A stretch of DNA of 64,000 nucleotides from a bacterium. GTDB taxonomy: Bacteria > JAAXHH01. The notes below the pieces were generated by a model that saw only the letters and a program-made list of their open reading frames with translations, searched no databases and was not told where the DNA came from. The DNA is taken from NCBI GenBank assembly GCA_965117045.1, contig OZ220749.1, positions 1,288,143 to 1,352,142 on the forward strand, in the 5' to 3' direction. Within the stretch, counting starts at the first letter, position 1. The number at the start of each line of letters is the position of its first letter. Below, piece by piece: positions 1-64,000 of this stretch. The translations under genes were made by a program, and so were the position numbers.

Positions 1-278
1 AGGGGTGTAGGCGTGATGCGCGCCAGTTCATCGCCCTGGCCGACCCGGTCCCCTTCATTCAACGCCGGTCTCGCCAGCCGGCCGGACGCGGGGGCCGTGA
101 TCAGGTAGCGCTGTCTTACGCGGGTCCTGCCTTCCTCGTTGATCGTCACCCGCAGAGGACCTATCTCCGCCGCGGTCGAGTCGACCAGGACCGGCGCCGG
201 CATGAACGCGCGGATGAGGAGGACCAGGACGGCGGCGAGGATCACGAAGGAAATGATGTGCTTGCGACGGATTTTCAT
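1..278 (-). CDS. Efflux transporter periplasmic adaptor (HlyD/MFP family), 5' part; runs off the window
   Basis: Manual translation MKIRRKHIISFVILAAVLVLLIRAFMPAPVLVDSTAAEIGPLRVTINEEGRTRVRQRYLITAPASGRLARPALNEGDRV: N-terminal TM then EEGRTRVR..ITAPxxG; directly downstream of the ABC permease. Confidence 0.85.
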   Translation of the reverse strand, partial: MKIRRKHIISFVILAAVLVLLIRAFMPAPVLVDSTAAEIGPLRVTINEEGRTRVRQRYLITAPASGRLARPALNEGDRVGQGDELARITPTP

Positions 279-292
279 AACGGTCTCACGGT

Positions 293-2659
293 TTATTCCT
301 GGGTCTTGAGCACGCCGACCAGATCCAGGTGGCGAAGTTTTCTATGGACGATGTACGCGGACGCCACGGCCGCCGAGGTAACGATCAGGAAAGCGAACGC
401 GTAGGTCTTTCCGGTGATGACCAGCGGCATCCTGAAGAGTTCCTGGGCGGTGGCGTCCACGGCAAGATAACATAAACTCCATCCGATCAGAAAGCCAATC
501 GGTATCGAGAGGAGCGTGATGACGGCCTGTTCGCCCAGCAGGACGACGGAAATCTCCCGCTCGGTGAACCCGAGCACCCGCAGGCTGGCCATCTCGCGGT
601 TTCGTTCCGCCAGGGCGATGCGGGCGCCGTTGTACACCATGCCGCAGGCGATGATGCACGCGAAGATGGTCAGGGTGAACGTGGTGGCGTTCGTGCTTTC
701 GGCGATGGATTCTTCGAAACCCTTGATCACGGCCTCGCGGACGGCGACCCCCGCCACGGCGGGCGTTTCCTTCAGCGTGCTGTACAACTCGGCCGCCCGA
801 AGCGGGTCCACGGAGAGATAGGCGCCGGAGATGGTGCGGCCTTCGCCCAGGAACCGGTTCAGCGCGCGGGAATCCATGTACGCGGTGGTGCCGATCAGCT
901 CGTCGACGATCAGGGAAACCGGCAGGCTGCCCTGCATTCTCGATCCTTCCATGACTTCCACGGCGAGCATATCGCCCGCCCGGACCGCCAGGAGATCGGC
1001 CAGCGTCTTGTTCAGTACGATGCCCTCCGGGGGCAGTGCCTGGACCCGTCCTTCCCGATCGAACAGCTGCCGCAGTTCTCCGGCCGGATCGAGCCCCGTA
1101 ATGGCGGTCTGCTTCATCAGATGTCCGGAGCGAAGCCTGACGGGAACGGCGCGGTAGGGCTCGGAACGGACGACGCCGGGAAGCCGGGACAGTTCGAACC
1201 GGGCGCTCGCGGGACGGGGCGCCGCGAAGACGACGGCCGCGTCATCGCGCTGCACGGTACGAAACTGGTAGTCGATCATGTAGTCTATGGAGTCGAAGGT
1301 AAACCGCCCCATGACCAGGATCGCCACCGCCATGGCGATACCGAAGGCAGACAGCATCGTTCTGGCCGGCTTTCGTTCCATGTTGCGGAAGATCATGCGC
1401 CATGCCGGCGCAAGCATCCGGTGCAGGCCCAGGCGTTCCATCGCGAGCGGCCTGAAGTGGGGCGGAGATTCCGGCCGCATCGCTTCGGCCGGCGGCAGGG
1501 CCATGGCCGCCCGCAGCGCGTGCAGGGTACCCGCCAACGCGGCGGATATGCTGATCACCGCGGACAGGGTGATGACGTCGACATGCAGTTCGTAGACCAG
1601 GTCGGGGAAACGGTAATAGGCCTGGTACAAGCCGGTGAGCGGCCGGCCGATCCAGAAGCCGCCCACAATGCCGAGAAGGGTCCCGCCGGATACGGCCAGG
1701 AAGGCGAATTTCAGATAATGCCATCCGATCGACAGGTTCCGGTAACCAAAGGCCTTCATGATGGCGATCTGGTCCCGCTGGGCCCGCACCATGCGGGAAA
1801 ACACGATGTGCAGCAGAATCGCGGCGATCCCGAGGAAGATGGCCGGCGTAACGTTGCTGGATACGCTCAGGCCCAGGATTTCATCCGAAAGGAACTTGTG
1901 GGAAATCTGGCTGCCCCGGCCATAGGCGCCCGCACTCCCGTAGGGTTCGAAGATGAGATCCATGCGGTCGATCACGTCCCGTTCGCGCGCTTCCGGCGAT
2001 AGGGCGACGGCCAGGTCGTTGAACCCGCCCTCCATGTCGAAGGCCGCGCCGAGGGCGTCCCGGCTCATCCAGATCACGCCGAAGCGCAGGTTGTCCGGGA
2101 AGATGGATCCGGAGCCCTGCACCTCGTAGACGTACTCGGGCGACAGGCCGATGCCCACGACGCGCAGCGCCTTCCTCCGGCCGTTGATGACCGCCCCGAT
2201 CCAGTCGTCCGGCGCCAGTCCGTTGGCCAGGGCGAAGGCCTCGCTGATGATGACCTCTTCGGGTCTTCCGATCGCCGGATAGCGGCCCTCCTGGATCGCA
2301 ATGTCGTTGAGCACGGGCCTGCGTACTTCGGGTATGGAAACCAGCCGGCCGGTGGCGGGCTCATCCAGCCCCGGCACGTCCAGGTTCACGTCCATCACGA
2401 TCCGGGTGCGGACGCTGGAGACGCCCGGGATCCGGGCGATCCGCTCCGCGACAGGCGCCGGCGCCCGCTTGATACCGGCGAACACGTCGGCGAAACGGTA
2501 ACTCGTGTAGTAGGATTCCTGCGATTCCAGCAGGGCGATATAGGTGTGGCGTGAGGAGACGTAGACCATGATCCCGCAGGCCATCACCAGCGTGATGGCG
2601 ATGACCTGGCCGCGCATGCGCGCCAGTTCGCGGAACACCTTGCGGTTCAGGATGGTCAT
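293..2659 (-). CDS. ABC transporter permease, MacB/FtsX family (duplicated)
   Basis: 788 aa, two FtsX-type halves (QIAIMKAFGY; EMASLRVLGF) and multiple TMs. Confidence 0.93.
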   Translation of the reverse strand: MTILNRKVFRELARMRGQVIAITLVMACGIMVYVSSRHTYIALLESQESYYTSYRFADVFAGIKRAPAPVAERIARIPGVSSVRTRIVMDVNLDVPGLDEPATGRLVSIPEVRRPVLNDIAIQEGRYPAIGRPEEVIISEAFALANGLAPDDWIGAVINGRRKALRVVGIGLSPEYVYEVQGSGSIFPDNLRFGVIWMSRDALGAAFDMEGGFNDLAVALSPEARERDVIDRMDLIFEPYGSAGAYGRGSQISHKFLSDEILGLSVSSNVTPAIFLGIAAILLHIVFSRMVRAQRDQIAIMKAFGYRNLSIGWHYLKFAFLAVSGGTLLGIVGGFWIGRPLTGLYQAYYRFPDLVYELHVDVITLSAVISISAALAGTLHALRAAMALPPAEAMRPESPPHFRPLAMERLGLHRMLAPAWRMIFRNMERKPARTMLSAFGIAMAVAILVMGRFTFDSIDYMIDYQFRTVQRDDAAVVFAAPRPASARFELSRLPGVVRSEPYRAVPVRLRSGHLMKQTAITGLDPAGELRQLFDREGRVQALPPEGIVLNKTLADLLAVRAGDMLAVEVMEGSRMQGSLPVSLIVDELIGTTAYMDSRALNRFLGEGRTISGAYLSVDPLRAAELYSTLKETPAVAGVAVREAVIKGFEESIAESTNATTFTLTIFACIIACGMVYNGARIALAERNREMASLRVLGFTEREISVVLLGEQAVITLLSIPIGFLIGWSLCYLAVDATAQELFRMPLVITGKTYAFAFLIVTSAAVASAYIVHRKLRHLDLVGVLKTQE

Positions 2660-2665
2660 GACTGC

Positions 2666-3385
<720 letters not shown>

Positions 3386-3430
3386 GCCGGTTTCTCCTTG
3401 TCAACTCGTCCTGGCTATTCTTGTCCGGCC

Positions 3431-3480
3431 GCGCGTGTCGACTCCGACTGCGCGTACCAACTCCGACTGCGCGTGTCGAC
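3431..3480. repeat. Intergenic 19-nt tandem repeat (~2.6 copies)
   Basis: gcgcgtgtcgactccgact / gcgcgtaccaactccgact / gcgcgtgtcgac. Confidence 0.85.
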
Positions 3481-3500
3481 AGTGGATACATGCCGCCTGC

Positions 3501-5249
3501 CTACCGGTCCCACGGAAACCGGGCCGATGGCTGGTTGACGTAGCGTCGCAGCCCCAGCGTCAGCCGCGCCCCGCATCCGGGCGCCAGACGCACGATGAAA
3601 TCGCTGTCGTCGACGGTAACCCTTCGGCCGTCGTACTCAATTGAGCCCACCCGGTGTTCCCCGTAAGCGCCGCCCTGTACGGTGACGGTACGCGCGTCGA
3701 CCGGGTTGACGTTCACCAGGTGCACGTCCAGCCCATCCCCATCGATCCGGTCGATCAAGGCCGCCACGTCTTCCGGGATGCCGGGCCGGCCACGATCGGG
3801 ATCGAAGTAACAGAGCCTGCAGTGCAGCGGCCGGGCATAGGCGGGCTTCGGCCCTCCGGTCATGAGGTTCACGAGGGTCTCGATCCGCGCCGGGTTGAAG
3901 GGATTGGGATTGTCCGAAAGGCGCGTATCCGGCGTCGACGTATCGTTGCGGATCTTTTCCACCTGGCCCCGCAGATCCTCGAAGTCTCGCTTCAACGCGT
4001 CTGTGGGAAAACATGGGTTTGCCCCGTCCAGATAGTCCAGCCAGGGATTATCGCCGGTCAGGGCCCGGTCATCGGGATCCATGGACCAGTCGTACACCTC
4101 CACCGCGCCCCGGTCATATGGTTCGGGCGCGTAGTCGTACCAGCCGTCGTCTCCGTGCATGTGGGGATACATGGTGACGCCGTCCACGGTCTTCTTGTTG
4201 GCGTTGACCGATTCGAGGACGGTGCGCCAGACGTCCACGTACTTCCGGTCGCCCGTGAGCAGCAGGGCGTTGCCGAACCCGTCCACGGCATGGGCGACGG
4301 CATTCAGGGTGAAATTGTCCAGCCGGCCGTGGCGATGGGCGTAGACCTTGTGGTCCCATCCGTAGACGCCGCCCCACCACCGGCCCTCGCAGGCGCCGCC
4401 GATGACGCCGTCCAGGCCCACGTTCGACGGGATCACGCCCCCGTTGGCATAGGTGCGTTCCACCCACGCGTCCGCGTATTCGAGGATCCAGTCCCGGTAC
4501 TTCGCTTCGCCGGTAAGCGCATAGGCGTTGAAGGCCAGCCCCGTGCTCGTCAGGTTCAGCGGATGGTCGCCGGCCACGTCGTTGTAGGTCTCGAACCGCT
4601 CGCACATCTCCGCGTAATCGCGCTGACCGTGGAGCAGGTCGAACCGGCCGTCCTCCAACGGGTCGCCGACCCAGTCCAGGGCCGTGGTCTTGCGCAGCAT
4701 CGGCCCCCGGCTGCCGTTGAACATACTCCGGATCAACCGGCGTTCCGGGTCGTAGTTCTTTGCCTGGGGATCCTCATCCATGTAGAATCCCGCGAACCTT
4801 TTTGCCCGGCGGATATGATTCTCGTCGTCCGGATCGCAGTTGCCCAGCAGGTTGAACACCACCAGGCCTTCGGCATGATGGGCCCAGTCGCTGTGCACCG
4901 GGAACTCCTTGTAGTACATGCCGTCCCGGGCAAAGGGCACGTCGACGGTCTTCGCCTCGGTGTACTGGCGGATGTGGCCGTCCTGCGCTGTTCGGCACAT
5001 GTCCAGGATGCGGTCTCCCCCGCCGAGCAGGTAGACGACGGGCCAGTTCGCCAGGTTTTCGATGGCATCGTCCGGGCCGTCGAGGGCGCCCCAGCGGGGC
5101 ACGCATTCCAGGTAGCCCTTCTCGTCGAAGTACTTGTCGTAGAACAGTTCGAGCGCCTGGCTCATTGAGCGGATGAGGGCGCGCTCCAGCAGGGCCCACT
5201 GCGGAGGGGCCATGGGGGTGTCTATGGCTAAATTTATACGAGAAGACAT
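3501..5249 (-). CDS. Hypothetical protein, possibly an alpha/alpha-toroid (glycosidase-like) fold
   Basis: 582-aa ORF with protein-like composition rich in W/D/G and an SD-like sequence upstream; fold is inference. Confidence 0.7.
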   Translation of the reverse strand: MSSRINLAIDTPMAPPQWALLERALIRSMSQALELFYDKYFDEKGYLECVPRWGALDGPDDAIENLANWPVVYLLGGGDRILDMCRTAQDGHIRQYTEAKTVDVPFARDGMYYKEFPVHSDWAHHAEGLVVFNLLGNCDPDDENHIRRAKRFAGFYMDEDPQAKNYDPERRLIRSMFNGSRGPMLRKTTALDWVGDPLEDGRFDLLHGQRDYAEMCERFETYNDVAGDHPLNLTSTGLAFNAYALTGEAKYRDWILEYADAWVERTYANGGVIPSNVGLDGVIGGACEGRWWGGVYGWDHKVYAHRHGRLDNFTLNAVAHAVDGFGNALLLTGDRKYVDVWRTVLESVNANKKTVDGVTMYPHMHGDDGWYDYAPEPYDRGAVEVYDWSMDPDDRALTGDNPWLDYLDGANPCFPTDALKRDFEDLRGQVEKIRNDTSTPDTRLSDNPNPFNPARIETLVNLMTGGPKPAYARPLHCRLCYFDPDRGRPGIPEDVAALIDRIDGDGLDVHLVNVNPVDARTVTVQGGAYGEHRVGSIEYDGRRVTVDDSDFIVRLAPGCGARLTLGLRRYVNQPSARFPWDR

Positions 5250-5609
5250 GGAGGATCCTGACGTTCAATCTAGAATGAATGTTATGGTATTGACTATTGT
5301 AGAAGTAGTAACGATAATCAGGGTTCGCGGTGCGCTTCCGGATATGGATCCGGAGCCGGGCCTGTCGTTTCGGACGGCAGGCTATTTTATTGAACGTACT
5401 GCATTTACGTTCTCGAACCGTATAGATGATCGACAGGAAGATATGGCTTCAGACACCCATCGTCAAGCGGATCATGGGCCGCTCCGGAGGCGCCTGGACA
5501 CCACCATGCGCACCGCGATTCCCTGCGCCGTGCATCCCCGTCCGTGTACCTGTAGCGATGCCGTCGCGCCGGAAACCCCGGGACCCGTCCGCTTGAAAGG
5601 AAATGCCGT

Positions 5610-7022
5610 ATGATCAGTCGCGCCGTTTTGATGATGACAGCGTTGTCCCTTCTCCTCACGCACCCGGGCGTAACCAGGGCCCAATCGCCGACGGTCGACC
5701 GATCCAACCTGGTCCTCGAACTGCTGTTCGACGGCGACGCCCGCGATACGAGCGGAAACGGGCATCACGGCGAAGTGTTCGGTCCGGTGCTTACGTCAGA
5801 CCGCTTCGGACGGACCGACGCCGCGTACGCCTTCGACGGCCGGAACGACTATATCCGAGTCGCACCGCCGCCGCAGCTTTCCGACGAGGCGTTTACACTC
5901 TCGGTCTGGGTAAAATACGACGACGACGCATTCTCCCGGTACTGGACCAACGGTGTCATCACGCAGGACAGCGGCGGCTCCAGTGAACGACGCGTCTTTC
6001 AACTCAGCGCATTCGGTCCTTTGCCCACGTGGCACATCATGGGCCGGGGCCGCGATCCCCTGATTACCCGTCCTGTCGGGACCACCGTCTGGCGGCACCT
6101 GGCAGTTACCCACGACGGCGAGACGCACAGGCTGTACATGGACGGTGAACTTCATGATCAAGCCGAAGCGCCTTTCCCGCCACACCCGCAGGAACCGGTC
6201 TACGTCGGACGCAAGGGTTCGGGCGAACCGGATTTCTATTTCAAGGGCGTGGTCGACGACGTGCGTATCTACACGGAAACGCTCTCTCCCGAGTCCATCC
6301 TGGCCCTGACCCTGGAGAACGGATGGCAGCCTCCGGCCCTGCCGGGCATCGAAGTGCCGGATCCGCCGGAATCCTCGCTTGAAGACGCCCTCGTAGCCCA
6401 CTGGCCCATGGAGACCGCCGAAATGCGCGACGTGTCGGCCAGTGGATTGAAGACTATCGTTATGGGAGAACCAGAGCCCGTAGAAGGTCGAAGCGGAGGG
6501 GCGCTTCGATTCGACGGCAGCGAGGACTGGGCCGTGGTCAAAAACCCGTCGCTCGACCTTCTCCACTACCTGACCATTACGTGCTGGATACGGGGATTCG
6601 ATACCGAAAGCGAGTACAGCCAGGTACTCTGGTACGGTGACGGTGCCTGGGGACAGGATCCCTATTCCATGTCGATACAGGAAGGGAAGGTCGGATTCCG
6701 CGTAGACGACGTGGCGACGCAATGGGAAGTGATGACCGAGTCGGCGCCCGCCCCCGATGCCTGGACGTTCGTGGCCGCGACGCTGAATACCCGCGCTGAC
6801 GGACTCATGGATCAGAAAATCTACATCAACGGTGTACTTTCCATCGAACAGGTGACGCCGAATCCCTACCGTTACATCGAACTGGGCCGCATGTGGCTGA
6901 CCTTCGCTACCTTCGGGAGCGGATGGAACCTGTCGCGCCTGGAACTGGACGACGTCAGACTGTATAATCGCCCGTTGAGCCACACTGAGATCGAATCCCT
7001 TTTCGATGAGGTACAGGAGTAA
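5610..7022 (+). CDS. Secreted protein with two LamG/concanavalin A-like jellyroll domains
   Basis: Signal peptide; two copies of the pattern FDG..WRHLAVT..LYMDG..FKGVVDDVRIY / LDDVRLYNRPLS. Confidence 0.88.
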   Translation: MISRAVLMMTALSLLLTHPGVTRAQSPTVDRSNLVLELLFDGDARDTSGNGHHGEVFGPVLTSDRFGRTDAAYAFDGRNDYIRVAPPPQLSDEAFTLSVWVKYDDDAFSRYWTNGVITQDSGGSSERRVFQLSAFGPLPTWHIMGRGRDPLITRPVGTTVWRHLAVTHDGETHRLYMDGELHDQAEAPFPPHPQEPVYVGRKGSGEPDFYFKGVVDDVRIYTETLSPESILALTLENGWQPPALPGIEVPDPPESSLEDALVAHWPMETAEMRDVSASGLKTIVMGEPEPVEGRSGGALRFDGSEDWAVVKNPSLDLLHYLTITCWIRGFDTESEYSQVLWYGDGAWGQDPYSMSIQEGKVGFRVDDVATQWEVMTESAPAPDAWTFVAATLNTRADGLMDQKIYINGVLSIEQVTPNPYRYIELGRMWLTFATFGSGWNLSRLELDDVRLYNRPLSHTEIESLFDEVQE

Positions 7023-7026
7023 CCGC

Positions 7027-8382
7027 ATGAATCGCAACGAAGGTCCTGCAGAGGAAGCGTCGATCGGCCGGATGGAATCAGACGGCGCGTCATTGGACGA
7101 ACCGGGAAGCCGGCGGCGGTTTCTCAAGGGAGGTCTGGCGGCGGCGGCCGGAGTCGCGGCGTCCTCGGTGTGGGATGCAGCGGCCTTCGCGCAGGAAAGC
7201 GAAGCGCCTCCCTCCGGTCCGCCCGCCAGGATCGACGACGAATCCTACTGGGAAAAAGTCCGCGCGCAGTTCCACCTTAATCCAGCTACCATCTATCTGA
7301 ACAACGGGACCCTCGGGCTGTGTCCGAAGCCGGTCACGCAGGCGGTCTACGACGGGTACGTGTATCTCGCGGAAACCGGCAGCGAGGGAAGGTCCCAACT
7401 CTGGGACGAAGTGGAGGCAAGCCGGAAGACGGCCGCCCGGTTTCTGGGGGCGGACGAGCGTGAAATAGCGCTTACCCGGAACGCAACCCAGGGACTGAGC
7501 GTCATCGCGAACGGGATTCGGATGGAAACCGGGGACGAGGTGCTCATGACAACGGATGAGCACATTGCGGGGATCCAGCCCTGGACGCGCCGTGCCCGGC
7601 GATTCGGCATACAGGTCAACCAGGTTCAGATCCCCAGTCCGCCGAAGAGCAGACAGGAAGTGGTGGACCTGTTTGAGCAGGCGCTGACACCGAGGACGAA
7701 GGTGGTTTTCTTCTGCCACGTCACCCGTGGTCCAGGGCTGCTCTACCCCGTCAAAGAGCTGTGCGACATGGCCCGCGAGAAGGGTATCGTGTCGGCGGTA
7801 GACGGCGCCCAGACCCCCGGAATGACCCCCGTAAACCTGCATGAGATGGGGTGCGATCTATTCGCCACGAGCCTCCACAAGTGGGCGCTGACCCCATCCG
7901 GCACCGGATGTCTGTACGTTCGGGAAGGATTCCAGGAAACCTTCTGGCCCACGTCCGACGGCAACGGTCCGTGGGACGACCGGGAACAGCAACTCTGGCG
8001 CATTGGTCCCCACGGCACGTACGAGAGACCCATCCGGGCTGCGATAAAACCCGCGTTGGACTTTCTCGATTCCATTGGAATGGACGCAATTTACGCCCGC
8101 GACCGCATGTTGTCCGACTATCTGAAGGAACAACTCATGGAGATGCCCGGCATCAGTCTGGGAACCTCCACGGACCATGCGCTGTCGAGTCCGGGCATCA
8201 CCTCCTTCGGCGTCGATGGATGGGACACCTCGCTTCTTCGGGGCATCCTTCACGGAAAAGCCGGGATCGTCGTGAGCCGGGACCAAAGACGGTCTCACGA
8301 CATGATCCGCGTATCCACCCACTTCTACAACACGCCGGCGGAAATCGATCGACTGCTCGAGGTGTTGAGGGAAATCCTTTAG
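7027..8382 (+). CDS. Tat-exported class V PLP-dependent aminotransferase-fold enzyme
   Basis: SRRRFLKG twin-Arg signal, YLNNGTLG, VDGAQ, SLHKW (PLP Lys), RVSTHFYNT; start placed at the ATG after the upstream stop. Confidence 0.88.
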   Translation: MNRNEGPAEEASIGRMESDGASLDEPGSRRRFLKGGLAAAAGVAASSVWDAAAFAQESEAPPSGPPARIDDESYWEKVRAQFHLNPATIYLNNGTLGLCPKPVTQAVYDGYVYLAETGSEGRSQLWDEVEASRKTAARFLGADEREIALTRNATQGLSVIANGIRMETGDEVLMTTDEHIAGIQPWTRRARRFGIQVNQVQIPSPPKSRQEVVDLFEQALTPRTKVVFFCHVTRGPGLLYPVKELCDMAREKGIVSAVDGAQTPGMTPVNLHEMGCDLFATSLHKWALTPSGTGCLYVREGFQETFWPTSDGNGPWDDREQQLWRIGPHGTYERPIRAAIKPALDFLDSIGMDAIYARDRMLSDYLKEQLMEMPGISLGTSTDHALSSPGITSFGVDGWDTSLLRGILHGKAGIVVSRDQRRSHDMIRVSTHFYNTPAEIDRLLEVLREIL

Positions 8383-8475
8383 TCGCCGGTCGGTGTTGCT
8401 GCTGGCCGGTGTTGCTGACGGCCGGTGTTGATGCCTGCCGGTACCTCGTGTCTTAAAACCCCGCCGTCGACGCAG

Positions 8476-9405
8476 CTAGTCCCCGCCTTTGAAGTGCGCC
8501 GCTCCGCGATCCCGCAGGAAATCCATCGCGCGGTTTAAGTCCGGAATCCCGGTTCGCCCACCGAGCCGCGTGCAACTCATGGCGGCGACGGCCGAGGCGA
8601 ATTCGGCGGTTTTTTCCAACCCCCACTGTTGCAGCAGCCCGTAAATGTATGCGCCGTGGTATACGTCGCCCGCGCCGGTCGTATCGACGACCTCCACGGG
8701 GAATGCCGGCGTGTGAAACGACCGGCCGCCTGCCAGTGTCAGACCGCCTTCCTCGCCGAGCGTGACGATCGTGACGGATGATCCGTAACCGGCCAGGGAC
8801 TTCGCGGCCGCTTTCGGATCGGCCAGGCCGGTCAGTGCTTCGGCGAATACCCGCGAAGCGATAAGGTAGTCGGTCAACCGCAGCAAATCCCCGATGTCCT
8901 GCGGCCGGGACAGGCTGTCGGCGTCCAGGACCACGGGCACGCCGGCGCCACGCGCGATCTCCCCGGCGGCCAGCGCGGCCTGACGGCCCGTGGTGTCAAG
9001 ATGCAGGTACCTGGCGGCGGCGATCATACCGGCGGGAACTTCCGATGGAGACAATTCCACAGTCGTCCCGCCGGCCATGATGGTACGCTGCCCGGTCGAT
9101 TCATCGACGAGAATCATGCTGACCGGGGTCGTTGCACCGGGCTCCACGATCAATTGGGCCGAGTCGACCCCGTACAGGTCGAATTCCTCCTTCACGGCGC
9201 GACCCGCCATGTCGTTGCCGACTTTGCCCGCAAAGGTGGTGGATACCCCCAGCCTGGCAAGCGTGACCAGCGCGGTGGAGACCATCCCGCCGCCCTGCTG
9301 GGTCGAGTCGCTCATCCAGACCTGGTCGTCCTGGTCCGGCAGGTGGGGCACGATGCCCAGGAAATCCAGGCAGGCGCATCCCAGGCCGGCTACGTCATGG
9401 GTCAT
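8476..9405 (-). CDS. PfkB-family carbohydrate kinase
   Basis: GGG N-terminal motif and VVDTTGAGDVY PfkB signature. Confidence 0.93.
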   Translation of the reverse strand: MTHDVAGLGCACLDFLGIVPHLPDQDDQVWMSDSTQQGGGMVSTALVTLARLGVSTTFAGKVGNDMAGRAVKEEFDLYGVDSAQLIVEPGATTPVSMILVDESTGQRTIMAGGTTVELSPSEVPAGMIAAARYLHLDTTGRQAALAAGEIARGAGVPVVLDADSLSRPQDIGDLLRLTDYLIASRVFAEALTGLADPKAAAKSLAGYGSSVTIVTLGEEGGLTLAGGRSFHTPAFPVEVVDTTGAGDVYHGAYIYGLLQQWGLEKTAEFASAVAAMSCTRLGGRTGIPDLNRAMDFLRDRGAAHFKGGD

Positions 9406-9509
9406 CTTCTGTTTCCTCGAATCAATCGCTCGTAAATCACCAATACGTGAAGCACCCGCTCGTTAAGCTCCCGCTCCCTGGCTATACTCCAGTCACGGGA
9501 TTGCCCATT

Positions 9510-10433
9510 TCATTTGGTCACGTGTATACCCGTCTCATCCGCTTCGACCGGCAGGGGATCCGAAATGCCGCTCTCCGCGTCCAGGCCCTCGGTGCCCAGT
9601 AGGAACCAACGGCCGCCGTGCTCGACGAGTTGGCTGGCATAGAAGCGGCCGGCCGGCGCTTCGGGCATGATCTCCCCCGTGCCGTGGATCCGGAACGGTC
9701 CCAGCGGCGAATCGCCCACCATGGCATAGTCCGTGCTCCTGAAGGGATGACCGGGAAATCTGTTCCTGAAGGAAGGCGCCAGCCAGAAATCATGGGTACA
9801 GAAAACGAGATACCAGCGGCCTTCCATGAAGTACACCTGGGGCACCTCCATTTCCTCGGTCATCCGGTCGTGTTCCGGCGGCGGGAGCGTCTCCCACCGG
9901 ATCATGTCGGTCGACTGCGCGATGCCGATGCTGCCCCGTTCAGTCACGTCCCCGTCGGTGCGCCGCGCGCAGACGTACTGGAGCACCCGGACTCCCGTGT
10001 CCAGGAGGAAGGGGTCCCGCCAGTGGGTGAGCCGCCGCTGGCCGGTCGATTCGATCTCGTAGTGGGCAGGGTCGGCCACCGAAGTGGGATTCTCGGGTAG
10101 TTTACACCAGGTTTCCAGGTCGTCGGAAACCGCCATGCCCGCGCGCTGGACGAAGGCGGTCTCGTGCTTGTGGCCGGTATAAGCCATCCAATACCGTCCA
10201 TCGTGCCGGATGACGCTGCCGGTCGCCAGGGACTTGCCGTCCCACGCGTGCGGTGGGCCCGGTTCGAGCGCCGTCCCCCGGTACTCCCAGCGCGCCAGGT
10301 CATCCGAAACGCAGTGGTCGATTCTCCAGCCGGCCTTCCGATCCAGGGGCATGGCGAGAAACCAGGCATGGACGGTCGCATCGTCGGCAAAATACCATGC
10401 ATCGCCGATGCGGTGGCCCTCGAGTCTGAACAC
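9510..10433 (-). CDS. Five-bladed beta-propeller glycoside hydrolase-like protein (GH32/GH43-like)
   Basis: HCVSDDL..W, ATGSVI, YTG, WRDPF and MEVPQ motifs. Confidence 0.78.
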   Translation of the reverse strand: MFRLEGHRIGDAWYFADDATVHAWFLAMPLDRKAGWRIDHCVSDDLARWEYRGTALEPGPPHAWDGKSLATGSVIRHDGRYWMAYTGHKHETAFVQRAGMAVSDDLETWCKLPENPTSVADPAHYEIESTGQRRLTHWRDPFLLDTGVRVLQYVCARRTDGDVTERGSIGIAQSTDMIRWETLPPPEHDRMTEEMEVPQVYFMEGRWYLVFCTHDFWLAPSFRNRFPGHPFRSTDYAMVGDSPLGPFRIHGTGEIMPEAPAGRFYASQLVEHGGRWFLLGTEGLDAESGISDPLPVEADETGIHVTK

Positions 10434-10682
10434 GTCGGGTACTCCGTGGCAAGGATGATCCGGCCCAGGATCGCGATGGAGCGAGGAGGTGCGAGCAAAT
10501 TAACCCGCCGGTCGCCGGCGTCAAGCCCAAATCAATTGACAGGCCTTACAGGCAGCCATACCCTTTCACGACGATCGGAGATGGACGCTGCACGGTCCAT
10601 CCACCATCCCGACCAGGATGAGACCGGCCAGTATGAGACCGGACCACCATTGCCCACCTGAAGCCACAAGGAACCCTGTCCG

Positions 10683-11873
10683 ATGTCACTGACTGCAGAC
10701 GTGCGGGCCATGCTGCCCGACCTGGACGGATACGCCTATTTTCAGACCAGCGGGTTTTCCCCGAAACTGAACCCCGTCGTCGATGAGACTGTCCGCTGGC
10801 TGAAGTTCCAAAGCCGCGGTCCAGCCCTGCCCTTTGTCACCCGGCGGATCGAGGAACTGAAGCGGGATATCAGGGGGAATGTCGCCCGTACCGTCAATGC
10901 CACGCCGGAAGAGATCGTCATGACGGAAAACACCACGATCGGCATCAACATCGTGGCCAACGGTATCGACTGGAAACCGGGAGACAACGTACTGCTCACC
11001 ACCCACGAGCATCCGGGCAACCGGCTGACCTGGTACAACCTGACCGGACGGTACGACGTGGAACTCCGGTTCGCGCCGATGTACAACGACCTCGGCAGAA
11101 CACTCGAAGAGATGGATCGCCTGATCGACGGCCGCACGCGGCTCGTCAGCGTCAGCCACGTCTCGAGACGCACCGGCCTGCGCCTGCCGGGCCGGGCAGT
11201 CTGCGACCTGGCCCACGGGAAAGACACGCCTGTCCTATTCGACGGCGCGCAATCCTTCGGGGCCATACCGATCGACGTACGGGCGCTGGACTGCGACTTC
11301 TACAGCTTCTGCGGTCATAAGTACACCATGGCGCCGCAGGGCACCGGGGGGCTTTTCATCCGCAGGGACCGGATCGATTGGCTCAAGCCGAGCTGGATCG
11401 GGTCGCACTCGCAGAAATCCTTCGACCAGGAAGGCCACATGGACCTGCACGACGAAGCCCGGCGTTTCGAGTTCGCCACGCGGAGCGTGCCGGATCAGGC
11501 CGGTTTCGGTAAGGCCCTGGAGATCTGGGAAGGGCTCGGTTGGGAGGTAGTCTTCGCCGGCATCGCGGCATACACGGACCGGTTGAAGGCCGCGTTGCTG
11601 GAAATCCCTGGGCTGGTGCTGGAAACGCCGTCGTCCTACGACGACGCATCGGGCATCGTTACTTTCCACGTACCCGGGCTGGAGGCGGGTCCCCTGTCGG
11701 AGAGCCTGCAGCAGCACGAGAAAGTGCTGGTTTCCCCCCTCGAATTCGCGGAGGAAAGCACCCGCGTTTCGACCCACGTGTTTAACTCGGACGAGGACCT
11801 GGAGCGGCTGACGTCGGGGATCCGGAGGGTGCAGCGCGACGGATTGGACACGACGAACCAGGCCGGGACCTGA
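10683..11873 (+). CDS. Class V PLP-dependent aminotransferase-fold enzyme
   Basis: FDGAQS, CGHKY (PLP Lys), RRFEFAT, RVSTHVFN. Confidence 0.88.
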   Translation: MSLTADVRAMLPDLDGYAYFQTSGFSPKLNPVVDETVRWLKFQSRGPALPFVTRRIEELKRDIRGNVARTVNATPEEIVMTENTTIGINIVANGIDWKPGDNVLLTTHEHPGNRLTWYNLTGRYDVELRFAPMYNDLGRTLEEMDRLIDGRTRLVSVSHVSRRTGLRLPGRAVCDLAHGKDTPVLFDGAQSFGAIPIDVRALDCDFYSFCGHKYTMAPQGTGGLFIRRDRIDWLKPSWIGSHSQKSFDQEGHMDLHDEARRFEFATRSVPDQAGFGKALEIWEGLGWEVVFAGIAAYTDRLKAALLEIPGLVLETPSSYDDASGIVTFHVPGLEAGPLSESLQQHEKVLVSPLEFAEESTRVSTHVFNSDEDLERLTSGIRRVQRDGLDTTNQAGT

Positions 11874-11887
11874 CCGGCTGAAATCTC

Positions 11888-12982
11888 CTACCTGAACCAG
11901 TCGTAGTTGAGACCCAGTGAACGATCCTCCAGGGGCAGGTCGACGCGCACGCCGCCCTTTGCCGAGGAAAGTTTCAGGGCGATTTCCACCTCCAGGGCGA
12001 CGGCGACCCTGCGGCCTGAATTCTTGGGTTCGTCCAGTTTCCCCGCCAGGCAGTCCATCACGTCGTTCAGCGAATACACCCCGCCGTATGGGATCACGAA
12101 CTGGGGACCGGGCCAGGGCAATTCGACCCGGTAGGATCGGCCCTCCACCTCCATGACCTCCCATCGCTGCCACGCCGTAGGAAACTCGAAGGTCATCTCG
12201 CCCTTGTCTCCCTGGAGCCGCACGCCCGGCGCGCCTTTGCGGAAATGCACCACCAGGCCGCTTTCGGTCACCATCATGCCCTGGCCCTGGAACTCGTCGC
12301 TTCCCGACTCGCGGCGCGGCTCGTCGCCCGTGCCGATCACCCAGGCGGGCGGGCTGTCCAGGAAATAGGACCAGTTCTGATGCTGCGCGAAGGGACCATG
12401 GGCCTCGATGGACACCAGGTCGCCGATTGCGCCGTCGCGTATGAGTTGGCTGGCGCGGCCGAAGGACGGGTGGGTGGTGGTGATCGCGCCGCAGCTCAAG
12501 GGTACTCCGGCCTCCTCGCAGGTCCGCACCATCCGGTCCGTTTCTTCGAGGGTATGGGCCATGGGTTTCTCGGTGAAAATGCCCTTCGCGCCATGGTGTA
12601 CGGCGAGACAGGTGAGATCGGCGCGATGTTTGGTGTTCGTCGCAACGGCGACGATATCCGGCTTTTCAATGGCCAGCATATCCCCTGCGTCGTCGTAGAT
12701 GGAGACGATGCCGTACCGTTCCCGGAAGGCGCGCAACCGTTTCACATCACGGTCCGCCGCCGCGACCAGTTCGACGTCCGGACGGTCCATAAGTGCTTCG
12801 GCATAGGTCGACGGCAGGCCCTCCGTACCCGGGTTTTCGTGGTAGTGGAACCGCCGGTGGACGTTCAATTCAGGGGTCGGACGATCGATATCATCCACGT
12901 CCCACACACCCGTCCTCTCCGCGAGATCATAGAGCATCCCCATCCAGCCCAGTCCGATGAGGCCTGCGCGGTACTTTGCCAC
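11888..12982 (-). CDS. Gfo/Idh/MocA-family oxidoreductase
   Basis: IGLGWMG Rossmann motif and EKPM. Confidence 0.88.
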   Translation of the reverse strand: MAKYRAGLIGLGWMGMLYDLAERTGVWDVDDIDRPTPELNVHRRFHYHENPGTEGLPSTYAEALMDRPDVELVAAADRDVKRLRAFRERYGIVSIYDDAGDMLAIEKPDIVAVATNTKHRADLTCLAVHHGAKGIFTEKPMAHTLEETDRMVRTCEEAGVPLSCGAITTTHPSFGRASQLIRDGAIGDLVSIEAHGPFAQHQNWSYFLDSPPAWVIGTGDEPRRESGSDEFQGQGMMVTESGLVVHFRKGAPGVRLQGDKGEMTFEFPTAWQRWEVMEVEGRSYRVELPWPGPQFVIPYGGVYSLNDVMDCLAGKLDEPKNSGRRVAVALEVEIALKLSSAKGGVRVDLPLEDRSLGLNYDWFR

Positions 12983-13011
12983 GAGATTCTCCTTCTTTTG
13001 TGCTCAATCGT

Positions 13012-13077
13012 TAAAACAGCAGCGGCATAACCAAACGCTCACCCTAAAACGGCAGCGGCACATCCAGACGCTCGCCC
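13012..13077. repeat. 33-nt tandem duplication of a gene 3' end including its stop codon
   Basis: taaaacagcagcggcataaccaaacgctcaccc / taaaacggcagcggcacatccagacgctcgccc. Confidence 0.85.
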
Positions 13078-14045
13078 ATTTCCCGTACGGTACGCTGTTC
13101 AATCTCGCCGAATCGGATCCCTTCTTCCCGGTGCAGAGCCAGGCGCCGTTCCTCTATCGCGCCGGGCAGCAAGGCCTCGTCATATCCGGGCATGGGCTCG
13201 TAGGTTTCCCTTACGTCCCGAACGAAACGATCGACTTCCTTTCGAAAATCGCCTTCGGGAATCACGGTTTCGGTGTGTACGGCCAACACCATGCCGCCGT
13301 GATTTGCGCCGGGCCATCGCGCCTGCACTTCGTCCGCCTCAGGCAGCGCGGCGCCGGCCAGCGCGCATCCCATGACCGTGGCGACCGCCCCGTAACCGAT
13401 GCTCTTGAAGAAGGCGGCCGGTATGCGGGACAGGAGGTCGTCGAATTCGGGCGAATGCTGGTAATCGGCCAGGATGCGCGTGGCCACGTCCTGCACGATG
13501 GGCGGTTCGTCGCCCGCCGGAATCCCGAAACACAGCGGGGGATTGCCGAAATAGCCGATCTGGGGTTTGGGGTCCAGGTCCCTGGCGTCTCCCATGTTCC
13601 GGTATCCCTGGACCGAGAATCCTATACAGCCCGATTCCATGCACATGCGGGTGTAATGGCCTGCCGATCCGTAATGCCCGATATGGCGGGCCAGTCCCAT
13701 GCCTAATCCGGTTTCCCGGGCTTTGGCGACGGCCTTTTCCGTCGCTTCCACCATGGGCCAGTAACCGAGCGTGCCGTCGCCGTCCACGATGACGGAAGTG
13801 GGCGATTCGCCGATGACCCGCACATCCGGTCGTGGATTGTGATGCCCCTCGGCGAATGACCGCGTATAGCCGGAGGCGGCCCGGACGCCGTGGCTGCGAA
13901 CGCCACGCAGATCGGAATTAACCAGCAGGCGGCTGATGATCGAGGCATGGTGGCTGGACAGGCCCGCCTTCTCGAAACAGGCCGTCGTGAAAGCCAGCAG
14001 GGATGTTTCATCGACATGGATGTATGCTTCCGGCGGTCGATTCAT
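13044..14045 (-). CDS. Ldh_2-family (malate/L-lactate/ureidoglycolate-type) oxidoreductase
   Basis: SDLRGVRSHG, VDGDGTLG, GHYGSAGHY, GNPP; start placed at MNRPP after an SD. Confidence 0.88.
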   Translation of the reverse strand: MNRPPEAYIHVDETSLLAFTTACFEKAGLSSHHASIISRLLVNSDLRGVRSHGVRAASGYTRSFAEGHHNPRPDVRVIGESPTSVIVDGDGTLGYWPMVEATEKAVAKARETGLGMGLARHIGHYGSAGHYTRMCMESGCIGFSVQGYRNMGDARDLDPKPQIGYFGNPPLCFGIPAGDEPPIVQDVATRILADYQHSPEFDDLLSRIPAAFFKSIGYGAVATVMGCALAGAALPEADEVQARWPGANHGGMVLAVHTETVIPEGDFRKEVDRFVRDVRETYEPMPGYDEALLPGAIEERRLALHREEGIRFGEIEQRTVREMGERLDVPLPF

Positions 14046-14086
14046 CGATGGTTCCTTTGTATTTGAAATGGACAAACGGGTACGTA

Positions 14087-14812
14087 TCAGACCACCATGG
14101 GCGTCTGGAGCACGGTCAGGCCCATGTCGATGTACTTCTGCCGGTCGGAGGGATTCAGGAGCGCCAGGCTTACGGCGACGGACGTTCCTTCCATTTCCCG
14201 GGCAACGTGCTGAACGCAGTCGTCGACGGTCCGGAAAGGCGGGTTCCGGTACCGTTCAATGTCGTACATGAGGTCGTTGGGACCGAAGGTGAGGACATCG
14301 ACGCCTTCCAGGGCCAGATTCCGGCAATTGATGACGGCGTCGACCGATTCGAGTTGCAGCCACAGGACGCCGGTGTCGTTCCACCACGCCGCGTACTCGA
14401 GGCGGTCGGAACGGCCGGCGATGCCGTGGCGCGCGCTCCCGCCCCAGCTTCTTCCCCCGAACTGCGGATAGTAGAAGAAATGGACCGCCTCGCGCACGGT
14501 GGATTCCTGCCTGACTTCGGGTACGAGGATACCCGCGGGACCCAGATCCAGGTAGTTCCCGATCAGGTAGGTGTGGCGGGTATGCTTGATGCGCAGGATC
14601 ACCGGCACGCCCAACGCCTCGGCGGTAGCACAGAAGGACACGATCCGGTCCTCGCTCTGGGGGCCGTGCTGGCAGTCCACGTTGAAGAAATCGATATCGC
14701 CCTGTAGAAGATAACGTTCCAGGTCCTCCCGGCCGGAATCCATGGATACGCCCAGGCCGGTCACGATTTCGCCGCTGCGAATGCGGTGTTTCAATGAGAT
14801 TGGCTGGACCAT
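14087..14812 (-). CDS. HpcH/HpaI-family aldolase
   Basis: VDCQHGP, LDLGPAGILVP, YPQFGGRSWG, QLES, FGPNDL; start at MVQPISLK after GAGG. Confidence 0.88.
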   Translation of the reverse strand: MVQPISLKHRIRSGEIVTGLGVSMDSGREDLERYLLQGDIDFFNVDCQHGPQSEDRIVSFCATAEALGVPVILRIKHTRHTYLIGNYLDLGPAGILVPEVRQESTVREAVHFFYYPQFGGRSWGGSARHGIAGRSDRLEYAAWWNDTGVLWLQLESVDAVINCRNLALEGVDVLTFGPNDLMYDIERYRNPPFRTVDDCVQHVAREMEGTSVAVSLALLNPSDRQKYIDMGLTVLQTPMVV

Positions 14813-14835
14813 GACGGAACGCGCCCTCCTCTCCT

Positions 14836-15579
14836 TTAACATTTCGTCAGTACCTGAAGTTGCACCGGTGTGTCTACACGTATAACCGCCGAGGGATGAC
14901 GCCTCAAGGTTTGTTCGAGGAGGCGCCGGTCCGCTGCGGGTATGTGCGCCTTGTCCCACCACATGGCCCGGCACCGGTCGAACAGCGCCAGGCTATCGAA
15001 GTAATGCCGGAAAACGAAAACGATGCGCGCACCCGCCACGAGTTCTCTGCGGGCGACCGCATCGGCCACCACCCGGTCCGCGAAATGAAAGTCGACGTAT
15101 TCACGGGCCAGCGTGGCCACCAGGTTCACCTCATGCGCGACCTGGCAGTACACCTGCTGCCTCGCGTTCCGGCGATTACCCAGGCTGGCCGGGAAATACG
15201 GACGGATGTCGACGACCCGGCCTCCGGGCTTCAGTACGCGACAGGCTTCGTGAAGGGCATGCCCCATGCCCTCTTGTTGCACTCATCACAACGACCACGA
15301 GAACAGGGCCAGGTCGAAACTCCGGTCGCGAAAGGGCAGGCGGGACGCGTCGGCCACGGCGAAGCGCGCGATGCCGTCCAACCGCTTTCGGGCATGGGCG
15401 CGTCCGATGTCGTCCCCGGCCTGGTCGACCCCGGCGATCGAATCGATCCATCCCCTGATCCGGTTCGACAACCGGCCGTCGCCGCAGCCGATGTCGAGGA
15501 CGCGCGCACCGTCAAACGGCACGTGCCGCCGGAGTATCCGCGTTTCCCGCCGTTCCGGGTCTACTCGAACACCTTTCAT
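14836..15579 (-). CDS. Class I SAM-dependent methyltransferase, 247 aa, with two consecutive in-frame UGA codons (putative Sec98-Sec99); joins track ORFs 15286..15579 and 14836..15282
   Basis: VLDIGCGDG, ADASRLPFRDRSFDLALFSWSL-TGA-TGA-VQQEGMGHALHEACRVLKPGG in a single frame; the fold is complete only if both UGAs are read through; hairpin follows. Confidence 0.8.
15253..15273 (-). promoter_or_regulatory. Putative bacterial SECIS hairpin
   Basis: mRNA GAGGGCAUG-GGG-CAUGCCCUU (8 Watson-Crick pairs plus G-U, G-rich loop), starting 9 nt after the second UGA. Confidence 0.65.
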
Positions 15580-15657
15580 GGTGCACTCCCGCCTTTCTTA
15601 CGTCACGCCCACTGCTAATGATACCTGGCCGGGTTGGATATCAGCCCGGGCCGGATA

Positions 15658-16662
15658 TCAGGCCGGTCCGGCCACCTCTTCGATCTCCACCCAGCCGCCG
15701 GTTTCCTTCGACCGCTCTATGGCCAGTCCCGTGAGGTACAGCCCCGCGGCCATCCTGCCGTCGGTGCGGTTCGGCGTACCCTTTTCCACGGCGTCCAGGA
15801 AATCGGCGACACTCTCCGCCTCGCCGGGCCAACCGCCGACCACCGGCCTCGCGGGCTCAACGTGGATCGTTTCGCCCTCCGGATCGGACTTGCTGCGCAG
15901 TTTTATCGTGTTGCGAAAATAGTCGACGAGCAGGTCGCCCTCGTCGCCGGCCACGTCGATCGCGGTCTCCAGCGTATCGACCGAATCGATGTTCAGGTGG
16001 ATCGTGCCCCAGAGGCCGCCGTAGTCGAATTGGACCAGGCTGTGGAACTGTCGCCGGCCCGCCTGACCGTGGCCGTCCATGACGAGTACCCGATCGGGCG
16101 AACGGCCGATGATGCTGTTCAGCCCGTCCACGTACCAGGGTCCGAGGTGGTGGGCGAGGCACAGGTCCGGGCCGCCGAATCCCGCCCAGTTGCTCCGCAG
16201 TTTCAGGTGGACGGTCTGCGGCGCGCCGACCGCGCCCGTCCGCAACAGTTCCGCGGCGCGGTGGATGACGGAAGCATAGCCGATTTCGAGGTCGCCGTGG
16301 GTGACCTGGCCGGCTTCGATCAGCCGCGCAAGCATCCTTCGTATGCCGCCGGGGTGGCCGGCGAGCGGTGGTTCATAGTAGGCGGCGACCCCCGCGTCGA
16401 GGACGGCGTCCATGGCCTCCTCGTGGATGGCGTCGGGTATGGCCATCATGACGGCGTCGAGTTCGGGGCCGTCCAGCAATTCCTCGAAGCCACCGCAGAC
16501 CTCCACATCCGGTCCCAGCTCCTCGCGGATGCGTTCCTTGGACGCCTCGCTGAACGCCGCGGCGGACACGATCACCACCCGGTCGTGTTGCCGCAGGGCG
16601 GGTACGAAGGCTATGCGGGACCAACCGCCGTATCCGATCAGTCCAACGCGAATGTCGTTCAT
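15658..16662 (-). CDS. Gfo/Idh/MocA-family oxidoreductase
   Basis: IGYGGWS Rossmann motif and family architecture; the EKP motif is altered to EPP. Confidence 0.85.
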   Translation of the reverse strand: MNDIRVGLIGYGGWSRIAFVPALRQHDRVVIVSAAAFSEASKERIREELGPDVEVCGGFEELLDGPELDAVMMAIPDAIHEEAMDAVLDAGVAAYYEPPLAGHPGGIRRMLARLIEAGQVTHGDLEIGYASVIHRAAELLRTGAVGAPQTVHLKLRSNWAGFGGPDLCLAHHLGPWYVDGLNSIIGRSPDRVLVMDGHGQAGRRQFHSLVQFDYGGLWGTIHLNIDSVDTLETAIDVAGDEGDLLVDYFRNTIKLRSKSDPEGETIHVEPARPVVGGWPGEAESVADFLDAVEKGTPNRTDGRMAAGLYLTGLAIERSKETGGWVEIEEVAGPA

Positions 16663-16782
16663 AAATACGTCTTTCGCAGGGTTACTTAACGTTTCACTAC
16701 AGGCCGGTATCGAAGTATATTAGGACAATGAAAATCGCCCTGGATCGGTATGGCAAGCACTAAGTAGTCCGGAGACTCCGGC

Positions 16783-17553
16783 TTGAGACCCCTTTATCTG
16801 CTCTTTCTCCTGCCCCTGGCGCTGGCGTCCGGTCATTCAGCGGCCCAGGTGAACATCGAAGCGCTGCGCCGGGATGCGGGTTCCGCCGGCTTCTCGGGCG
16901 CCCTGGCCCTGAACCTGGAGATGCATACGGGGAATACGGATCTGAAGGAGATCGGACTGGAAGGACGGCTGGACTTCAATCATCCGACTGTGAATACGTT
17001 CATGCTGGCCCGAAACGACTTCGGCTGGGAACAGGGCGAGCGTTTCGCCGATGAAGGACTGATCCACTTCCGCCAGCACTACCCACTGCATGGGCGGTTC
17101 GGCATCGAAGCGTTCACCCAGTACAATTACGATACGACCTATCGGCTTGACGCCCGCGTACTGGCCGGCGGAGGGCTTCGATTCCACCTGGTCGAGTCCG
17201 GGGCTTTCCAGCTGTGGGAAGGCGCCTCGGCCTTCGTGGAACACGAGCGGTTGAGCGAATTGATGCCAGCGGACGACCATCCCGACAACGCGACCGTCGT
17301 CCGCTGGAGCCACTACCTTTCATCGCGAGTCGCCGTCAGTGACCGTGTCGTGTCCACGTGCACGGTGTATTTCCAACCGCTGTGGAATGAGATCGGCGAC
17401 ACCCGCATCCTCGGCGAGCTCAACCTGGAGATCGACCTGGCCGGACCGCTCGTGCTGGCCCTGAATTTCGTCACGCGCTACGACAGCCGACCGCCAGAAG
17501 GCGTCAGCAAGCTGGATACGGTGCTGGAGAACGGTTTGGCCGTGACCTTTTAG
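16783..17553 (+). CDS. DUF481-like outer-membrane beta-barrel protein
   Basis: Signal peptide, QVNIE and TGNT motifs, amphipathic strands, C-terminal Phe. Confidence 0.8.
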   Translation: MRPLYLLFLLPLALASGHSAAQVNIEALRRDAGSAGFSGALALNLEMHTGNTDLKEIGLEGRLDFNHPTVNTFMLARNDFGWEQGERFADEGLIHFRQHYPLHGRFGIEAFTQYNYDTTYRLDARVLAGGGLRFHLVESGAFQLWEGASAFVEHERLSELMPADDHPDNATVVRWSHYLSSRVAVSDRVVSTCTVYFQPLWNEIGDTRILGELNLEIDLAGPLVLALNFVTRYDSRPPEGVSKLDTVLENGLAVTF

Positions 17554-17627
17554 AAAAAAGTATGTGATCAAGGGTTTAAACCAGGGCGCGCAGCCTTGGA
17601 ACGGCCCAAGAAGAGGAGAACAGGAAA

Positions 17628-18380
17628 ATGGAGTTTAACGACCGGGTAAAGCAGGATTTCGACCGTGACGGCTTCGTGCTGCTCAAGGGGTATCTGTCTT
17701 CGGCGGAAGCGGCCGAGATCAACAGCAACATCGACCGGTTCATCGAAGAGGTGCTTCCGGGAGCGCCGGATACGACGGCCTTCTACGAAGACAAAGAGGA
17801 TCCGTCGTCCATCAAGCGATTGCAGAACATGGCCGAACTGGACCCGTACTTCGACGGGCTGTTCGGGTCCTACAACTTTGCCGACCTGGCGGGATTCCTG
17901 CTCGCGGACGACGTGCTTCCCAAGAATCCGCAGTGGTTCAACAAGCCGGCCAGGGTGGGCGAGGTTACCCCGCCTCACCAGGACGGCTTCTATTTCATGC
18001 TGGAACCCAACGAGGCCGTGACCCTGTGGATCGCCCTGGATGAGATCGACGAGGAAAACGGATGCATGCGTTACGTGCAGGGATCGCACCGGCGGGGCAT
18101 GCGTCCCCACCGGACGTCCAACATACTCGGGTTCTCACAGGGGATACCCGATTTCTCCGACGAGGACAGGGAACGGGAAGTGGCCATGCGCGCCAGACCG
18201 GGCGACGTCTTCGCCCATCACAGCATGATCATTCACCGGGCGGACGCGAACCGGTCCGACCGCCGCCGCGCCGCCCTTGGACTGGTGTATTTCGCGGCCC
18301 GAGCCAGGAAAGACGAAGAACGGGCCGAACGCTATCGCCATGAACTCTTCGCCAGGTGGGAAAAGGAAGGCAAACTCTAG
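17628..18380 (+). CDS. Phytanoyl-CoA dioxygenase (PhyH) family Fe(II)/2OG oxygenase
   Basis: FDRDGFV, TPPHQD (HxD), WIALD..ENGCM, IIHRADANRSDRRR. Confidence 0.92.
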   Translation: MEFNDRVKQDFDRDGFVLLKGYLSSAEAAEINSNIDRFIEEVLPGAPDTTAFYEDKEDPSSIKRLQNMAELDPYFDGLFGSYNFADLAGFLLADDVLPKNPQWFNKPARVGEVTPPHQDGFYFMLEPNEAVTLWIALDEIDEENGCMRYVQGSHRRGMRPHRTSNILGFSQGIPDFSDEDREREVAMRARPGDVFAHHSMIIHRADANRSDRRRAALGLVYFAARARKDEERAERYRHELFARWEKEGKL

Positions 18381-18468
18381 CGAGCGACGGGACTGCAACA
18401 ACCGAACCGCAGTTCCTCGTTATTTCTCGCTGTTCCTCTCCACTGCGCGCTAGTCCTTGCGTTCCTCG

Positions 18469-19029
18469 CTACCCGTTGCGTTCCGCATCGCGGTCCTCGG
18501 CAAGCTGCACGCCCCAAAGGTGCATGGTATTGACCGGCTTGCCCTGCAGTTTCAGGTAGTAGAACAACTGCCCCTTGTGCTGGACCAGGTGCTGCACCAT
18601 CTCAAGCATGCGATGGCCAAGCACCGGAGTGGAAGGGTCCCACGGCGCTGGGGCAGGTTCGTTCTGCATCCTTTCCTCACCGGCCAGTTTGAGCATTTCG
18701 AATGCCAGGTCCCGATCCGCCGCGAGCTTTTCCTTCGCTTCGGCTACCGAGGCGACCGTGGGCATTGCTTCGGCCGGGGGCAGACTATCCCCGGATCCCA
18801 TGTCTTCCATGCTGACGTCTTCGGGCAAACCGAAGTCGCCGGTTACGAATCCCTTGATCGCCATACCGCAAGCTTCACCCACGTGAAAAAGCAGCTGGCC
18901 CGTCGTCATCCAGTTGTCGCCCGACGATGGTTTCCAGTCGAGATCCTTGTCCTCGACGAGATCCATCAATCCGTCTGCCGCATGGTAGGTGTAATTCAGT
19001 TCATGGGTCAAGATGTCGGTCCAGTTCAT
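18469..19029 (-). CDS. DinB/YfiT-superfamily protein
   Basis: LDWKP..MTTGQLLFH and C-terminal HLVQHKGQLFYYLK (His triad). Confidence 0.85.
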   Translation of the reverse strand: MNWTDILTHELNYTYHAADGLMDLVEDKDLDWKPSSGDNWMTTGQLLFHVGEACGMAIKGFVTGDFGLPEDVSMEDMGSGDSLPPAEAMPTVASVAEAKEKLAADRDLAFEMLKLAGEERMQNEPAPAPWDPSTPVLGHRMLEMVQHLVQHKGQLFYYLKLQGKPVNTMHLWGVQLAEDRDAERNG

Positions 19030-19092
19030 GTTTTCTCCTTATCATCGGCCACCATGGCCGATTGCTGCCGTTTTCCAAACTGCAAAATCCGA

Positions 19093-19497
19093 TCAGGGCG
19101 TGGACTGCCAGGCACCTTCATTCAGCTCCACAAGCGCGATATAGTTGCCGCAGGTATCGTCGAAAACGGCCTGGACGCCGAAGTCCTGTTTCGTCGGGTC
19201 CACGCTGAACCGGACCCCCAGCTTCTTCAGCCGCTCGTACTCGGAAGCGATGTCGTCCACGGAGAACACGATGGACGGCATCCCCGAGTCATAGAGTTCC
19301 TGGTGGTAGACCTGGGACCACTCGGTACCTTTGGGTTCGAGCAGGAGCGTCGTGCCGTCGGGTTCCTCGGGAGAAGCCACGATGGCGAGACTGGCCTCGG
19401 GCACGAACATGATCTCCTTGAAGCCCAGGATCTTCGTGTAGAACTCGTGCGCCTCGAGGGGATCGTTTACGAAGACGCCCGTCATTTCGATTCGCAT
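19093..19497 (-). CDS. VOC/glyoxalase-family protein
   Basis: FYTKILGF and VFDDTCGNYIALVE. Confidence 0.9.
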   Translation of the reverse strand: MRIEMTGVFVNDPLEAHEFYTKILGFKEIMFVPEASLAIVASPEEPDGTTLLLEPKGTEWSQVYHQELYDSGMPSIVFSVDDIASEYERLKKLGVRFSVDPTKQDFGVQAVFDDTCGNYIALVELNEGAWQSTP

Positions 19498-19641
19498 TTT
19501 CTTCCTCCATGGATCCGTATCGTTTCAGGATGCCATATTCATTCGAGCACTTCAATCCGTGTGTTGGAAATGTACGCACGGCACGGGTTAAACGCCACGA
19601 ATTTCGGCTTATCCCGACTTGCCTTACAGGCGGGCGAAATG

Positions 19642-19670
19642 TTGACACACAGGGGTTCTGCGCCTACATT
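19642..19670 (+). promoter_or_regulatory. Sigma70-type promoter
   Basis: TTGACA-17 nt-TACATT upstream of the BNR-repeat gene. Confidence 0.6.
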
Positions 19671-19729
19671 ATCATCCAGTAATCCGGAGCCGGATCCCGG
19701 CGACTTGCATGCATGGAACAGGAGCGAAT

Positions 19730-20845
19730 ATGAGAACGGTCAGAGTGCTGGTGGGCACGCGGAAAGGCGCGTTTATTCTGTCATCGGACGGGGCGCGCAA
19801 GGACTGGGCTGTCGACGGCCCGCATTTCGGGGGTTGGGAGGTCTACCACATCAAGGGATCCAGGGTCGATCCGAATCGTCTTTACGCGGCCCAGGCCACC
19901 GGCTGGTTCGGGCAACTGGTGCAGAAATCGGACGACGGCGGCAAAAGCTGGAATCCGGTGAGCAACGAATTCGCCTTCGAGGGAGAGGTAGGGACCCATC
20001 TCGATTTCGACGACAACCCGCGTCCCTGGGCGTTCAAGCGGGTCTGGCACCTCGAGCCATCGCTTTCCGATCCGGAAACGGTGTACGCGGGCATCGAGGA
20101 CGCGGCGCTCTTCCACTCGACGGACGGAGGCGGGTCCTGGCAGGAACTGGCCGGGCTGAGGAACCACCCTTCAAGTTCGGGCTGGCATCCCGGCGCGGGC
20201 GGGCTCTGCCTGCACACCATTCTCCTCGATGAGGGCGACCCGAATCGAATGATCGTCGCCATTTCAGTGGCCGGCGCATTCCGGTCGCTGGACGGCGGCG
20301 CATCCTGGCAGCCGATCAACAAGGGCCTGCACTCCGACTACATGCCCGAACCCGAGGCCGAGGTGGGCCACTGCGTCCATCGACTCGCCATGCACCCATC
20401 CCATCCGGACGCGCTGTTCATGCAGAGCCACCGGAACATCATGCGCAGCGACAACGGGGGAGATTCCTGGGTCAATGTGAGCGGCAACCTGCCCAGCGAT
20501 TTCGGCTTCCCGATCAGCGTGCACGCCCACGAGCCCGAGACGATTTACGTCGTCCCGATGAAGGGCGACTCCGAGCATTACCCGGATGAAGGCCACCTGC
20601 GCGTCTACCGGAGCCGGACCGGCGGGAACGAATGGGAACCGCTGTCCACCGGGCTGCCGCAGAAAGACTGCTACGTCAACGTCCTGCGGGACGCCATGGA
20701 CGTGGATACGCTCGATGACTGCGGGATCTACTTCGGAACTTCGGGTGGCGCGGTCTACGTATCCCCCGACGGCGGAGACCAATGGAGCTCCATCGTGGAG
20801 AACCTTCCACCGGTAATGTCCGTCGAAGTCCAGACCCTCCCATGA
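19730..20845 (+). CDS. BNR/Asp-box repeat beta-propeller protein
   Basis: VLVGTRKG start and multiple SxDGGxxW Asp boxes. Confidence 0.9.
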
Positions 20846-21144
20846 TACGCGTCGTACTGCCCTATCACTTGCGAAACCTGGCGGGTTGCCGGGACAAGGA
20901 AGTCTTCCTGCGGGTCGCCGACGGCGTCGTGACCCAGCGCAAGATCCTGGACGCGCTTGAAGCGCGCTTTCCGCAGCTCGGCGGAACGGTCCGGGACTAC
21001 GGGTCGGGCTGCCGCCGGCCCCTCGTACGGTTCTTTGGCTGCGGGCGGGATCTTTCCCTCGAATCGCCCGACGCGCCGGTTCCGGAAGCCATCGCCCAGG
21101 GCGAGGAACCCTACCGGATCGTCGGTTCGGTGGCCGGTGGGTAG
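20842..21144 (+). CDS. MoaD/ThiS-family ubiquitin-like protein
   Basis: [15 protein letters not shown]...RRPLVRFF...VAGG with C-terminal GG; ATGA overlap with the upstream gene. Confidence 0.88.
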
Positions 21145-21176
21145 CGCCTGCCGGTACCGCCTGCCGCCACCCCGTC

Positions 21177-23424
21177 CTACTTCAACATCTCGACGATATC
21201 CGCATGCCCGGCTTTCTCCGCCCGGGCTAGCGGGGTCGCCCATTCCGCGCCGCCGCCCCGGGGGTCCGCGCCACGCTCCAGCAGGAACGCCGCAAGGTCG
21301 CGGTGTCCCCACCGCGCGGCCCATCCCAGCGGGGTGGAACGCCACTCGTCATCCACGGCCTCGATGGAAGCGCCCCGGTCCAGCAGCAGGGCGGATTTCT
21401 CCACGTCGCCGATCGCTGCCAGTTTATGCAGGTAGGTGACGCCGTGCCAGTTCGCGTTGTTGGGATCGGCGCCATGGTCGAAAAACAGGTTCAGCATGTC
21501 GAGGATATCGTCGTTGGGGGTGAGGGCGCGCCCGTCCAGGTGCCAGCCCTTGCGCCGCCGGAACGCGTACCCCATGTAGTTGTTGGCGTACCAGGGCCGG
21601 TTCAGTTCCGCCCCCGCCCGGATCAACATTTCGATGATCTCCCTGCGCGCGAAGCCCGCCGCCATGCAAAGCACCCCGTAGTCGCCACCATAGTTGGCCA
21701 GGCCGGGGGTCCGCGCCGAGGAGTTCGCCGACCACGGGGATGTTGTCCAATAGCACGTACATGCTGATGTCGGCCGTCGCCCCGTGTTGGTACAGCAGGT
21801 TGATCATCTCCTCGTTCTTTCCCTTGCCGAGGGCCTGGGAGAGGGGTACGCCGCTGGATTCCACCGGGGCGTTGGGATCGGCGTCGTGATCGAGCAGCAG
21901 TTTAGCCGTTTCCAGGTGATTGCCGGCCACGGCTTCGTACAGCGCGTGTCCCCGGGGCGCGTTGTGCTCCGGGGCGTTGGGATCGGCGCCGTGGTCCAGC
22001 AGGAGTTGCACGATGTCGGTGTATCCCTGTGACGCCGCACTGAAGAGCGGAGAGTGTCCGCAGGTATCCTGGTCGTTGGCCAGGGCGCGGTTCCGCGACA
22101 GGAGACTCCTCACGCGCCGTTCGTCCCCCAGGGCGCACGCGACCGTCATGCTGTAATCCGCCCCTCTTGCGATCAGGTATCCGGTCAGCAGCGGATCAAG
22201 GCCTCCCCGTGACTTGCGCGCCCGAAAAACAGCCACGTGCAACGGTTTGCAACCGTCCCACCGGACCGGATCCGGATCGGCTCCCTTGTCCAGCAGCAGG
22301 GCCGTCATTTCCAGGTTGTGTGCTACCACGGCCTCGTGGAGGGGACGGTTGCCGCGTTCGTCCGAGGCGTTGATCAACTCGGGAGAAGCCTCGAACAACG
22401 CCCGGGCTTCCTCCAGGTCGCCCCGCCGGACCACTTCGCAGGCACGCTCGCCCACGGGCGGCGCACTGTACCTGGACGCGATGGCGTCCGTCAGGAGTCC
22501 GGCGATCTCGTCGCATCCGCGGTCCCTGGCCCGTTCGAGCGGGGGTACGTGATAGTCCAGTCCCGACGCCGACGAAGGATCCGCACCGTGGTCGAGCAAC
22601 ACGCGGACCGCCTCCGTATGCCCTTCCCGGACGGCGAAGTGCAGGGGCTGGTAATACGCCCAGTTGCAGTTGGCCAGGCCGGGGTCTTCCCGCAGCAGCG
22701 ACCTGATCCGGGCAAGATCTCCTTCCACCGCGGCCAGCAGCATATCCCAGACCTTGTTCGGCTCGCCATCCATGAAATGCCCTTGCTCGCTCTTGAAATC
22801 GGGTCGAATCCATTTCATCACTCGGTCTCCGAAAGTTTCATCTGCAGAAGGTGCGTAACCGTTAAGCTCGCTTGACAACGTGCGGAGCAGGCTCGGCTTC
22901 AACTTGCCCCTTGCTTCGAACAGCCTTTTGCGCACCGTTCCCGCATTCAGTCCCATGAAGTTTGCGATTTCGGACGCGGAATAGTCTCCAATATACCGCA
23001 GGACCGTCACTTCCCTTAACTTTTCCGGCAAAGCCTCCACCGCACTGCGGACTTTTTCGTCTATGTCCCTGCGCGCTACCTGGTCCAGGGGGCTTTCCAC
23101 CGGCGCCTCGATGTCATCCTCCATGGGAACGAAACGGCGGCTGTCGCCTCGCTTGAACCGGAAACACTGCCATTGAATGATCCGCCGCAGCCAGGCCGGG
23201 AACAGATCCGGCTGTCGCAGCGATTCGATGTTCTGCCAGGCGGCGATAAATCCTTCCTGCGCGGCATCTTCCGCCAGGTGACGTTCTCCCAGCAACCCCA
23301 GTGCGTAACCGAAGGCCATGTCCTGGAAGTCGGTCACCACCTTGCCGAAAGCTACGCTGCGATCCGTATGTGGTAAAGATTGATCGGCTGAAACCTGGAT
23401 GTTGTGTCTGAGGTCGTCTGTCAT
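21177..23424 (-). pseudogene. ECF sigma factor fused to ankyrin repeats (~748 aa), interrupted by one extra base in a C5 run (plus-strand G5, 21705-21709)
   Basis: Sigma2 AEDAAQEGFIAAW..FPAWL and sigma4 LPEKLREV..EIANFMG..TVRKRLFEAR, then ankyrin repeats; deleting one C joins ADP to GLANYGGDYGVLCMAAG of ORF 21177..21674. Confidence 0.82.
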
Positions 23425-23657
23425 CTTTCGGGATCGTGTCGATACAGTGTTGTTTAGCTGCAGCCCATTCGTATTACAATAGTGTCATTTTCCTGCCCAG
23501 GCGTTACAATTACATTGAAGTCTCCCGCGAATCGGAAACAGAGTTGGCCGGCCGACTGGGAGACCGGGAGTCCGGGCACGCGCAGGGTCGCGGCGAAACG
23601 CTGGCTTCGACTGGCGTGTCAACTGCTGTTCGGGCCAAGCGTTGGAGGGACCACACC

Positions 23658-24029
23658 ATGCATAACCTGAAAGTGGACGCGCTCCGGGTCTTCGTCCCGG
23701 CAAAGGACTACGACGATTCGACACGATTCTACGAGGATCTCGGATTCGAAGTGGCCTGGGCCGCGGACGAAGTGAAGGAGATGCGCATCGAAGGATTCAG
23801 CTTCCTGCTCCAGAACTACTATCAAAAGGACTGGGCGGACAATTTCATGATGCAGCTGAAAGTGGCGGACCTGGACGCATGGTGGGAACTCATCGTGGAA
23901 AAAGACCTCGTGGCACGGTACGAGGGGGTCCGCGCCGCGGCGCCGAGAGTCTACCCCTGGGGGCTTCGCGAGATCCATCTGATCGATCCCGCGGGGGTGC
24001 TGTGGCACATCGCCGAAGAGCAGGACTGA
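23658..24029 (+). CDS. VOC/glyoxalase-family protein
   Basis: FVPAKDY..FYEDLGF, PWGLREIHLIDPAGVLW; GGAGG SD before MHNLKV. Confidence 0.88.
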   Translation: MHNLKVDALRVFVPAKDYDDSTRFYEDLGFEVAWAADEVKEMRIEGFSFLLQNYYQKDWADNFMMQLKVADLDAWWELIVEKDLVARYEGVRAAAPRVYPWGLREIHLIDPAGVLWHIAEEQD

Positions 24030-24048
24030 CCCTTCGATCAATCCGCGA

Positions 24049-24978
24049 TCATGTCCCGCCGGAACCGTAGTCGGCCAGGAGGTACTGTACGGCCAGGTTC
24101 GTGAAGTCGCCCCACCGTTCCGCGAAATCCCGGATCTGCTCCTCGGAAACGCGTTCTCCGTCGAAGTAGTGCCGCTCGATGGACCGTTTGACCGCGAGAT
24201 CGCCGACGGCTATGACGCTGCCCCGGCCCAGGTAACGGGCGCGAAACCAGTCCGCCGTCCACCGCCCGATCCCCACCAGGGCGGTCAATTCCCGTTCAAC
24301 AGACGCGTCGTCCTTCTCCGCGAGCCCGGCCAGTTCGATTTCACCCTTCCGGATGGATCGCGCCAGGTTCAGGATGTACCGTTCCTTCTGCCTCGAGAAC
24401 TGCAACGGCAGCAGGTCGCCGGGCTCCGCTTCCGCCATCCTGTCGGGCGTAGGAAAGGCATAATGGGTTTTGCCGTCGAACACGTGAGGTTCGCCGTATT
24501 CACCTACGAGCCTGCTCCGCACGGTATAGGCGAATCCCAGGTTAATCTGCTGGGCCGTGATCGAGGACACGATCATCTCGAAGGGGTCGACCTGCAGATT
24601 GGGACGCAGGCCGTGGTGGTTTTCCACCGCGGCGGCAAGGACCGGGTCCCCGGCCGCGAACGCGTAGAAGTCCTGCAGCGGAAAGGGCAAACCCAGGATC
24701 TTCCCGGCTGCCGCGACCGCCTCGTCGAGCACCACGTCGGACGCCGGGGCATCCGTCCGGGCAGCCTTATCTCCAGTCGTCAGGCGCATTTCGATCCGGT
24801 CTTCGACGCGATACAGGGACAGAAGGCACGGTCCCCCGGCTGTACGGATCACCTTGCTGAAGACGCCCGCTTCGAACCGGTTGGCAAGGTCGGTGCCATA
24901 CCGCCGGTACCGGTCGAGCGTGGCTTCGAAATCGATGATCGTACCGCGGTCCGCTACGGTGCAGGATATGTTACCTAT
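24049..24978 (-). CDS. alkA: DNA-3-methyladenine glycosylase, AlkA family; start uncertain
   Basis: DPFEMIVSSITAQQI, FPTP, HhH GIGRWTA, catalytic GDL; the frame stays open ~42 codons upstream of the track start (24852) to an ATA behind AAGGAG. Confidence 0.88.
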   Translation of the reverse strand: MGNISCTVADRGTIIDFEATLDRYRRYGTDLANRFEAGVFSKVIRTAGGPCLLSLYRVEDRIEMRLTTGDKAARTDAPASDVVLDEAVAAAGKILGLPFPLQDFYAFAAGDPVLAAAVENHHGLRPNLQVDPFEMIVSSITAQQINLGFAYTVRSRLVGEYGEPHVFDGKTHYAFPTPDRMAEAEPGDLLPLQFSRQKERYILNLARSIRKGEIELAGLAEKDDASVERELTALVGIGRWTADWFRARYLGRGSVIAVGDLAVKRSIERHYFDGERVSEEQIRDFAERWGDFTNLAVQYLLADYGSGGT

Positions 24979-25058
24979 GGTCTGGTTAACTCCTTGCAGA
25001 CGTTGGCGTTACGGTCATACTGATCGACGCGTTTCCGCCAAAAATCCGTCGACGCGAA

Positions 25059-25412
25059 TCACGATTCCAGAGGCTTCCACAATCCGACGAACGTACCCTC
25101 GTTGTCCGCGATCCACGCGAAGTGGCCCATGCCCGGGACTTCGGTCGGGGGTACGATGGACGCTCCGCCCAGTTCCTCGGCCTTGGCGACGTACGCATCC
25201 AGATCGTCAACCTGCACATAGACCAGCGTGTAGTTGTGCGGCTCGTGACCGAGGGCGGAAATGTGCCCATTGATCCCTTCATCGCCTTCGGTATCGATCA
25301 TGGAGGCATGTTCATGGGACTCCATCTTCCACCCGAACAGGCCGGCGTAGAAGGCCTGGGTTTCTTCTCTATTCTTGCATCCGATCTCGAAATGCATGAC
25401 GGGGTTCGCCAT
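25059..25412 (-). CDS. VOC/glyoxalase-family protein
   Basis: MANPVMHFEI..FYAGLFGW..YVQVDD..DNEG..GLW. Confidence 0.9.
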   Translation of the reverse strand: MANPVMHFEIGCKNREETQAFYAGLFGWKMESHEHASMIDTEGDEGINGHISALGHEPHNYTLVYVQVDDLDAYVAKAEELGGASIVPPTEVPGMGHFAWIADNEGTFVGLWKPLES

Positions 25413-25456
25413 GGCGCGCTCCTCTCTGGTTGTGGTGTTTGCTGCTGCGGTTCATG

Positions 25457-26050
25457 CTACTTCTTGTACTTGTCATTAAGCCCGTGGCCGGCCCGGATCA
25501 TGGGCAGGATCTTCTCCAGGCGCCTGGTCCTGGTTTCCGCCCGTTTAGCCTGGGCGATGTATTCGGTGTACTCGCGCTGCTTCCCCGGGGTAAGCGCGTC
25601 GAACCGCTCCCCGGCGTCGCGGTCTTCCGCCAGTGCGCCGGCCAGTTCATCCGGAACTTCCACCGGCTTTTGCCTTTCCGCCTTGATCGCTTTTCCCTGC
25701 CGCTGGTTCTCGATGGATTCGTCCACGTAGGCGCGCAACAGGGTTTCGTTGATCTCTTCGACCGCCTGGAACCGCCACTGCCGCATGGCCCGGGTCTTGC
25801 CTTCCTGCGCATTGACGAGGAAGCCCTGTTCGTCGCGCAGCAGCGCGCCCTGGAAGAACCAGACGCTCACGAACTCCTTGAACGCCCCGATCCCCGCCAC
25901 GTTCTTGCCTTTATGAGTATAGCAGGGCTGACCCCACTTGACGGTCTCATCGACCTCGCATTCGTTCATGATGTCGCGCAGTCTTTCCAACAGGGCGCGC
26001 CATTCCGTGTGGCCATCCAGGTAATCTTCCACCGACTCATACCGTTGCAC
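25457..26050 (-). CDS. YdeI/OmpD-associated family protein
   Basis: ETVKWGQPCY, WFFQGALL, LTPGKQREY..AKRAETRTRR. Confidence 0.9.
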   Translation of the reverse strand: MQRYESVEDYLDGHTEWRALLERLRDIMNECEVDETVKWGQPCYTHKGKNVAGIGAFKEFVSVWFFQGALLRDEQGFLVNAQEGKTRAMRQWRFQAVEEINETLLRAYVDESIENQRQGKAIKAERQKPVEVPDELAGALAEDRDAGERFDALTPGKQREYTEYIAQAKRAETRTRRLEKILPMIRAGHGLNDKYKK

Positions 26051-26087
26051 GATCCATCCTTTCCATGAATTCGGCCCAGGGCGAAAC

Positions 26088-28706
26088 CTAAGACGGTCCC
26101 GATTCGTACTGCGGGGCGTTCAGGGTGTTTCCGAAGAGACTGAGCCGGCCGGACAGGGCGGCCTCCACGTCCAGTTTGTACGCGTGGGCGACGGTCGTGA
26201 CGATGGGCCGGATCTGTTTCTCGACGTAGTGCCCGTAGTCTATGGGGGCCGTGATCCGGCCCTCCGGCTGCGGTCCGTCAAGGGTTATCACGTACCGGAT
26301 GACACCCGTCGGATTGTCCATGAGCCGGGCCGCCTTGACGTGGGGAGGCACCGAACGGGTGTAGGATTCGACGGGCTTGCGCAGGTTCTTGCGGTAGACG
26401 AGCAATTCGTCCCTGCGGCCCGTGCGGACCTCCTGGACCCAGTGGTAGATCTCCTCTTCGATCTCGGAGCCGGGCACGTCGTGAAAGACCCGGTCGAGCA
26501 GCACGCCCTGCAGCCGGTGAGCCAGGTCGGTCCAGTCCCGGCGCACGGCTTCCATGCCCACGATTTCCACGCGGTCGCCATCGGTCTCGCGCCGAAGCCC
26601 CGCGTAACCCTTGGCCCTGCCGCGCTCGACGTCACCCCGCATGGAAGGCAGCAGGAACCGGTGGTAGCGTTTTTCGAGTTCCAGTTCGAGGAATGACGCC
26701 ACGCCGTATCGTTCCCTCACGTGCGCGGCCAGCCGGGCATTGATCCGGTCGCATACCTCCCGTCCCCTGTCCATGGACGGGTCCGATCCCGGCCTGTCCG
26801 CCGGTTCGAGATCAACGAACACCGAGTCCGTGTCCCCGTAAAGCACTGTGTACCCGTCTTTCTCCAACTCATCCCGGCACCATTTCAGGATGTAGTGTCC
26901 GAATTCCGTGATCGCACCGGCCAGTTGCGGCGCGGCGAAGCGGCAGGAAGCGGATGCCAGCACGCCGTAGAAGGAATTCATGACGATCTTGTAGGTAAAG
27001 GAAGCGAGTTCGTCCCCGGTGGTTCTGGCCTCCTCCCGGCGCTTGAAAAATTGTTCCAGCATGGAAGGCAGAATGCCCGGAGTACGGGAAAACCGCGCGC
27101 CATTGGGGGCTTCGAGGAATCCCGCGATTGGGTCGCCGTCGGACACGCGGCCGGGTGCCGCTTCGGTCACGCGGCCGGGAAGCTTACTCGTCTCGCGGCC
27201 GGGTACCGCGCCGTTCTCGTCCGATCCCGCTTCCTGGCCCTCGATATGCGCCAGGGGATCGATGTTGAAGGTGCGGATGATGGACGGGTAGAGGCTCTTG
27301 AAGTCGAAGACGAAGACGTTTCGGTATAGCCCTGCTTTCGCGGGTATGATCAATCCGCCCGGCGCGCCGGCGCCCGGGGTGCGGTCCACACCCGTCGTCG
27401 GGGCCACCATGCCGCGTTGGTGAAGGGCGTTGATGTAGATGTTGTCGAAGGCGGCCACGCTGACCCACGCCCGTTCCAGCGGCAGGCCCGTCAGCAAGCC
27501 TCTGCGCAGGGTCAGGTTGATCAGTCCTTCCGCCTCCAGGATGTCGAGTACCAGCCGCGCGTCCTCGAGACAATAGGCGCAGAAAGTCGCCCGGTCCTCG
27601 CGGTAGACCTCCGTGATTTTGTCCGCCCGGGAACGCTCCTCATCGCCTTCCAGCAGCTTGCCCCTGCCCAGGATGGCGTTGGCCACGGTGTCCAGCCGGT
27701 AGTCCTCGAAACGCTGAAGCGTGCCGCGCAGCAGGTGAAGGGCGTCCAGGATCTGACGGCCGTGGATCACCATGGTGCTTCCGCCCCAGACCTCCCCGGA
27801 CCGGTACCAGGACTGGTCATCGGTCCGCCCGAGTTGAAACGGCACGTTCAGGTCCCTGAAGCGTCTCTGCAGGACCTGCAGGTCGAAGTCGACCAGGTTC
27901 CATCCCGTGATCAGGTCCGGGTCCATATCGAGTACGCGGGACGACAGGCCGCGCAGCATCGACGCCTCATCGGGCCAGCAGACCAGATGCGGCGGATCCC
28001 CCGCGGCAGGCTCGCCGACCATGTGTATTTCTTCCGAGTCGATGCCGCCGCCCGGCCCCGACAGGACCAGGCCCACGGCGTAGATGGTGGTCGCTGCGGG
28101 ATCCGTTTCGATATCCAGGGCCAGCACGCTGAAGGCGGGCTCCCAGTACTCCGGTTGGAGTTCGGGGTTGGCATAGACCCGGTCGACCCGGCCGCCGGAT
28201 GTCCACGCGCCGCTGATCTTCACGCCGCCCCGAAGGCCCCGTCCGATCAGGTATTGCCTGCCGAAGGGGATGTCGCCTTCATAAGTCCGCGTCTGCCGGG
28301 CTTCCAGGCGCTTGACCAGGCTGCGCTGATCGCGCACGCGCTCGAACTGGATGGCGGCCACGGGTTCGCCGTCCATCGTGGTGAATTCCGACGGCACCAC
28401 CCGGGCGGAAACCTCTTCCGAATGGATCAGGGAGACGGCCTCCGGTTTTTCCGAGACCCGGACATAAAGCGTGGGCGAGACCCGGTCGTCCATGAACTGG
28501 AAAGTCTGGCCGTCCTGGAGTTTCCCTACCCCGCAGATCACGTCCCGGCCGTGCTCCGCCCGATGGAACACGTGGAGCAGGTATCCCACGTCTTCCGCCG
28601 CGGCCTCCCTGCCGGGTGCGGATGCTTCACCGCCGGGTGCGGATGCTTCACCGCCGGGTGCGGATGCTTCACCGCCGGCGTGGCTATGCGGTAGCGCGTT
28701 GGACAT
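26088..28706 (-). CDS. polB: DNA polymerase II (family B)
   Basis: Exonuclease LDIET and GWN..FD; polymerase [23 protein letters not shown]. Confidence 0.93.
28610..28678. repeat. 21-nt coding tandem repeat (GGEASAP x3) in the PolB N-terminus
   Basis: gccgggtgcggatgcttcacc repeated. Confidence 0.85.
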
Positions 28707-31698
28707 GGCTCAAATGGTCTCGGAGAAACCGGCCGGTGTAGGACGCGTCGATACCGGCCACTTCTTCGGGTGTGCCGGTGGCGATGACTTCACCGCCGCT
28801 GTGGCCGCCTTCCGGCCCCAGGTCGATGATGTGGTCGGCCGTTTTGATCACGTCGAGATGGTGCTCGATCACCACGACGCTGTGACCGGCTTCGATTAGC
28901 CGGTTCAAACTGGAAAGCAGGTGGACGATGTCGGCCAGGTGCAGCCCGGTGGTGGGTTCGTCCAGGATGTACAGGATATGGCTGCCCCGCCGGAGCTTCC
29001 CGAGTTCGCTTGCCAGCTTGATGCGCTGGGCTTCCCCACCGGAGAGGGTGGTGGCGGACTGGCCCAGCGTGAGGTAACCCAGCCCCAGTTGGTCCAGCGT
29101 CCCGATCTTCTTCGCGATGGAAGGTCGTTCTTCGAAGAAGCCGACTCCCTCCTCGACGGACATGTTCAGCACGTCGGCGATGGTCTTGCCCCGGTAGGTC
29201 ACTTCCAGCGTTTCCGGGTTGTACCTGGCCCCCTTGCAGGCCTCGCAGGGCACCTCTACGTCCGGCATGAAGTAGAGCTGGGTCGTGATCGTGCCCTCTC
29301 CGTTGCATTCGACGCAGCGTCCCTCGGCCACGTTGAAGCTGAACCGGCCGGGCCGGTATCCGCGCGATACCGCCTCGTCCGTCTTCGAAAAGAGCGTCCT
29401 GATCTGGTCGTAGAACCCGATGTAGGTGGCCGGGTTCGAACGGGCGTTCCGGCCGATGGGCGACTGGTCGATATTGATGACATGCTTGATGTGCTCGACG
29501 CCCTCCAGCCGGTCGTGGTCCCCCGCAAGCACCCGGCTGTCGTACAGCTGGTTGTACAGCTTTTTGAACAGCACTTCGTTGATCAGCGTACTTTTCCCGG
29601 AACCGGATGCACCGGTGACGCAGACGAACTGTCCCAGGGGAATCTCGACGTCGATATCGTCGAGGTTGTTCTCCCGCGCACCCAGGATGCGCAGCGACTT
29701 TCCGGTGGACCCGCGCCGCGTCTGCGGGGTCTCGATGGTCCGCGCGCCCGAGAGATACTGGCCGGTGGGTGACGCGGCACAGTGCAGGATATCGTCGAGA
29801 TCGCCCCGCACCACCACCTCTCCGCCGTGCACGCCCGGACCCGGGCCCATTTCCACGATGTGGTCGGCCGCCCGGATGGTCTCCTCGTCGTGCTCCACCA
29901 CGATGACCGTATTGCCGAGATCGCGCAGTTGCCTGAGCGTGCGGATCATCTTCACGTTGTCGCGGGGATGCAGCCCGATGCTCGGTTCGTCCAGCACGTA
30001 GAGCATGCCCATCAGCCCCGATCCGATCTGCGTGGAGAGCCGGATGCGCTGCGCTTCGCCGCCCGAGAGGGTACCGGCGCGGCGGTTGAAGTTGAGGTAG
30101 TCCAGGCCGATGCCCAGCAGCAGGTCGAGCCGGCCGATAACCTCCCGGATCACCTGCCGGCCGGCCAGTTCCTGGCGCCCCGAGGGTTCGATGGCATCCA
30201 GTTCCGCGCGCAGCTCGTCGAAATTGATCTCCCCGAAATCGTGGACCGTGCGGCCGTTGATCCGGAACAGGTGCCGGGTCTCCTTGAGCCGGGAACCCTT
30301 GCAGTCGGGACACACCCGCTCCACCATGACCTTCTCGAGCCAGGCCTCCATGCCCGAGCTGGCCACCTGCTTCTGCCGGTACCGCTTGTAGTTCCGTTCG
30401 ATCCCCTTGCCGATCCCGCCGAAACCCCATGGCTTCCCGAGCAGCTTGTGATCGGGTTCCTTCGCGTCGGGCGGCGCCAGCAGGGGGAATTTGTCCGGCG
30501 TGCCGTCGAATAGCGTATCCTGGACAGTCGGAGGCAACGCGTCGAAGGGCGTATCGAGGCTGAATCCCATGTGCACCGAAAGGCTGTACATGACCCGTCC
30601 GGACCAGGTATCCGGCTTGTAGTTGAAGGCGTCCTTGACGAAACAGCCGTCCCGGATGCTCAGCGACTTGTCCGGCACCAGCAGGTCCCGGTGCACGACC
30701 ATGTACGTGCCGAGTCCGAGACAGGTCCGGCAGGCGCTGGACGGATTGTTGAACTGGAAATAGTCCGGTACCAGATCGCCCACCGCAAGATGGTGTTCCG
30801 GGCAGCCGAAGGACGCGTAGAACCGTTGGGCGGCGCGCTTCCTGCTGCAGGCCGCCACGTGGACCCTGAGGAACTGATCCCCGGCGATCAGGGCGTTCTG
30901 TATCCCCTTGACCAGTTGTTTCTCCACACCGGGCTTCAGGACGAACCGGTCTACGACCACCTCCATGCGCAGGTCACCGGATTCGTCGACATCGACCTCG
31001 CCGCTGATGTCCACGGGCTTCTCGTTGATCACCATGCGGCGGTACCCCTTCTTCCGGATTTCCGCGAAGAGAAAATCGAGGTCCTCGCCATAGATCCGGG
31101 AAACCGGCGCGCGCAGTTCCACTTCGGTGCCATCGGGCAGCGACAGCAGTTCATCGAGTATCTGCACGCCGGTCTTGATCGGCAGGTCGTGGCCGCAATA
31201 GGGACAGCCGGCGCTGCTGATCGTGGCGAACAGCAGGTTCAGATAGCTGCTGACATCGGTCATGGTGCCCACGGTGGAGCGTGGGTTGCGCGCGACGGTC
31301 TTCTGCTCGATGGAGATGACGGGCGAAAGTCCGAAGAGATAGTCCACGTCCGGCTTGCCCACCTGCTGGATGAACCGGCGGGCATAGGAGGAAAGTGACT
31401 CCATGTAGCGCCGCTGGCCTTCAGCGTAGATGGTATCGAAGGCCAGGGACGATTTCCCCGAACCGGAAAGCCCCGTTACCACGATCAACCGGTTGCGCGG
31501 CAGTTCTACCGTGATGTCCCTTAAGTTATGCTCCCGGGCGCCCTGTACCAGGATCGACGTGCGGGGTCCGGTCCCGTTGCCACATTCGACGCCGTGCGGA
31601 CCGGCCGATGCGGGATCGGCGGAAGCGGGATCTACCGATGCGGGATCGGCCGATGCGGGATCGGTCGATGTATGCGATCGGACCGGGATTTCGGACAT
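28684..31698 (-). CDS. uvrA: Excinuclease ABC subunit A
   Basis: [30 protein letters not shown], two LSGGEAQRI signatures, zinc-finger CxxC pairs. Confidence 0.96.
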
Positions 31699-31728
31699 GC
31701 CTGTGCTCCAGTATCAACGTGCGACTAT

Positions 31729-32685
31729 TCACCCACGGTAGTAGTAGAACCCGAGTTCCTCGTACTCCACGTTGCTCTTCAACGTGAGCCGCAGCGGGCT
31801 GGATACCCGCGATATGACGTCCTTGTCCGCGAGCCATTCGCACACGGTGGTGACGCCCTTGAGATTCATCTGGTTATCGAAATAGGTCTCGATTTCCGTG
31901 ACCGACCGGGCCGATCCTTCTTCCTCGAGGTAATCGAGAATGGGCTGGAACAAGTCCGGCAGGCGTTCCCCGAGATAGGTATCGATCAGCCCGAGCGCTT
32001 CACCCACCAGCGCCTCGGTCTTCGGTTGGTCGATCAGGTCCGTATACACCTTATTGAAAAACGCAGGATTGAGTTCCAGCGCCTGCTGGATGACTTCGCG
32101 GCCGGCGAGCTGACCGTGCATGAACACCTCGATCTTCGCGAGACTGCTCACGCATAACATGATATAGAGAAACGCGTAGTGCAGATCGTGCCGGACGTGA
32201 AACCATTTCTCCGCCTTGTACAGGGTGGGTATCACATGCGATGCCGCGTGCATGAGCTGGACCTGGCGGTCTTTCGAATGCAGCGCCTGCAGGCCGTCGT
32301 AGAGTTCCCGGATCGTCTCGTCGTGGGTGAAGAGCAGGCGGCTGCGGGCCAGGGCCGAGTGCATGAACGAGCTTTGCAGTCCGCCTTCGATCATCTTCCT
32401 GAACGCGGAGCGCGGCTGCATGAAGACGTGGATATACACGTCGTTCTCCAGGAGCGCCGCACCTTCGGACACCTCGTCATCATCCTTGCCTTCCCGTCGA
32501 AACAGGTCCTTGTCGTCCCGGGTGACGACGATCAGGTCGATATCGGATTTCTCCCATACCCGGTCGGCGGAGAGGCTGCCGAAGAGAATCGCCGCCAGTA
32601 CGTGCCGGTCTTCCCGCGCCTTGCTTACGAAGGACGCGAGGGCCGACTCGAATTTCCGTTCAATCGTCGAGGGCGTGGTTTCCAT
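31729..32685 (-). CDS. Nucleotidyltransferase-domain protein (Pol beta superfamily)
   Basis: [14 protein letters not shown] (GS..DxD motif); start placed at METTPS. Confidence 0.8.
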
Positions 32686-32936
32686 CAGGGGATCCCAGGA
32701 AATAGCATCCAAAAGGATAAAGCGCATACCGCAAAACCTCGACCGGTCCGTGGATGCGCCCGTTTCTATATAACACGCGCCCGCGCCGTCGTCAACGCGC
32801 AATTGCGGGTGGCAAGGCGGTGAAACCTCTTGATTGGAACGCCCGCCGGCGGCTACTTTGCTTCAGGTCCCAAGTTCCGAATGTGCGGGAATCTCCAGCT
32901 TTGTACGGCCAGATTCCATGGCCCGAGGATGGTGCA

Positions 32937-34523
32937 ATGCCTGCATCACCTGCATCACCTGCGTCATCAGCATCCAGCGATTCGTCCCGGATCCAGGCCC
33001 TGCTAGCCCACCGGGGCGGGCTCGCGACCGAGTTGCGGCCGGATCCGACCCTGTTCGAACGGATCGGGGGCCGATCCATTGTCGCGGACATCATCGACGG
33101 CCTGTATGACCGGATCGAAAAGGACGCCGAACTACGGCCCATGTTCACCCGTACGCTGGCGCCCGAACGCATGAAGCAGAAGGCGTTCATGGAGGAGTGG
33201 ATGGGCGGCGAACCGGGCTACTCGCGGCACCACGCCTACGGCGGCCTGAAAAACCGGCACGGTCACATTCACATCACCCGGGCATCCGCCGACCGGTGGC
33301 TGTCGCACATGACCGCTTCGCTGCGGGATCACGTCGGGGACGAAACGCTCGTGGCCGAAGTGCTATTCGTGCTCCGGCCCCTTGCCCACGGCCTCGTCAA
33401 CGAGCGGAAATCCGCCCGTCACGGGTGGGAGATGAGGTGTCACCGGGAAAAGCGATGGAGAACTCCGGCGAAAATGGCGGCAAGGGGCCAGGTGGAAGCC
33501 CTTGAGCGCCATCTGGACGAAGATCCAGCGGTGCTGGACGATCCCCGTCACGGCGCGATCATCCTCGCAGAAGCGGCGTTGCGGGGTCATACGCAGGCAG
33601 CGGCCCTGCTGCTCGACCGGGGGGTGGACGTGAACATACCGTCGGCCCATTCGAGCGACATCATGATGACCGCCCACTGTGCCGCACGAAGCAAGATGAA
33701 GGACGAAACGGCTGCGTTCCTGCTGGAGCGGGGTGCCGTGTATGATGTCTTCAGCGCCTGTTTCCTGGGTGACCTGGACCGGACAGGTGAACTGCTGGAT
33801 GCAGCGCCCGGAATGGTCAACGCCCACGACCCCGCCTGCGACCTGCTGCCCGTTACGCCATTGTATCACGCCGTGCATGGCGGGCACGAAGAGGTCGCGA
33901 GGATGCTGTTCGCCCGGGGCGCTAAAGTTGGCGTAAACAGCACGGCCCTGGTCCGTTACGCCGCCGGTCGAAGGCGGACCGATCTGCTTCGGCTGGTGCT
34001 GGAGCACGGCGCGGACGCCACCCGGATCGGCTGCGGCAGATGGGTACTCGACGAGAAAGAATCCGCCCTGCTTATTGCCCGCGGCGCCGACGTCAACTAT
34101 CCTGACGGAAAATGGATCTGGACGGCCTGTACGGGGAACAACAGCCAGCGGGACGATCCCCCGTACGTGCAGGCACTGCTGGACAAGGGGGCCCGGATCG
34201 ACACGGTACTGCGCGGCGCCAGCGCGCTGCACTTCGCCGCCAAGGCCGGATTCACCGGGGTAATGGAGGTCCTGCTGGACAACGGCGCGCCGGTCGACGC
34301 GCGGAGCGAAAAGGGTGAGACCCCCCTGTTTTACGCGCTGAAGGCGGGTCCCAGGGCGGACATGGTGGAATCGGTGGCACTGCTGTTGGCCGACGGAGCG
34401 GACCCGACCCTGGAAGACAGGCTGGGCAAGTCGCCCCTGCGTATCGCCCGCCGGATGAAACGTCCCGACAAGGAACGCATCGTCTCAATGTTCGAAGCCG
34501 CTAGTCCTTCCGTGCCGGCGTAA
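32937..34523 (+). CDS. Group II truncated hemoglobin domain fused to ankyrin repeats
   Basis: TLFERIGG..LYDRI..LRPMF..WMGG..LKNRH..ADRWL globin motifs, then TPLYHAV, SALHFAA, ETPLFYA ankyrin repeats. Confidence 0.85.
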   Translation: MPASPASPASSASSDSSRIQALLAHRGGLATELRPDPTLFERIGGRSIVADIIDGLYDRIEKDAELRPMFTRTLAPERMKQKAFMEEWMGGEPGYSRHHAYGGLKNRHGHIHITRASADRWLSHMTASLRDHVGDETLVAEVLFVLRPLAHGLVNERKSARHGWEMRCHREKRWRTPAKMAARGQVEALERHLDEDPAVLDDPRHGAIILAEAALRGHTQAAALLLDRGVDVNIPSAHSSDIMMTAHCAARSKMKDETAAFLLERGAVYDVFSACFLGDLDRTGELLDAAPGMVNAHDPACDLLPVTPLYHAVHGGHEEVARMLFARGAKVGVNSTALVRYAAGRRRTDLLRLVLEHGADATRIGCGRWVLDEKESALLIARGADVNYPDGKWIWTACTGNNSQRDDPPYVQALLDKGARIDTVLRGASALHFAAKAGFTGVMEVLLDNGAPVDARSEKGETPLFYALKAGPRADMVESVALLLADGADPTLEDRLGKSPLRIARRMKRPDKERIVSMFEAASPSVPA

Positions 34524-35538
34524 TGCCCTTCAAGTACGAAACCAGGGCCTGACGCTCCGGCGTCGAACTGTGGATTTCAATCCCCACTTCCGCCCATACC
34601 AGCGGCGTCGTGCCGTGTTCATCGTCGGTCGCACCCGGGTCGGCGCCGGCATCGACGAGCAGTTTCGCGATCCCGGTATCTCCGCACAGATGCAGGGGCG
34701 TCTGCCCTGAGTCCGCCCGGGCGTTCGCATCGGCGCCCCAGCCGAGTAGTGCTTTGACCGTCTCCTTCCGGCCATGCTGCACCGCGGCGTGCAAGGGCGT
34801 TCCCACCACGGCATGCACGCCGATCTTTCCTTCGTATGCGACCATGCCGGCATCGGCCTGGTAAAGCCGGTCGAGTTGGTCTGACCTTCCCAGCGCCGCG
34901 AGTTGGCAGGGATCGGCGGGTGCACCCCGGTCGATCAGAAACTCCGCGAGCCCGAGACACCGCTCCCCGCGGGACAGCGCCGCACCCAGCGGTGTATTGC
35001 CTTCGCTGTCGGTCGTATCCAGTCGTGCACCGTGGTCCAACAGGATTCCGGCCGTTTCCACGGACACCGTCACGTTGAGAGGCGGTTCCCCTCCCAACGC
35101 TGGACGGGATGCCGCGCCGGGATCTTCCACCAGTATCGCCCGAACGGCGGCGACGTCATCCAGCAGGCACGCGGCGTGCAGATCCAAGTTCGCGCCGGAT
35201 GACCGCAACGTTTCGGCCGCATTCATGTGCCCCCAATGGGCAGCGAGGTGTAAGGCGGTCCAGCCTCCATAGGAATCGGTGCCGTGGTTCGGGTCCGCAC
35301 CATGGCGCAACAGGATTTCAATCACCTCCGTGTCCCCGCGTTCCGCCGCCAGTTGAATCGGCACGGGACGGCCTCCCCAGCGCGGGTGGGACACCGGTTC
35401 ATTGACGATACCGGGCGCTTCGGAAAGGGCTGCTTCGACCCCTGCCGAATCCATCTGCCAGATGGCGGCTCGCAGTCGTTCCATGACCGCCCTGACCTGC
35501 GGGTCCGCCTGGGAGGCGGATTCACGAGATGCTGACAT
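34501..35538 (-). CDS. Ankyrin-repeat protein
   Basis: WTALHLAA, NTPLGAA, TPLHAAV, QTPLHL; GADxN turns. Confidence 0.92.
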   Translation of the reverse strand: MSASRESASQADPQVRAVMERLRAAIWQMDSAGVEAALSEAPGIVNEPVSHPRWGGRPVPIQLAAERGDTEVIEILLRHGADPNHGTDSYGGWTALHLAAHWGHMNAAETLRSSGANLDLHAACLLDDVAAVRAILVEDPGAASRPALGGEPPLNVTVSVETAGILLDHGARLDTTDSEGNTPLGAALSRGERCLGLAEFLIDRGAPADPCQLAALGRSDQLDRLYQADAGMVAYEGKIGVHAVVGTPLHAAVQHGRKETVKALLGWGADANARADSGQTPLHLCGDTGIAKLLVDAGADPGATDDEHGTTPLVWAEVGIEIHSSTPERQALVSYLKGITPARKD

Positions 35539-35592
35539 CTTGCTTTCCTCTCTTCCGTCCTGCTCGATGCATGGATGCGTAGGTGCCTAACT

Positions 35593-36285
35593 TTATTTTT
35601 CGAGGATCCGGGACAGCAACCCGTATCTGCGAACGCCAAACGGGGTATTTCGCCGAATGGACTTCAGGCGGCGCGCGCATTCCGGCAAGGCGTATGACAC
35701 GGCGCGCCGGGCATTCGGCGTTTCGACCTCGGACAGGGCAAGCAGGGTATAGTAAAAGGGGAACCGGCGCCACGTCCCCGCCCCGTCTTCATGGCTTCCC
35801 AGAACGCCGATGCCTTCGTCCAGGTGGCGGGCGTAATCGCCGAGGCCGCCAATGGCCATGTGACGCCAGAGCGAGACGGTGCAAGGACCGCAGCAGAACG
35901 TTCCCCGCGGCCTGCCTTTAGCGTGCGCCACTTCGAAACATGCAAGGAGCCTGGAGGTCGCCGCCTCGAGTTCGGGCAGCCGGCCGCGCCCGACCCGGCG
36001 ATTCAGCAGGATGATCGCCCTGCAGGTCTCTTCAGCGTGGATATGACGCAGCGACGCCGATTGAAGCCGTTCACCGGTGAAGGTGTAGAGCTTGGACCGG
36101 CTGTCCTGTTCCGTAACACCGAACGTCCCGGCATAGGCGGAATCCGTGCCGAAACGACCGGCCAGCCAGTCCAGGGTGCGGGCCGCTTCGTTCCGGTCGA
36201 ACGCTTCGCCGAGAAAGTGCCGTTCGTTGATACGGTCCAGTGTTTTGGAGAGACTGTGCGGATGGGGAATGGTGCCCATGGTCAT
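35593..36285 (-). CDS. Hypothetical protein with a CCxxC motif
   Basis: 230-aa ORF, TFCCGPCT and WRRFPFYYTLLALSE; fills the gap between neighbouring genes. Confidence 0.65.
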   Translation of the reverse strand: MTMGTIPHPHSLSKTLDRINERHFLGEAFDRNEAARTLDWLAGRFGTDSAYAGTFGVTEQDSRSKLYTFTGERLQSASLRHIHAEETCRAIILLNRRVGRGRLPELEAATSRLLACFEVAHAKGRPRGTFCCGPCTVSLWRHMAIGGLGDYARHLDEGIGVLGSHEDGAGTWRRFPFYYTLLALSEVETPNARRAVSYALPECARRLKSIRRNTPFGVRRYGLLSRILEK

Positions 36286-36456
36286 GCTGGATACCCGCCA
36301 GGGATCGGTTTTATAGGAAAGGCGACGGCTGCCTAACAGGCGCCGGCGCAGATGGCCGTTACACCCGAATTATATTGACACAAAAGGCCTTACGCCAGTA
36401 GTTCATCCTCGATTCACACACATTCCTTATGGTTCCCCGCACAATCAAGGACAATC

Positions 36457-37629
36457 ATGCAACACCGTATAGTCGTGAAAGAAAAAGGGCGCTACAACGC
36501 GTTCCCCGTATTGAATCAGCTTCCGGACGGGCGGTTGACGATCGGCTGTATCTCTTCGCCTTTCGGGGATCACTACGGTCTGGCCGACTGGCTGACGTTT
36601 GTGTCCAGCGACGACGGACGTACCTGGACGCAATCGAAAGATCCTTTTCTGCCGCCCAACTGGACGGGTACATCGCCTCGGGAGCGGTACGACCGGCTCT
36701 CCGGCATTTTACCCGACGGAACCTTGATGGCGGTGGGCTCGGTGGGGCATGAATTCTGGACAATGGACCGCCGGGAGGAAGCCGAGGCGCGCGGCCTGAG
36801 TTTCGTAGAGGACGAGACGTACACGTCCCGTTTTCCGGGAAAGTTGATCATAACGGGGTATCGACTGTCGGTGATACGATCCCGGGATGAGGGACATACC
36901 TGGAATCGGCGCACCTGGACCGTGCCGGGCTATAAATTCACGGTCGGTTTTCCACGCGGGATCGTTCTCGAAGACGGGACGTGGTTGTATCCCATATACT
37001 CGATGCGTGCAGGGGGCGAGAGCGATTGCCTCATATACCGATCCAGTGACGATGGAGAGACCTGGCGTCTCCATGAGGCGGTGCCGCGTATCGGCAGCGA
37101 ATGGGCACTGGTGGAGACGGAGCCGAACCGGGTCTTGGGCCATATCCGCTCGACGTGTTACTGGGATCCGGCTGCCGTTGATCGTACCTATCACAAGGAC
37201 CGGTTCCACACCCTGGAAACCTGGTCCGAAGACGGCGGCAAGACCTGGACCCGCCCGGTCGAGACGTCATTCGAAGGCTATCCGAACCATCTGCTCAAAC
37301 TGCGTGACGGACGCATTCTGTGTACCTATGGCTATCGCCGCGCCCCGATGGGTATTCGGGCCCTGATCAGCGAGGACGGCGGCCGCACCTGGGACACGGA
37401 TCACACCTACGTGCTCCGGGAAGACGGCAGCGGTTTATCGAAAGAATGGCCCCCGGAAAAGCGTGCCCGGATGGGCGGCGCGGATTTGGGCTATCCGATA
37501 TCGGCGGAACTGAGCGACGGTACCATTCTGACCGTCTATTACATCACGACGGAAGATGACATCACCCATGTCGCCACGACCCACTGGCATCCTGACCGGG
37601 ACAGGCCGCCGGGGCCTCGAGCAGGGTGA
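36457..37629 (+). CDS. Sialidase-like BNR/Asp-box protein
   Basis: Five SxDxGxTW boxes, AFP and DLGYP motifs. Confidence 0.87.
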   Translation: MQHRIVVKEKGRYNAFPVLNQLPDGRLTIGCISSPFGDHYGLADWLTFVSSDDGRTWTQSKDPFLPPNWTGTSPRERYDRLSGILPDGTLMAVGSVGHEFWTMDRREEAEARGLSFVEDETYTSRFPGKLIITGYRLSVIRSRDEGHTWNRRTWTVPGYKFTVGFPRGIVLEDGTWLYPIYSMRAGGESDCLIYRSSDDGETWRLHEAVPRIGSEWALVETEPNRVLGHIRSTCYWDPAAVDRTYHKDRFHTLETWSEDGGKTWTRPVETSFEGYPNHLLKLRDGRILCTYGYRRAPMGIRALISEDGGRTWDTDHTYVLREDGSGLSKEWPPEKRARMGGADLGYPISAELSDGTILTVYYITTEDDITHVATTHWHPDRDRPPGPRAG

Positions 37630-37640
37630 GCAATAGTCGC

Positions 37641-39350
37641 TCAGGAAACGGCGCCGGCTTCCCTCAGGCGCTCCACGATGGCGGCGTGTCCGTATCGTTC
37701 GGCCCAGGCGAGCGGCGTGGTCCAGGGTTCTCCGTCGGGTTGCGGATCGGCGCCGTGCTCAAGATAGAGTTCGACCAGCGCGTCGCGGCCCCAACGGGCC
37801 GCCCAGGCCAGGGGCGTGGAATGGAGCAGCGTGTCCCTGCCGTCGAGCGAGGCGCCGTATTCGAGGAACAGGCGGGCGAACTCGATCCGTTCGTCCTCTT
37901 TCAGTATCGGTTCGCCCCAGACCTTCCCGGTAGCCGCAATATAGTGCGGGAGTGAGGTGTCGCGCCGGCCCTTCACGTTCGGATCCACCCCGTGATCGAG
38001 GAACATGCGAAGGATCTCCGGGAATACGGTACGATCGAAATCCCGGTACTTGCGGTGAGGACTGCAGGGCCAGATGCCGATGGGCTGGATGACGAGTCTG
38101 TACCAGCGTGGATCGTCCATCGCCCAGTCCAGCTTGCGCAGACACACGCCGACCACGCTGGGGTCGCCCCCGCAGGCGGCGCCCCACAGGATCTGATCGA
38201 CCAGGTCGGGCTGCAGGTTCAGCGCCATGACGGCCGCGGATGTATCGCATTCCAGGGCCGCGCCGTCCGGCGTCATCGAACCGCCGTACCGGTAGAGGAG
38301 CCGCTTCATGTGCTCGTCCCGGTTGTTGTAGGCGCGGCTCATGGGATTGCCGGAGGCGTACACGCTGGCGTTGGCGTCGGCGCCCCGTTCGAGCAGCAAT
38401 TGCGCGATGTCGTGCTGGCCGTCGCCTGCCGCGATCCACAGCGGTTCGCCCCAGTTGTACGTCTCTTCCTCAAGGGACTGGATGCGGTACCGCTGGTCGG
38501 GATCCATGCCGAGATCGAGCAGCAGCTTTACCATATCGTACCGATTGTGGCGGACGGCGTCACCCAGCAGGTGGGTTTCGGTTTGAACATCCGGTTCGAA
38601 CAGACCGGGGTGACGCTCCGCGACCTGGCGAACGGCTTCCGCGTCCCCCAGCATCACATTCGTACGCAGGCTCCTGGGGGCGCCCGCGCTCATGAGGATC
38701 CCGGTGGCCATGAAACACCCTTCCGACCGCCGCCGATCCGTCGAGGCCGTCTGATCTACGGCCAGTTCGAGGGGGGTCCGGTCTTCGAGATTGGTCTTGC
38801 CCGTGTCGGCCCTGACCGCCAACAGCGCCTGAACGAGTCCGGGATGGCCGTGGCTGGCTGCGTGGTGCAGGACCGTATTCCCGTCTTCGTCGCAGGCCTC
38901 CGCGAGTTCGGGCGCGGCGTGGATTTCCCGCATCGCGCCGGCCACGTCGCCCTCCGCGACTTTCTCGGCGAGGAGCACCACTTCCGGTGCAACGGTCAGA
39001 TTGGGACAGAGATTCGCTTGCCGCCTCCGCTCCATTTCCTCGTTGATCGTTTCTACGACGTCATCAAACCCGCGGTCGCGGGCCATGACCAGGGGCGTGG
39101 AGGCATCCCGGTGGGGATAGACGCCCTGGTGCGGGTCGGCCCCCGCGGCCATGAGCGCGGAAACCGCGTCGATCCGGCGGTTCATCACCGCGTGGTGCAG
39201 GGCGCGGTGCTCGTCATAGGACGCCATGTCCACACCCACCAGGTGGGGCGCGACGGCCAGAATGGAATTGATGCGCTTCAAGTCTCCATCGGCCGATGCT
39301 TCGCAAAGCTCGGCCACGGTGAAAGCGCCGGATTCGGTCACGTTCGTCAT
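37641..39350 (-). CDS. Ankyrin-repeat protein
   Basis: ALHHAV, NTVLHHAA, EPLWIAA, STPLAWAARWG. Confidence 0.92.
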   Translation of the reverse strand: MTNVTESGAFTVAELCEASADGDLKRINSILAVAPHLVGVDMASYDEHRALHHAVMNRRIDAVSALMAAGADPHQGVYPHRDASTPLVMARDRGFDDVVETINEEMERRRQANLCPNLTVAPEVVLLAEKVAEGDVAGAMREIHAAPELAEACDEDGNTVLHHAASHGHPGLVQALLAVRADTGKTNLEDRTPLELAVDQTASTDRRRSEGCFMATGILMSAGAPRSLRTNVMLGDAEAVRQVAERHPGLFEPDVQTETHLLGDAVRHNRYDMVKLLLDLGMDPDQRYRIQSLEEETYNWGEPLWIAAGDGQHDIAQLLLERGADANASVYASGNPMSRAYNNRDEHMKRLLYRYGGSMTPDGAALECDTSAAVMALNLQPDLVDQILWGAACGGDPSVVGVCLRKLDWAMDDPRWYRLVIQPIGIWPCSPHRKYRDFDRTVFPEILRMFLDHGVDPNVKGRRDTSLPHYIAATGKVWGEPILKEDERIEFARLFLEYGASLDGRDTLLHSTPLAWAARWGRDALVELYLEHGADPQPDGEPWTTPLAWAERYGHAAIVERLREAGAVS

Positions 39351-39844
39351 GATTCCTTCTCCTCTGAGTCGTCGTCATCCGCGATCAGGTGGCCGTATCG
39401 ATCAACATAGACCTCCATGAGATCGTCATACCGGTCTTCCACGGTGATCCCGGCCAGGTATGGTCCCAGGTGGTCGATAAAGGCGTGCCAGCCGGCGGCG
39501 AATCCCATCAGGATGTCCGGGGTGACGTGGGAATTCGTGAAGCGAAGCCGCGTCCCGCCCTCGCAGGGTTCGAGCACCCACCTGACCACGGAAAGCCCCC
39601 AGGTATAGGCGAACACTCGCTCCGGTTCCCATTCGCAGACCGTGCCTTCCAGGTTTCCTTCCGACTTGAAATCCACGAAGATCCTGCCACCCAGGCGGCG
39701 GTCCAACGTGGCTTCGTACTTCATCCAGGCCGAGATCCCCTCAGCCGTCGTGACGGCCATCCAGACCCGGTCGACCGGGAAGGGATACTCCCGCTCGATG
39801 TTGATACAGAATTCCGGTTCGATGTGGGCCAGTGCGTCGTTCAT
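39347..39844 (-). CDS. SRPBCC/AHSA1-like domain protein
   Basis: IEREYPFPVDRVWMAVT..W..GGTRLRFT..GWHAF; ATGA overlap with the ankyrin gene. Confidence 0.88.
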   Translation of the reverse strand: MNDALAHIEPEFCINIEREYPFPVDRVWMAVTTAEGISAWMKYEATLDRRLGGRIFVDFKSEGNLEGTVCEWEPERVFAYTWGLSVVRWVLEPCEGGTRLRFTNSHVTPDILMGFAAGWHAFIDHLGPYLAGITVEDRYDDLMEVYVDRYGHLIADDDDSEEKES

Positions 39845-40067
39845 GATGTATTACCGCCGTACCGGAGCAACCGGCTGGCTCGCCGACCTGCCACGCATCG
39901 GCCTACCATTCGGCCGCCGCGCATCGCCGCGAAGGCGGTGTCGGGGTACGCCGCGAAGACGGCGCCGTTGAATATCGTTTGTATTGACAGTTGCTGTAGC
40001 GCACACTACATGATGATACACGCTACACATGACGCTGTGATGCCAGTCCGTATTATGAGAGGCGTTT

Positions 40068-40862
40068 ATGCGCTTTGACAAGGAAAAACAGTGGATCGGC
40101 GCCGTGTATGCCGAAGACCTCGTCCTCATGGCCGAAATGCTGGCGGAAGACCCGACGCTGGCCGATTTCAGCCACGAAGCATTCGACGATCCTTACCGGG
40201 AAGGCCGCTTCCCGGTCTATACACTTTCCTTCGCCGTCAGCGGTCCTCCGCAACAGCAGATCGACTGGCGCCAGGTGGAACGCAGGACGAACTTCGACAT
40301 GGTGAAGCTGCTCGTCGAAGCAGGCGCCGACCCCAATATCGAAAACGTGCACGGCCGGCCCCTCTGTCTATGCCGTGACGAAGGTATGGCGCGGTACCTG
40401 ATCGAGCATGGCGGCGACATCAACCGGTGGCACGACAACGGGGGCGCGCCGGTGTATTTCGCGGTATGGCAGATCGATCCCGACCGGTTGAAGATGCTGA
40501 TCCGGCTGGGTGCCGATCCCGGACAGATCAATCCCCACAACGGATCATCCGCCCTTCATTCCGCCGCGGAGGTCCGGCCCGGCGACGAACAGGTTGCCGA
40601 TCACCTCGAGATCATACACATTCTGAAGGAAGCCGGCCTGGATCCGAATCACCGTGCGGGCGTCGGCGTCCAGTCGGACTGGGGCCCCGTCTACCAGGGC
40701 GATGCGCCGCTGCACATGGCCGCCCAGCTGAACAGGCCCGAATTGATCGAAGCGCTGATTGCCGCCGGCTGCAGCCGTTCCCAGATCAACGCCGCCCATG
40801 AAACGCCGCGCGAAGTTGCCCGCAGGGTCGAACGCGGCGAGGACATCGTCCGTCTGCTCTAG
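40068..40862 (+). CDS. Ankyrin-repeat protein
   Basis: LLVEAGADPN, SALHSAA, APLHMAA. Confidence 0.9.
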   Translation: MRFDKEKQWIGAVYAEDLVLMAEMLAEDPTLADFSHEAFDDPYREGRFPVYTLSFAVSGPPQQQIDWRQVERRTNFDMVKLLVEAGADPNIENVHGRPLCLCRDEGMARYLIEHGGDINRWHDNGGAPVYFAVWQIDPDRLKMLIRLGADPGQINPHNGSSALHSAAEVRPGDEQVADHLEIIHILKEAGLDPNHRAGVGVQSDWGPVYQGDAPLHMAAQLNRPELIEALIAAGCSRSQINAAHETPREVARRVERGEDIVRLL

Positions 40863-40994
40863 TCCGGCGCGGAGCCCGTCCATGGCTTACGACTTCACCG
40901 GCCCGTTGAATAGCGTACTGCTTCATGACCTTGAAATCCCGGGTCGAGCTACTATTCGATCTTCAATGTCTTCGACGACCGGAGCATAAAACTC

Positions 40995-41852
40995 ATGTCC
41001 CTCCTGACATTCAAGCTACTTTCCGCCGCCGCGATACTCGCCATCGCGGTGATCGGCGGGCTGATTCCCCTCTACGCCGCCAGACACGAGAACAGCAGGC
41101 GGTTTTTCTCGCTGGGGAACGCTTTCGCCGGCGGACTGTTTCTGGGCGTCGGGTTTATTCACCTGCTGCCGGAGGGGATAGAGAAGCTCGAGGGAGTCAC
41201 GGATTACCCCCTGGCCGCGTTGCTGGCCGCGATCGGCCTGGTGGGACTGCTGCTGATCGATCGCGTGGTCTACGGGGAGCACCACGACACCGGGCATACC
41301 GAGGACGGGGAACAACACTGCATCTACCCGTACGTGCTGCTGGTGCTGCTGTCGGTGCATTCCGTCATCGCGGGCATATCCCTCGGCATCGAATCCCATT
41401 TTACGGGGTTGGCCATCATATTGCTCGGGATCCTCTGCCACAAGGGATCGGCCGCCTTCGCCCTGATGATCAGTGTGCTGCGGGCCGGCATCGAACAGCG
41501 GCGCCATCGGCCCATCCTGGCGATTTTTGTATTGATGACACCGATGGGGATTCTGATCGGTATGGGGGCCGCCATGACCCTGCATGAGAGCGAGACCGTC
41601 ACGACCGTGATCGAGGGAAGTTTCAACGCCCTTGCGGCGGGAACGTTCATTTACGTGGCGATCATCGACATCATCGACGCGGAACTATCAAGGCGCAATG
41701 TACGCGTGGCGAAATTCGTCATGAGCGTGCTCGCCGGCGAAGACGACCAGCCCATGCCTACCCGGGATCACGACCGTATATACAAATTCGCCCTGGTCAT
41801 CGTGGGCATCGGGCTGATGGCGCTGCTGGTGGAATGGGCGCACGCCCACTGA
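40995..41852 (+). CDS. ZIP-family metal transporter
   Basis: FAGGLFLGVGFIHLLPE, His-rich loop, HSVIAG, CHK, AAGTFIYV. Confidence 0.92.
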   Translation: MSLLTFKLLSAAAILAIAVIGGLIPLYAARHENSRRFFSLGNAFAGGLFLGVGFIHLLPEGIEKLEGVTDYPLAALLAAIGLVGLLLIDRVVYGEHHDTGHTEDGEQHCIYPYVLLVLLSVHSVIAGISLGIESHFTGLAIILLGILCHKGSAAFALMISVLRAGIEQRRHRPILAIFVLMTPMGILIGMGAAMTLHESETVTTVIEGSFNALAAGTFIYVAIIDIIDAELSRRNVRVAKFVMSVLAGEDDQPMPTRDHDRIYKFALVIVGIGLMALLVEWAHAH

Positions 41853-41894
41853 CCGGCGGCGGCGAACGCTCCGGGCGGCGAACGCTCCGCGCAC

Positions 41895-42944
41895 TCAGCC
41901 GATGTGCACCTTCTCGCCGGTCTTCGCGCTCTCGTACATGGCGTCGAGCAGTTGCATGAACCGGTAGGCGTCGTTCGCGTTCACATCGGGCGCTACGCGG
42001 CCGGCGACCGCCCGCGCGAAGTGCTCGACTTCGTGGAAGAAGGGCAGTCCTTCTTCCGGCGGTTCCGAATGGGGCACGTCGGATTCGTCCTCGATCTGCC
42101 GCGCGGTAAAAACCCCCTCCTCCGTCTGCCACAGTTGACCGTGGGAATAGGCGCCTTCACTCCCGTACACCTCCACCACGGTGGGCGTATCGCAGTGCAC
42201 CCAGCGGGAACAGTCGATCTGGATCGTCTTGCCTCCTTCGAATCCGGCTAGCCCCGAGAAATAGTCTTCGGCCGGTCCTTCCGGCCCATGATAGATGGCC
42301 TCGACGACGTGCTTGGCGGCAAAGGCCCACTGGGGATCCGGACAGCCCATCCACCACCAGGCCAGGTCCAGCTCGTGCGACGCGTGCTGGCCCAGCGCTC
42401 CGCCCTTCTGGCCAAACACGTGGGTCCAGCCCTGGGGATCGTCCAATGGCGCCCGGTAGTTGTATTTCAAAAAGATGCGGGCGTGGTACGGCTCGCCGAT
42501 GCGCCCGCGGCTTAACGCGACGCGCGTCCTGCGATTCCCCGGATCGTGCCGCATGAAATAGCAGAACTGCATCGTTACTCCGGCGCGCTCGGCCGCTTCC
42601 TTGAAGGTCAGGATGTGGTCGGCTTGCGTGGCGTGCGGTTTCTGCACCAGCACGTGCTTGCCTGCGGCGATCGCATCGAGGACCATGGGATAACGGGCGG
42701 GCGGATTCACCGCCAGGAGGACGGCTTCCACTTCCTTGTCGGCCAGCAGGTCCTGGTAGGGTCCGTACAGGCGCGGGATTTCCTCCTCACGGCCCACCCG
42801 GTTCCGCCGCTCCTCGAGCAGGTCGCCTATCGCGACGACGTCGAGCAGCGAACTGGCACAGGCCGAACGAATGGCGGCATGGCCCGCCCCTCCACAGCCG
42901 ACTACGCCGAACCCTATCGCTTTCTCTTTTTGCATCTTCTTCAC
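41895..42944 (-). CDS. Gfo/Idh/MocA-family oxidoreductase
   Basis: VGCGGAG, GKHVLVQKP, GGAL..HELD. Confidence 0.9.
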   Translation of the reverse strand: MKKMQKEKAIGFGVVGCGGAGHAAIRSACASSLLDVVAIGDLLEERRNRVGREEEIPRLYGPYQDLLADKEVEAVLLAVNPPARYPMVLDAIAAGKHVLVQKPHATQADHILTFKEAAERAGVTMQFCYFMRHDPGNRRTRVALSRGRIGEPYHARIFLKYNYRAPLDDPQGWTHVFGQKGGALGQHASHELDLAWWWMGCPDPQWAFAAKHVVEAIYHGPEGPAEDYFSGLAGFEGGKTIQIDCSRWVHCDTPTVVEVYGSEGAYSHGQLWQTEEGVFTARQIEDESDVPHSEPPEEGLPFFHEVEHFARAVAGRVAPDVNANDAYRFMQLLDAMYESAKTGEKVHIG

Positions 42945-43029
42945 CCTTGTCTTGCACCTCGTCAGGGCATTGAAACGTTCTCCCTGAACGTCAGGAACGT
43001 GTAATGGACCATGCGGACACCGGAGGCCA

Positions 43030-43668
43030 TCAGGGCGAGAGCCGTTCGATCACCCAATCCCCGTCTGCGCCGCGCCGGTAGCGAATACGGTCGTGCAGGC
43101 GGAGTTCCCGTCCCTGCCAGAATTCGAACGCATCGGGCGAAACGCGGAACCCGCCCCAGTCTTCGGGACAGGGTACGTCCCCTGAGGGGTGCTCCGTCTT
43201 CAGGGCCTCGAAGCGTTCTTCCAGCACCTTCCGATCGGAAATGACCTCGCTCTGGCTCGAGGCCAGGGCCGCCAGGCGGCTTTCCAGGGGTCTTGACCGA
43301 AAATAACGGGCGGATTCTTCTTCGGATACCCGGTGAACCGCGCCCGTAATACGGACCTGGCGTCCGAGTTCGCGCCAGTAGAACACCAGCGCGGCCCTGG
43401 GATTCTCGTCCAGGTCCCGGCTCTTCGCACTTCGGTAGTCCGTGTAGAATACGAATCCCCGCTCGTCGACGCCCCGCAGCACGACGATCCTTGCCGACGG
43501 CACGCCGGCCCGCGAAGCCGTGGCGACTGTCATCACGTCCGCCAGCTCGATCCCCGCGTCGACCGCGTTCCCGAACCAGGTGTCGAACTGCTTGAAGGGA
43601 TCCTTGTTCAGATCCTGTTCATCCAGACTGCCGAATACGTATTCCCTGCGGAGTGCATCCAGATCCAT
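43030..43668 (-). CDS. pdxH: Pyridoxamine 5'-phosphate oxidase
   Basis: PSARIVVL, FYTDYRSAK, YFRSRP, FEFWQGRELRLHDR, RLSP C-terminus. Confidence 0.96.
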   Translation of the reverse strand: MDLDALRREYVFGSLDEQDLNKDPFKQFDTWFGNAVDAGIELADVMTVATASRAGVPSARIVVLRGVDERGFVFYTDYRSAKSRDLDENPRAALVFYWRELGRQVRITGAVHRVSEEESARYFRSRPLESRLAALASSQSEVISDRKVLEERFEALKTEHPSGDVPCPEDWGGFRVSPDAFEFWQGRELRLHDRIRYRRGADGDWVIERLSP

Positions 43669-43719
43669 GAAGGTGCTTTCCGTGGTGACCGTGCTGGCCG
43701 TGCTGACCGTGCTGGCCGC

Positions 43720-44124
43720 CTAGCGCCACACTGCCAGAATCGCGCCCATCACCACGCTGTAGAGTACGCGGTATCCGGACTGGATCAACCAAAGCTTCAG
43801 CCCCGTGTCGCCGAAGGCACTGTCCGAAGCCATCGCCGTGGCGATGAAACCGATGCCCACGAGGAGCCCGATCGTTATACCCCCTCCCAGCGTCGATATG
43901 TTCAAGGCGCTGATGAACATCGCGAGTACGACCGCCGTAATGAGGGCGGTGAAGAAACTGATGATGAACGGGGTGGCGGACGGCTGAATCTGGTCCGCCG
44001 TCTTGCCCAGTGCGGCCAACCATGCGTCGCCGAAAAGCGGGCCGTACCAGATACCGCCCAGAGCGAATCCAACCAACGTTGCCACGAGAATGGCCAGCCA
44101 GTTCAGTCCGGTTAACTCGAGCAT
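43720..44124 (-). CDS. DUF1761-like membrane protein
   Basis: NWLAILVA..GGIWYGPLFGDAW; four TMs. Confidence 0.82.
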   Translation of the reverse strand: MLELTGLNWLAILVATLVGFALGGIWYGPLFGDAWLAALGKTADQIQPSATPFIISFFTALITAVVLAMFISALNISTLGGGITIGLLVGIGFIATAMASDSAFGDTGLKLWLIQSGYRVLYSVVMGAILAVWR

Positions 44125-44149
44125 GACGACTCCTTGGTTCAGCAGGGGT

Positions 44150-44842
44150 TTATTGTGGTTCGACAGTCTCTTCCAATGGCGCGCTTTCGGTCTCGCCCGT
44201 GGATTCCGTGGTGGTTCCGCCTTCCTGAGATTCCATCACCGGACGGATCACGTACCGCAGGATGGTGACGTATTCCTCGGGGTTTCCCCTGAAGATCATG
44301 CCGGGGCCCTTCAGGTATTCTTCCTCGTGGGGACCGGCGAACGCGTATCCTCTTTCTGCCGCGAAGCTCCTGAGTCTTTCAATGGAGGGGGTTTCGTCTT
44401 CGTAGGGACCGATGTAGAGCAGTTCCACGACTTCTCCGTAATCCCAGGTCGTAAGAGAAACCGTTATGCCGGGTATGTGGACGTACTCCGGCAGTTCCGT
44501 CACCGTATCGGGAACGGGTATGCCATAGATACCGACCCACTCTTCCCTGGGGAGATCGGGAGAAATCGGCCAACGGGCCCTCGGTGCCGGTAGCGGCCAG
44601 TAATCCACCCCATCGACGCTGTAATACAGATCGTACAGCATTTCGTACGCTTCGGAGGCCACGTGATCCGGGTCGCCCCTGACCTCGACCACGATCATCC
44701 GCTGGGGCGCCATGGTTGAAATCGCGGGTTCGACGAGATGGCCATATGAGGAGAGGTCGGGGCCTTTCCACAGGTAATAGCTCATCACGGACACGCCGGC
44801 CACGACCGCGACGACAAAGACCAGCAACGTTTTTTTTATCAT
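44150..44842 (-). CDS. Membrane-anchored GyrI-like small-molecule-binding protein
   Basis: MIKKTLL after GGAGG, N-terminal TM, YIGPYEDE..HEEEYL; the track ORF 44150..45898 is over-extended. Confidence 0.8.
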   Translation of the reverse strand: MIKKTLLVFVVAVVAGVSVMSYYLWKGPDLSSYGHLVEPAISTMAPQRMIVVEVRGDPDHVASEAYEMLYDLYYSVDGVDYWPLPAPRARWPISPDLPREEWVGIYGIPVPDTVTELPEYVHIPGITVSLTTWDYGEVVELLYIGPYEDETPSIERLRSFAAERGYAFAGPHEEEYLKGPGMIFRGNPEEYVTILRYVIRPVMESQEGGTTTESTGETESAPLEETVEPQ

Positions 44843-44887
44843 AATCCTCCCATCCCTGTCATTTGCAGGACCGAACGCGGGTCCGAA

Positions 44888-44947
44888 GCCGATCGGGCAT
44901 TCTACGCCGATCAGGCATTCATCGCCAATCAGGCATTCATCGCCGAT
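44888..44947. repeat. 18-nt tandem repeat spanning the dinB stop codon
   Basis: gccgatcgggcattctac / gccgatcaggcattcatc / gccaatcaggcattcatc / gccgat. Confidence 0.85.
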
Positions 44948-46098
44948 GCGCCGTGCCGTATGGCGCGGCGGCCGTAGCGGTCCCGGATGGTGTCGAGCGC
45001 GCGCACGAGGCGATCCGACTGCCCGTCGCCTTCCCTGAAAAGATCGGTTTGTATGGGCTCCTCCGGCCTTACCAGGTTGCCGACGGCCACACCAAGCAGC
45101 CGAATGCCCGTCTTGCCGTCCCATACGCCGTCGAACAGTTCGACGGCCGCCCTGCCGATTTCGAAATCGTTGTCTGTCGGCGCCACGGCGGCCTGCCGGG
45201 TAAGGGTCCTGAAATCCCCAAACCGGACTTTGATCCGGATCGTCCTGCCCAGTCGCCCCGCTTTCCGCAGCCGGCGTCCTACCTTGTCGCTCTGGTCCAC
45301 CAGCACGCCGTGGCATTCCTCCCGGTCGGTCAAGTCCGTGCCGAACGTGTTTTCGTGGCCGACCGACTTCGCCGGATGCCCGGTCACCACGGGCCGGTCG
45401 TCCTGTCCCTTTGATATCCTTGCGAAATGGGTGCCGGCGGCATTGCCGAGCAACCGTTGCAACTCCTCCATTGATCGCCGCTGCACATCCCCGATCGTCC
45501 GGAGTCCGTGACGGACCATGCGTTCCTGCATGTCCCGGCCCGCGCCCCAGAGGCAGGAAACGGGCAGCGGTGCCAGGAAATCCGGTACGCGGTCCAGAGG
45601 GACGATTACCAGTCCATCGGGCTTGTCCAGGTCGGAGGCCACCTTGGCCACGAATTTGCACGGCGACACGCCGACGGATATGGTGAGGCGCGTTTCCTTC
45701 AGCACGTCCGCCTTGATCGACCGGGCGATTGTTTCGCCGTCGCCGAACAACTGCGACGAACCGGTGACGTCCAGGAACGCCTCGTCGAGCGACAAGGGCT
45801 CTACGAGGGGCGTATACCGGTGGAATATATCCTGTACCTGCCGTGAAACCGCTCCGTAGGCCTCCGATCTGACGGGCAGGAAGATCCCCTGGGGACACAG
45901 CTTCCTGGCCGTCGTGCCCGGCATGGCGGAATGGACGCCGTATTTGCGCGCCTCGTAGGAACAGGTCGACACGACGGACCGCGGGCCATCGCCGCCGACG
46001 ATGACCGGTTTGCCGCGCAACTCGGGACGGTCCCGCTGCTCGACGGCCGCGAAGAAGGCATCCATATCCGCGTGAAGGATGGTGCGTGGGCGATTCAC
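44929..46098 (-). CDS. dinB: DNA polymerase IV (Y family)
   Basis: HADMDAFFAAVE, SYEARKYGV, SLDEAFLD, KVASDLDKPDG. Confidence 0.96.
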   Translation of the reverse strand: MNRPRTILHADMDAFFAAVEQRDRPELRGKPVIVGGDGPRSVVSTCSYEARKYGVHSAMPGTTARKLCPQGIFLPVRSEAYGAVSRQVQDIFHRYTPLVEPLSLDEAFLDVTGSSQLFGDGETIARSIKADVLKETRLTISVGVSPCKFVAKVASDLDKPDGLVIVPLDRVPDFLAPLPVSCLWGAGRDMQERMVRHGLRTIGDVQRRSMEELQRLLGNAAGTHFARISKGQDDRPVVTGHPAKSVGHENTFGTDLTDREECHGVLVDQSDKVGRRLRKAGRLGRTIRIKVRFGDFRTLTRQAAVAPTDNDFEIGRAAVELFDGVWDGKTGIRLLGVAVGNLVRPEEPIQTDLFREGDGQSDRLVRALDTIRDRYGRRAIRHGASAMNA

Positions 46099-46246
46099 GG
46101 TAGGAAAAATAGTCGTGCGAGTGAATGCGTTGACCGGTTTATATACACCCTATTAAACTATACGTACGGGTGGCGTACAAGGGCTTTGTTGACCTGCGGC
46201 TTCCGGGCGCTTGTCCCCGAGGGCCGCCGACGGGAGGAAGACTACC

Positions 46247-46858
46247 ATGTCCGGCAAGGCAGACCTGAACAAGACGTTGATCGGTACCGTGGAGGACGGC
46301 GACCTGGCAGGTGTGTACAGGGCGGTCGAGCTGGGCGCCGATCCGGCCTGCATTACGCCCGCTCACATTCCGCCACAACAGGAAACCGATGCGCATTTCG
46401 AGATCATGCGGTACCTGTTCTCCACCGGCACCGATGTGAATTTCGCCGGGTTCGACGAGGGCATCCTCATGACTTTTTCCGCTTACCGTGGCCAACTGCG
46501 GTACCTGCGCCTCTACCTGGAAGCGGGCGCCGACATCAATCTCTCCCAGCCCATGAACGGCGTCACGGGACTGCACGTGGCGGTCCAGCACAACCTCCCG
46601 GACGTCGTGCGTTTTTTCCTCGAGCACGGCGCCAACGTCGATCAGGCCTGTCACGATGACGCGCCGACGACCGACCCCGGACACGTATACGGTGAAACTG
46701 CCCTGCATTTCGCCGCTGCGGGAGCCGACCGGGAAATCATCGAAATGCTCCTGGCCCATGGCGCGGACCGGTCAATGTGTTCTTCCCGGGGAGAAACGCC
46801 GCTGGACTACGCGGTCCGTAACCAACGGACACCGGACGTGCTTCAGTTGCTCAGGTAA
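46247..46858 (+). CDS. Ankyrin-repeat protein
   Basis: TGLHVAV, ETALHFAA, ETPLDYA; GGAGG SD before MSGKAD. Confidence 0.9.
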   Translation: MSGKADLNKTLIGTVEDGDLAGVYRAVELGADPACITPAHIPPQQETDAHFEIMRYLFSTGTDVNFAGFDEGILMTFSAYRGQLRYLRLYLEAGADINLSQPMNGVTGLHVAVQHNLPDVVRFFLEHGANVDQACHDDAPTTDPGHVYGETALHFAAAGADREIIEMLLAHGADRSMCSSRGETPLDYAVRNQRTPDVLQLLR

Positions 46859-46900
46859 GCTGCAGCTTCGATGAAAGGCGCTACTTTGATGAAAGTCGCT

Positions 46901-48019
46901 TCAGTGCGAACCCGACCGCAGCCTGCGCGGCATGCGGAAATCCAGGAGCGCCTCCTGAAACCCGGGCGTCGGTACCGGGTCGCCCGCGCACCTGAACGTC
47001 CAGCCCTCGGCGCCTTCTGACGCGTTTCCATAGAGTCCTGACAGTACGCCCGCCATACCTTCCGAATCGTCGAAGGAGGACCGGATGGGGAATACTGCGC
47101 CCGCGCGGCCCGTGCGGCCCGCACTTGTCCCCGCTTTCCGCGACAGTTCGCCCGAATAGCGCGTCAGCGAAACCCAGTATCCCGTTCCGGCACTGTATCC
47201 CGTTCCGTCGCTGTATCCCGTTCCGTCGCTGTATTCCGTCCCGTCGCGCTCTACGCGGACCAGGTGGCCTCGGTCCGCGCACTCTTTGCGTATGGTGTCC
47301 CACGGGATGATTACCTGCGGATTCGAGACACGGTAGCGCAGGTCCGGCGTCCATTCCAGCGCGACCGCAAGGACCGGCAGCCGGTCCTCCACTTCGCGGA
47401 ACGCCCGGGCGAATGCGAAATCCGTATGATAATCAGGCAGAAAAGCCCTGACATCACCGTGGTGAATCAGGAACAGCAGGGCGCCCCGCTTACCCTCCGC
47501 GTGCATCCGTGCCAGCGCCAGCAGATGCCTGCGCCCCCGTTCCGTGACCGCGTCGGGAAACATGGCGATTTCGTTGGCAGACAGGGTACAGGATTTCACT
47601 TCCAGGTACAGGTCACCCGCGTCGTCCCGCAGAAGGAGGTCGAACCGATGGACGCCAACGGCAACTTCCGTTCCCGCGACCGCGAAGTTCCCCAATCCAG
47701 GGATCGCCTTGTCTTCGACCAGGTTGCGCGCTACGAGGTTATTCAGATGGGTGTGGAGGAACACGATGCGCTCCCGGTAGCGCACGGCCATCACCGTATA
47801 CCGCGTCCTGCGGTCTGCCGGCCGGCCGTGATCGGCCAGGACCAGCTTCACCCCCGGGATGAGCAGTTCTCTCATTCTGCCGGGGTTCGGCATGAAGACA
47901 TACTGCTCCATGCCATCGACCAGGCACATTACGCTGAACCGGTTGGGTCGGGACAGATACGTCCCCTCGACGAGGGAGAGGGAAGTAACCGGCGGATAGA
48001 AGGAAGGTTCAGACGACAT
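46901..48019 (-). CDS. sfsA: SfsA DNA/RNA nuclease-family protein with a C-terminal extension
   Basis: RPNRF, PNPGRMREL, RFDLLL, LEVKSCTL, FPDAVTERGRRHL. Confidence 0.92.
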   Translation of the reverse strand: MSSEPSFYPPVTSLSLVEGTYLSRPNRFSVMCLVDGMEQYVFMPNPGRMRELLIPGVKLVLADHGRPADRRTRYTVMAVRYRERIVFLHTHLNNLVARNLVEDKAIPGLGNFAVAGTEVAVGVHRFDLLLRDDAGDLYLEVKSCTLSANEIAMFPDAVTERGRRHLLALARMHAEGKRGALLFLIHHGDVRAFLPDYHTDFAFARAFREVEDRLPVLAVALEWTPDLRYRVSNPQVIIPWDTIRKECADRGHLVRVERDGTEYSDGTGYSDGTGYSAGTGYWVSLTRYSGELSRKAGTSAGRTGRAGAVFPIRSSFDDSEGMAGVLSGLYGNASEGAEGWTFRCAGDPVPTPGFQEALLDFRMPRRLRSGSH

Positions 48020-48054
48020 GCCGACCCTTCTCGCTCAGTCGCATAAAAGTTCCC

Positions 48055-49137
48055 TCATTCGCATAGCAGTTCCCGTAGCCGCCCGATCACCCGGTCCACT
48101 TCGCCCGGCTGCAACGTACCCAGTTTCACCCGAAAGCTGCCCTCTCTGCACCAGGTCACGATCGAAGGCTCACCGTCGAGTAACAGCTTTTCGAACGCCT
48201 GGTCCGACCAGCCTCGCCGCGCGAGGTCGACTTCAATCGAGACCACGTCGCCGCTGCGCTTGACCGACTTCACAAGGGGTGACGGGGACAACCCCTTGCG
48301 GATATCCAGCCCCATCCTGTTGACTTCCCTGCGGACCGCGTCCTCGTCCCTTTCCATGATGTATTTTACCGCCGCGTAGATGCCGGCCAGTTCTTCCTTG
48401 CCGACCTTCATGGTACGGCCGATGGCCCGGTTTGGATTGCCGTGGGCGGCGCACGCTTCCACGATGGACTTCTTCCCGATGACGAGTCCTGTGGTCTGGG
48501 GACCTCGGATCGCCTTGCCGCCGCTGGCGATGATGGCATCGACACCCAACTCGCGGGTGAAGTACCGGAAATTGGCCTTGGGCGGGATACTGAACGCCGC
48601 GTCCACGAGCACCGGTACGCCGTGGCCGTGGGCGATGTCGACGATCCGGTCGATGGGCAGCATGCGGCCCCAGGGCGAAAGCGTCAGCACGGCGGCCGTG
48701 CGTTCGTTGATGCAGGCGGCGAGTTGCGCTTCCGTGGCGCCGCGCTCGTCGCCCATTTCCACGATCTTCGCGCCCGGAGCCTGGATGGAGATATCCTCGT
48801 AGAACCGCGCGCACCGGTGCACGATGACCTCGTTCTTCATGCCCGTCGTATCGGGCAGTTGCTCGATTTTGTCCGGATCCGTGCCGGCCATGCAGGCGGC
48901 CACCGCCAGCGCGATCCCGCCCGCGGCGCCGCAGCTGACATAGGCGGCCTCGTTCCCCGTCATTTCGGCGATGGCCTCGCCGACCCGGGTCTGCATCTCG
49001 TACAGGTTGACGTACCGGCGGGACGCTTGGACCATGGCTTCCACCGCGCAGGGCCACATGATCGACCCGCCGAAGCGCGTGTAGTTGTCCGCGGCGTTGA
49101 TGAACGGACGGACGCCCAGTTCCTCGTAAACACCCAT
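48055..49137 (-). CDS. SelA-like/DgaE-family PLP-dependent enzyme (not canonical SelA)
   Basis: MGVYEELGVRPFINA..TRFGGS, VDAA, SGGKAIRGPQ, GRTMKVGKEE. Confidence 0.85.
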   Translation of the reverse strand: MGVYEELGVRPFINAADNYTRFGGSIMWPCAVEAMVQASRRYVNLYEMQTRVGEAIAEMTGNEAAYVSCGAAGGIALAVAACMAGTDPDKIEQLPDTTGMKNEVIVHRCARFYEDISIQAPGAKIVEMGDERGATEAQLAACINERTAAVLTLSPWGRMLPIDRIVDIAHGHGVPVLVDAAFSIPPKANFRYFTRELGVDAIIASGGKAIRGPQTTGLVIGKKSIVEACAAHGNPNRAIGRTMKVGKEELAGIYAAVKYIMERDEDAVRREVNRMGLDIRKGLSPSPLVKSVKRSGDVVSIEVDLARRGWSDQAFEKLLLDGEPSIVTWCREGSFRVKLGTLQPGEVDRVIGRLRELLCE

Positions 49138-49468
49138 GTCTGCTCTCCTGAAAGCTTCATCTGTCTTAAGTTGACGACACGCTGCGGTCCGACTGGATTC
49201 GGACGACGAAGACCAACGTACTTCCGACACATATACCGGACAAGTTCAATATCCGGCGTTGATTTGCTTTGCCAGCGGACCATGTCGGGGCTAAGTTCTG
49301 CAGGCACCGGATATTGTGAAGCGGGTATGGTTCCTGCCAGGTTCCGGCGAGGTTTCGACCGCGTTCCGGTGGGACTCCGTCGGGCCGCAAACCGCGGAAA
49401 AACCAAGCGATTTCTAGTACGGATGTATATACGGATACATCCTCCCCACCAGACTACGAGGGCACACC

Positions 49469-49879
49469 ATGGCTAAAACGATCAGAATCGTCCTGGCGGT
49501 GGTTCTGGGCATGGCGGCCGGCAGCGCCGTGAACATGGGCCTGGTCCTGCTGGGTCCCATGGTCATTCCGCCGCCGCCCGGCGTCGACGTGACGGATATG
49601 GAATCCCTGGCGTCGTCCATGCACCTGTTCGAGTTCAGGCATTTCGTCTTTCCCTTTCTCGCCCACGCGGCCGGCACCCTGGCAGCTGCGTTCCTGGCCG
49701 TGAAGATTGCGTCGGGGCACAGGTTGAAGTTATCAATGCTTATCGGATCACTTTTCCTGCTCGGTGGGATCGCGAATGCCATGATGCTGCCCGCGCCGGG
49801 CTGGTTCATCACGGTGGACCTGATCATTGCGTATCTGCCCATGGCATGGATGGGCGGGCGACTGGCGGCCAGGGATTGA
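49469..49879 (+). CDS. Hypothetical membrane protein
   Basis: 136 aa with ~4 TMs and SD. Confidence 0.78.
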   Translation: MAKTIRIVLAVVLGMAAGSAVNMGLVLLGPMVIPPPPGVDVTDMESLASSMHLFEFRHFVFPFLAHAAGTLAAAFLAVKIASGHRLKLSMLIGSLFLLGGIANAMMLPAPGWFITVDLIIAYLPMAWMGGRLAARD

Positions 49880-49909
49880 GGCAAGTCGTACCCTGAGGGC
49901 CCAACCGGT

Positions 49910-50791
49910 ATGGAATCCGGATCTGACGAAGCCTTCCTGTCGACGTTTGCACGCGGGGATCTGGAAGCCGCGTGCGCCTTTATCGAGAGGCGGCCCCGGC
50001 TCGCCGGCTACGACGGGATCGCGGCCCACCCTCTCCTACGGGAATGCGTCCGCCGGAACTGCGGCCACTGCTATAAATCGACCCATCGGGCGATCGCGGA
50101 CCTGCTGATTCCCGGCCGTGTGCGCGCCTTCAGGGATGCCGTGATGGCGGATCGGATCGAAGCGGTCCGGTCCAGGCTGACGGACGATCCCGATCTCGTA
50201 CATGCCGAATTCACCGGAGGCCGGGGGATCGCCCGTGCGGTACATCACTGGCGGTCCGTCCCCGTCGGTAGACTGCTGCTGGACAACGGGGCCGACGTGA
50301 ACGCCCTGACTACCGTGGGGTGCGCCGGGGATACCCCGCTTATGATGCAACTGCGATTCGGCACCCTGGAAGGCGCGCGATTCCTGCTGGAAAGCGGCGC
50401 GGAACCGAATCGGGGCGGGCTCAAGCATACGCCGAGCGCAACGATGGCGGAGGGACTCAAGCTGCTGGTCGGCCATGGATGGGACATCAACGAGCAGGTG
50501 GGTGGTCGCACCCTCCTGCACCATGACGCCAATCACGGCCACGGCAAGCGGGTCCGTCTGCTCCTGGATCTCGGGGCCGATCCCAACCTCCAGGACGGCG
50601 AAGGCCGTACCGCGCTGCACCTCGTCTGCGCGAGAGGGACGGGATCTGAGACGATCCGCGCTCTGATCGAAGCCGGCGCCGACCCGGACGCGCAGGACCA
50701 CGGGGGCAGCACGCCCATGGACTGTGCCGCTTCCGCGAAGGGCCGGACGGCGTTCCACGCGCTCGTTGAACTCGGCGCCCACACCGGTTGA
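49910..50791 (+). CDS. Ankyrin-repeat protein
   Basis: GADVNA..DTPL, RTLLHH, RTALHL, GADPD. Confidence 0.9.
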   Translation: MESGSDEAFLSTFARGDLEAACAFIERRPRLAGYDGIAAHPLLRECVRRNCGHCYKSTHRAIADLLIPGRVRAFRDAVMADRIEAVRSRLTDDPDLVHAEFTGGRGIARAVHHWRSVPVGRLLLDNGADVNALTTVGCAGDTPLMMQLRFGTLEGARFLLESGAEPNRGGLKHTPSATMAEGLKLLVGHGWDINEQVGGRTLLHHDANHGHGKRVRLLLDLGADPNLQDGEGRTALHLVCARGTGSETIRALIEAGADPDAQDHGGSTPMDCAASAKGRTAFHALVELGAHTG

Positions 50792-50843
50792 AAACGAGGA
50801 TCGGCCAGCTGGCGGCGATCGGGCTACGGATCGGAGCATCGCT

Positions 50844-52532
50844 GTGGAAATTAAAGGAAAGTACCCCGACCGCGCCGCGCGCATGGCGTTTCCCGGGAAG
50901 TTCCGGGGACCCGTGCACGTGGACGCCTGCCGGACCGGGTTCATGATCTGTCCGGGCCTAGGGCCCGAATACGGCCGGCCGTACTACGACGACCGCTGGG
51001 GCGACGAGACCGACTGGATCGACGGCGAAGCCGCCTGGTCCCTTTTCAAAGCCGGCGCTGCCGGTGATCTGCCAGCCATTTCGGCGTTACTCGACGAAGA
51101 TCCGCGCCTGGTGAACGCCCTGCACTGGTACGCCCAACCGATACACATGGCCGCGCGCCACGGCCACGCCGATGCCGTGCAACTGCTGCTCGACCAGGGT
51201 GCCGATCCCGGACTCAACATATTCAATTCGACCTGGGCGAGCCTCCTCGAAGGCGCCCGGGAACGCGGTTTCGACGATGTGGCGGAAGTCCTCGAGCACG
51301 CGATGAACGCCCGGTTCGGCTACGATCCCGCGTTCGGAGAGATCGCCGATCTCATAAAGACAGGCGGCTCCGATCGCGTTGCATTCGAACGCGTTGCATC
51401 GGTGTTGCGCGACCGGCCCGAATTAGCTGTCCGAGCGGACGAAGACGGCAACAACGGGCTTCACCTGGGCGTACTGAACGGCCGGATAGACCTGATCGAG
51501 CTGTTTCTGGATCGCGGCCTGCCCGTCGATGCCCGGCGGGCGGACGGCAAGACCCCGCTGACCCTTTCCTTCGATGTCGGTTTCGGACTCGAACCGCCCG
51601 ATCCGAAACTCGGCCTCACGGAGTTCCTGTTAAAGAACGGGGCCCATTACGCCATCACCGCGGCCTGCCACCTGGGCGACTTCGACCGGGTCAAGTCGAT
51701 CCTCGAGGCGCATCCCGCCGAAAGGCATCGCGATACCGCCCTGAGGTCTCCCCTTTCCTATGCGGTGCGCGCAGGACACGAAGGCATCGTGCGCCTGCTG
51801 CTCGAAGCAGGCACCGACGGACACGCGGTAGACGAAGCGCTCTTCGTGGCCGTGTGGCACAAGCACGAGCACCTGGTTCGCCTCTTGCTCGAATGCGGCG
51901 CCAATCCCAACGTGGAACTGGATTCCTGCGGTTGCGCCGCGGGCACGGACGATCAGGAAATCCGAAACCTGCTCGTACGTCACGGAGCGGTGTACCCTCC
52001 GTCCTGGAGCCTGGACCACGAAGCGCTTCGGAACCTGGTGGACGACAAGTCGAAGCGGGTCCGGGATCCTTACGTGGCCGCCGAAGTGATCAGTTCGGAA
52101 GACGACCAGTTGATCGATGGCCTGCTGGACGACGATCCCGATGCACCCGGACGCCTGGAAGACCTTCAATACCTGCCGGGCTGGGGCGACAACGCCGCGA
52201 TTACCCGCAAGCTCGTCGCGGCGGGCCTGGATCCGAACCGCCGCACCTTCGAGGGCCAAACCTACCTTCACGTCTGTGCTCGGCACGGCTGGGCATCCAC
52301 CGCCCGATCCCTGATCGAGCAGGGCGCGTCGGTAAACGTGCTGGATGAAAAGGAAGGCCGCACACCCCTGGCCGTAGCGGTCGAGCACGGTCAGACGGGC
52401 ATGGTCCGCCTGCTAATGGAACATGGCGCCGACACCGGCCTGGCCGACTGGCCCTGGACCCGCCCGCTGGCGATTGCCTCGGAGAATGAAGAAGATGGAA
52501 TTTCTGAATTGATTCGGGAGTGGGAGAAATGA
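50844..52532 (+). CDS. Ankyrin-repeat protein; start uncertain (50844 GTG or 50943 ATG)
   Basis: QPIHMAARHGH, KTPL, SPLSYAV, TYLH, RTPLAVAV. Confidence 0.9.
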   Translation: MEIKGKYPDRAARMAFPGKFRGPVHVDACRTGFMICPGLGPEYGRPYYDDRWGDETDWIDGEAAWSLFKAGAAGDLPAISALLDEDPRLVNALHWYAQPIHMAARHGHADAVQLLLDQGADPGLNIFNSTWASLLEGARERGFDDVAEVLEHAMNARFGYDPAFGEIADLIKTGGSDRVAFERVASVLRDRPELAVRADEDGNNGLHLGVLNGRIDLIELFLDRGLPVDARRADGKTPLTLSFDVGFGLEPPDPKLGLTEFLLKNGAHYAITAACHLGDFDRVKSILEAHPAERHRDTALRSPLSYAVRAGHEGIVRLLLEAGTDGHAVDEALFVAVWHKHEHLVRLLLECGANPNVELDSCGCAAGTDDQEIRNLLVRHGAVYPPSWSLDHEALRNLVDDKSKRVRDPYVAAEVISSEDDQLIDGLLDDDPDAPGRLEDLQYLPGWGDNAAITRKLVAAGLDPNRRTFEGQTYLHVCARHGWASTARSLIEQGASVNVLDEKEGRTPLAVAVEHGQTGMVRLLMEHGADTGLADWPWTRPLAIASENEEDGISELIREWEK

Positions 52533-52556
52533 AGATGAGGATGCAACGCGACCGGG

Positions 52557-52790
52557 TCATCTATCCGTGGAAAGAAACGCGTTCCAGTCGGCCCGGACTG
52601 TCTCTTCCGCGACGTCGGGATAGCAGAAGTCATAACGCTCCGCCAGCGCACGCCCAACGCAGGCGACCTCATCCCGATACCGTTCGATCAGCGCCTTCAG
52701 TTCGCCGCGGGTTCGCACTGGTGCTCCGAGCACTTCCAACGCGTTTCTTCCGGTTTCGTCGATCGACCGAATCTGGGGCGTCAGCGTATG
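52557..52790 (-). pseudogene. Possible C-terminal remnant of a nucleotidyltransferase-like gene
   Basis: ELKALIERYRDEVACVGRALAERYDFCYPDVAEETV resembles aminoglycoside/lincosamide adenylyltransferase C-termini (from memory); no plausible start. Confidence 0.4.
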
Positions 52791-52837
52791 AATAGGAAGC
52801 CGGAATGAAAGCACGATCGTGTGGATGGTGAGAAAAC

Positions 52838-54061
52838 ATGGCCGATGCCGCCATAATACAACTTCCCGATCACCCCGACCTGGAATACCTGAAAGCAGAA
52901 GCGGAAAGCCTCGTCGAGGACGGCTCCTGCGCTTCGCTGCCCGATGCGCGGCAGCGAGTAGCCGCACGGTACGGGTTTCCTGATTGGCCAAAACTGGTGG
53001 CCTACGTCGGGTCGATCGGCGTCATGGGGGAGCTCGAACGGGCGATCCAGGCGGACGAAACAGATGGGGTGAGGCGGTTGCTGCGGGACGATCCCGGCCT
53101 GATACACCGGGAAGGGCACTGGATCAAGCGGCGCCGGCACAACGGTTACCGGCCCTTGGCCTACGCTGCCTTTTTCGGTAAAACCGGGGTCATGAAGACC
53201 CTGATCGATGCCGGAGCGGAGGTACACGAAGGAGAAGAAAAGGCCTTGCGGGCGGCCGCCTGCTTCGATCGGAATCTCCCCGCCGTCGACTTGCTGCTTG
53301 ACCGCGGCGCGGACCCCGATGTGTCGACGACCTCGCCCTCCGGTGTTCCGTACCGGGTGATCGACTATCCCTGCATGACGTTGGCTCCGGTGATGCTGGA
53401 CCGCCTGGCTTCGGCGGGCGGTACGCTCCTGCCGGAAAACGCCGGGATGATCCTGGCGACGAATGAACGGCGACCCCGGGACAAGGCTGCTTGTCTGCGC
53501 GTCCTGAAGCAGAAGGGGATCACGTTGCCGGACACACCGCCCATGGCGTTGCATCTTATGGACAGGGACCGCCTCGCGCGGAACCTGGAAGGCAATCCTC
53601 AGTTGCTCGGGAGGTCGTTCAGCGCGGAGGAAATCTTTCCATCGGACTACGGGATCAGGCATCCCGCGCCGTACGCCTGCGCGACCCCCCTGACCGGCGG
53701 CGTAACGCTGTTGCACATGGCGGTCGAGTTCTGCGACGTGGAAATGGCCGGGTGGCTGCTTGAACAAGGCGCCGACGTGAATGCACCTGCCGGCACCGAC
53801 CACGAGGGGTACGGGGGCTGGACGCCGCTATTCCATGCCATGGCTTCTCTGCATGTGCCCCGCAACTTCACGGACATGGCCGACCTGCTCCTCGAACACG
53901 GCGCCGACCCGGCGGTACGCGCATCCCTTCGCAAACCGACGCCGGAGGGCGGGGAATACACGTGGAGGGATGTGACGGCGGCCGAATACGCCCGGAGATT
54001 CGCCTATCCCGACCTCGTCAACCAGGACGCGCTGCAACGCGTCACTGCGGCGGGCGGCTGA
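52838..54061 (+). CDS. Ankyrin-repeat protein with an N-terminal helical 'ARxYGFxxW' domain
   Basis: LPDHPDLEYLKAEA..ARQRVAARYGFPDWPKL, then ankyrin repeats. Confidence 0.9.
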   Translation: MADAAIIQLPDHPDLEYLKAEAESLVEDGSCASLPDARQRVAARYGFPDWPKLVAYVGSIGVMGELERAIQADETDGVRRLLRDDPGLIHREGHWIKRRRHNGYRPLAYAAFFGKTGVMKTLIDAGAEVHEGEEKALRAAACFDRNLPAVDLLLDRGADPDVSTTSPSGVPYRVIDYPCMTLAPVMLDRLASAGGTLLPENAGMILATNERRPRDKAACLRVLKQKGITLPDTPPMALHLMDRDRLARNLEGNPQLLGRSFSAEEIFPSDYGIRHPAPYACATPLTGGVTLLHMAVEFCDVEMAGWLLEQGADVNAPAGTDHEGYGGWTPLFHAMASLHVPRNFTDMADLLLEHGADPAVRASLRKPTPEGGEYTWRDVTAAEYARRFAYPDLVNQDALQRVTAAGG

Positions 54062-54111
54062 ACCGAACGCCCGGGCCGAGGGCGGCTGAACCGAACCCGA
54101 GAACATCCAGG

Positions 54112-55941
54112 ATGCCGCACAGTATGACGCATTTGGATCCACTCCCTACCAGTCCTTGGCCGTACCCGGTCGCCCTGAACGATATCGCAGGTGAAGCCCG
54201 CGAGCTGTTCGAGGCACACCGGGCCGGTGCTAAAACGATGCCGGGCAAGGCGGCACCGGACCATCCCGCACCGGATCCGTCCACCTTCACCCTGCAAGGC
54301 GCCCGCGACGTCGTGGCCCGAAGCTACGGATTCCCGGACTGGAGCCGCGTCGAACGATACTTCCGCACGGTAGAAGACCACACACGCAATCCTAACGTGG
54401 AACCCACGCCTTCGAAGCCGTGTGACTGCGCCGGATACGCCGACGATTTCCTTCGTCTCGCCTGTCTGACGCAGGGTGCCCAGGATCACCCGTCGAGGTG
54501 GGCAAGGGCCCGGAGCATGCTGGATGCCCATCCGGAACTTTCCCGGATGAGTATTTACACCGCCGCCGCGGCCGGTGATGTTTCCGCCGTGTCCGCATTT
54601 CTGAAAGCAAACCCCGAACGCGCGAAGACTCCGGGCGGTCCCCATGACTGGGAACCGCTGCTTTACGCGGCGTTTTCCCGTCTGGACCCCGGGACATCGG
54701 ATTCGGCGGCCATCGAAGTAGTCCGGCAGCTGCTTGCCCATGACGCCAACCCGAACGCCGGTTATCTCTGGGCCGGCTTCCCGTGCCCTTACACCGTCCT
54801 GACCGGTGTTTTCGGCGAGGGGGAAAACGGTCCGGTACGCAGCCCCCCGCATCCAGCCTGCTACGACCTGGCGGAGATCCTGATCGAGGCCGGCGCCGAC
54901 CCGAACGACGCGCAGACACTCTACAACCGGATGTTCAGCCGTGACGACGAACACCTGAGGTTCCTGTTCGCCCGCGGGCTGGGCAAGGATGGGAACCGGC
55001 CCTGGCACGGGTTGCTGGGCGAGCAAGCACGGGGTTGGTTGAGCAGTCCGGCTGACATGCTGGCCTATCAGCTTCAGTGGGCCGCCCGGTGGAACTATCC
55101 GGAACGGGTCCGCCTGCTGGCCGAGAACGGGGCAGACGTAAACCGGCCGTCCAACCGGCCTGATGCGCGCTCCCCTTACGGCGAAGCCGTCTATCACGGG
55201 AATGGGGACATCGCCGAGTACCTGGCTGCCCGTGGCGCGAGTACATTCCCGCTGGACGACCTGGACCGGTTCGCGTGCATCCTTGGAGACCGCGACCGTG
55301 CCCGCTCGCTGCTCACCCGCGACTCATTACTGATTGAAAAACTAGGAGAACGCGGCAACGTGCTCATGGAGAACGCCGTCGGATCGGACAACCGGGACGC
55401 GGTCCGGTTGATGGCCGAACTGGGTTTCGACGTGAACGCCTGCGGCATGCACGAAGCGGCCCGCTACGGCCACCTGGACATGATCAAGCTGCTGGTCGAA
55501 CTGGGTGCCGATCCGTCTCGACTGGACGCAGGACACGGAATCGACGCGCTCGGTCATGCCAGCCACTACCAGCAGGACCACGTGATCGACTATCTGGCAC
55601 CGTTTGCCGGGATACACCGGGCGGTAAAATCGGATCTGCTGGTCCGCGTGCGGGATCTGCTGGAAAACGACCCCGCCTGCGTCCGCGAACGGGACAACGC
55701 GGGGAACACGCCGCTGCACTGTCTCGACGTGGATAACCGGATGGAGGATACTGAGGAGATACTCCGGCTGCTCGTAACGCACGGAGCCGACGTCAATGCC
55801 AGAAACCATGAGGGCCTGACACCGCTCGACAGGCTGGAGCGTCTTGCCGGTTTGAGCCGAAGGGACGATCTGGCCGAACAGCTGCGCGGGTATGGGGCCG
55901 TGGAATCAGACGTCTCAGACGGGTCGAAGGGCCGCCCCTGA
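54112..55941 (+). CDS. Ankyrin-repeat protein with an N-terminal 'ARxYGFxxW' domain
   Basis: ARDVVARSYGFPDWSRV, GGPHDWEPLLYA, GADPND, NTPLH. Confidence 0.9.
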   Translation: MPHSMTHLDPLPTSPWPYPVALNDIAGEARELFEAHRAGAKTMPGKAAPDHPAPDPSTFTLQGARDVVARSYGFPDWSRVERYFRTVEDHTRNPNVEPTPSKPCDCAGYADDFLRLACLTQGAQDHPSRWARARSMLDAHPELSRMSIYTAAAAGDVSAVSAFLKANPERAKTPGGPHDWEPLLYAAFSRLDPGTSDSAAIEVVRQLLAHDANPNAGYLWAGFPCPYTVLTGVFGEGENGPVRSPPHPACYDLAEILIEAGADPNDAQTLYNRMFSRDDEHLRFLFARGLGKDGNRPWHGLLGEQARGWLSSPADMLAYQLQWAARWNYPERVRLLAENGADVNRPSNRPDARSPYGEAVYHGNGDIAEYLAARGASTFPLDDLDRFACILGDRDRARSLLTRDSLLIEKLGERGNVLMENAVGSDNRDAVRLMAELGFDVNACGMHEAARYGHLDMIKLLVELGADPSRLDAGHGIDALGHASHYQQDHVIDYLAPFAGIHRAVKSDLLVRVRDLLENDPACVRERDNAGNTPLHCLDVDNRMEDTEEILRLLVTHGADVNARNHEGLTPLDRLERLAGLSRRDDLAEQLRGYGAVESDVSDGSKGRP

Positions 55942-56007
55942 GTCCTGAATCGGCACGCCCGGTGTCCTGAATCGGTCCACCCCGTGTTCTGAATCGGCAC
56001 GCCCCGT
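55941..56007. repeat. ~22-nt imperfect tandem repeat x3 after the stop codon
   Basis: gtcctgaatcggcacgcccg / gtgtcctgaatcggtccacccc / gtgttctgaatcggcacgcccc. Confidence 0.8.
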
Positions 56008-56058
56008 GGGGGATTGATCGACGCGCTGTCTTCGTGCATCCTCAACCGTTTCTTGGAA

Positions 56059-56385
56059 TCACTTTCCCCATTTGGAAACAATCAGGCCCGCCAGCAACCC
56101 GACGACGATCCCCGGGGGCACGATCTCGACGTAGGATCCCGTGGAAACCGCCGCGAGCAGGGAAAGGACCGCTCCCACCGCGCCGCCGGCCAGCACGTTC
56201 TTGCCGACCCCCGCGATTCTGCTCGCGATCACGCCGACCAGCAGACCCGTTACCAGGCCCTTCGCCGTTCCCCACACGATGATCTCGGTCATCATGCCCT
56301 GGGCCTCGGGAATCAGGAATGCGGACAGCCCATCCAGCAAGCCGAGCACCGCACCGGCGATCAATCCCAGTGGTACGCGCTTCAT
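56059..56385 (-). CDS. Small hydrophobic membrane protein
   Basis: 108 aa, four Gly-rich TMs, ATGA overlap with the upstream gene. Confidence 0.75.
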   Translation of the reverse strand: MKRVPLGLIAGAVLGLLDGLSAFLIPEAQGMMTEIIVWGTAKGLVTGLLVGVIASRIAGVGKNVLAGGAVGAVLSLLAAVSTGSYVEIVPPGIVVGLLAGLIVSKWGK

Positions 56386-56807
56386 GATGGCTGCTCCGGT
56401 GTGTTCAGGTGACAGTTGAACATCCAGTTTGTGCCGAATTTGTCCGTGATCGTTCCGAAACGTGCGCCCCAGAAGGTATCCTGCAGCGGCATGGTCACCT
56501 CGCCGCCGGCGGACATGGCGTTGAACGCCTGTTCCAGTTCATCCACGCTCGCGAAGTCGATCGACAACGAGATGTTGGTGTCCGAAGGGACCGTTTCAAT
56601 ATGGTCGGAACCCATGATCACGTTATCGCCGAACCGGATGGACATGTGCATGGCCTGTCCCTCCATGTGGTCCGGGATTTCCATGCCGATGTCCTGGTCT
56701 TTGCTGTAGTGACTCAAGTTCACCACTGAACCGCCGAGACAGTCCCGGTAAAACTCGAGTGCCTCTTCGCATTGGCCGTTGAATGCCAGATAGGGTACCA
56801 GCTTCAC
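56382..56807 (-). CDS. PhnB-like VOC protein
   Basis: VKLVPYLAFNGQCEEALEFY..MPLQDTFWGARFG..DKFG.NW; AAGGAG SD before GTG. Confidence 0.92.
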   Translation of the reverse strand: MKLVPYLAFNGQCEEALEFYRDCLGGSVVNLSHYSKDQDIGMEIPDHMEGQAMHMSIRFGDNVIMGSDHIETVPSDTNISLSIDFASVDELEQAFNAMSAGGEVTMPLQDTFWGARFGTITDKFGTNWMFNCHLNTPEQPS

Positions 56808-56956
56808 GATAGGTCTCCTTACGGTAAGCCACCGCAGCGGGTGACGGGTTCGCCGGGCCACCCACTGTACGGATGGCGGATTCACCGACGTTGTATAACT
56901 GTCGTTATAAAGATACAACAGGCGACGGGTTGAAATGGTAAAAAAGCGACAAAGGG

Positions 56957-57180
56957 CTAAAGTTCCGCGAATTCCACGTTGTTTTTTGCGAAGTACGCCT
57001 TCGGGGTAAACCCGGTAAAGGCACAGAATTCCCGGATGAAATGGGCCTGGTCGAAATACCCGCATTCGTGGGCCAGTCGGGTCAGCTTACTGTCCCGGTA
57101 CCCGTCCAGGTGATGGCAGATATTCCGGAACCGGCTGATACGGGAGAAGGTCTTCGGCGTCAAGCCGGACGCTTTCTCTT
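56957..57180 (-). pseudogene. AraC-family regulator remnant (C-terminal HTH only)
   Basis: GLTPKTFSRISRF..LAHECGYFDQAHFIREF..FTGFTP; upstream sequence does not look AraC-like. Confidence 0.78.
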
Positions 57181-57207
57181 GACGCACCCGCGAAGCGCCT
57201 GTACCAT
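57179..57207 (+). promoter_or_regulatory. Sigma70-type promoter for the leader RNA and ankyrin gene
   Basis: TTGACG-17 nt-TACCAT. Confidence 0.7.
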
Positions 57208-57213
57208 AACATG

Positions 57214-57357
57214 ACCGGCGTGTGCAGGGCGCCGCCTGTCCGCGGAAAGAACACAAGTTCACCTGCATCGGTACCCTTCTGTTGTGGCAGCCTTCTTCCT
57301 GCCCGTCCGGCGGACATACGGGTGCTCTGGCGGTCTCGTAATCGCCTGAAGGAGGTT
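57214..57357 (+). ncRNA. Putative structured cis-regulatory 5' leader RNA with two multi-stem junctions, the second pairing with the SD
   Basis: Hand-identified helices GUGCAGG/CCUGCAU, CCGC/GCGG, GAAC/GUUC; AGCCUUCUUC/GAAGGAGGUU, GCCCGU/ACGGGU, GGCGGU/AUCGCC. Confidence 0.55.
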
Positions 57358-57359
57358 CC

Positions 57360-58880
57360 ATGCCGTCCCTGCCATCCCCTACCGACTTACGCCATCTCAG
57401 GTTGCAGGCGAAAACGCTGCTGAAGTCCGCGCGCAGCGGCGAAGCAGACGCCGTCGACAGAATCCGGTCGGCCGCCGGCGCGCGGCGTGACCGCCTCGTG
57501 CTGTCGGACGCTTATCACGCCATCGCCCGGGAACATGGGTTCAAATCCTGGCCCCACCTGAAGATCCACCTCGAAATCGCCGCCAGGGACCAGGACGAGA
57601 AACGGGCAATGTTCCTGTCATCGGCCTGGGTTTGGGGCGATCGGAAACGCGCCGAGGCCGTGCTCGAATCGGCGCCGGAACTCACCCGGGGGGATATCCA
57701 CGCCGCCTGCGCCGCCGGGGACGTAGATGCCGTCACGAACATCCTAGCGGCCGATCCCGCCGCGGCCGTGACGAAGGGCGGCCCGAAGAACTGGACCCCG
57801 ATCCTCCACGCAACGTGGTCCTGTTTTCTTTCCAAGCGTGCCGACGCCATGGTCCGTATCCTGGAACTGCTCCTGCGGAACGGCGCCGACCCGGACAGCT
57901 ACTGGGTGAACGATGACGACTGGAAGGAGTCGGCCATCTACGGATGCGTGGAGAACAACTGCGTGCCGGCGGCCCGGGTGCTGGTGGACGCGGGCGCCAA
58001 CCCCAACGACAACGAATCCCTGTACCACGCCTGCGAGAAGTTCAACCTGGAACTGCTGGATACGGTCGCGGTGAACGGGCTGGACGCGGAAGCCGTTTCC
58101 TACTGCATCAAGCATGTCATGGACATGAACTGGACCGAGGGCATCCGGTGGTTTCTCGACCAGGGCGCCGATCCCAACGCCCTCCACCCCGCCGACGGGG
58201 AGACGTCCCTGCATTGGGCCGTAAAGCGAAACAACTCGGCCATAGTGATCGGCGCGCTCCTGGAGGCCGGTGCGGACCCCAACGCCGCCACCTCGACCGG
58301 GAAGAGCACGGCGCTCGGGATCGTCGGCCGTACGCCCCTGGATTTCGCCCTGCGGCTGGGCCGCGGAGAGATCGCTGCGCTCCTCAGGAAGCATGGCGCC
58401 GTGCCGTCCCCCATGTCCGAATACGACCGCTTCGTAGTCGCGTGCGCCAATACGGACCTCGAAGTCGTGGAACAGTTGAAAGACCGTCATCTGGCCGACT
58501 TGACGGACGACGACCGGTCCCTGATCAGCCACGTGGCCCAGGTAGACAACTGGGCCGCGGTCCGTCTCATGGCGGACCTGGGCTGGCCCGTGGACGCCCG
58601 GGGCTGGATGGAGGCCACGCCCCTCTACTGGGCCCTGTGCAAGGCAAATCCCGAAATGGTCGAATTCCTCCTCCGGCGGGGTGTCTCCACCGAGCCCATA
58701 GGCGGGTATTTCCAGGACCCGATCCACGCCGTGATGCACTGCCAGTGGAACGGGGAAAAAGGCGGATACCCCGTCGCGCTCGGCTTGCTGCTCGACCACG
58801 GTCTCGCCATACCGGAAGGACGCTATCCCAGCGGCAACGCCGCCATGGACGCGGTGCTGTCGCGGTACATCGAAGACTGA
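57360..58880 (+). CDS. Ankyrin-repeat protein with an N-terminal 'ARxYGFxxW'-type domain
   Basis: LRHLRLQAKTLLK..AYHAIAREHGFKSWPHL, GGPKNWTPILHA, ETSLHWAV. Confidence 0.92.
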   Translation: MPSLPSPTDLRHLRLQAKTLLKSARSGEADAVDRIRSAAGARRDRLVLSDAYHAIAREHGFKSWPHLKIHLEIAARDQDEKRAMFLSSAWVWGDRKRAEAVLESAPELTRGDIHAACAAGDVDAVTNILAADPAAAVTKGGPKNWTPILHATWSCFLSKRADAMVRILELLLRNGADPDSYWVNDDDWKESAIYGCVENNCVPAARVLVDAGANPNDNESLYHACEKFNLELLDTVAVNGLDAEAVSYCIKHVMDMNWTEGIRWFLDQGADPNALHPADGETSLHWAVKRNNSAIVIGALLEAGADPNAATSTGKSTALGIVGRTPLDFALRLGRGEIAALLRKHGAVPSPMSEYDRFVVACANTDLEVVEQLKDRHLADLTDDDRSLISHVAQVDNWAAVRLMADLGWPVDARGWMEATPLYWALCKANPEMVEFLLRRGVSTEPIGGYFQDPIHAVMHCQWNGEKGGYPVALGLLLDHGLAIPEGRYPSGNAAMDAVLSRYIED

Positions 58881-59027
58881 AGCGGTATTCGCTTCGGCAC
58901 TGGGAATACGGCCACGGTCAACTTGACAAATGAAGGACGGACCGGTATATAGCCTGTGTTGAAACGCACGCTGTACAATCAGGCCATATGATCAGCGAAT
59001 ACCACGCACGTTACGAGGAGGCCCGGC

Positions 59028-59303
59028 ATGGCCCGCATGGTCCACTGCGCCAAGCTCAAAGAGGAACTCGAAGGTCTCGAATTCGTCCCCTTCCCCAACG
59101 AACTCGGCCAGCGCATCTACGATAACATATCCAAACAGGCCTGGGAGATGTGGATCAACTATTCGGTCATGGTGATCAACGAATACCGCCTGAATCTCGC
59201 CACGACCGAGGGCCAGGAAGTCTATGACCGGCACCTGGAAGAGTTCTTCTTTGGCGAAGGCGCCGAAATGCCGCCGGGATACCGTCCCCCTCAGACGAAA
59301 TAA
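59028..59303 (+). CDS. yggX: Fe(II)-trafficking/oxidative damage protection protein
   Basis: MARMVHCAKL.EELEGL..P..ELGQRIYDNISKQAW..W...INEYRLNL. Confidence 0.93.
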   Translation: MARMVHCAKLKEELEGLEFVPFPNELGQRIYDNISKQAWEMWINYSVMVINEYRLNLATTEGQEVYDRHLEEFFFGEGAEMPPGYRPPQTK

Positions 59304-59365
59304 CCCGGCCGCCGCCGTTACCACCGCCGTCGCCACCACCGAAGTCGCCGCCCCGTGGTTTCATC

Positions 59366-60895
59366 ATGAAGCGTGACGATGATATCCTGCTCATCTCCTG
59401 CTATGAACTGGGCCATCAGCCCTTCAGCCTGGCTTCTCCCGCCGCCCGCCTGAAGTCCGAAGGATACAAAGTCTCTGTCGTCGACGCCGCGATCGAACCG
59501 GTCCCAGAGGATATCGTCCGCCGGGCCGGTTTCATCGGGATCTCGGTGCCCATGCACACGGCCATGCGGGTGGGGATGGACCTGTCGCGCCGCATCCGGA
59601 ACCTCAACCCCGGCGCGCATCTGTGCTTCTACGGACTCTACGCCGCCCTGAACGCCGAGTATCTCCTGTCCCACGGGGCCGACTCGGTGATCGGCGGCGA
59701 GTTCGAACAGCCGCTCTGCGACCTGGTCGGCAGGTTGTGCGCGGTCGAAAGTCCCGCACCGGCCAGTAATTCCGAATCGGCCGGCGACGCGGCTGTCGGC
59801 GGGGAAGCTGCATCGGCCGGCGGGGGCGCCGAGTCGGCCGGCGGTGCGGCTGTCGGCGCATCGGCCGGCAGTGTGCCCGCCGCCCCATATCTCTCCCGCC
59901 AGGCCTGGTTGGTCCCGGACCGCGATACGCTGCCCGGACTGAAACGGTACGCCCAGCTGGACAACGGCACCGAATTGCTTCCGGCCGGCTACACCGAGAC
60001 TACGCGCGGCTGCCTGCATACCTGCCTGCACTGTCCGATCACGCCGGTATACAACGGCCGGTTCTTCGCCGTGCCCGCCGACGTGGTGCTCGCCGACGTG
60101 GACCAGCAGGTGCGCATGGGAGCCCGGCACATCACCTTCGGGGACCCGGACTTCCTGAACGGTCCCACCCACGTCCTGCGTATCTTGCGCAGGATGCGCG
60201 ACGCCCACCCCGACCTCTCCTTCGATTTTACCACCAAGATCGAACACATCCTCCGGCACCCGTCCTTTTTTCCGGAAGCCCGAGACCTTGGCGGCGTATT
60301 CGTCGTATCGGCCGTGGAATCGGTCAGCGACCTGGTGCTGGAGCGCCTCAGAAAAGGACACACCCGCGACGACGTCGTCCGGGCCCTCGCCGTCGTGCGC
60401 GACGCGGACCTGCCCATGCGGCCCTCGCTGGTGGCCTTCACGCCATGGACGACCCTGGACGACTACCTGTATCTGCTGGATTTCGTCGAAGTCCACGACC
60501 TGGTCGACCACATCGACCCGGTGCAGTACACGATCCGCCTGCTCGTACCGCCGGGGTCGGCCCTGCTGGCTGAACCGGATACCCGGTCATGGATCGGCGA
60601 ACTGGATGAAGCCGGGTTCACCTTCACGTGGCGCCATGCCGATGCACGCATGGACCGCCTGCATCAGCGGGTTTCCTGTCTCGTGGAGGAAGCCGACGCG
60701 TCGGGAGAGGAAAGGGACAACCGGCGGGTGTTCCACCGGATCCGGTGCCTGGTGGCGGACATGGCAGGCGTCGAGGCGCCTTCGGAGCAGCCTTTTCATG
60801 ACATCCCGCTCAAACGGCGGCGCGTCCCCAGGCTGACCGAGGCCTGGTTCTGCTGAGCGGAGCCCACCGCGAGCCGGAAAGGCTCGTTCATCTAA
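59366..60895 (+). CDS. B12-binding radical SAM protein of the CUAEP/CCAEP-tail type; selenoprotein (UGA at 60854-60856 read as Sec)
   Basis: ISCYELGHQP, SVPMHTA, RGCLHTCLHC; tail RLTEAWFC-TGA-AEPTASRKGSFI-TAA. Confidence 0.9.
60870..60886 (+). promoter_or_regulatory. Putative bacterial SECIS hairpin
   Basis: CGAGCC-GGAAA-GGCTCG, 13 nt after the UGA. Confidence 0.7.
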
Positions 60896-60916
60896 TCCAA
60901 AATTCGTACTGCTTGT

Positions 60917-62116
60917 TCAGGAGGAATAACCGTCCTGGCAGGGACCGCAGTGCTGCGGCCGGACCGGCGCCCGGTACTGCACGCGGTGATCGGGCGTCTC
61001 CAGGCGGATACCGCCCCGCTGCTTCGACGTGAGGCAATGATCGAGGATGCCGCAGACGGTGAGCGTCCGTTCCACCGGGATCGGGGAAACCCCGGTCTCG
61101 AACATCTCGTCGATCCTCGACACCAGGCACGCGGAATAGGTGACCGGTGGCGTGGGCGGTAGGAAGAACTGGGTCGACTTTGGATCGGGATCGTCCTTCA
61201 GGCGGGCGGCGAAGCAGTAGTCGCCGATGGCGCCGTTGAGCATGAGCAGCGTGGTCTTCAGTCCATCCATGTGTTCGATGAAATAGGCGGCCGGCTCCGT
61301 GGCGAGACGGCGTAGCTCGCCCGTACCCAACAGGTCCTGGGTACGGCCGTCCTTCTCGGGCAGCCCCTTCGGACTGTCGCAACGGGACAGCGCCGATTCC
61401 AGCAGTTCCTTCGAATAGCGTCCCTGATCGCCAGCCTCCCACACGGCGTCGCCCATGATCATCTGTACCGCTTTGACCCCTGTCTCTCCGCCTCTGCGCC
61501 GCTCGATCATGCACTGCATGGCTTCGAGGGCGTGGTAGTCCATGGCGTCCGATCCGCCGACGCCCACCATCAACGCTTCCTCGATGTCGCAGTCCAGCGG
61601 GAGTTCCAGGTCGGGCAGCCGCCAGGTGACCGGCAGGCTCGAACCCGCAAGCACCGGGAAACCGAGCCGCTTCGAATCGGCCACCATCTCCAGCCCCTTG
61701 TCGAAGCTGTAGGAAAGGTTCTTGTCGTTGTAGACCGGTACCGAGCGGCCGTCCTGCTCGAACACCTCGACGCAGGCCTTGAACATCTCGTAGCGCGGGT
61801 AGCGTTTCTGTCCTTTTTCGTTGTTCGGATAATCGCCATGCTCGCAGATGATCAGGATACCGTCCACCGCAAGGGCATCCCCGCCGCACCGCAGCGCTTC
61901 GGCGATGGTGGGGTAGACCCCGAAGCCGAACTCGCGGGCGCGGTCGGTACTCTGGTCGCCTTCGGGCCGCTGGTCGACATAGAGCGACACCACCTCCACG
62001 TTCGGCCGGTGCCAGCGGCCGGACCGCGGGTAGCCCACCAGGAACCGGTCCGCGAAATGCTGCGCGTGGGAGAGATAGGTGTAGATGGAACTGATGACGG
62101 CGAGCCGTTTGGCCAT
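60917..62116 (-). CDS. Uncharacterised Rossmann-type (Gfo/Idh/MocA-like) protein
   Basis: SLYVDQ, IAEAL..LAVDG..EHGDYP, NDKNLS, AGSSLPVTWR, HALE; paralog of the next gene. Confidence 0.75.
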   Translation of the reverse strand: MAKRLAVISSIYTYLSHAQHFADRFLVGYPRSGRWHRPNVEVVSLYVDQRPEGDQSTDRAREFGFGVYPTIAEALRCGGDALAVDGILIICEHGDYPNNEKGQKRYPRYEMFKACVEVFEQDGRSVPVYNDKNLSYSFDKGLEMVADSKRLGFPVLAGSSLPVTWRLPDLELPLDCDIEEALMVGVGGSDAMDYHALEAMQCMIERRRGGETGVKAVQMIMGDAVWEAGDQGRYSKELLESALSRCDSPKGLPEKDGRTQDLLGTGELRRLATEPAAYFIEHMDGLKTTLLMLNGAIGDYCFAARLKDDPDPKSTQFFLPPTPPVTYSACLVSRIDEMFETGVSPIPVERTLTVCGILDHCLTSKQRGGIRLETPDHRVQYRAPVRPQHCGPCQDGYSS

Positions 62117-62120
62117 GATG

Positions 62121-63314
62121 TCAATATCTCCAGAACGTGGAGTGCTCGGGCGCCGGGTAGGCGACGTCGAGATGAGGCGTCTCGAGGCGCACCTGTCCCT
62201 CGTGCAGGCTGTCCACCCCCGCCGCGGTGAGGCCCGTCGTCAACAGGGTCCGTTCCACGGGATAGGCGGCCTCGCCGGTGAGGAACATCTGCTCCACGTT
62301 GTTGACCTGCGGCGAGAAGAAGTTGGCCAGCGAGGTGCGCGCGGGCGGCATGGGCAGGTACATCTGCGTCGACAGCGGTTCGCTTCGCCCCGTGAGGCGC
62401 GCCGCGAAATTGAAGTCCTCCACCAGCCCGTTGAAGAGGATCATGGTGCACCTGAGCCCGTCGCGGTGCTCGTAGGTATAGGCCACCGGATCTTCCACCA
62501 TCCGCTTCATCTCGTTGATGGTCGGGAATATGTTATTGAATCCGTCGCGGGACGGCTTCAGCGTATGGCTGCGGCAGAGCGCCGCTTCGAAGAGTTCGCG
62601 GGACCACACGCCGTCGTGGAAGGCTTCCCAGAAGGCCTCACCGCGCCGGGCGTGGAGCCAGGCCACGCCCGCCTCGCCGCCGTTGCGCCGTTCGACCATG
62701 CACTGCAGCGTCTCCAGGCCGTGGAAGTCGTAGCTGTCGACCCCGCCGTAGCACACGCACACGGCCTCCTCCACCTCGGCGTGCAGCGGCATGTCGACCG
62801 AGGGCGTCCGCCAGGTGACCGGCAGGCTGGACCCCGCCATGAAAGCGAACCCCAACCGCCGCGAGGTATCGTACATCTCCCGGGCCCAGTCCCAGTTCCA
62901 CGACAGGTGCTTGTCATTGAAGATCGGCGCGGAACGGCCGCTGGCCTCGTAGACCTCCACGATATCGCGGAACAGCTCGTAGCGCGGATAGAGTCGCTGC
63001 CCCTTCTCGTTGGTCGGATACTCGCCGTGCTCGCCCACGAGGAGGACGCCGTCCACCTGCAGCGAATCCCCGCCCAGGGTGAGGGCTTCGGCGACCGTGG
63101 GGTAGATCTTCATCTGGGGAAACCGGGCGGCCCGGTCCCTGCTGAGATCGTTCTCGCGCACCTGGTCCACGTACAGGGAGACCAGGTCCATCGGCGGGTG
63201 GTGGTGCCGTCCGGCCCAGCCGTACCCCTCCAGGAAGCGGTCCACGATATGCTGGGTGTGGGCGTAGGGATGGTAGATGGTCGTGATCGCGGCGATCTTC
63301 GGTCGGTTGGGCAT
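62121..63314 (-). CDS. Uncharacterised Rossmann-type (Gfo/Idh/MocA-like) protein
   Basis: Same motif set (SLYVDQ, EHGEYP, NDKHLS, AGSSLPVTWR, HGLE). Confidence 0.75.
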   Translation of the reverse strand: MPNRPKIAAITTIYHPYAHTQHIVDRFLEGYGWAGRHHHPPMDLVSLYVDQVRENDLSRDRAARFPQMKIYPTVAEALTLGGDSLQVDGVLLVGEHGEYPTNEKGQRLYPRYELFRDIVEVYEASGRSAPIFNDKHLSWNWDWAREMYDTSRRLGFAFMAGSSLPVTWRTPSVDMPLHAEVEEAVCVCYGGVDSYDFHGLETLQCMVERRNGGEAGVAWLHARRGEAFWEAFHDGVWSRELFEAALCRSHTLKPSRDGFNNIFPTINEMKRMVEDPVAYTYEHRDGLRCTMILFNGLVEDFNFAARLTGRSEPLSTQMYLPMPPARTSLANFFSPQVNNVEQMFLTGEAAYPVERTLLTTGLTAAGVDSLHEGQVRLETPHLDVAYPAPEHSTFWRY

Positions 63315-63323
63315 GGTCGTAAG

Positions 63324-64000
63324 CTAGACGCGCCCCCGGTCGCCGTTGTCCGCGGTCCGGTCGTGCTTGATTACGGTCATGGCCGACGCGATGATGGAAC
63401 TGACGTCGCTTAGATTGGAGGGGATGATCAGGCTGTTGCCCGATTTGGCCAGGTTGCCGAAGGTTTCGATGTACTGCTCGGCCACCCGCAGCTGCACGGC
63501 CTCGTCGCCGCCATCGGACTTGATGGCACCGGCAATGGCCCGGACGCCCTCGGCCGTGGCGTTGGCGACGGTGAGGATGGCCTGGCCTTCGCCTTCGGCC
63601 TCGTTGATCTGCTGCTGCTTCTTGGCCTCGGATTCCTTGATGACCTTCTGCTTCTCGCCCTCGGCCTGGTTGATGTTGGAGTCGCGCAACCCCTCCGAAT
63701 TCAGGATGGCCGCACGCTTCTCCCGTTCGGCCCGCATCTGCTTCTCCATGGCCTCCAGGACGTCCCGGGGCGGGCTGATGTTTCTGATTTCATACCGCAG
63801 GACCTTGACGCCCCAGGGATCGGACGCCTTGTCCAGTTCGCTGACGACGGAAAAGTTGATGGCGCCCCGCTCTTCGAAGGTCTTGTCCAGGTCGATCTTG
63901 CCCACTTCGCTTCTCAGGGTCGTCTGGGCGAGCTGCGTGATGGCCATGTCGTAATCGGCGATGCCGTAGGAAGCCCGCTCCGCATCCAGCACCTGCATGT
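63324..64000 (-). CDS. SPFH/stomatin (QmcA-like) protein, 3' part
   Basis: LAQTTLRSEVG..WGVKVLRYEIRNISPP..MEKQMRAEREKRA. Confidence 0.93.
   Translation of the reverse strand, partial: MQVLDAERASYGIADYDMAITQLAQTTLRSEVGKIDLDKTFEERGAINFSVVSELDKASDPWGVKVLRYEIRNISPPRDVLEAMEKQMRAEREKRAAILNSEGLRDSNINQAEGEKQKVIKESEAKKQQQINEAEGEGQAILTVANATAEGVRAIAGAIKSDGGDEAVQLRVAEQYIETFGNLAKSGNSLIIPSNLSDVSSIIASAMTVIKHDRTADNGDRGRV

Follow-up and report, generated by a model that had tools for sequence, protein, structure and literature searches.

A candidate class I methyltransferase family with two adjacent in-frame UGA codons predicted to encode a selenocysteine pair

Related selenoproteins and methyltransferases

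Several described selenoproteins combine a class I methyltransferase fold with selenocysteine (Sec), among them the arsenite methyltransferase NF008823 with its UxxG motif, MduS, MTase/UXPK-star, and the ArsM/DUF2284 and ArsM/AhpD proteins, and several of these carry two or three Sec. Their Sec sites lie elsewhere in the protein and are non-adjacent, unlike those of the family considered here. A pair of in-frame UGAs only a few codons apart, together with Cys variants at the same positions, is also found in the UxxU selenoproteins (the metal-binding protein NF041115, an FmdB-family regulator and a Prx-like oxidoreductase; PMC13188914), in which one downstream SECIS is presumably shared, as is proposed below; the present family differs from them in its directly adjacent UU and its class I methyltransferase fold. 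An adjacent chalcogen pair is likewise a feature of the CU selenoproteins (the MerB-like SaoL, HgcA, SaoC, MbdU and KCU-star), which are often truncated at the UGA in databases and are tied to metal or organometallic chemistry by the authors of the preprint that treats them (Haft and Gwadz preprint). The CU proteins have a single Sec beside a Cys, unrelated folds and often conserved neighbourhoods, whereas the present family has Sec-Sec and no conserved neighbourhood.

An adjacent Sec-Sec (UU) motif occurs in none of the 119 families in Table 1 of a 2026 review (PMC13188914), and no NCBIfam model reached its cut-off with the Sec, Cys-Cys or His-His forms of the protein. The best NCBIfam match, the DVU_1556 family methyltransferase NF045667, scored 52.1 bits against a cut-off of 155 and covered the Rossmann part only. 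MduS, the methyltransferase-domain double selenoprotein (NF045649), gave 30.3 bits against 380, MTase/UXPK-star (NF047649) 46.1 against 460, ArsM (NF008823) 27.7 against 263, and the fusions NF041536 and NF041537 35.8 against 575 and 44.9 against 510, all of them below cut-off. The locus most likely represents a widespread family that is absent from the selenoprotein lists compared, namely the 119-family review table and the NCBIfam models.

A sister family with His-His in place of the Sec pair (for example P0033, P0047 and P0057, annotated as SAM-dependent or UbiE-like) has the same two-domain architecture from end to end. Comparison of the two families with hhalign gave a probability of 99.9 and an E value of 8e-33 over 217 columns, with Cys-Cys placed over His-His. 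The sister family has an invariant His-His in the frame FNSL-HH-V and no UGA, whereas the present family has Sec/Cys pairs in the frame SWSL-UU-V. The nearest solved proteins are the plant phosphoethanolamine N-methyltransferases 5wp5 and 5wp4, the O-methyltransferase 5gm1 and the methyltransferase 3bus, which match in the Rossmann domain (profile positions of about 15-140, E 1e-18 to 7e-17). These align over the N-terminal domain only, and none has Cys-Cys or Sec-Sec at the position of the pair: in the alignment 5gm1 has Cys-His there, and 3bus_A has SLHH with its register moved by a 3-residue gap, which in the HMMER alignment takes the pair off the His-His of that chain. A sequence search with the C-terminal half found no PDB relative, and the 143-aa C-terminal fragments have no Pfam family on record.

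The tandem UGA and its conservation

The window, that is, the whole 64,000-nt stretch of bacterial DNA that was analysed, carries on its minus strand from 15579 to 14836 a single frame that is broken solely by TGA-TGA at 15288-15283. From the ATG at 15579 the frame runs for 97 codons and ends in ...FDLALFSWSL; past TGA-TGA it continues for 148 codons, beginning with VQQEGMGHALHEACRVLKPGG, and is closed by the TAA at 14838-14836. An earlier note on this DNA had described two open reading frames in one frame, split only by TGA-TGA, and its coordinates were confirmed. The features of the gene are as follows.

15586..15590, minus strand: Shine-Dalgarno-like GGGAG, 6 nt upstream of the ATG, as read from the sequence
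14836..15579, minus strand: predicted coding sequence with read-through, 247 codons and the TAA; orthologues are colinear over residues 1-246
15475..15501, minus strand: SAM-binding motif I, VLDIGCGDG, residues 27-35; at least 90% of the 121 sequences of the family have G31, G33 and G35-R36
15286..15288, minus strand: UGA codon 98, predicted to be read as Sec; TGA in 32/32 phylum orthologues, TGT or TGC in Cys-Sec and Cys-Cys forms
15283..15285, minus strand: UGA codon 99, predicted to be read as Sec; TGA in 32/32 phylum orthologues, TGC or TGT in Sec-Cys and Cys-Cys forms
15220..15240, minus strand: strand-5 motif, RVLKPGG, residues 114-120; G120 is kept in 90% or more of the family's 121 sequences
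14839..15207, minus strand: C-terminal domain, residues 125-247, confined to this family and its His-His sister family

A Pfam Methyltransf_11 match (E 2e-18) covers residues 28-123 and bridges both UGAs, so that neither half makes up the whole domain, in agreement with the view of the earlier note that neither is a complete methyltransferase. Scores lay above the gathering threshold for PF08241 (67.3 bits against 21.2) and PF13649 (64.4 against 27), which places the protein in both, and D52, the acidic residue that follows strand 2, is kept, together with G31, G33 and G35 of the glycine-rich motif I, in at least 90% of the 121 family sequences. Judged by these matches, the gene product is a class I SAM-dependent methyltransferase of predicted activity.

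Of the 33 genomes from the phylum to which the window belongs, 32 have an orthologue (37-91% identity), and every one of these has TGA-TGA at the aligned codons. Two even samples of Chloroflexota yielded the gene in 16/301 and 27/401 genomes, with four hits common to both, and it is also present in many other phyla. Two in-frame TGA codons were seen in 35 of 47 Chloroflexota hits and one in the other 12; none of the hits had zero. When the pair was classified by codon, a genome-collection scan gave 63 Sec-Sec, five Sec-Cys and five Cys-Sec forms among 73 family loci, a metagenome scan gave 62 Sec-Sec, five Cys-Sec and six Sec-Cys (plus two outside the strict filter), and a Chloroflexota sample (n = 26) gave 15 Sec-Sec, 10 Sec-Cys and one Cys-Sec. 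Cys-Cys homologues, with SWSL-CC, account for 37 of the best 150 database representatives. The Sec and Cys states are interleaved on a FastTree phylogeny of 121 proteins, where at least 15 changes are needed. True terminators at 122 loci, counted without deduplication, were TAA in 52, TGA in 39 and TAG in 31, whereas internal stops were TGA only.

In NCBI records the gene appears as two entries, one of 97 aa named "class I SAM-dependent methyltransferase" and one of 143 aa named "hypothetical protein", and truncated fragments ending in ...SWSL make up 59 of the best 150 database representatives. The earlier note had foreseen these annotated proteins ending in ...SWSL as well as the conserved TGA-TGA, the TGA/TGC and TGT/TGA mixes and the Cys-Cys homologues; all were found, and none of the outcomes that it had named beforehand as counting against its reading occurred. 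The UGA pair is spanned in independent assemblies by a DNA contig from another study and by a 96-nt RNA-library contig, and the matches listed from independent assemblies showed no difference at 15283-15288. Since RNA libraries may contain DNA, the 96-nt contig is no evidence of expression. RNA-library cover was absent over parts of the gene. By comparison among these homologues, codons 98 and 99 are shown both to be UGA and, evidently, to be translated.

The hairpin and the selenocysteine machinery

A hairpin with the arms and loop GAGGGCAUG-GGG-CAUGCCCUU starts 9 nt past the second UGA, and its loop lies 21 nt from the first UGA and 18 nt from the second, exactly as the earlier note had placed it.

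15253..15273, minus strand: putative SECIS hairpin; 9-bp stem of 15273-15265 with 15261-15253, loop GGG at 15264-15262, MFE -12.8 kcal/mol

In 75/75 orthologues collected without any hairpin requirement, the hairpin lay at an identical offset. Among 31 orthologues, synonymous change was never observed at codons G104, G106, H107 and A108; outside the hairpin, 3 of 97 comparable columns were invariant, two of them being the UGAs. Pairing was retained in 86.4% of cells across 54 sequences, compared with 28-54% when the register was slid. The covariation that had been predicted was also seen, with compensatory changes on both sides in 6 of the 9 pairs (19 cells; shuffle mean 3.4, the observed value being reached in 0 of 500 shuffles). 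Bacterial SECIS elements are expected to have a loop of 3-9 nt, a G in the first two loop positions, a distance of 16-37 nt from the UGA and an MFE of -7.5 kcal/mol or lower (PMC13188914); 52 of the 54 sequences agree in all four respects and the other two depart in energy alone (-7.4 and -6.9). A search of Rfam with the region 15150-15350 returned no match at E <= 10.

Taken alone in a single sequence, the hairpin is only moderately unusual. Of 30000 TGA sites drawn at random from the genome, 346 (1.15%) are followed by a hairpin of at least 9 bp with SECIS-like geometry, and a 71-nt fold at the present site has a z of -0.35. The earlier note had judged the arrangement unlikely by chance, which holds for the comparative data, by which chance is far exceeded, and does not hold for the hairpin by itself, matched as it is at about 1% of random TGA sites.

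The earlier note had also proposed a search for selA, selB, selC and selD, and in this genome selA (488 bits), selB (327 bits) and selD (245 bits) were all found above their cut-offs, together with a tRNA-Sec(UCA) identified by ARAGORN. This is the sole tRNA with anticodon UCA in the genome; a tRNA-Trp(CCA) is present as well. The selB gene was detected in 31/33 genomes of the phylum, in 4/4 carriers from other phyla and in 25/27 Chloroflexota carriers, and was not seen at E <= 1e-60 in the Chloroflexota carriers G534 and G600, whose completeness is not given. Since selB is common in Chloroflexota anyway (299/401), co-occurrence is a weak test. A search of the genome with a model of formate dehydrogenase alpha yielded no match with an in-frame TGA, leaving no second local SECIS to compare. 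The second Sec gene that the earlier note had supposed to lie in the window was not borne out, a crude GC3-plus-hairpin scan having revealed nothing convincing.

Very probably, then, the gene encodes a class I SAM methyltransferase of 247 residues in which a single SECIS directs the insertion of both Sec98 and Sec99, as had been proposed from the single sequence; the comparative checks support this reading. The hairpin, with 7-9 bp and an apical loop of the form G-[G/U]-N, would act as a bacterial SECIS and bring SelB-GTP-Sec-tRNA(Sec) to the ribosome at UGA98. UGA99 would be decoded one translocation later by another SelB complex bound to this hairpin, and the product would carry a vicinal Sec-Sec in SWSL-UU-V, immediately past the fourth Rossmann strand. 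Two successive SelB deliveries off one hairpin would be inefficient; a figure of 30-40% per UGA is given for E. coli in PMC4513850. The Sec-Cys and Cys-Sec variants keep the hairpin in place, suggesting that loop distances of 18 and 21 nt both work.

Competing readings and the role of the pair

Gene callers and public annotation report two genes here, of 97 aa and 143 aa, as would be expected if the gene were split, its two pieces being made apart and then associating, with the tandem stop acting as a strong terminator and the hairpin coupling or regulating translation. An ATG (Met105) does lie invariably within the hairpin, yet no Shine-Dalgarno sequence is found at a usable distance upstream of it, and codon 100 varies (GTG, GTA, GTT, GTC, ATG, ATC, ATT, ATA) and is therefore not a conserved start. 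The frame and spacing between the two pieces never drift in the orthologues examined, relatives have Cys codons in place of one or both stops, and the internal stops are restricted to TGA in a family whose real terminators include TAA and TAG, all of which leaves a split gene a very slim chance. A slim chance is likewise given to read-through of the UGAs with a residue other than Sec, either by near-cognate Trp or Cys insertion or under an altered code, the hairpin merely slowing the ribosome. The SWSL-WW of one database representative (P0137), which could be a real Trp-Trp form or a TGA called as Trp, is in its favour, but TGA is an ordinary terminator in the family (39/122 loci), the genome has tRNA-Trp(CCA) and no UCA tRNA besides tRNA-Sec, relatives have Cys at these codons, the residue that classically alternates with Sec, the hairpin fits the SECIS model including its G-[G/U] loop, and selB accompanies the gene. 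Genetic codes 4 and 25 were rejected because TGA terminates many family members and tRNA-Trp is normal. Degraded copies of the gene, four to five in number, do occur elsewhere (L108, L084, L164, L050, which is in the same place as L106, and L237), and the tandem UGA might accordingly be ascribed to two nonsense changes in a decaying methyltransferase, or to an assembly error. However, 32/33 genomes of the phylum share these two codons, as do genomes from many other phyla, both flanks are conserved as protein, and independent assemblies have the same letters; in effect the comparative data already dispose of this reading and leave it next to no probability.

For the Sec98-Sec99 methyltransferase, we infer from alignment to the His-His motif of its relatives that the pair may be an acceptor-side catalytic or ligand-binding element. 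Our guess, rather more likely to be wrong than right, is that the two selenols might keep beside the SAM methyl an acceptor that is soft and thiophilic, either a metal(loid) (As, Sb, Se, Te, Hg or the like) or an organometallic or thiol-reactive compound. No support was found for the metalloid or thiol methylation suggested in the earlier note. It is a tentative and on balance unlikely proposition that this would be the first natural family with an encoded vicinal Sec-Sec and one SECIS for two UGAs in which the selenols form the acceptor site for methylating As, Sb, Se, Te or Hg as soft metal(loid) or chalcogen species. With the same translation the pair could have a different role, and the chances of this appear evenly poised: it could be a redox switch, in the form of a reversible vicinal diselenide with an eight-membered ring, or a catalytic base or nucleophile acting on an organic acceptor. 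Such a role gains from the His-His at the equivalent position in the sister family, and an organic acceptor gains in particular from RebM, a sugar O-methyltransferase in which His140 and His141 of the SLHH motif have reportedly been proposed as acid-base residues. Neighbouring genes within the genus, which encode sugar/keto-acid enzymes (GFO/IDH/MocA, HpcH aldolase and Ldh_2), point the same way; the order GFO - methyltransferase - HpcH - Ldh_2 was found in 26/26 other genus loci and is absent in L046-L050, and L045 ends short of Ldh_2. Known selenoproteins are mostly redox proteins (PMC13188914), which counts for the redox switch. On the other side, most of the vicinal Cys-Sec dipeptides in the inventory of PMC13188914 belong to metal or organometal proteins, namely SaoL, HgcA, SaoC and MbdU, the neighbourhood is unconserved beyond the genus, and one species of the genus (G012), from which the gene is cleanly missing, keeps the neighbourhood without it. 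A search for a conserved operon partner in other phyla found none, the commonest Pfam family occurring in 4/126 flanking ORFs, and a promoter and terminator scan gave nothing above the shuffled background.

The family, which current annotation misses, would enlarge the bacterial selenoproteome and show, in a natural gene, one SECIS serving the decoding of two neighbouring UGAs. It would thereby offer a ready-made system for the tolerance of SelB decoding to spacing and for back-to-back decoding events. For annotation, a methyltransferase fragment ending in ...SWSL that is followed by TGA-TGA and a GGCAUGG-N-GCAUGCC hairpin should be treated as part of one gene. Across the sister families the position is taken by His-His, Cys-Cys or Sec-Sec, a series suggesting that the pair, whether it serves as a ligand or in catalysis, is tunable, and a vicinal diselenol or diselenide beside a SAM site, if true, would be new enzyme chemistry. 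Were the metal(loid) reading to prove true, the family would represent an unrecognised route of metalloid methylation across a sponge-associated phylum, Chloroflexota and other phyla.

The interrupted reading frame and its conservation

The gene was read directly from the minus strand of the window, where it has the following features.

15579, minus: start codon ATG, with a GGGAG box 6 nt upstream
From 15579, minus: N-terminal part, 97 codons from the ATG, ending ...RSFDLALFSWSL
15288-15286, minus: first TGA of the pair
15285-15283, minus: second TGA of the pair
To 14838-14836 (TAA), minus: C-terminal part, 148 codons in the same frame, beginning VQQEGMGHALHEACRVLKPGG...
15273-15253, minus: hairpin GAGGGCAUG-GGG-CAUGCCCUU, 9 nt past the second TGA

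In the read-through product, Pfam Methyltransf_11 covers residues 28-123 (E 2e-18), so that both stops, at codons 98 and 99, cut the domain. This agrees with an earlier note on this DNA, which had described one frame interrupted by TGA-TGA and followed by a hairpin. By itself the hairpin (perfect 9-bp stem, 3-nt loop, MFE -12.8 kcal/mol) is only mildly unusual: a comparable one follows 346 of 30000 random TGA sites of the genome (1.15%), and the 71-nt fold at the site does not beat shuffled sequences (z = -0.35). The second selenocysteine (Sec) gene that the earlier note had placed in the window was not located by a crude scan of the whole window requiring open flanks, a GC3 signature and a hairpin; the sole hit, at 41897 on the minus strand, resembles an ordinary stop.

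A six-frame search of 61 genomes yielded 32 colinear matches, the window's own included, at 37-91% identity and all with two TGA, together with paralogous methyltransferases of the same genomes that lack stops. TGA-TGA occupies identical aligned codons in all 32 excised loci, as had been predicted for homologues, and the gene is present in 32 of the 33 species genomes of the phylum. These alignments indicate that the UGA pair is conserved and not a product of decay. The exception, genome G012, is 99% complete, carries selB and lacks the methyltransferase cleanly (locus L317, G012:C2:712315-716037); its gene neighbourhood survives, with the flanking GFO and HpcH genes 74 nt apart. A DUF481 gene is likewise missing at that locus. 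Degraded or frame-broken copies were seen at L108, L084, L164, L050 (which coincides with L106) and L237; extra stops, a truncated C-terminus or a frame break in the N-terminal part mark them as possible pseudogenes or products of faulty assembly.

Among the public runs listed, 23 of 24 contain at least part of the stretch 14700-15700, and one run contains at least half of its words. Since the runs of named origin that hold the stretch are almost all sponge metagenomes (one is coral), the organism appears to be sponge-associated. In a comparison of four runs, the pair was spanned by a DNA contig from another study (X3, record 2) and by one of 96 nt assembled from an RNA library (X8, record 19), and positions 15283-15288 showed no difference in contigs of other assemblies among the rows listed. 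These contigs show presence in independent assemblies, not expression.

Distribution and forms of the family

Hairpin-independent profile searches were made of genomes drawn evenly from one Chloroflexota class (n=301) and from the Chloroflexota phylum (n=401). In the class sample 16 genomes carried orthologues, giving 17 hits (two TGA in 16, one TGA in 1), and 3 more weak hits covered the Rossmann part only and were missing the motif. The phylum sample contained 27 carriers and 30 hits (two TGA in 19, one in 11, none in 0), four hits being common to both samples; its 26 new loci were Sec-Sec (15), Sec-Cys (10) and Cys-Sec (1). Some Chloroflexota genomes (G232, G519, G592 and G663) have two family copies, separated by a few kb or lying on different contigs; the G232 pair of copies (C7:5907-6602 and 9371-9970) is Sec-Sec, and each in G519 (C16:16740-17435 and 21690-22331) has a single TGA. 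The records of Chloroflexota relatives bear titles such as groundwater and sediment.

An exact-pattern scan (TG[A/C/T]-TG[A/C/T], 12 nt, then a 15-nt hairpin core, so that the hairpin was obligatory) of one genome per species returned 97 stretches. Homologous methyltransferases reading ...SWSL, pair, x-x-x-x-G-M-[V/G]-H-A-L made up 73 of the 80 loci examined (Sec-Sec 63, Sec-Cys 5, Cys-Sec 5), and 7 were chance matches. By the phylum names in record titles, Chloroflexota supplied 45 of the 73; the remaining labels were Latescibacterota, Gemmatimonadota, Actinomycetota (both Cys-Sec), Acidobacteriota and Armatimonadota, and several records had no phylum name. The same pattern found at least 120 stretches in metagenome contigs; 73 of the 80 loci listed and examined pass a strict family filter (Sec-Sec 62, Sec-Cys 6, Cys-Sec 5), which left out two Sec-Cys forms and one degraded copy, and 4 are chance matches. 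The family, as judged from these homologies, is a large, multi-phylum one.

A profile search of 1.84 billion database protein representatives found 41 clusters with E of 1e-30 or lower. The best 150 representatives include 59 fragments of some 98 residues that stop immediately ahead of the pair, one ending ...SWSLC, 7 C-terminal fragments beginning at a Met within the hairpin, 37 full-length proteins with SWSL-CC, 4 with SL-HH, one with SWSL-WW and 41 other methyltransferases. Annotated proteins stopping at ...SWSL, Cys-Cys homologues and mixtures of TGA and Cys codons, the last seen in the genome, metagenome and Chloroflexota searches, had all been anticipated by the earlier note. The SWSL-WW representative (P0137, 245 aa) may be a genuine Trp-Trp form, or a gene caller may have taken TGA-TGA for Trp.

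A FastTree phylogeny of 121 distinct family proteins (83 Sec-Sec, 5 Sec-Cys, 5 Cys-Sec, 28 Cys-Cys), in which part of the Sec forms come from the hairpin-dependent scan and support values are local only, has Sec and Cys forms interleaved and needs at least 15 state changes (shuffled mean 35; 0/200 shuffles as low). The pair might instead be a mere tandem terminator, or the code might read TGA always as sense. In 122 family loci, not deduplicated between searches, the internal pair codons are TGA or Cys codons only, whereas the true terminators are TAA (52), TGA (39) and TAG (31). A tandem terminator is therefore disfavoured, and a code that reads every TGA as sense is excluded, TGA being the terminator in 39 of these 122 loci.

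The hairpin and the selenocysteine machinery

The window lies in a single 3.83-Mb contig, which has the sel genes that the earlier note had expected: selB (327 bits; cut-off 242), selA (488 bits) and selD (245 bits). A tRNA-Sec with a UCA anticodon follows the selB match some 100 nt downstream (G000:C1:1709142-1711281). This is the only UCA-anticodon tRNA of the genome, and tRNA-Trp is normal (CCA). Such a gene complement indicates that the organism can make selenoproteins. Its selD (C1:613938-614912) has no in-frame stop and so is not a selenoprotein here, and the formate dehydrogenase alpha model gave just a weak, stop-free match in this genome (C1:1178555-1179367). In the phylum selB occurs in 31 of 33 genomes, including 25/25 of high quality, the two without it being 85% and 87% complete; it was also found in all four examined carriers from other phyla. 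Among Chloroflexota it is present in 25 of 27 carriers versus 299 of the 401 genomes overall, a tally that includes four unpublished genomes, none of them carriers; since this background is high, co-occurrence lends weak support.

The 75 orthologues found without requiring the hairpin (32 + 17 + 26) all have one at the same offset. Among 31 phylum orthologues (L050 was left out for its frame break), no synonymous change occurs in the hairpin codons Gly104 GGC, Gly106 GGG, His107 CAT and Ala108 GCC; elsewhere 3 of 97 comparably conserved degenerate columns are invariant, two of them the UGAs, and mean codon entropy is 1.05 bits. Fifty-four hairpins were then aligned: 11 of the phylum's 32 orthologues, picked to be diverse, plus the 17 of the Chloroflexota class sample and the 26 of the Chloroflexota phylum sample. 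Standard pairs fill 86.4% of cells, and shifting the 3′ arm by 1-3 columns lowers this to 28-54%. The covariation that the earlier note had foreseen is evident as both-side changes in 6 of 9 pairs (19 cells; shuffle mean 3.4) and in a covariation score of 0.179 versus 0.121, each of which was reached in 0/500 shuffles. Compensated stems include AGCAUG/CAUGCU, GGCGU/ACGCC and AGUGUC/GACACU, the last with altered encoded residues as well. Taken together, these patterns indicate that selection acts on the hairpin as RNA. Its loops are GUN or GGN triloops and CGUG[C/A] and GGUCG pentaloops. The bSECIS model calls for a loop of 3-9 nt with G in its first two positions, a distance of 16-37 nt to the UGA and an MFE of -7.5 kcal/mol or lower (PMC13188914); 52 of the 54 agree on all four points, and the other two depart in energy alone (-7.4 and -6.9). 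In Cys-Cys protein sequences the hairpin-encoded stretch GM[V/G]HAL loosens to about x-M-x-x-A-L, which fits an RNA constraint present only alongside UGA.

The hairpin position is identical in the single-UGA forms. Sec-Cys forms have their UGA at the first pair codon, 20-21 nt from the loop, and Cys-Sec forms at the second, 17-18 nt from it; with the hairpin unmoved, each spacing is therefore used singly and both together. These forms are the strongest argument at hand that the two paired UGAs are both decodable.

The proposed acceptor site, possible function and novelty

Conserved in at least 90% of the 121 sequences are D7, E12, G31, G33, G35-R36-L37, D52, A61, F88-D89, S96-L97-[U/C]98-[U/C]99, A108-L109 and G120. 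The nearest solved structures, the plant phosphoethanolamine N-methyltransferases 5wp5 and 5wp4, the O-methyltransferase 5gm1 and the methyltransferase 3bus, resemble the Rossmann part only (E 1e-18 to 7e-17), and a sequence search of the PDB found no relative of the C-terminal half. Full-length relatives form a His-His sister family (P0033, P0034, P0036, P0038, P0042, P0047, P0057, P0067 and P0106) that aligns end to end (hhalign probability 99.9, E 8e-33, 217 columns), with FNSL-HH-V opposite SWSL-CC-V and the His-His invariant. In the class I fold, motif IV, which follows strand 4, borders the SAM methyl group and the acceptor. RebM His140/His141 and Plasmodium phosphoethanolamine methyltransferase His132, at the motif IV place, are reportedly proposed to be catalytic. 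On these grounds we infer that the 98-99 pair belongs to the acceptor site.

Gene context gives no help on function. The order GFO/IDH/MocA, methyltransferase, HpcH aldolase, Ldh_2, GFO/IDH/MocA (window 11888-16662, minus strand; gaps flanking the methyltransferase 22-78 nt) is kept through Ldh_2 in all 26 further loci of the genus, except that L045 stops short of Ldh_2. The order from GFO through Ldh_2 occurs in 0/5 loci of other genera of the phylum (L046-L050), and 126 flanking ORFs in other phyla revealed no conserved partner, the commonest Pfam family occurring 4 times. His-His, Cys-Cys and Sec-Sec serve as ligand or acid-base pairs. In the selenoprotein inventory covered, vicinal Cys-Sec dipeptides belong chiefly to metal or organometal proteins (SaoL, HgcA, SaoC, MbdU; PMC13188914, Table 1, and passages of a preprint). 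On chemical grounds the acceptor could be a soft metal(loid) or thiophilic species held by two selenols, for which we see about one chance in three; a redox-switch or an acid-base role of the pair, taken jointly, is at least as likely.

No NCBIfam release 20 model scored above its cut-off with the protein (best, DVU_1556 methyltransferase, 52 bits versus 155; MduS 30 versus 380; ArsM-type selenoprotein models 28-45 versus 263-575), its Cys-Cys relatives or the His-His family. The 119 selenoprotein families in Table 1 of a 2026 review include UxxU two-Sec families, and neither a UU motif nor a matching methyltransferase is among them (PMC13188914). BSepDB and deep-Sep make no mention of a methyltransferase or of tandem, adjacent or two-Sec proteins, and the passages covered in the GOS paper, Lobanov et al. 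2007, SelCysML, PMC1242214 and PMC8318568 concern other things than the SWSL-UU family. A literature search of the main texts of non-subscription papers found no report of a bacterial Sec-Sec pair; supplements may list further candidate families. An adjacent Sec-Sec served by one SECIS is thus without counterpart in the selenoprotein inventories covered. The feature is real, and the gene is a well-supported, very probable selenoprotein gene. NCBI records name its halves apart: the 97-aa part is a 'class I SAM-dependent methyltransferase', the 143-aa part a 'hypothetical protein'; current annotation splits the genes of this methyltransferase family in two.

Follow-up and report, generated by a model that had tools for sequence, protein, structure and literature searches.

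The window, a stretch of 64,000 nucleotides of bacterial DNA, carries on its plus strand at 57360–58880 a gene for a 506-aa protein whose ankyrin repeats were identified by Pfam and whose first ~77 residues (coding region 57360..57590) were delimited by protein alignments as an N-terminal helical domain, referred to here as the N-domain. Immediately upstream on the same strand lie a sigma-70-like promoter (57179..57207) and a leader RNA (57214–57364) that extends just past the start codon of the ankyrin gene. On the minus strand lies part of a divergent AraC-family regulator gene, coding for the C-terminal ~70 aa (56957..57178; Pfam HTH_18, E 1.3e-9). It is situated outside the RNA element and is a remnant: the AraC gene of relatives encodes 268–292 aa, and instead of a complete protein with two HTH motifs and a sensor domain the minus-strand ORF 56957–57361 covers only positions 18–79 of the HTH_18 profile. 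At the AraC locus of G000, the window's genome, a 647-bp deletion was found with an 11-bp microhomology (57157–57167) at its junction.

The promoter TTGACG-17-TACCAT proposed in an earlier note on this DNA is present, with the −35 element TTGACG at 57179–57184, a 17-nt spacer and the −10 element TACCAT at 57202–57207. It was the only sigma-70-like site returned by a consensus scan of 56300–58000, scoring 9/12 where shuffled sequences are expected to give ~0.5 ± 0.7 sites. Across 17 genomes of the genus the −35 element is invariant and the −10 element keeps TAnnnT, while the spacer sequence is variable. Among family members in general, a site of at least 8/12 occurred just upstream of 33 of 49 leaders compared with 3 of 42 control windows, and in most members the end of the −10 element falls −3 to +7 nt from the start of the model. 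A sigma-70-type promoter therefore abuts the 5' end of the leader RNA in most family members, in agreement with the earlier description of the leader as promoter-delimited. Transcription is predicted to start at 57214 (about 57213–57215), 7 nt past the −10 element, and both sequence conservation and the covariance-model match begin at this position. In three RNA libraries from two studies, contigs begin at 57214, 57224 and 57230 and none of them extends further upstream, unlike a DNA contig, which spans the region of 57214 without a break; drawn from four sequencing runs, and given that contig starts are not equivalent to proven 5' ends, these data provide a weak hint of a transcription start at 57214.

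MFE folding of 57214–57362 reproduced three of the helices that had been suggested for domain 1 (57214..57272), namely ACCG/CGGU (P1a, 57214–57217/57269–57272), GUGCAGG/CCUGCAU (P1b, 57222–57228/57262–57268) and the hairpin GAAC-acaa-GUUC (P2, 57249..57260), each of which is supported by compensatory changes. In P1b, all seven pairs changed on both sides with 87% of cells paired across 94 sequences, and P2 is paired in 100% of cells, its four pairs all having changed on both sides (e.g. GGGA/UCCC, GGAC/GUCC and GAGC/GCUC). P1a, paired in 73% across the 94 sequences, is the weakest helix with the exception of the proposed hairpin CCGC/GCGG (57232–57235/57242–57245). The latter, although likewise present in the MFE fold, was the sole helix to fail the covariation analysis and was rejected, because its third position varies between G, A, U and C while the partner C is invariant, and because its 3' strand is occupied by a covarying kissing-loop pairing. 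It is replaced by a two-pair helix (57235..57245; CC 57235–57236/GG 57244–57245) that closes a hexanucleotide loop, GUCCGC (K-loop, 57238–57243), and whose inner pair column reads CG in 79, AU in 5, UA in 4 and GC in 1 of 93 sequences. Compensatory changes in the aligned sequences thus strongly argue for every helix except CCGC/GCGG, and everything else that had been described for this feature was found where it had been placed.

Two pseudoknots come on top of the originally proposed fold. The first arises from P1c (57217..57233), in which GGCGU (57217–57221) pairs with GCGCC (57229–57233); since P1c flanks the 5' strand of P1b, the two helices together constitute an H-type pseudoknot. At least four contiguous pairs can be formed in 49 of 50 members compared with 9.8 of 50 after the letters had been shuffled (at most 18), and the strands vary in concert (GCAU/AUGC, GUGC/GCAC, AUGCGC/GCGCAU, GGCUG/CAGCC). 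The second is a kissing interaction between the K-loop and the loop GCGGAC (57310–57315) of the P3 hairpin GCCCGU/ACGGGU (57301..57323), for which 98.9% of cells are paired, five of six pairs changed on both sides, and five compensated variants were observed (GUCCGU:ACGGAC, UUCCGC:GCGGAA, GCCUGC:GCAGGC, GUUUGC:GCGAAC and ACCCGC:GCGGGG). Both interactions covary although neither was part of the search models, P1c lying outside the covariance model. As judged by this covariation, domain 1 is shown to form an H-type pseudoknot carrying P2 and a short helix that presents the 6-nt loop kissing the P3 loop.

The MFE fold also reproduced domain 2 as it had been outlined (anti-Shine-Dalgarno/Shine-Dalgarno pairing, GCCCGU/ACGGGU and GGCGGU/AUCGCC), and the Shine-Dalgarno (SD) helix is held through compensatory changes. 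Its 5' half (57286..57298) comprises the P0 strand GGCA (57286–57289) and the anti-SD strand GCCUUCUUC (57290–57298), which pair with 57361–57364 and 57348–57356, respectively. In the consensus fold, the SD GAAGGAGG (57348–57355), the ATG (57360–57362) and the P0 3' strand UGCC (57361–57364) are all paired (57348..57364), so that P3 is nested within the SD/anti-SD helix and P0 pairs the start codon. All nine pairs of the SD/anti-SD helix have changed on both sides, with 91% of cells paired across 94 sequences, and joint changes include CCUUCUUC/GAAGGAGG, ACUUCCUU/AAGGAGGU, CCCUCUUUC/GAGAGAGGG and CUUUC/GAAAG. In other classes the helix close to the start codon appears, by eye, to have been remade from other sequences (AUCACA/UGUGAU, GGCGUC/GACGUC, CGACG/CGUCG). 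The P4 hairpin GGCGGU(C)/(A)AUCGCC (57329..57346) is an optional element of the family: it covaries within type 1, with a closing pair of GC, AU, UA or GU and GUGUGUUC/GAACACAC in genome G027, and is missing or replaced in most classes other than type 1. A scan for terminator-like sites inside the leader found none. By its conservation and covariation, the SD/anti-SD helix qualifies as a putative expression platform coupled to the conserved core, and the leader is likely to act on translation initiation through it.

Thermodynamics alone gives no support for this fold. The MFE of −55.7 kcal/mol lies close to that of shuffled sequences (−54.45 ± 3.95; z −0.32), 69 of 200 shuffles being as stable, and the opposite strand folds at −53.7 (z −0.82). 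A fold no more stable than shuffled controls had been named in the earlier note as an outcome that would speak against the element; the comparison came out that way, but in a sequence of 62% G+C this is a weak test with little power. The comparative evidence is strong. In 94 homologs, 90.5% of cells are paired compared with 41–47% in slid controls, 40 of 43 pairs have changed on both sides, and covariation amounts to 0.454 versus 0.176 ± 0.005 in shuffles (0/500 as high), while in 19 close sequences 97.4% of cells are paired and 9 of 41 pairs carry changes in both partners versus 2.0 ± 1.1 when shuffled (0/500), numbers to be read with the caveat that the pair-count alignments were fitted to the model and that relatedness of the sequences inflates the shuffle tests. 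Compared with the four-fold degenerate sites of the gene that follows it, the leader is also more conserved in 16/16 relatives (mean 0.865 vs 0.791), and the conserved block stays with the gene across differing upstream neighbours, which include AraC, a glyoxalase-family gene and an unscanned 263-aa plus-strand ORF. The conservation upstream of homologs that had been anticipated was thus found, together with covariation, and we consider it highly probable that 57214–57364 is a genuine structured leader that belongs to the ankyrin-gene mRNA and acts in cis.

The leader had not been recognized as a named RNA family, which agrees with our Rfam 15 scans (4227 models): the region 56500–58000 gave three matches with E 1.3–9.2, all outside 57179–57362 and 30–107 bits below gathering, and 13 loci holding family members gave none at E ≤ 1. 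No description of the leader motif or of the N-domain turned up in a full-text literature search, as far as the passages it returned extend. The leader is a member of a previously uncatalogued structured RNA family of ~130–155 nt that occurs in at least three bacterial phyla, as it was detected in 26 of 33 genomes of the window's phylum, in 39 of 151 sampled genomes of the phylum of a Gemmatimonadales MAG and in 11 of 151 sampled genomes of the phylum of a Vicinamibacterales MAG, with up to 4 copies per genome sharing the same core. Within the window's own genome, a DNA search recovered the element itself only, and covariance model R1 gave one strong match and three weak ones (22.8, 17.1 and 15.4 bits, the third within long ORFs), which we take as chance matches, leaving no second strong copy. 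Exact-pattern scans proved less selective: 53 loci on genome contigs were reduced to 12 real ones, the other 41 lacking domain 1, and among 6 loci from metagenomes one (L109) was a chance match that the model did not report.

Across the samples from the two MAG phyla, 66 of 75 leaders stand immediately before a gene that starts with the same ~75-aa basic helical N-domain. In the 151 genomes of the Gemmatimonadales MAG's phylum, an N-domain match followed within 231 nt on the same strand for 57 of 64 leaders, and conversely 60 of 70 N-domain matches were located behind a leader; by genome, 35 contained both, 4 the leader only, 5 the N-domain only and 107 neither. For the Vicinamibacterales MAG's phylum, comparison by eye placed 9 of 11 leaders before an N-domain gene. 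The N-domain was recovered in 54 of 56 downstream frames, and the two misses were put down to frame choice, the correct frame having been seen for one (L108) and assumed for the other (L191). When five unrelated genomes were searched, the two leaders occurred only in the genome that has N-domain genes, one upstream of each of its two. The association is less strict in the other direction, as N-domain genes lacking a detectable leader comprise 2 of 3 in the window's genome (no leader was found before those at 52838 and about 54175), 10 of 70 matches in the Gemmatimonadales MAG's phylum and 7 of 16 genes in that of the Vicinamibacterales MAG. It had been the small N-terminal domain that was singled out initially as a possible partner, and indeed the leader tracks this domain and not the ankyrin repeats: in three phyla the family is shown to lie almost only before genes encoding the ~75-aa basic four-helix N-domain, whatever follows it. 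It should be kept in mind that the leader adjoins the N-domain coding region on the DNA, so that much of the association could stem from the two being inherited and lost together, with no physical interaction involved.

The N-domain itself is widespread, with 9513 cluster representatives at E ≤ 0.001 for its profile, and is predicted by AF2 to consist of four helices (pLDDT 75.7). It is basic, with a mean net charge of +3.5 and positive values in 47 of 54 sequences, whereas the remainder of the proteins is acidic (−2.4 per 75 aa). Pfam identified ankyrin, LRR, Clp_N and FliM/FliG_N as fusion partners, and the C-terminal part varies between ankyrin repeats, a Ser/Thr-kinase-like region (a glycine-loop motif read from one translation) and sequences without ankyrin repeats evident by eye. 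Comparison with Pfam and NCBIfam yielded sub-threshold matches only, among them a weak one from Pfam to the helices at the N terminus of Glyoxalase_8 (E 0.03–0.14), and the ESM Atlas returned hypothetical proteins with scores ≤ 0.87. A Foldseek search against the PDB gave nothing at E ≤ 0.001, and the best hit of a wide VIA search (Z 4.2) was the protein-protein L27 domain.

The earlier note had read the leader as a translation-OFF cis-regulatory RNA, either riboswitch-like or a target of the helical N-terminal domain of the downstream protein, and the parts of that reading accessible to our analyses were borne out. Based on these data, we propose that the compact fold would represent the translation-OFF state and that an effector may bind the invariant, partly unpaired core GCGCC-N-CC-N-GUCCGCGGAAAG together with the P3 loop, thereby setting how often the SD helix opens. 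The likeliest candidate for this effector would be the N-domain of the encoded protein or of its paralogs, which would result in negative feedback as in ribosomal-protein leaders; we assign such autoregulation a probability of roughly 0.45. The occurrence of the leader in cis to N-domain genes across three phyla is an association and not evidence of binding, and several observations speak against the proposal: the Foldseek and VIA comparisons revealed no likeness of the N-domain model to a known RNA-binding fold (a result of little weight either way), the fusion partners ankyrin, LRR, Clp_N and FliM/FliG_N suggest a role in protein interaction or targeting, and some N-domain genes have no detectable leader. 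Mimicry of another cellular RNA by the leader gained no support: the core 12-mer, searched with up to one mismatch, gave 45 matches in the window's genome compared with 61 for a reversed control and is thus not enriched, and no second strong model match was present. A more far-reaching version, which we advance tentatively, is that leader and N-domain form a portable RNA-protein feedback cassette, in which the N-domain would be a new RNA-binding domain recognizing the kissing-loop core of its own mRNA.

Among the alternatives, a riboswitch for a small molecule or ion, with the pseudoknotted core as aptamer, the SD helix as expression platform and the N-domain proteins as a ligand-responsive regulon, is a possibility we take seriously without favouring it. 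The anatomy matches a translational class, in that invariant unpaired nucleotides are held by stems which covary, two pseudoknots are present and the helix sequestering the SD covaries as well, and the candidate aptamer is conserved and structured with covariation in 40 of 43 pairs; the occurrence of several copies with the same core in one genome (up to 4) and the spread over three phyla are likewise in keeping with it. There are riboswitch classes linked to one gene family, such as the pnuC motif (NAD+-II; PMC7749635). On the other hand, the 66 of 75 leaders precede one protein family, whose hallmark is an N-terminal domain of non-enzymatic character joined to repeats or adaptor domains; none of the genes seen behind leaders is biosynthetic or encodes a transporter, and the downstream genes hint at no ligand, be it a metabolite or an ion. 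A leader that stays with the N-domain while the C-terminal domains differ is more directly expected of a protein-RNA pair than of a riboswitch.

The pairing of the SD and the start codon in both the MFE and the consensus fold would also be compatible with a translational damper or RNA thermometer, in which the SD helix limits or temperature-gates initiation independently of a specific effector. We regard this as improbable, as a simple device of this kind would have no need for two pseudoknots, the kissing loop and the H-type one, and ~30 invariant unpaired nucleotides maintained across three phyla, no Rfam thermometer family matches, and the hosts originate from sponge-associated and other environmental metagenomes.

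A conservation at the level of DNA or protein coding, i.e. an AraC operator or promoter, an upstream ORF or an ankyrin protein extended at its N terminus, is very unlikely. It would draw on an AraC-family gene that starts ~237 bp upstream and is transcribed away from the leader in 10 of 16 leader-keeping relatives of the genus, on a 70-aa ORF (57211–57423) open across the leader, and on an in-frame upstream extension open in six relatives. Yet the block is equally conserved without AraC (G000, G002, G007, G012) and next to unrelated neighbours in other phyla, the changes are compensatory within RNA helices, one-base insertions occur in two genomes (G043, G005), a TAA at 57339–57341 breaks the in-frame extension in G000, and the ATG at 57211 reads ATC, ATA, ACT or CAT in relatives; the sole opposite-strand model match in the window (33278–33296, 9.6 bits, E 0.59) is a weak one with no relation to the leader. 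Repression by a CsrA/RsmA-type global regulator binding GGA motifs in the P3 loop, domain 1 and the SD is likewise very unlikely. Three GGA motifs are indeed conserved (GCGGAC in the hairpin loop, GCGGAAAG and the SD), but the one in the loop is engaged in the covarying kissing pairing, and the window's genome (96.6% complete) gave no PF02599 match in a search that matched three control genomes.

If the autoregulatory reading and its extension to a portable cassette were correct, the same module would be joined to ankyrin, LRR, Clp_N/ClpX zinc finger, FliM/FliG-like and kinase-like effector domains, and each protein built on the N-domain would bring its own dosage control, across thousands of protein clusters and no fewer than three phyla. 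The leader family itself would constitute a large and complex RNA class absent from Rfam 15, with two pseudoknots and a presence in about a quarter of the sampled genomes of the Gemmatimonadales MAG's phylum; it would offer the first functional handle on a widespread domain without a name (the 9513 cluster representatives) and reveal the mode of regulation of some bacterial ankyrin proteins of the "eukaryote-like" type. Both possible outcomes would be of use: an orphan riboswitch not described before, whose regulon is unusual, or a novel RNA-binding domain that comes with a modular cassette for autoregulation.

Several known systems allow the leader to be placed. ROSE and fourU RNA thermometers mask the SD by base pairing in the 5' leader, and the present RNA likewise pairs its SD, but it is much larger, pseudoknotted, rich in invariant unpaired nucleotides and without Rfam match. 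The SAM-II, preQ1 and guanidine-III classes are translational riboswitches with pseudoknotted aptamers that sequester the SD; the leader resembles them in its promoter-proximal position, in the covarying stems and pseudoknots that hold invariant nucleotides and in the SD helix adjoining the conserved core, and differs in matching no Rfam 15 family and in preceding genes that are neither metabolic nor transport-related and suggest no ligand. A further comparison is with the pnuC motif (PMC7749635), an orphan riboswitch candidate linked to one gene family and later known as NAD+-II, the function of the pnuC gene having pointed to the ligand. The leader is similarly a newly found structured motif almost exclusive to one downstream gene family, whereas the N-domain family has no known function to indicate a ligand.

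The last comparison concerns L1, S15, L20 and ThrRS leaders, which are autoregulatory leaders of genes for ribosomal or RNA-binding proteins. Unlike their products, the N-domain is not a known RNA binder and is portable, being fused to many unrelated C-terminal domains, and the core 12-mer search of the window's genome found no second cellular RNA for the leader to mimic. Like them, the leader is structured and pseudoknotted, entraps the SD and lies directly upstream of a gene family that it tracks almost one-to-one, and the tracked part of the protein is basic.

The sequence features that an earlier note had described upstream of the ankyrin gene, a promoter followed by a two-domain structured leader (57214-57364), were present at the positions proposed, and the minimum free energy fold of 57214-57362 (-55.7 kcal/mol) recovered every helix of both domains, among them the 10-bp pairing 57289-57298/57348-57357 that involves the Shine-Dalgarno (SD) region. 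The stability above shuffled controls that the note had called for was not found: 200 dinucleotide shuffles gave -54.45 ± 3.95 (z = -0.32), 69 of them folding as well as the leader, and the reverse complement was about equally stable (-53.7, z = -0.82). As the fold energy is ordinary, the case for the leader rests on comparison.

RNAalifold analysis of 18 sequences returned the same structure, compensation being seen at 8 of 46 pairs, and imposing it as written on 19 sequences left 97.4% of cells paired (34-45% when slid by 1-3 columns), with 9 of 41 pairs changed on both sides against 2.0 ± 1.1 in shuffles (0/500 as high). The final alignment comprised 94 matches, 93 of them distinct; 90.5% of its cells were paired compared with 41-47% in slid versions, 40/43 pairs had changed on both sides, and the covariation score reached 0.454 against 0.176 ± 0.005 in shuffles (0/500 as high); both shuffle counts overstate significance because related sequences were aligned by fitting them to the model, a bias from which the slid controls, the kissing-loop pairing and helix P1c are free. 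Pairing was complete in P2 (57249-57260; 100% of cells, 4/4 pairs changed on both sides), followed by P3 (57301-57323; 95.5%, 5/6), the SD/anti-SD helix (91.2%, 9/9), the start-codon helix P0 (87.7%, 4/4), P1b (57222-57228/57262-57268; 87.4%, 7/7) and, as the weakest, P1a (57214-57217/57269-57272; 73.1%, 4/4), while P4 (57329-57346) is optional in the family.

The CCGC/GCGG hairpin of the earlier note did not survive comparison, its third position taking all four bases opposite an invariant C. A short helix of CC (57235-57236) and GG (57244-57245), with an inner pair column of 79 CG, 5 AU, 4 UA and 1 GC, presents the loop GUCCGC (57238-57243), a complement of GCGGAC (57310-57315) in the loop of P3. 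The two loops covary in this pairing though neither of the two covariance models, R1 and R2, contains it, and 98.9% of its cells are paired; the entire type-2 leader class carries GUCCGU:ACGGAC, further variants are UUCCGC:GCGGAA, GCCUGC:GCAGGC, GUUUGC:GCGAAC and ACCCGC:GCGGGG, and the outermost pair is lost in several type-3 sequences. In addition, GGCGU (57217-57221) pairs with GCGCC (57229-57233) on either side of the P1b 5' strand to form P1c, which has at least four contiguous pairs in 49/50 members, compared with a mean of 9.8/50 (maximum 18) with the upstream letters shuffled, and a mean length of 4.74 compared with 4.11 ± 0.12 with partners swapped between sequences (variants GCAU/AUGC, GUGC/GCAC and GGCUG/CAGCC). 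P1b and P1c cross, which makes domain 1 a pseudoknot of the H type.

Between leader classes, the SD strand and its anti-SD partner vary in step, from CCUUCUUC/GAAGGAGG in type 1, the class of the window's leader, to ACUUCCUU/AAGGAGGU in type 2, CCCUCUUUC/GAGAGAGGG in genome G044, and CUUUC/GAAAG both in type 3 and in a large number of members found in the phylum of a Gemmatimonadales MAG. The start-codon helix of divergent members, read by eye, is rebuilt from unrelated sequence, and a scan for terminator-like sites inside the leader found none. Based on these three observations, we infer control of translation initiation as the natural reading.

Within the genus, a block from ~57155 to the gene is conserved at 81-90% identity in 17/28 genomes including the window's. 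Ten of these relatives have an AraC gene upstream of it; its immediate neighbour in G007 and G012 is a glyoxalase-family gene, and G002 has a plus-strand ORF of 263 aa (unscanned) there, the AraC gene being wholly absent from the latter three. Whichever neighbour is present, the block accompanies the gene. In 16/16 comparisons, conservation of the leader exceeds that of the gene's own four-fold degenerate sites (mean 0.865 vs 0.791; 0.82-0.87 vs 0.65-0.70 in the most distant relatives). Coding of the leader itself was rejected, as the ATG at 57211 is lost in relatives and G043 and G005 carry one-base insertions, and so was an in-frame N-terminal extension, which is open in six relatives and closed by a TAA in the window. 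In nine other genus genomes (G016, G008, G001, G019, G004, G013, G014, G006, G003), the ortholog aligns no earlier than residue ~50-79, without the N-terminal domain, and has no type-1 leader either; in the loci examined, a glyoxalase-family gene lies ~300 bp upstream of this shortened ortholog.

The minus-strand segment 56957-57178 codes for no more than the final ~70 residues of an HTH domain of AraC type (HTH_18, E = 1.3e-9), and the complete two-HTH domain and the N-terminal sensor are absent from the remnant ORF (56957-57361). Genus relatives have an intact 268-292-aa AraC gene divergent from the ankyrin gene, starting ~237 bp upstream of its ATG; in the window's genome 647 bp, flanked on both sides by an 11-bp microhomology (57157-57167), were deleted, and a relative's metatranscriptome contig departs from the window sequence at 57161. 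Because AraC was truncated by this deletion, the remainder of the 134-aa ORF over the leader is no gene. A glyoxalase/PhnB-like gene (56382-56800, minus) and a 108-aa hydrophobic ORF (56059-56385, minus) adjoin the remnant and are kept beside the ankyrin gene across the genus.

A consensus scan of 56300-58000 revealed one sigma-70-like site, TTGACG-17-TACCAT at 57179-57207 (chance expectation ~0.5 ± 0.7). The genus alignment looks promoter-like, with an invariant -35 TTGACG, a variable 17-18-nt spacer, a -10 that keeps TAnnnT, a few variable bases downstream and near-invariant sequence from ACCGG on. Across the family, such a promoter (at least 8 of 12 positions) lies just upstream in 33/49 members compared with 3/42 control windows, its -10 mostly ending no more than a few bases from where the model starts. 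Contigs from RNA libraries (three libraries, two studies) start at 57214, 57224 and 57230 and run to 57373-57392; the predicted start lies inside a DNA contig (56909-57868). The RNA contig starts agree with the prediction, as a weak hint. Two of the three metatranscriptome runs yielded just one short contig (153-170 nt) of leader and first codons, and the third, X17, a 172-nt leader contig plus separate contigs deeper in the ankyrin gene, at low depth in all three assemblies.

Divergent members were gathered by exact-pattern scans of two public collections, followed by covariance models R1 and R2. Among pattern loci, 12/53 in genome_contigs were real, all in MAGs titled Candidatus Latescibacterota, Gemmatimonadetes/Gemmatimonadota or "bacterium", as were 5/6 in metagenomes. 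R2 matched in 26/33 genomes of the window's own small phylum (E ≤ 0.05), in 39/151 genomes of the Gemmatimonadales MAG's phylum (64 matches, E ≤ 0.001) and in 11/151 of a Vicinamibacterales MAG's phylum (E ≤ 0.001), the latter two counts being lower bounds owing to stricter filters and sampling of larger groups. In the window's phylum, three paralogous classes precede three ankyrin paralogs, and there are single cases besides: type 2 of relatives (loci L132-L143) lies before the ortholog of the 52838 gene, ~5.2 kb upstream of type 1, and type 3 of some relatives ~21-25 kb away on the opposite strand. The leader is single-copy in the window's 3.83-Mb genome, which retains type 1 only; no such RNA was found upstream of 52838 (52560-52840), where relatives have type 2. 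The window gene lies in an ankyrin-rich island (49910-58880) of ankyrin-like ORFs at 49910-50791, 50724-52532, 52838-54061, ~54100-55941 and 57360-58880, three of them confirmed by Pfam.

All leader classes precede a protein that starts with a common basic, helical domain of ~75 residues (N-domain; consensus LPxxPxLxxLKxQAKxLL...LxDAQxVIAREYGFxSWxxLK), and the N-terminal segment singled out in the earlier note proved to be this unit. The remainder of the protein varies, consisting of ankyrin repeats (Pfam) in the 506-aa window protein, a Ser/Thr-kinase-like part in G044 (glycine-loop motif, by eye) and no evident ankyrin repeats at locus L108 (by eye). The kinase-like G044 locus (L153, G044:C134) has no in-frame ATG, GTG or TTG after the SD, its first plausible start being an ATA 7 nt past GGAGGG. 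The N-domain was found in 54/56 downstream frames, and we put both misses (L108, L191) down to frame picking, the correct frame having been seen for L108 and assumed for L191. In the Gemmatimonadales MAG's phylum, 57/64 leaders have an N-domain match at most 231 nt downstream on the same strand (of the other seven leaders, one runs off the end of its contig and four are themselves weak or partial matches), 60/70 N-domain matches sit behind a leader, and the 151 genomes divide into 35 with both, 4 with the leader only, 5 with the domain only and 107 with neither. In the Vicinamibacterales MAG's phylum, compared by eye, the domain lies downstream of 9/11 leaders, and 7/16 domain genes are without a detected leader. 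Five unrelated genomes were reached by chance pattern matches; four have neither, and the fifth has two of each, paired. The window's genome has only three N-domain copies, all within the island (52838, ~54175, 57360). Related genomes are not independent samples, and the leader directly adjoins the domain on the DNA; the association is real, but partly plain co-inheritance. At one locus (L144, G026:C5:113109-113233, minus), the short frame behind a 38-bit leader match lacks the N-domain, and this downstream gene may have decayed.

Among 1.84 billion proteins, an N-domain profile matched 9513 cluster representatives (E ≤ 0.001), nearly always N-terminally and often in two copies. A Pfam scan of 58 longer matches placed ankyrin repeats in 28, Clp_N in 9 (two also with a ClpX zinc finger), LRR in 5, FliM in 2, FliG_N in 2 and nothing at E ≤ 1e-5 in 14, the sum of 60 reflecting two proteins with two families (Ank + Clp_N; Ank + LRR). 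Fusions to ClpX-type zinc fingers with Clp_N arrays and to FliM- or FliG_N-like domains (P0004, P0049, P0038, P0078 and others) hint at an adaptor or targeting role. Pfam and NCBIfam hold no name for the domain, whose resemblance to Glyoxalase_8 (N-terminal helices) stays below threshold, and Foldseek and a wide VIA search with its AlphaFold2 model (four helices, pLDDT 75.7) gave no meaningful structural match (best Z 4.2). With a mean net charge of +3.5 (positive in 47/54), the domain is basic, whereas the rest of these proteins is acidic.

The leader is thus conserved, pseudoknotted and promoter-proximal, with SD and start codon paired, and tied to one protein domain, and the overall call of the earlier note was right in substance. 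Its compact fold would block initiation, and an effector reading the invariant core would tune it. The N-domain itself is our tentative candidate, with a probability of roughly 0.45: autoregulation gives the best account of an RNA that accompanies the domain in different fusions and paralogs, and it fits the domain's basic charge, although the domain lacks any known RNA-binding fold and the fusion partners resemble protein-interaction modules. A small-molecule riboswitch, possible if somewhat doubtful, would fit the anatomy equally well, but there is no ligand clue and the regulon would be odd. A passive damper or thermometer is improbable, as it leaves the invariant unpaired core unexplained, and control by CsrA is unlikely, as no CsrA gene was found in the window's genome. 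The compensatory changes, the indels and the variety of neighbours speak against a DNA-level or coding origin of the conservation.

Rfam 15 returned three matches in 56500-58000 (E 1.3-9.2), all outside the element and far below gathering scores, and nothing at 13 loci with family members, so that for the window and these loci the statement that the leader belongs to no named Rfam family was upheld. A full-text literature search found no description, and papers or supplements beyond its reach could hold one. A structured leader that sequesters the SD is a well-known kind of element, unlike this family, its double-pseudoknot architecture and its almost one-to-one tie to a portable domain at the protein N-terminus.
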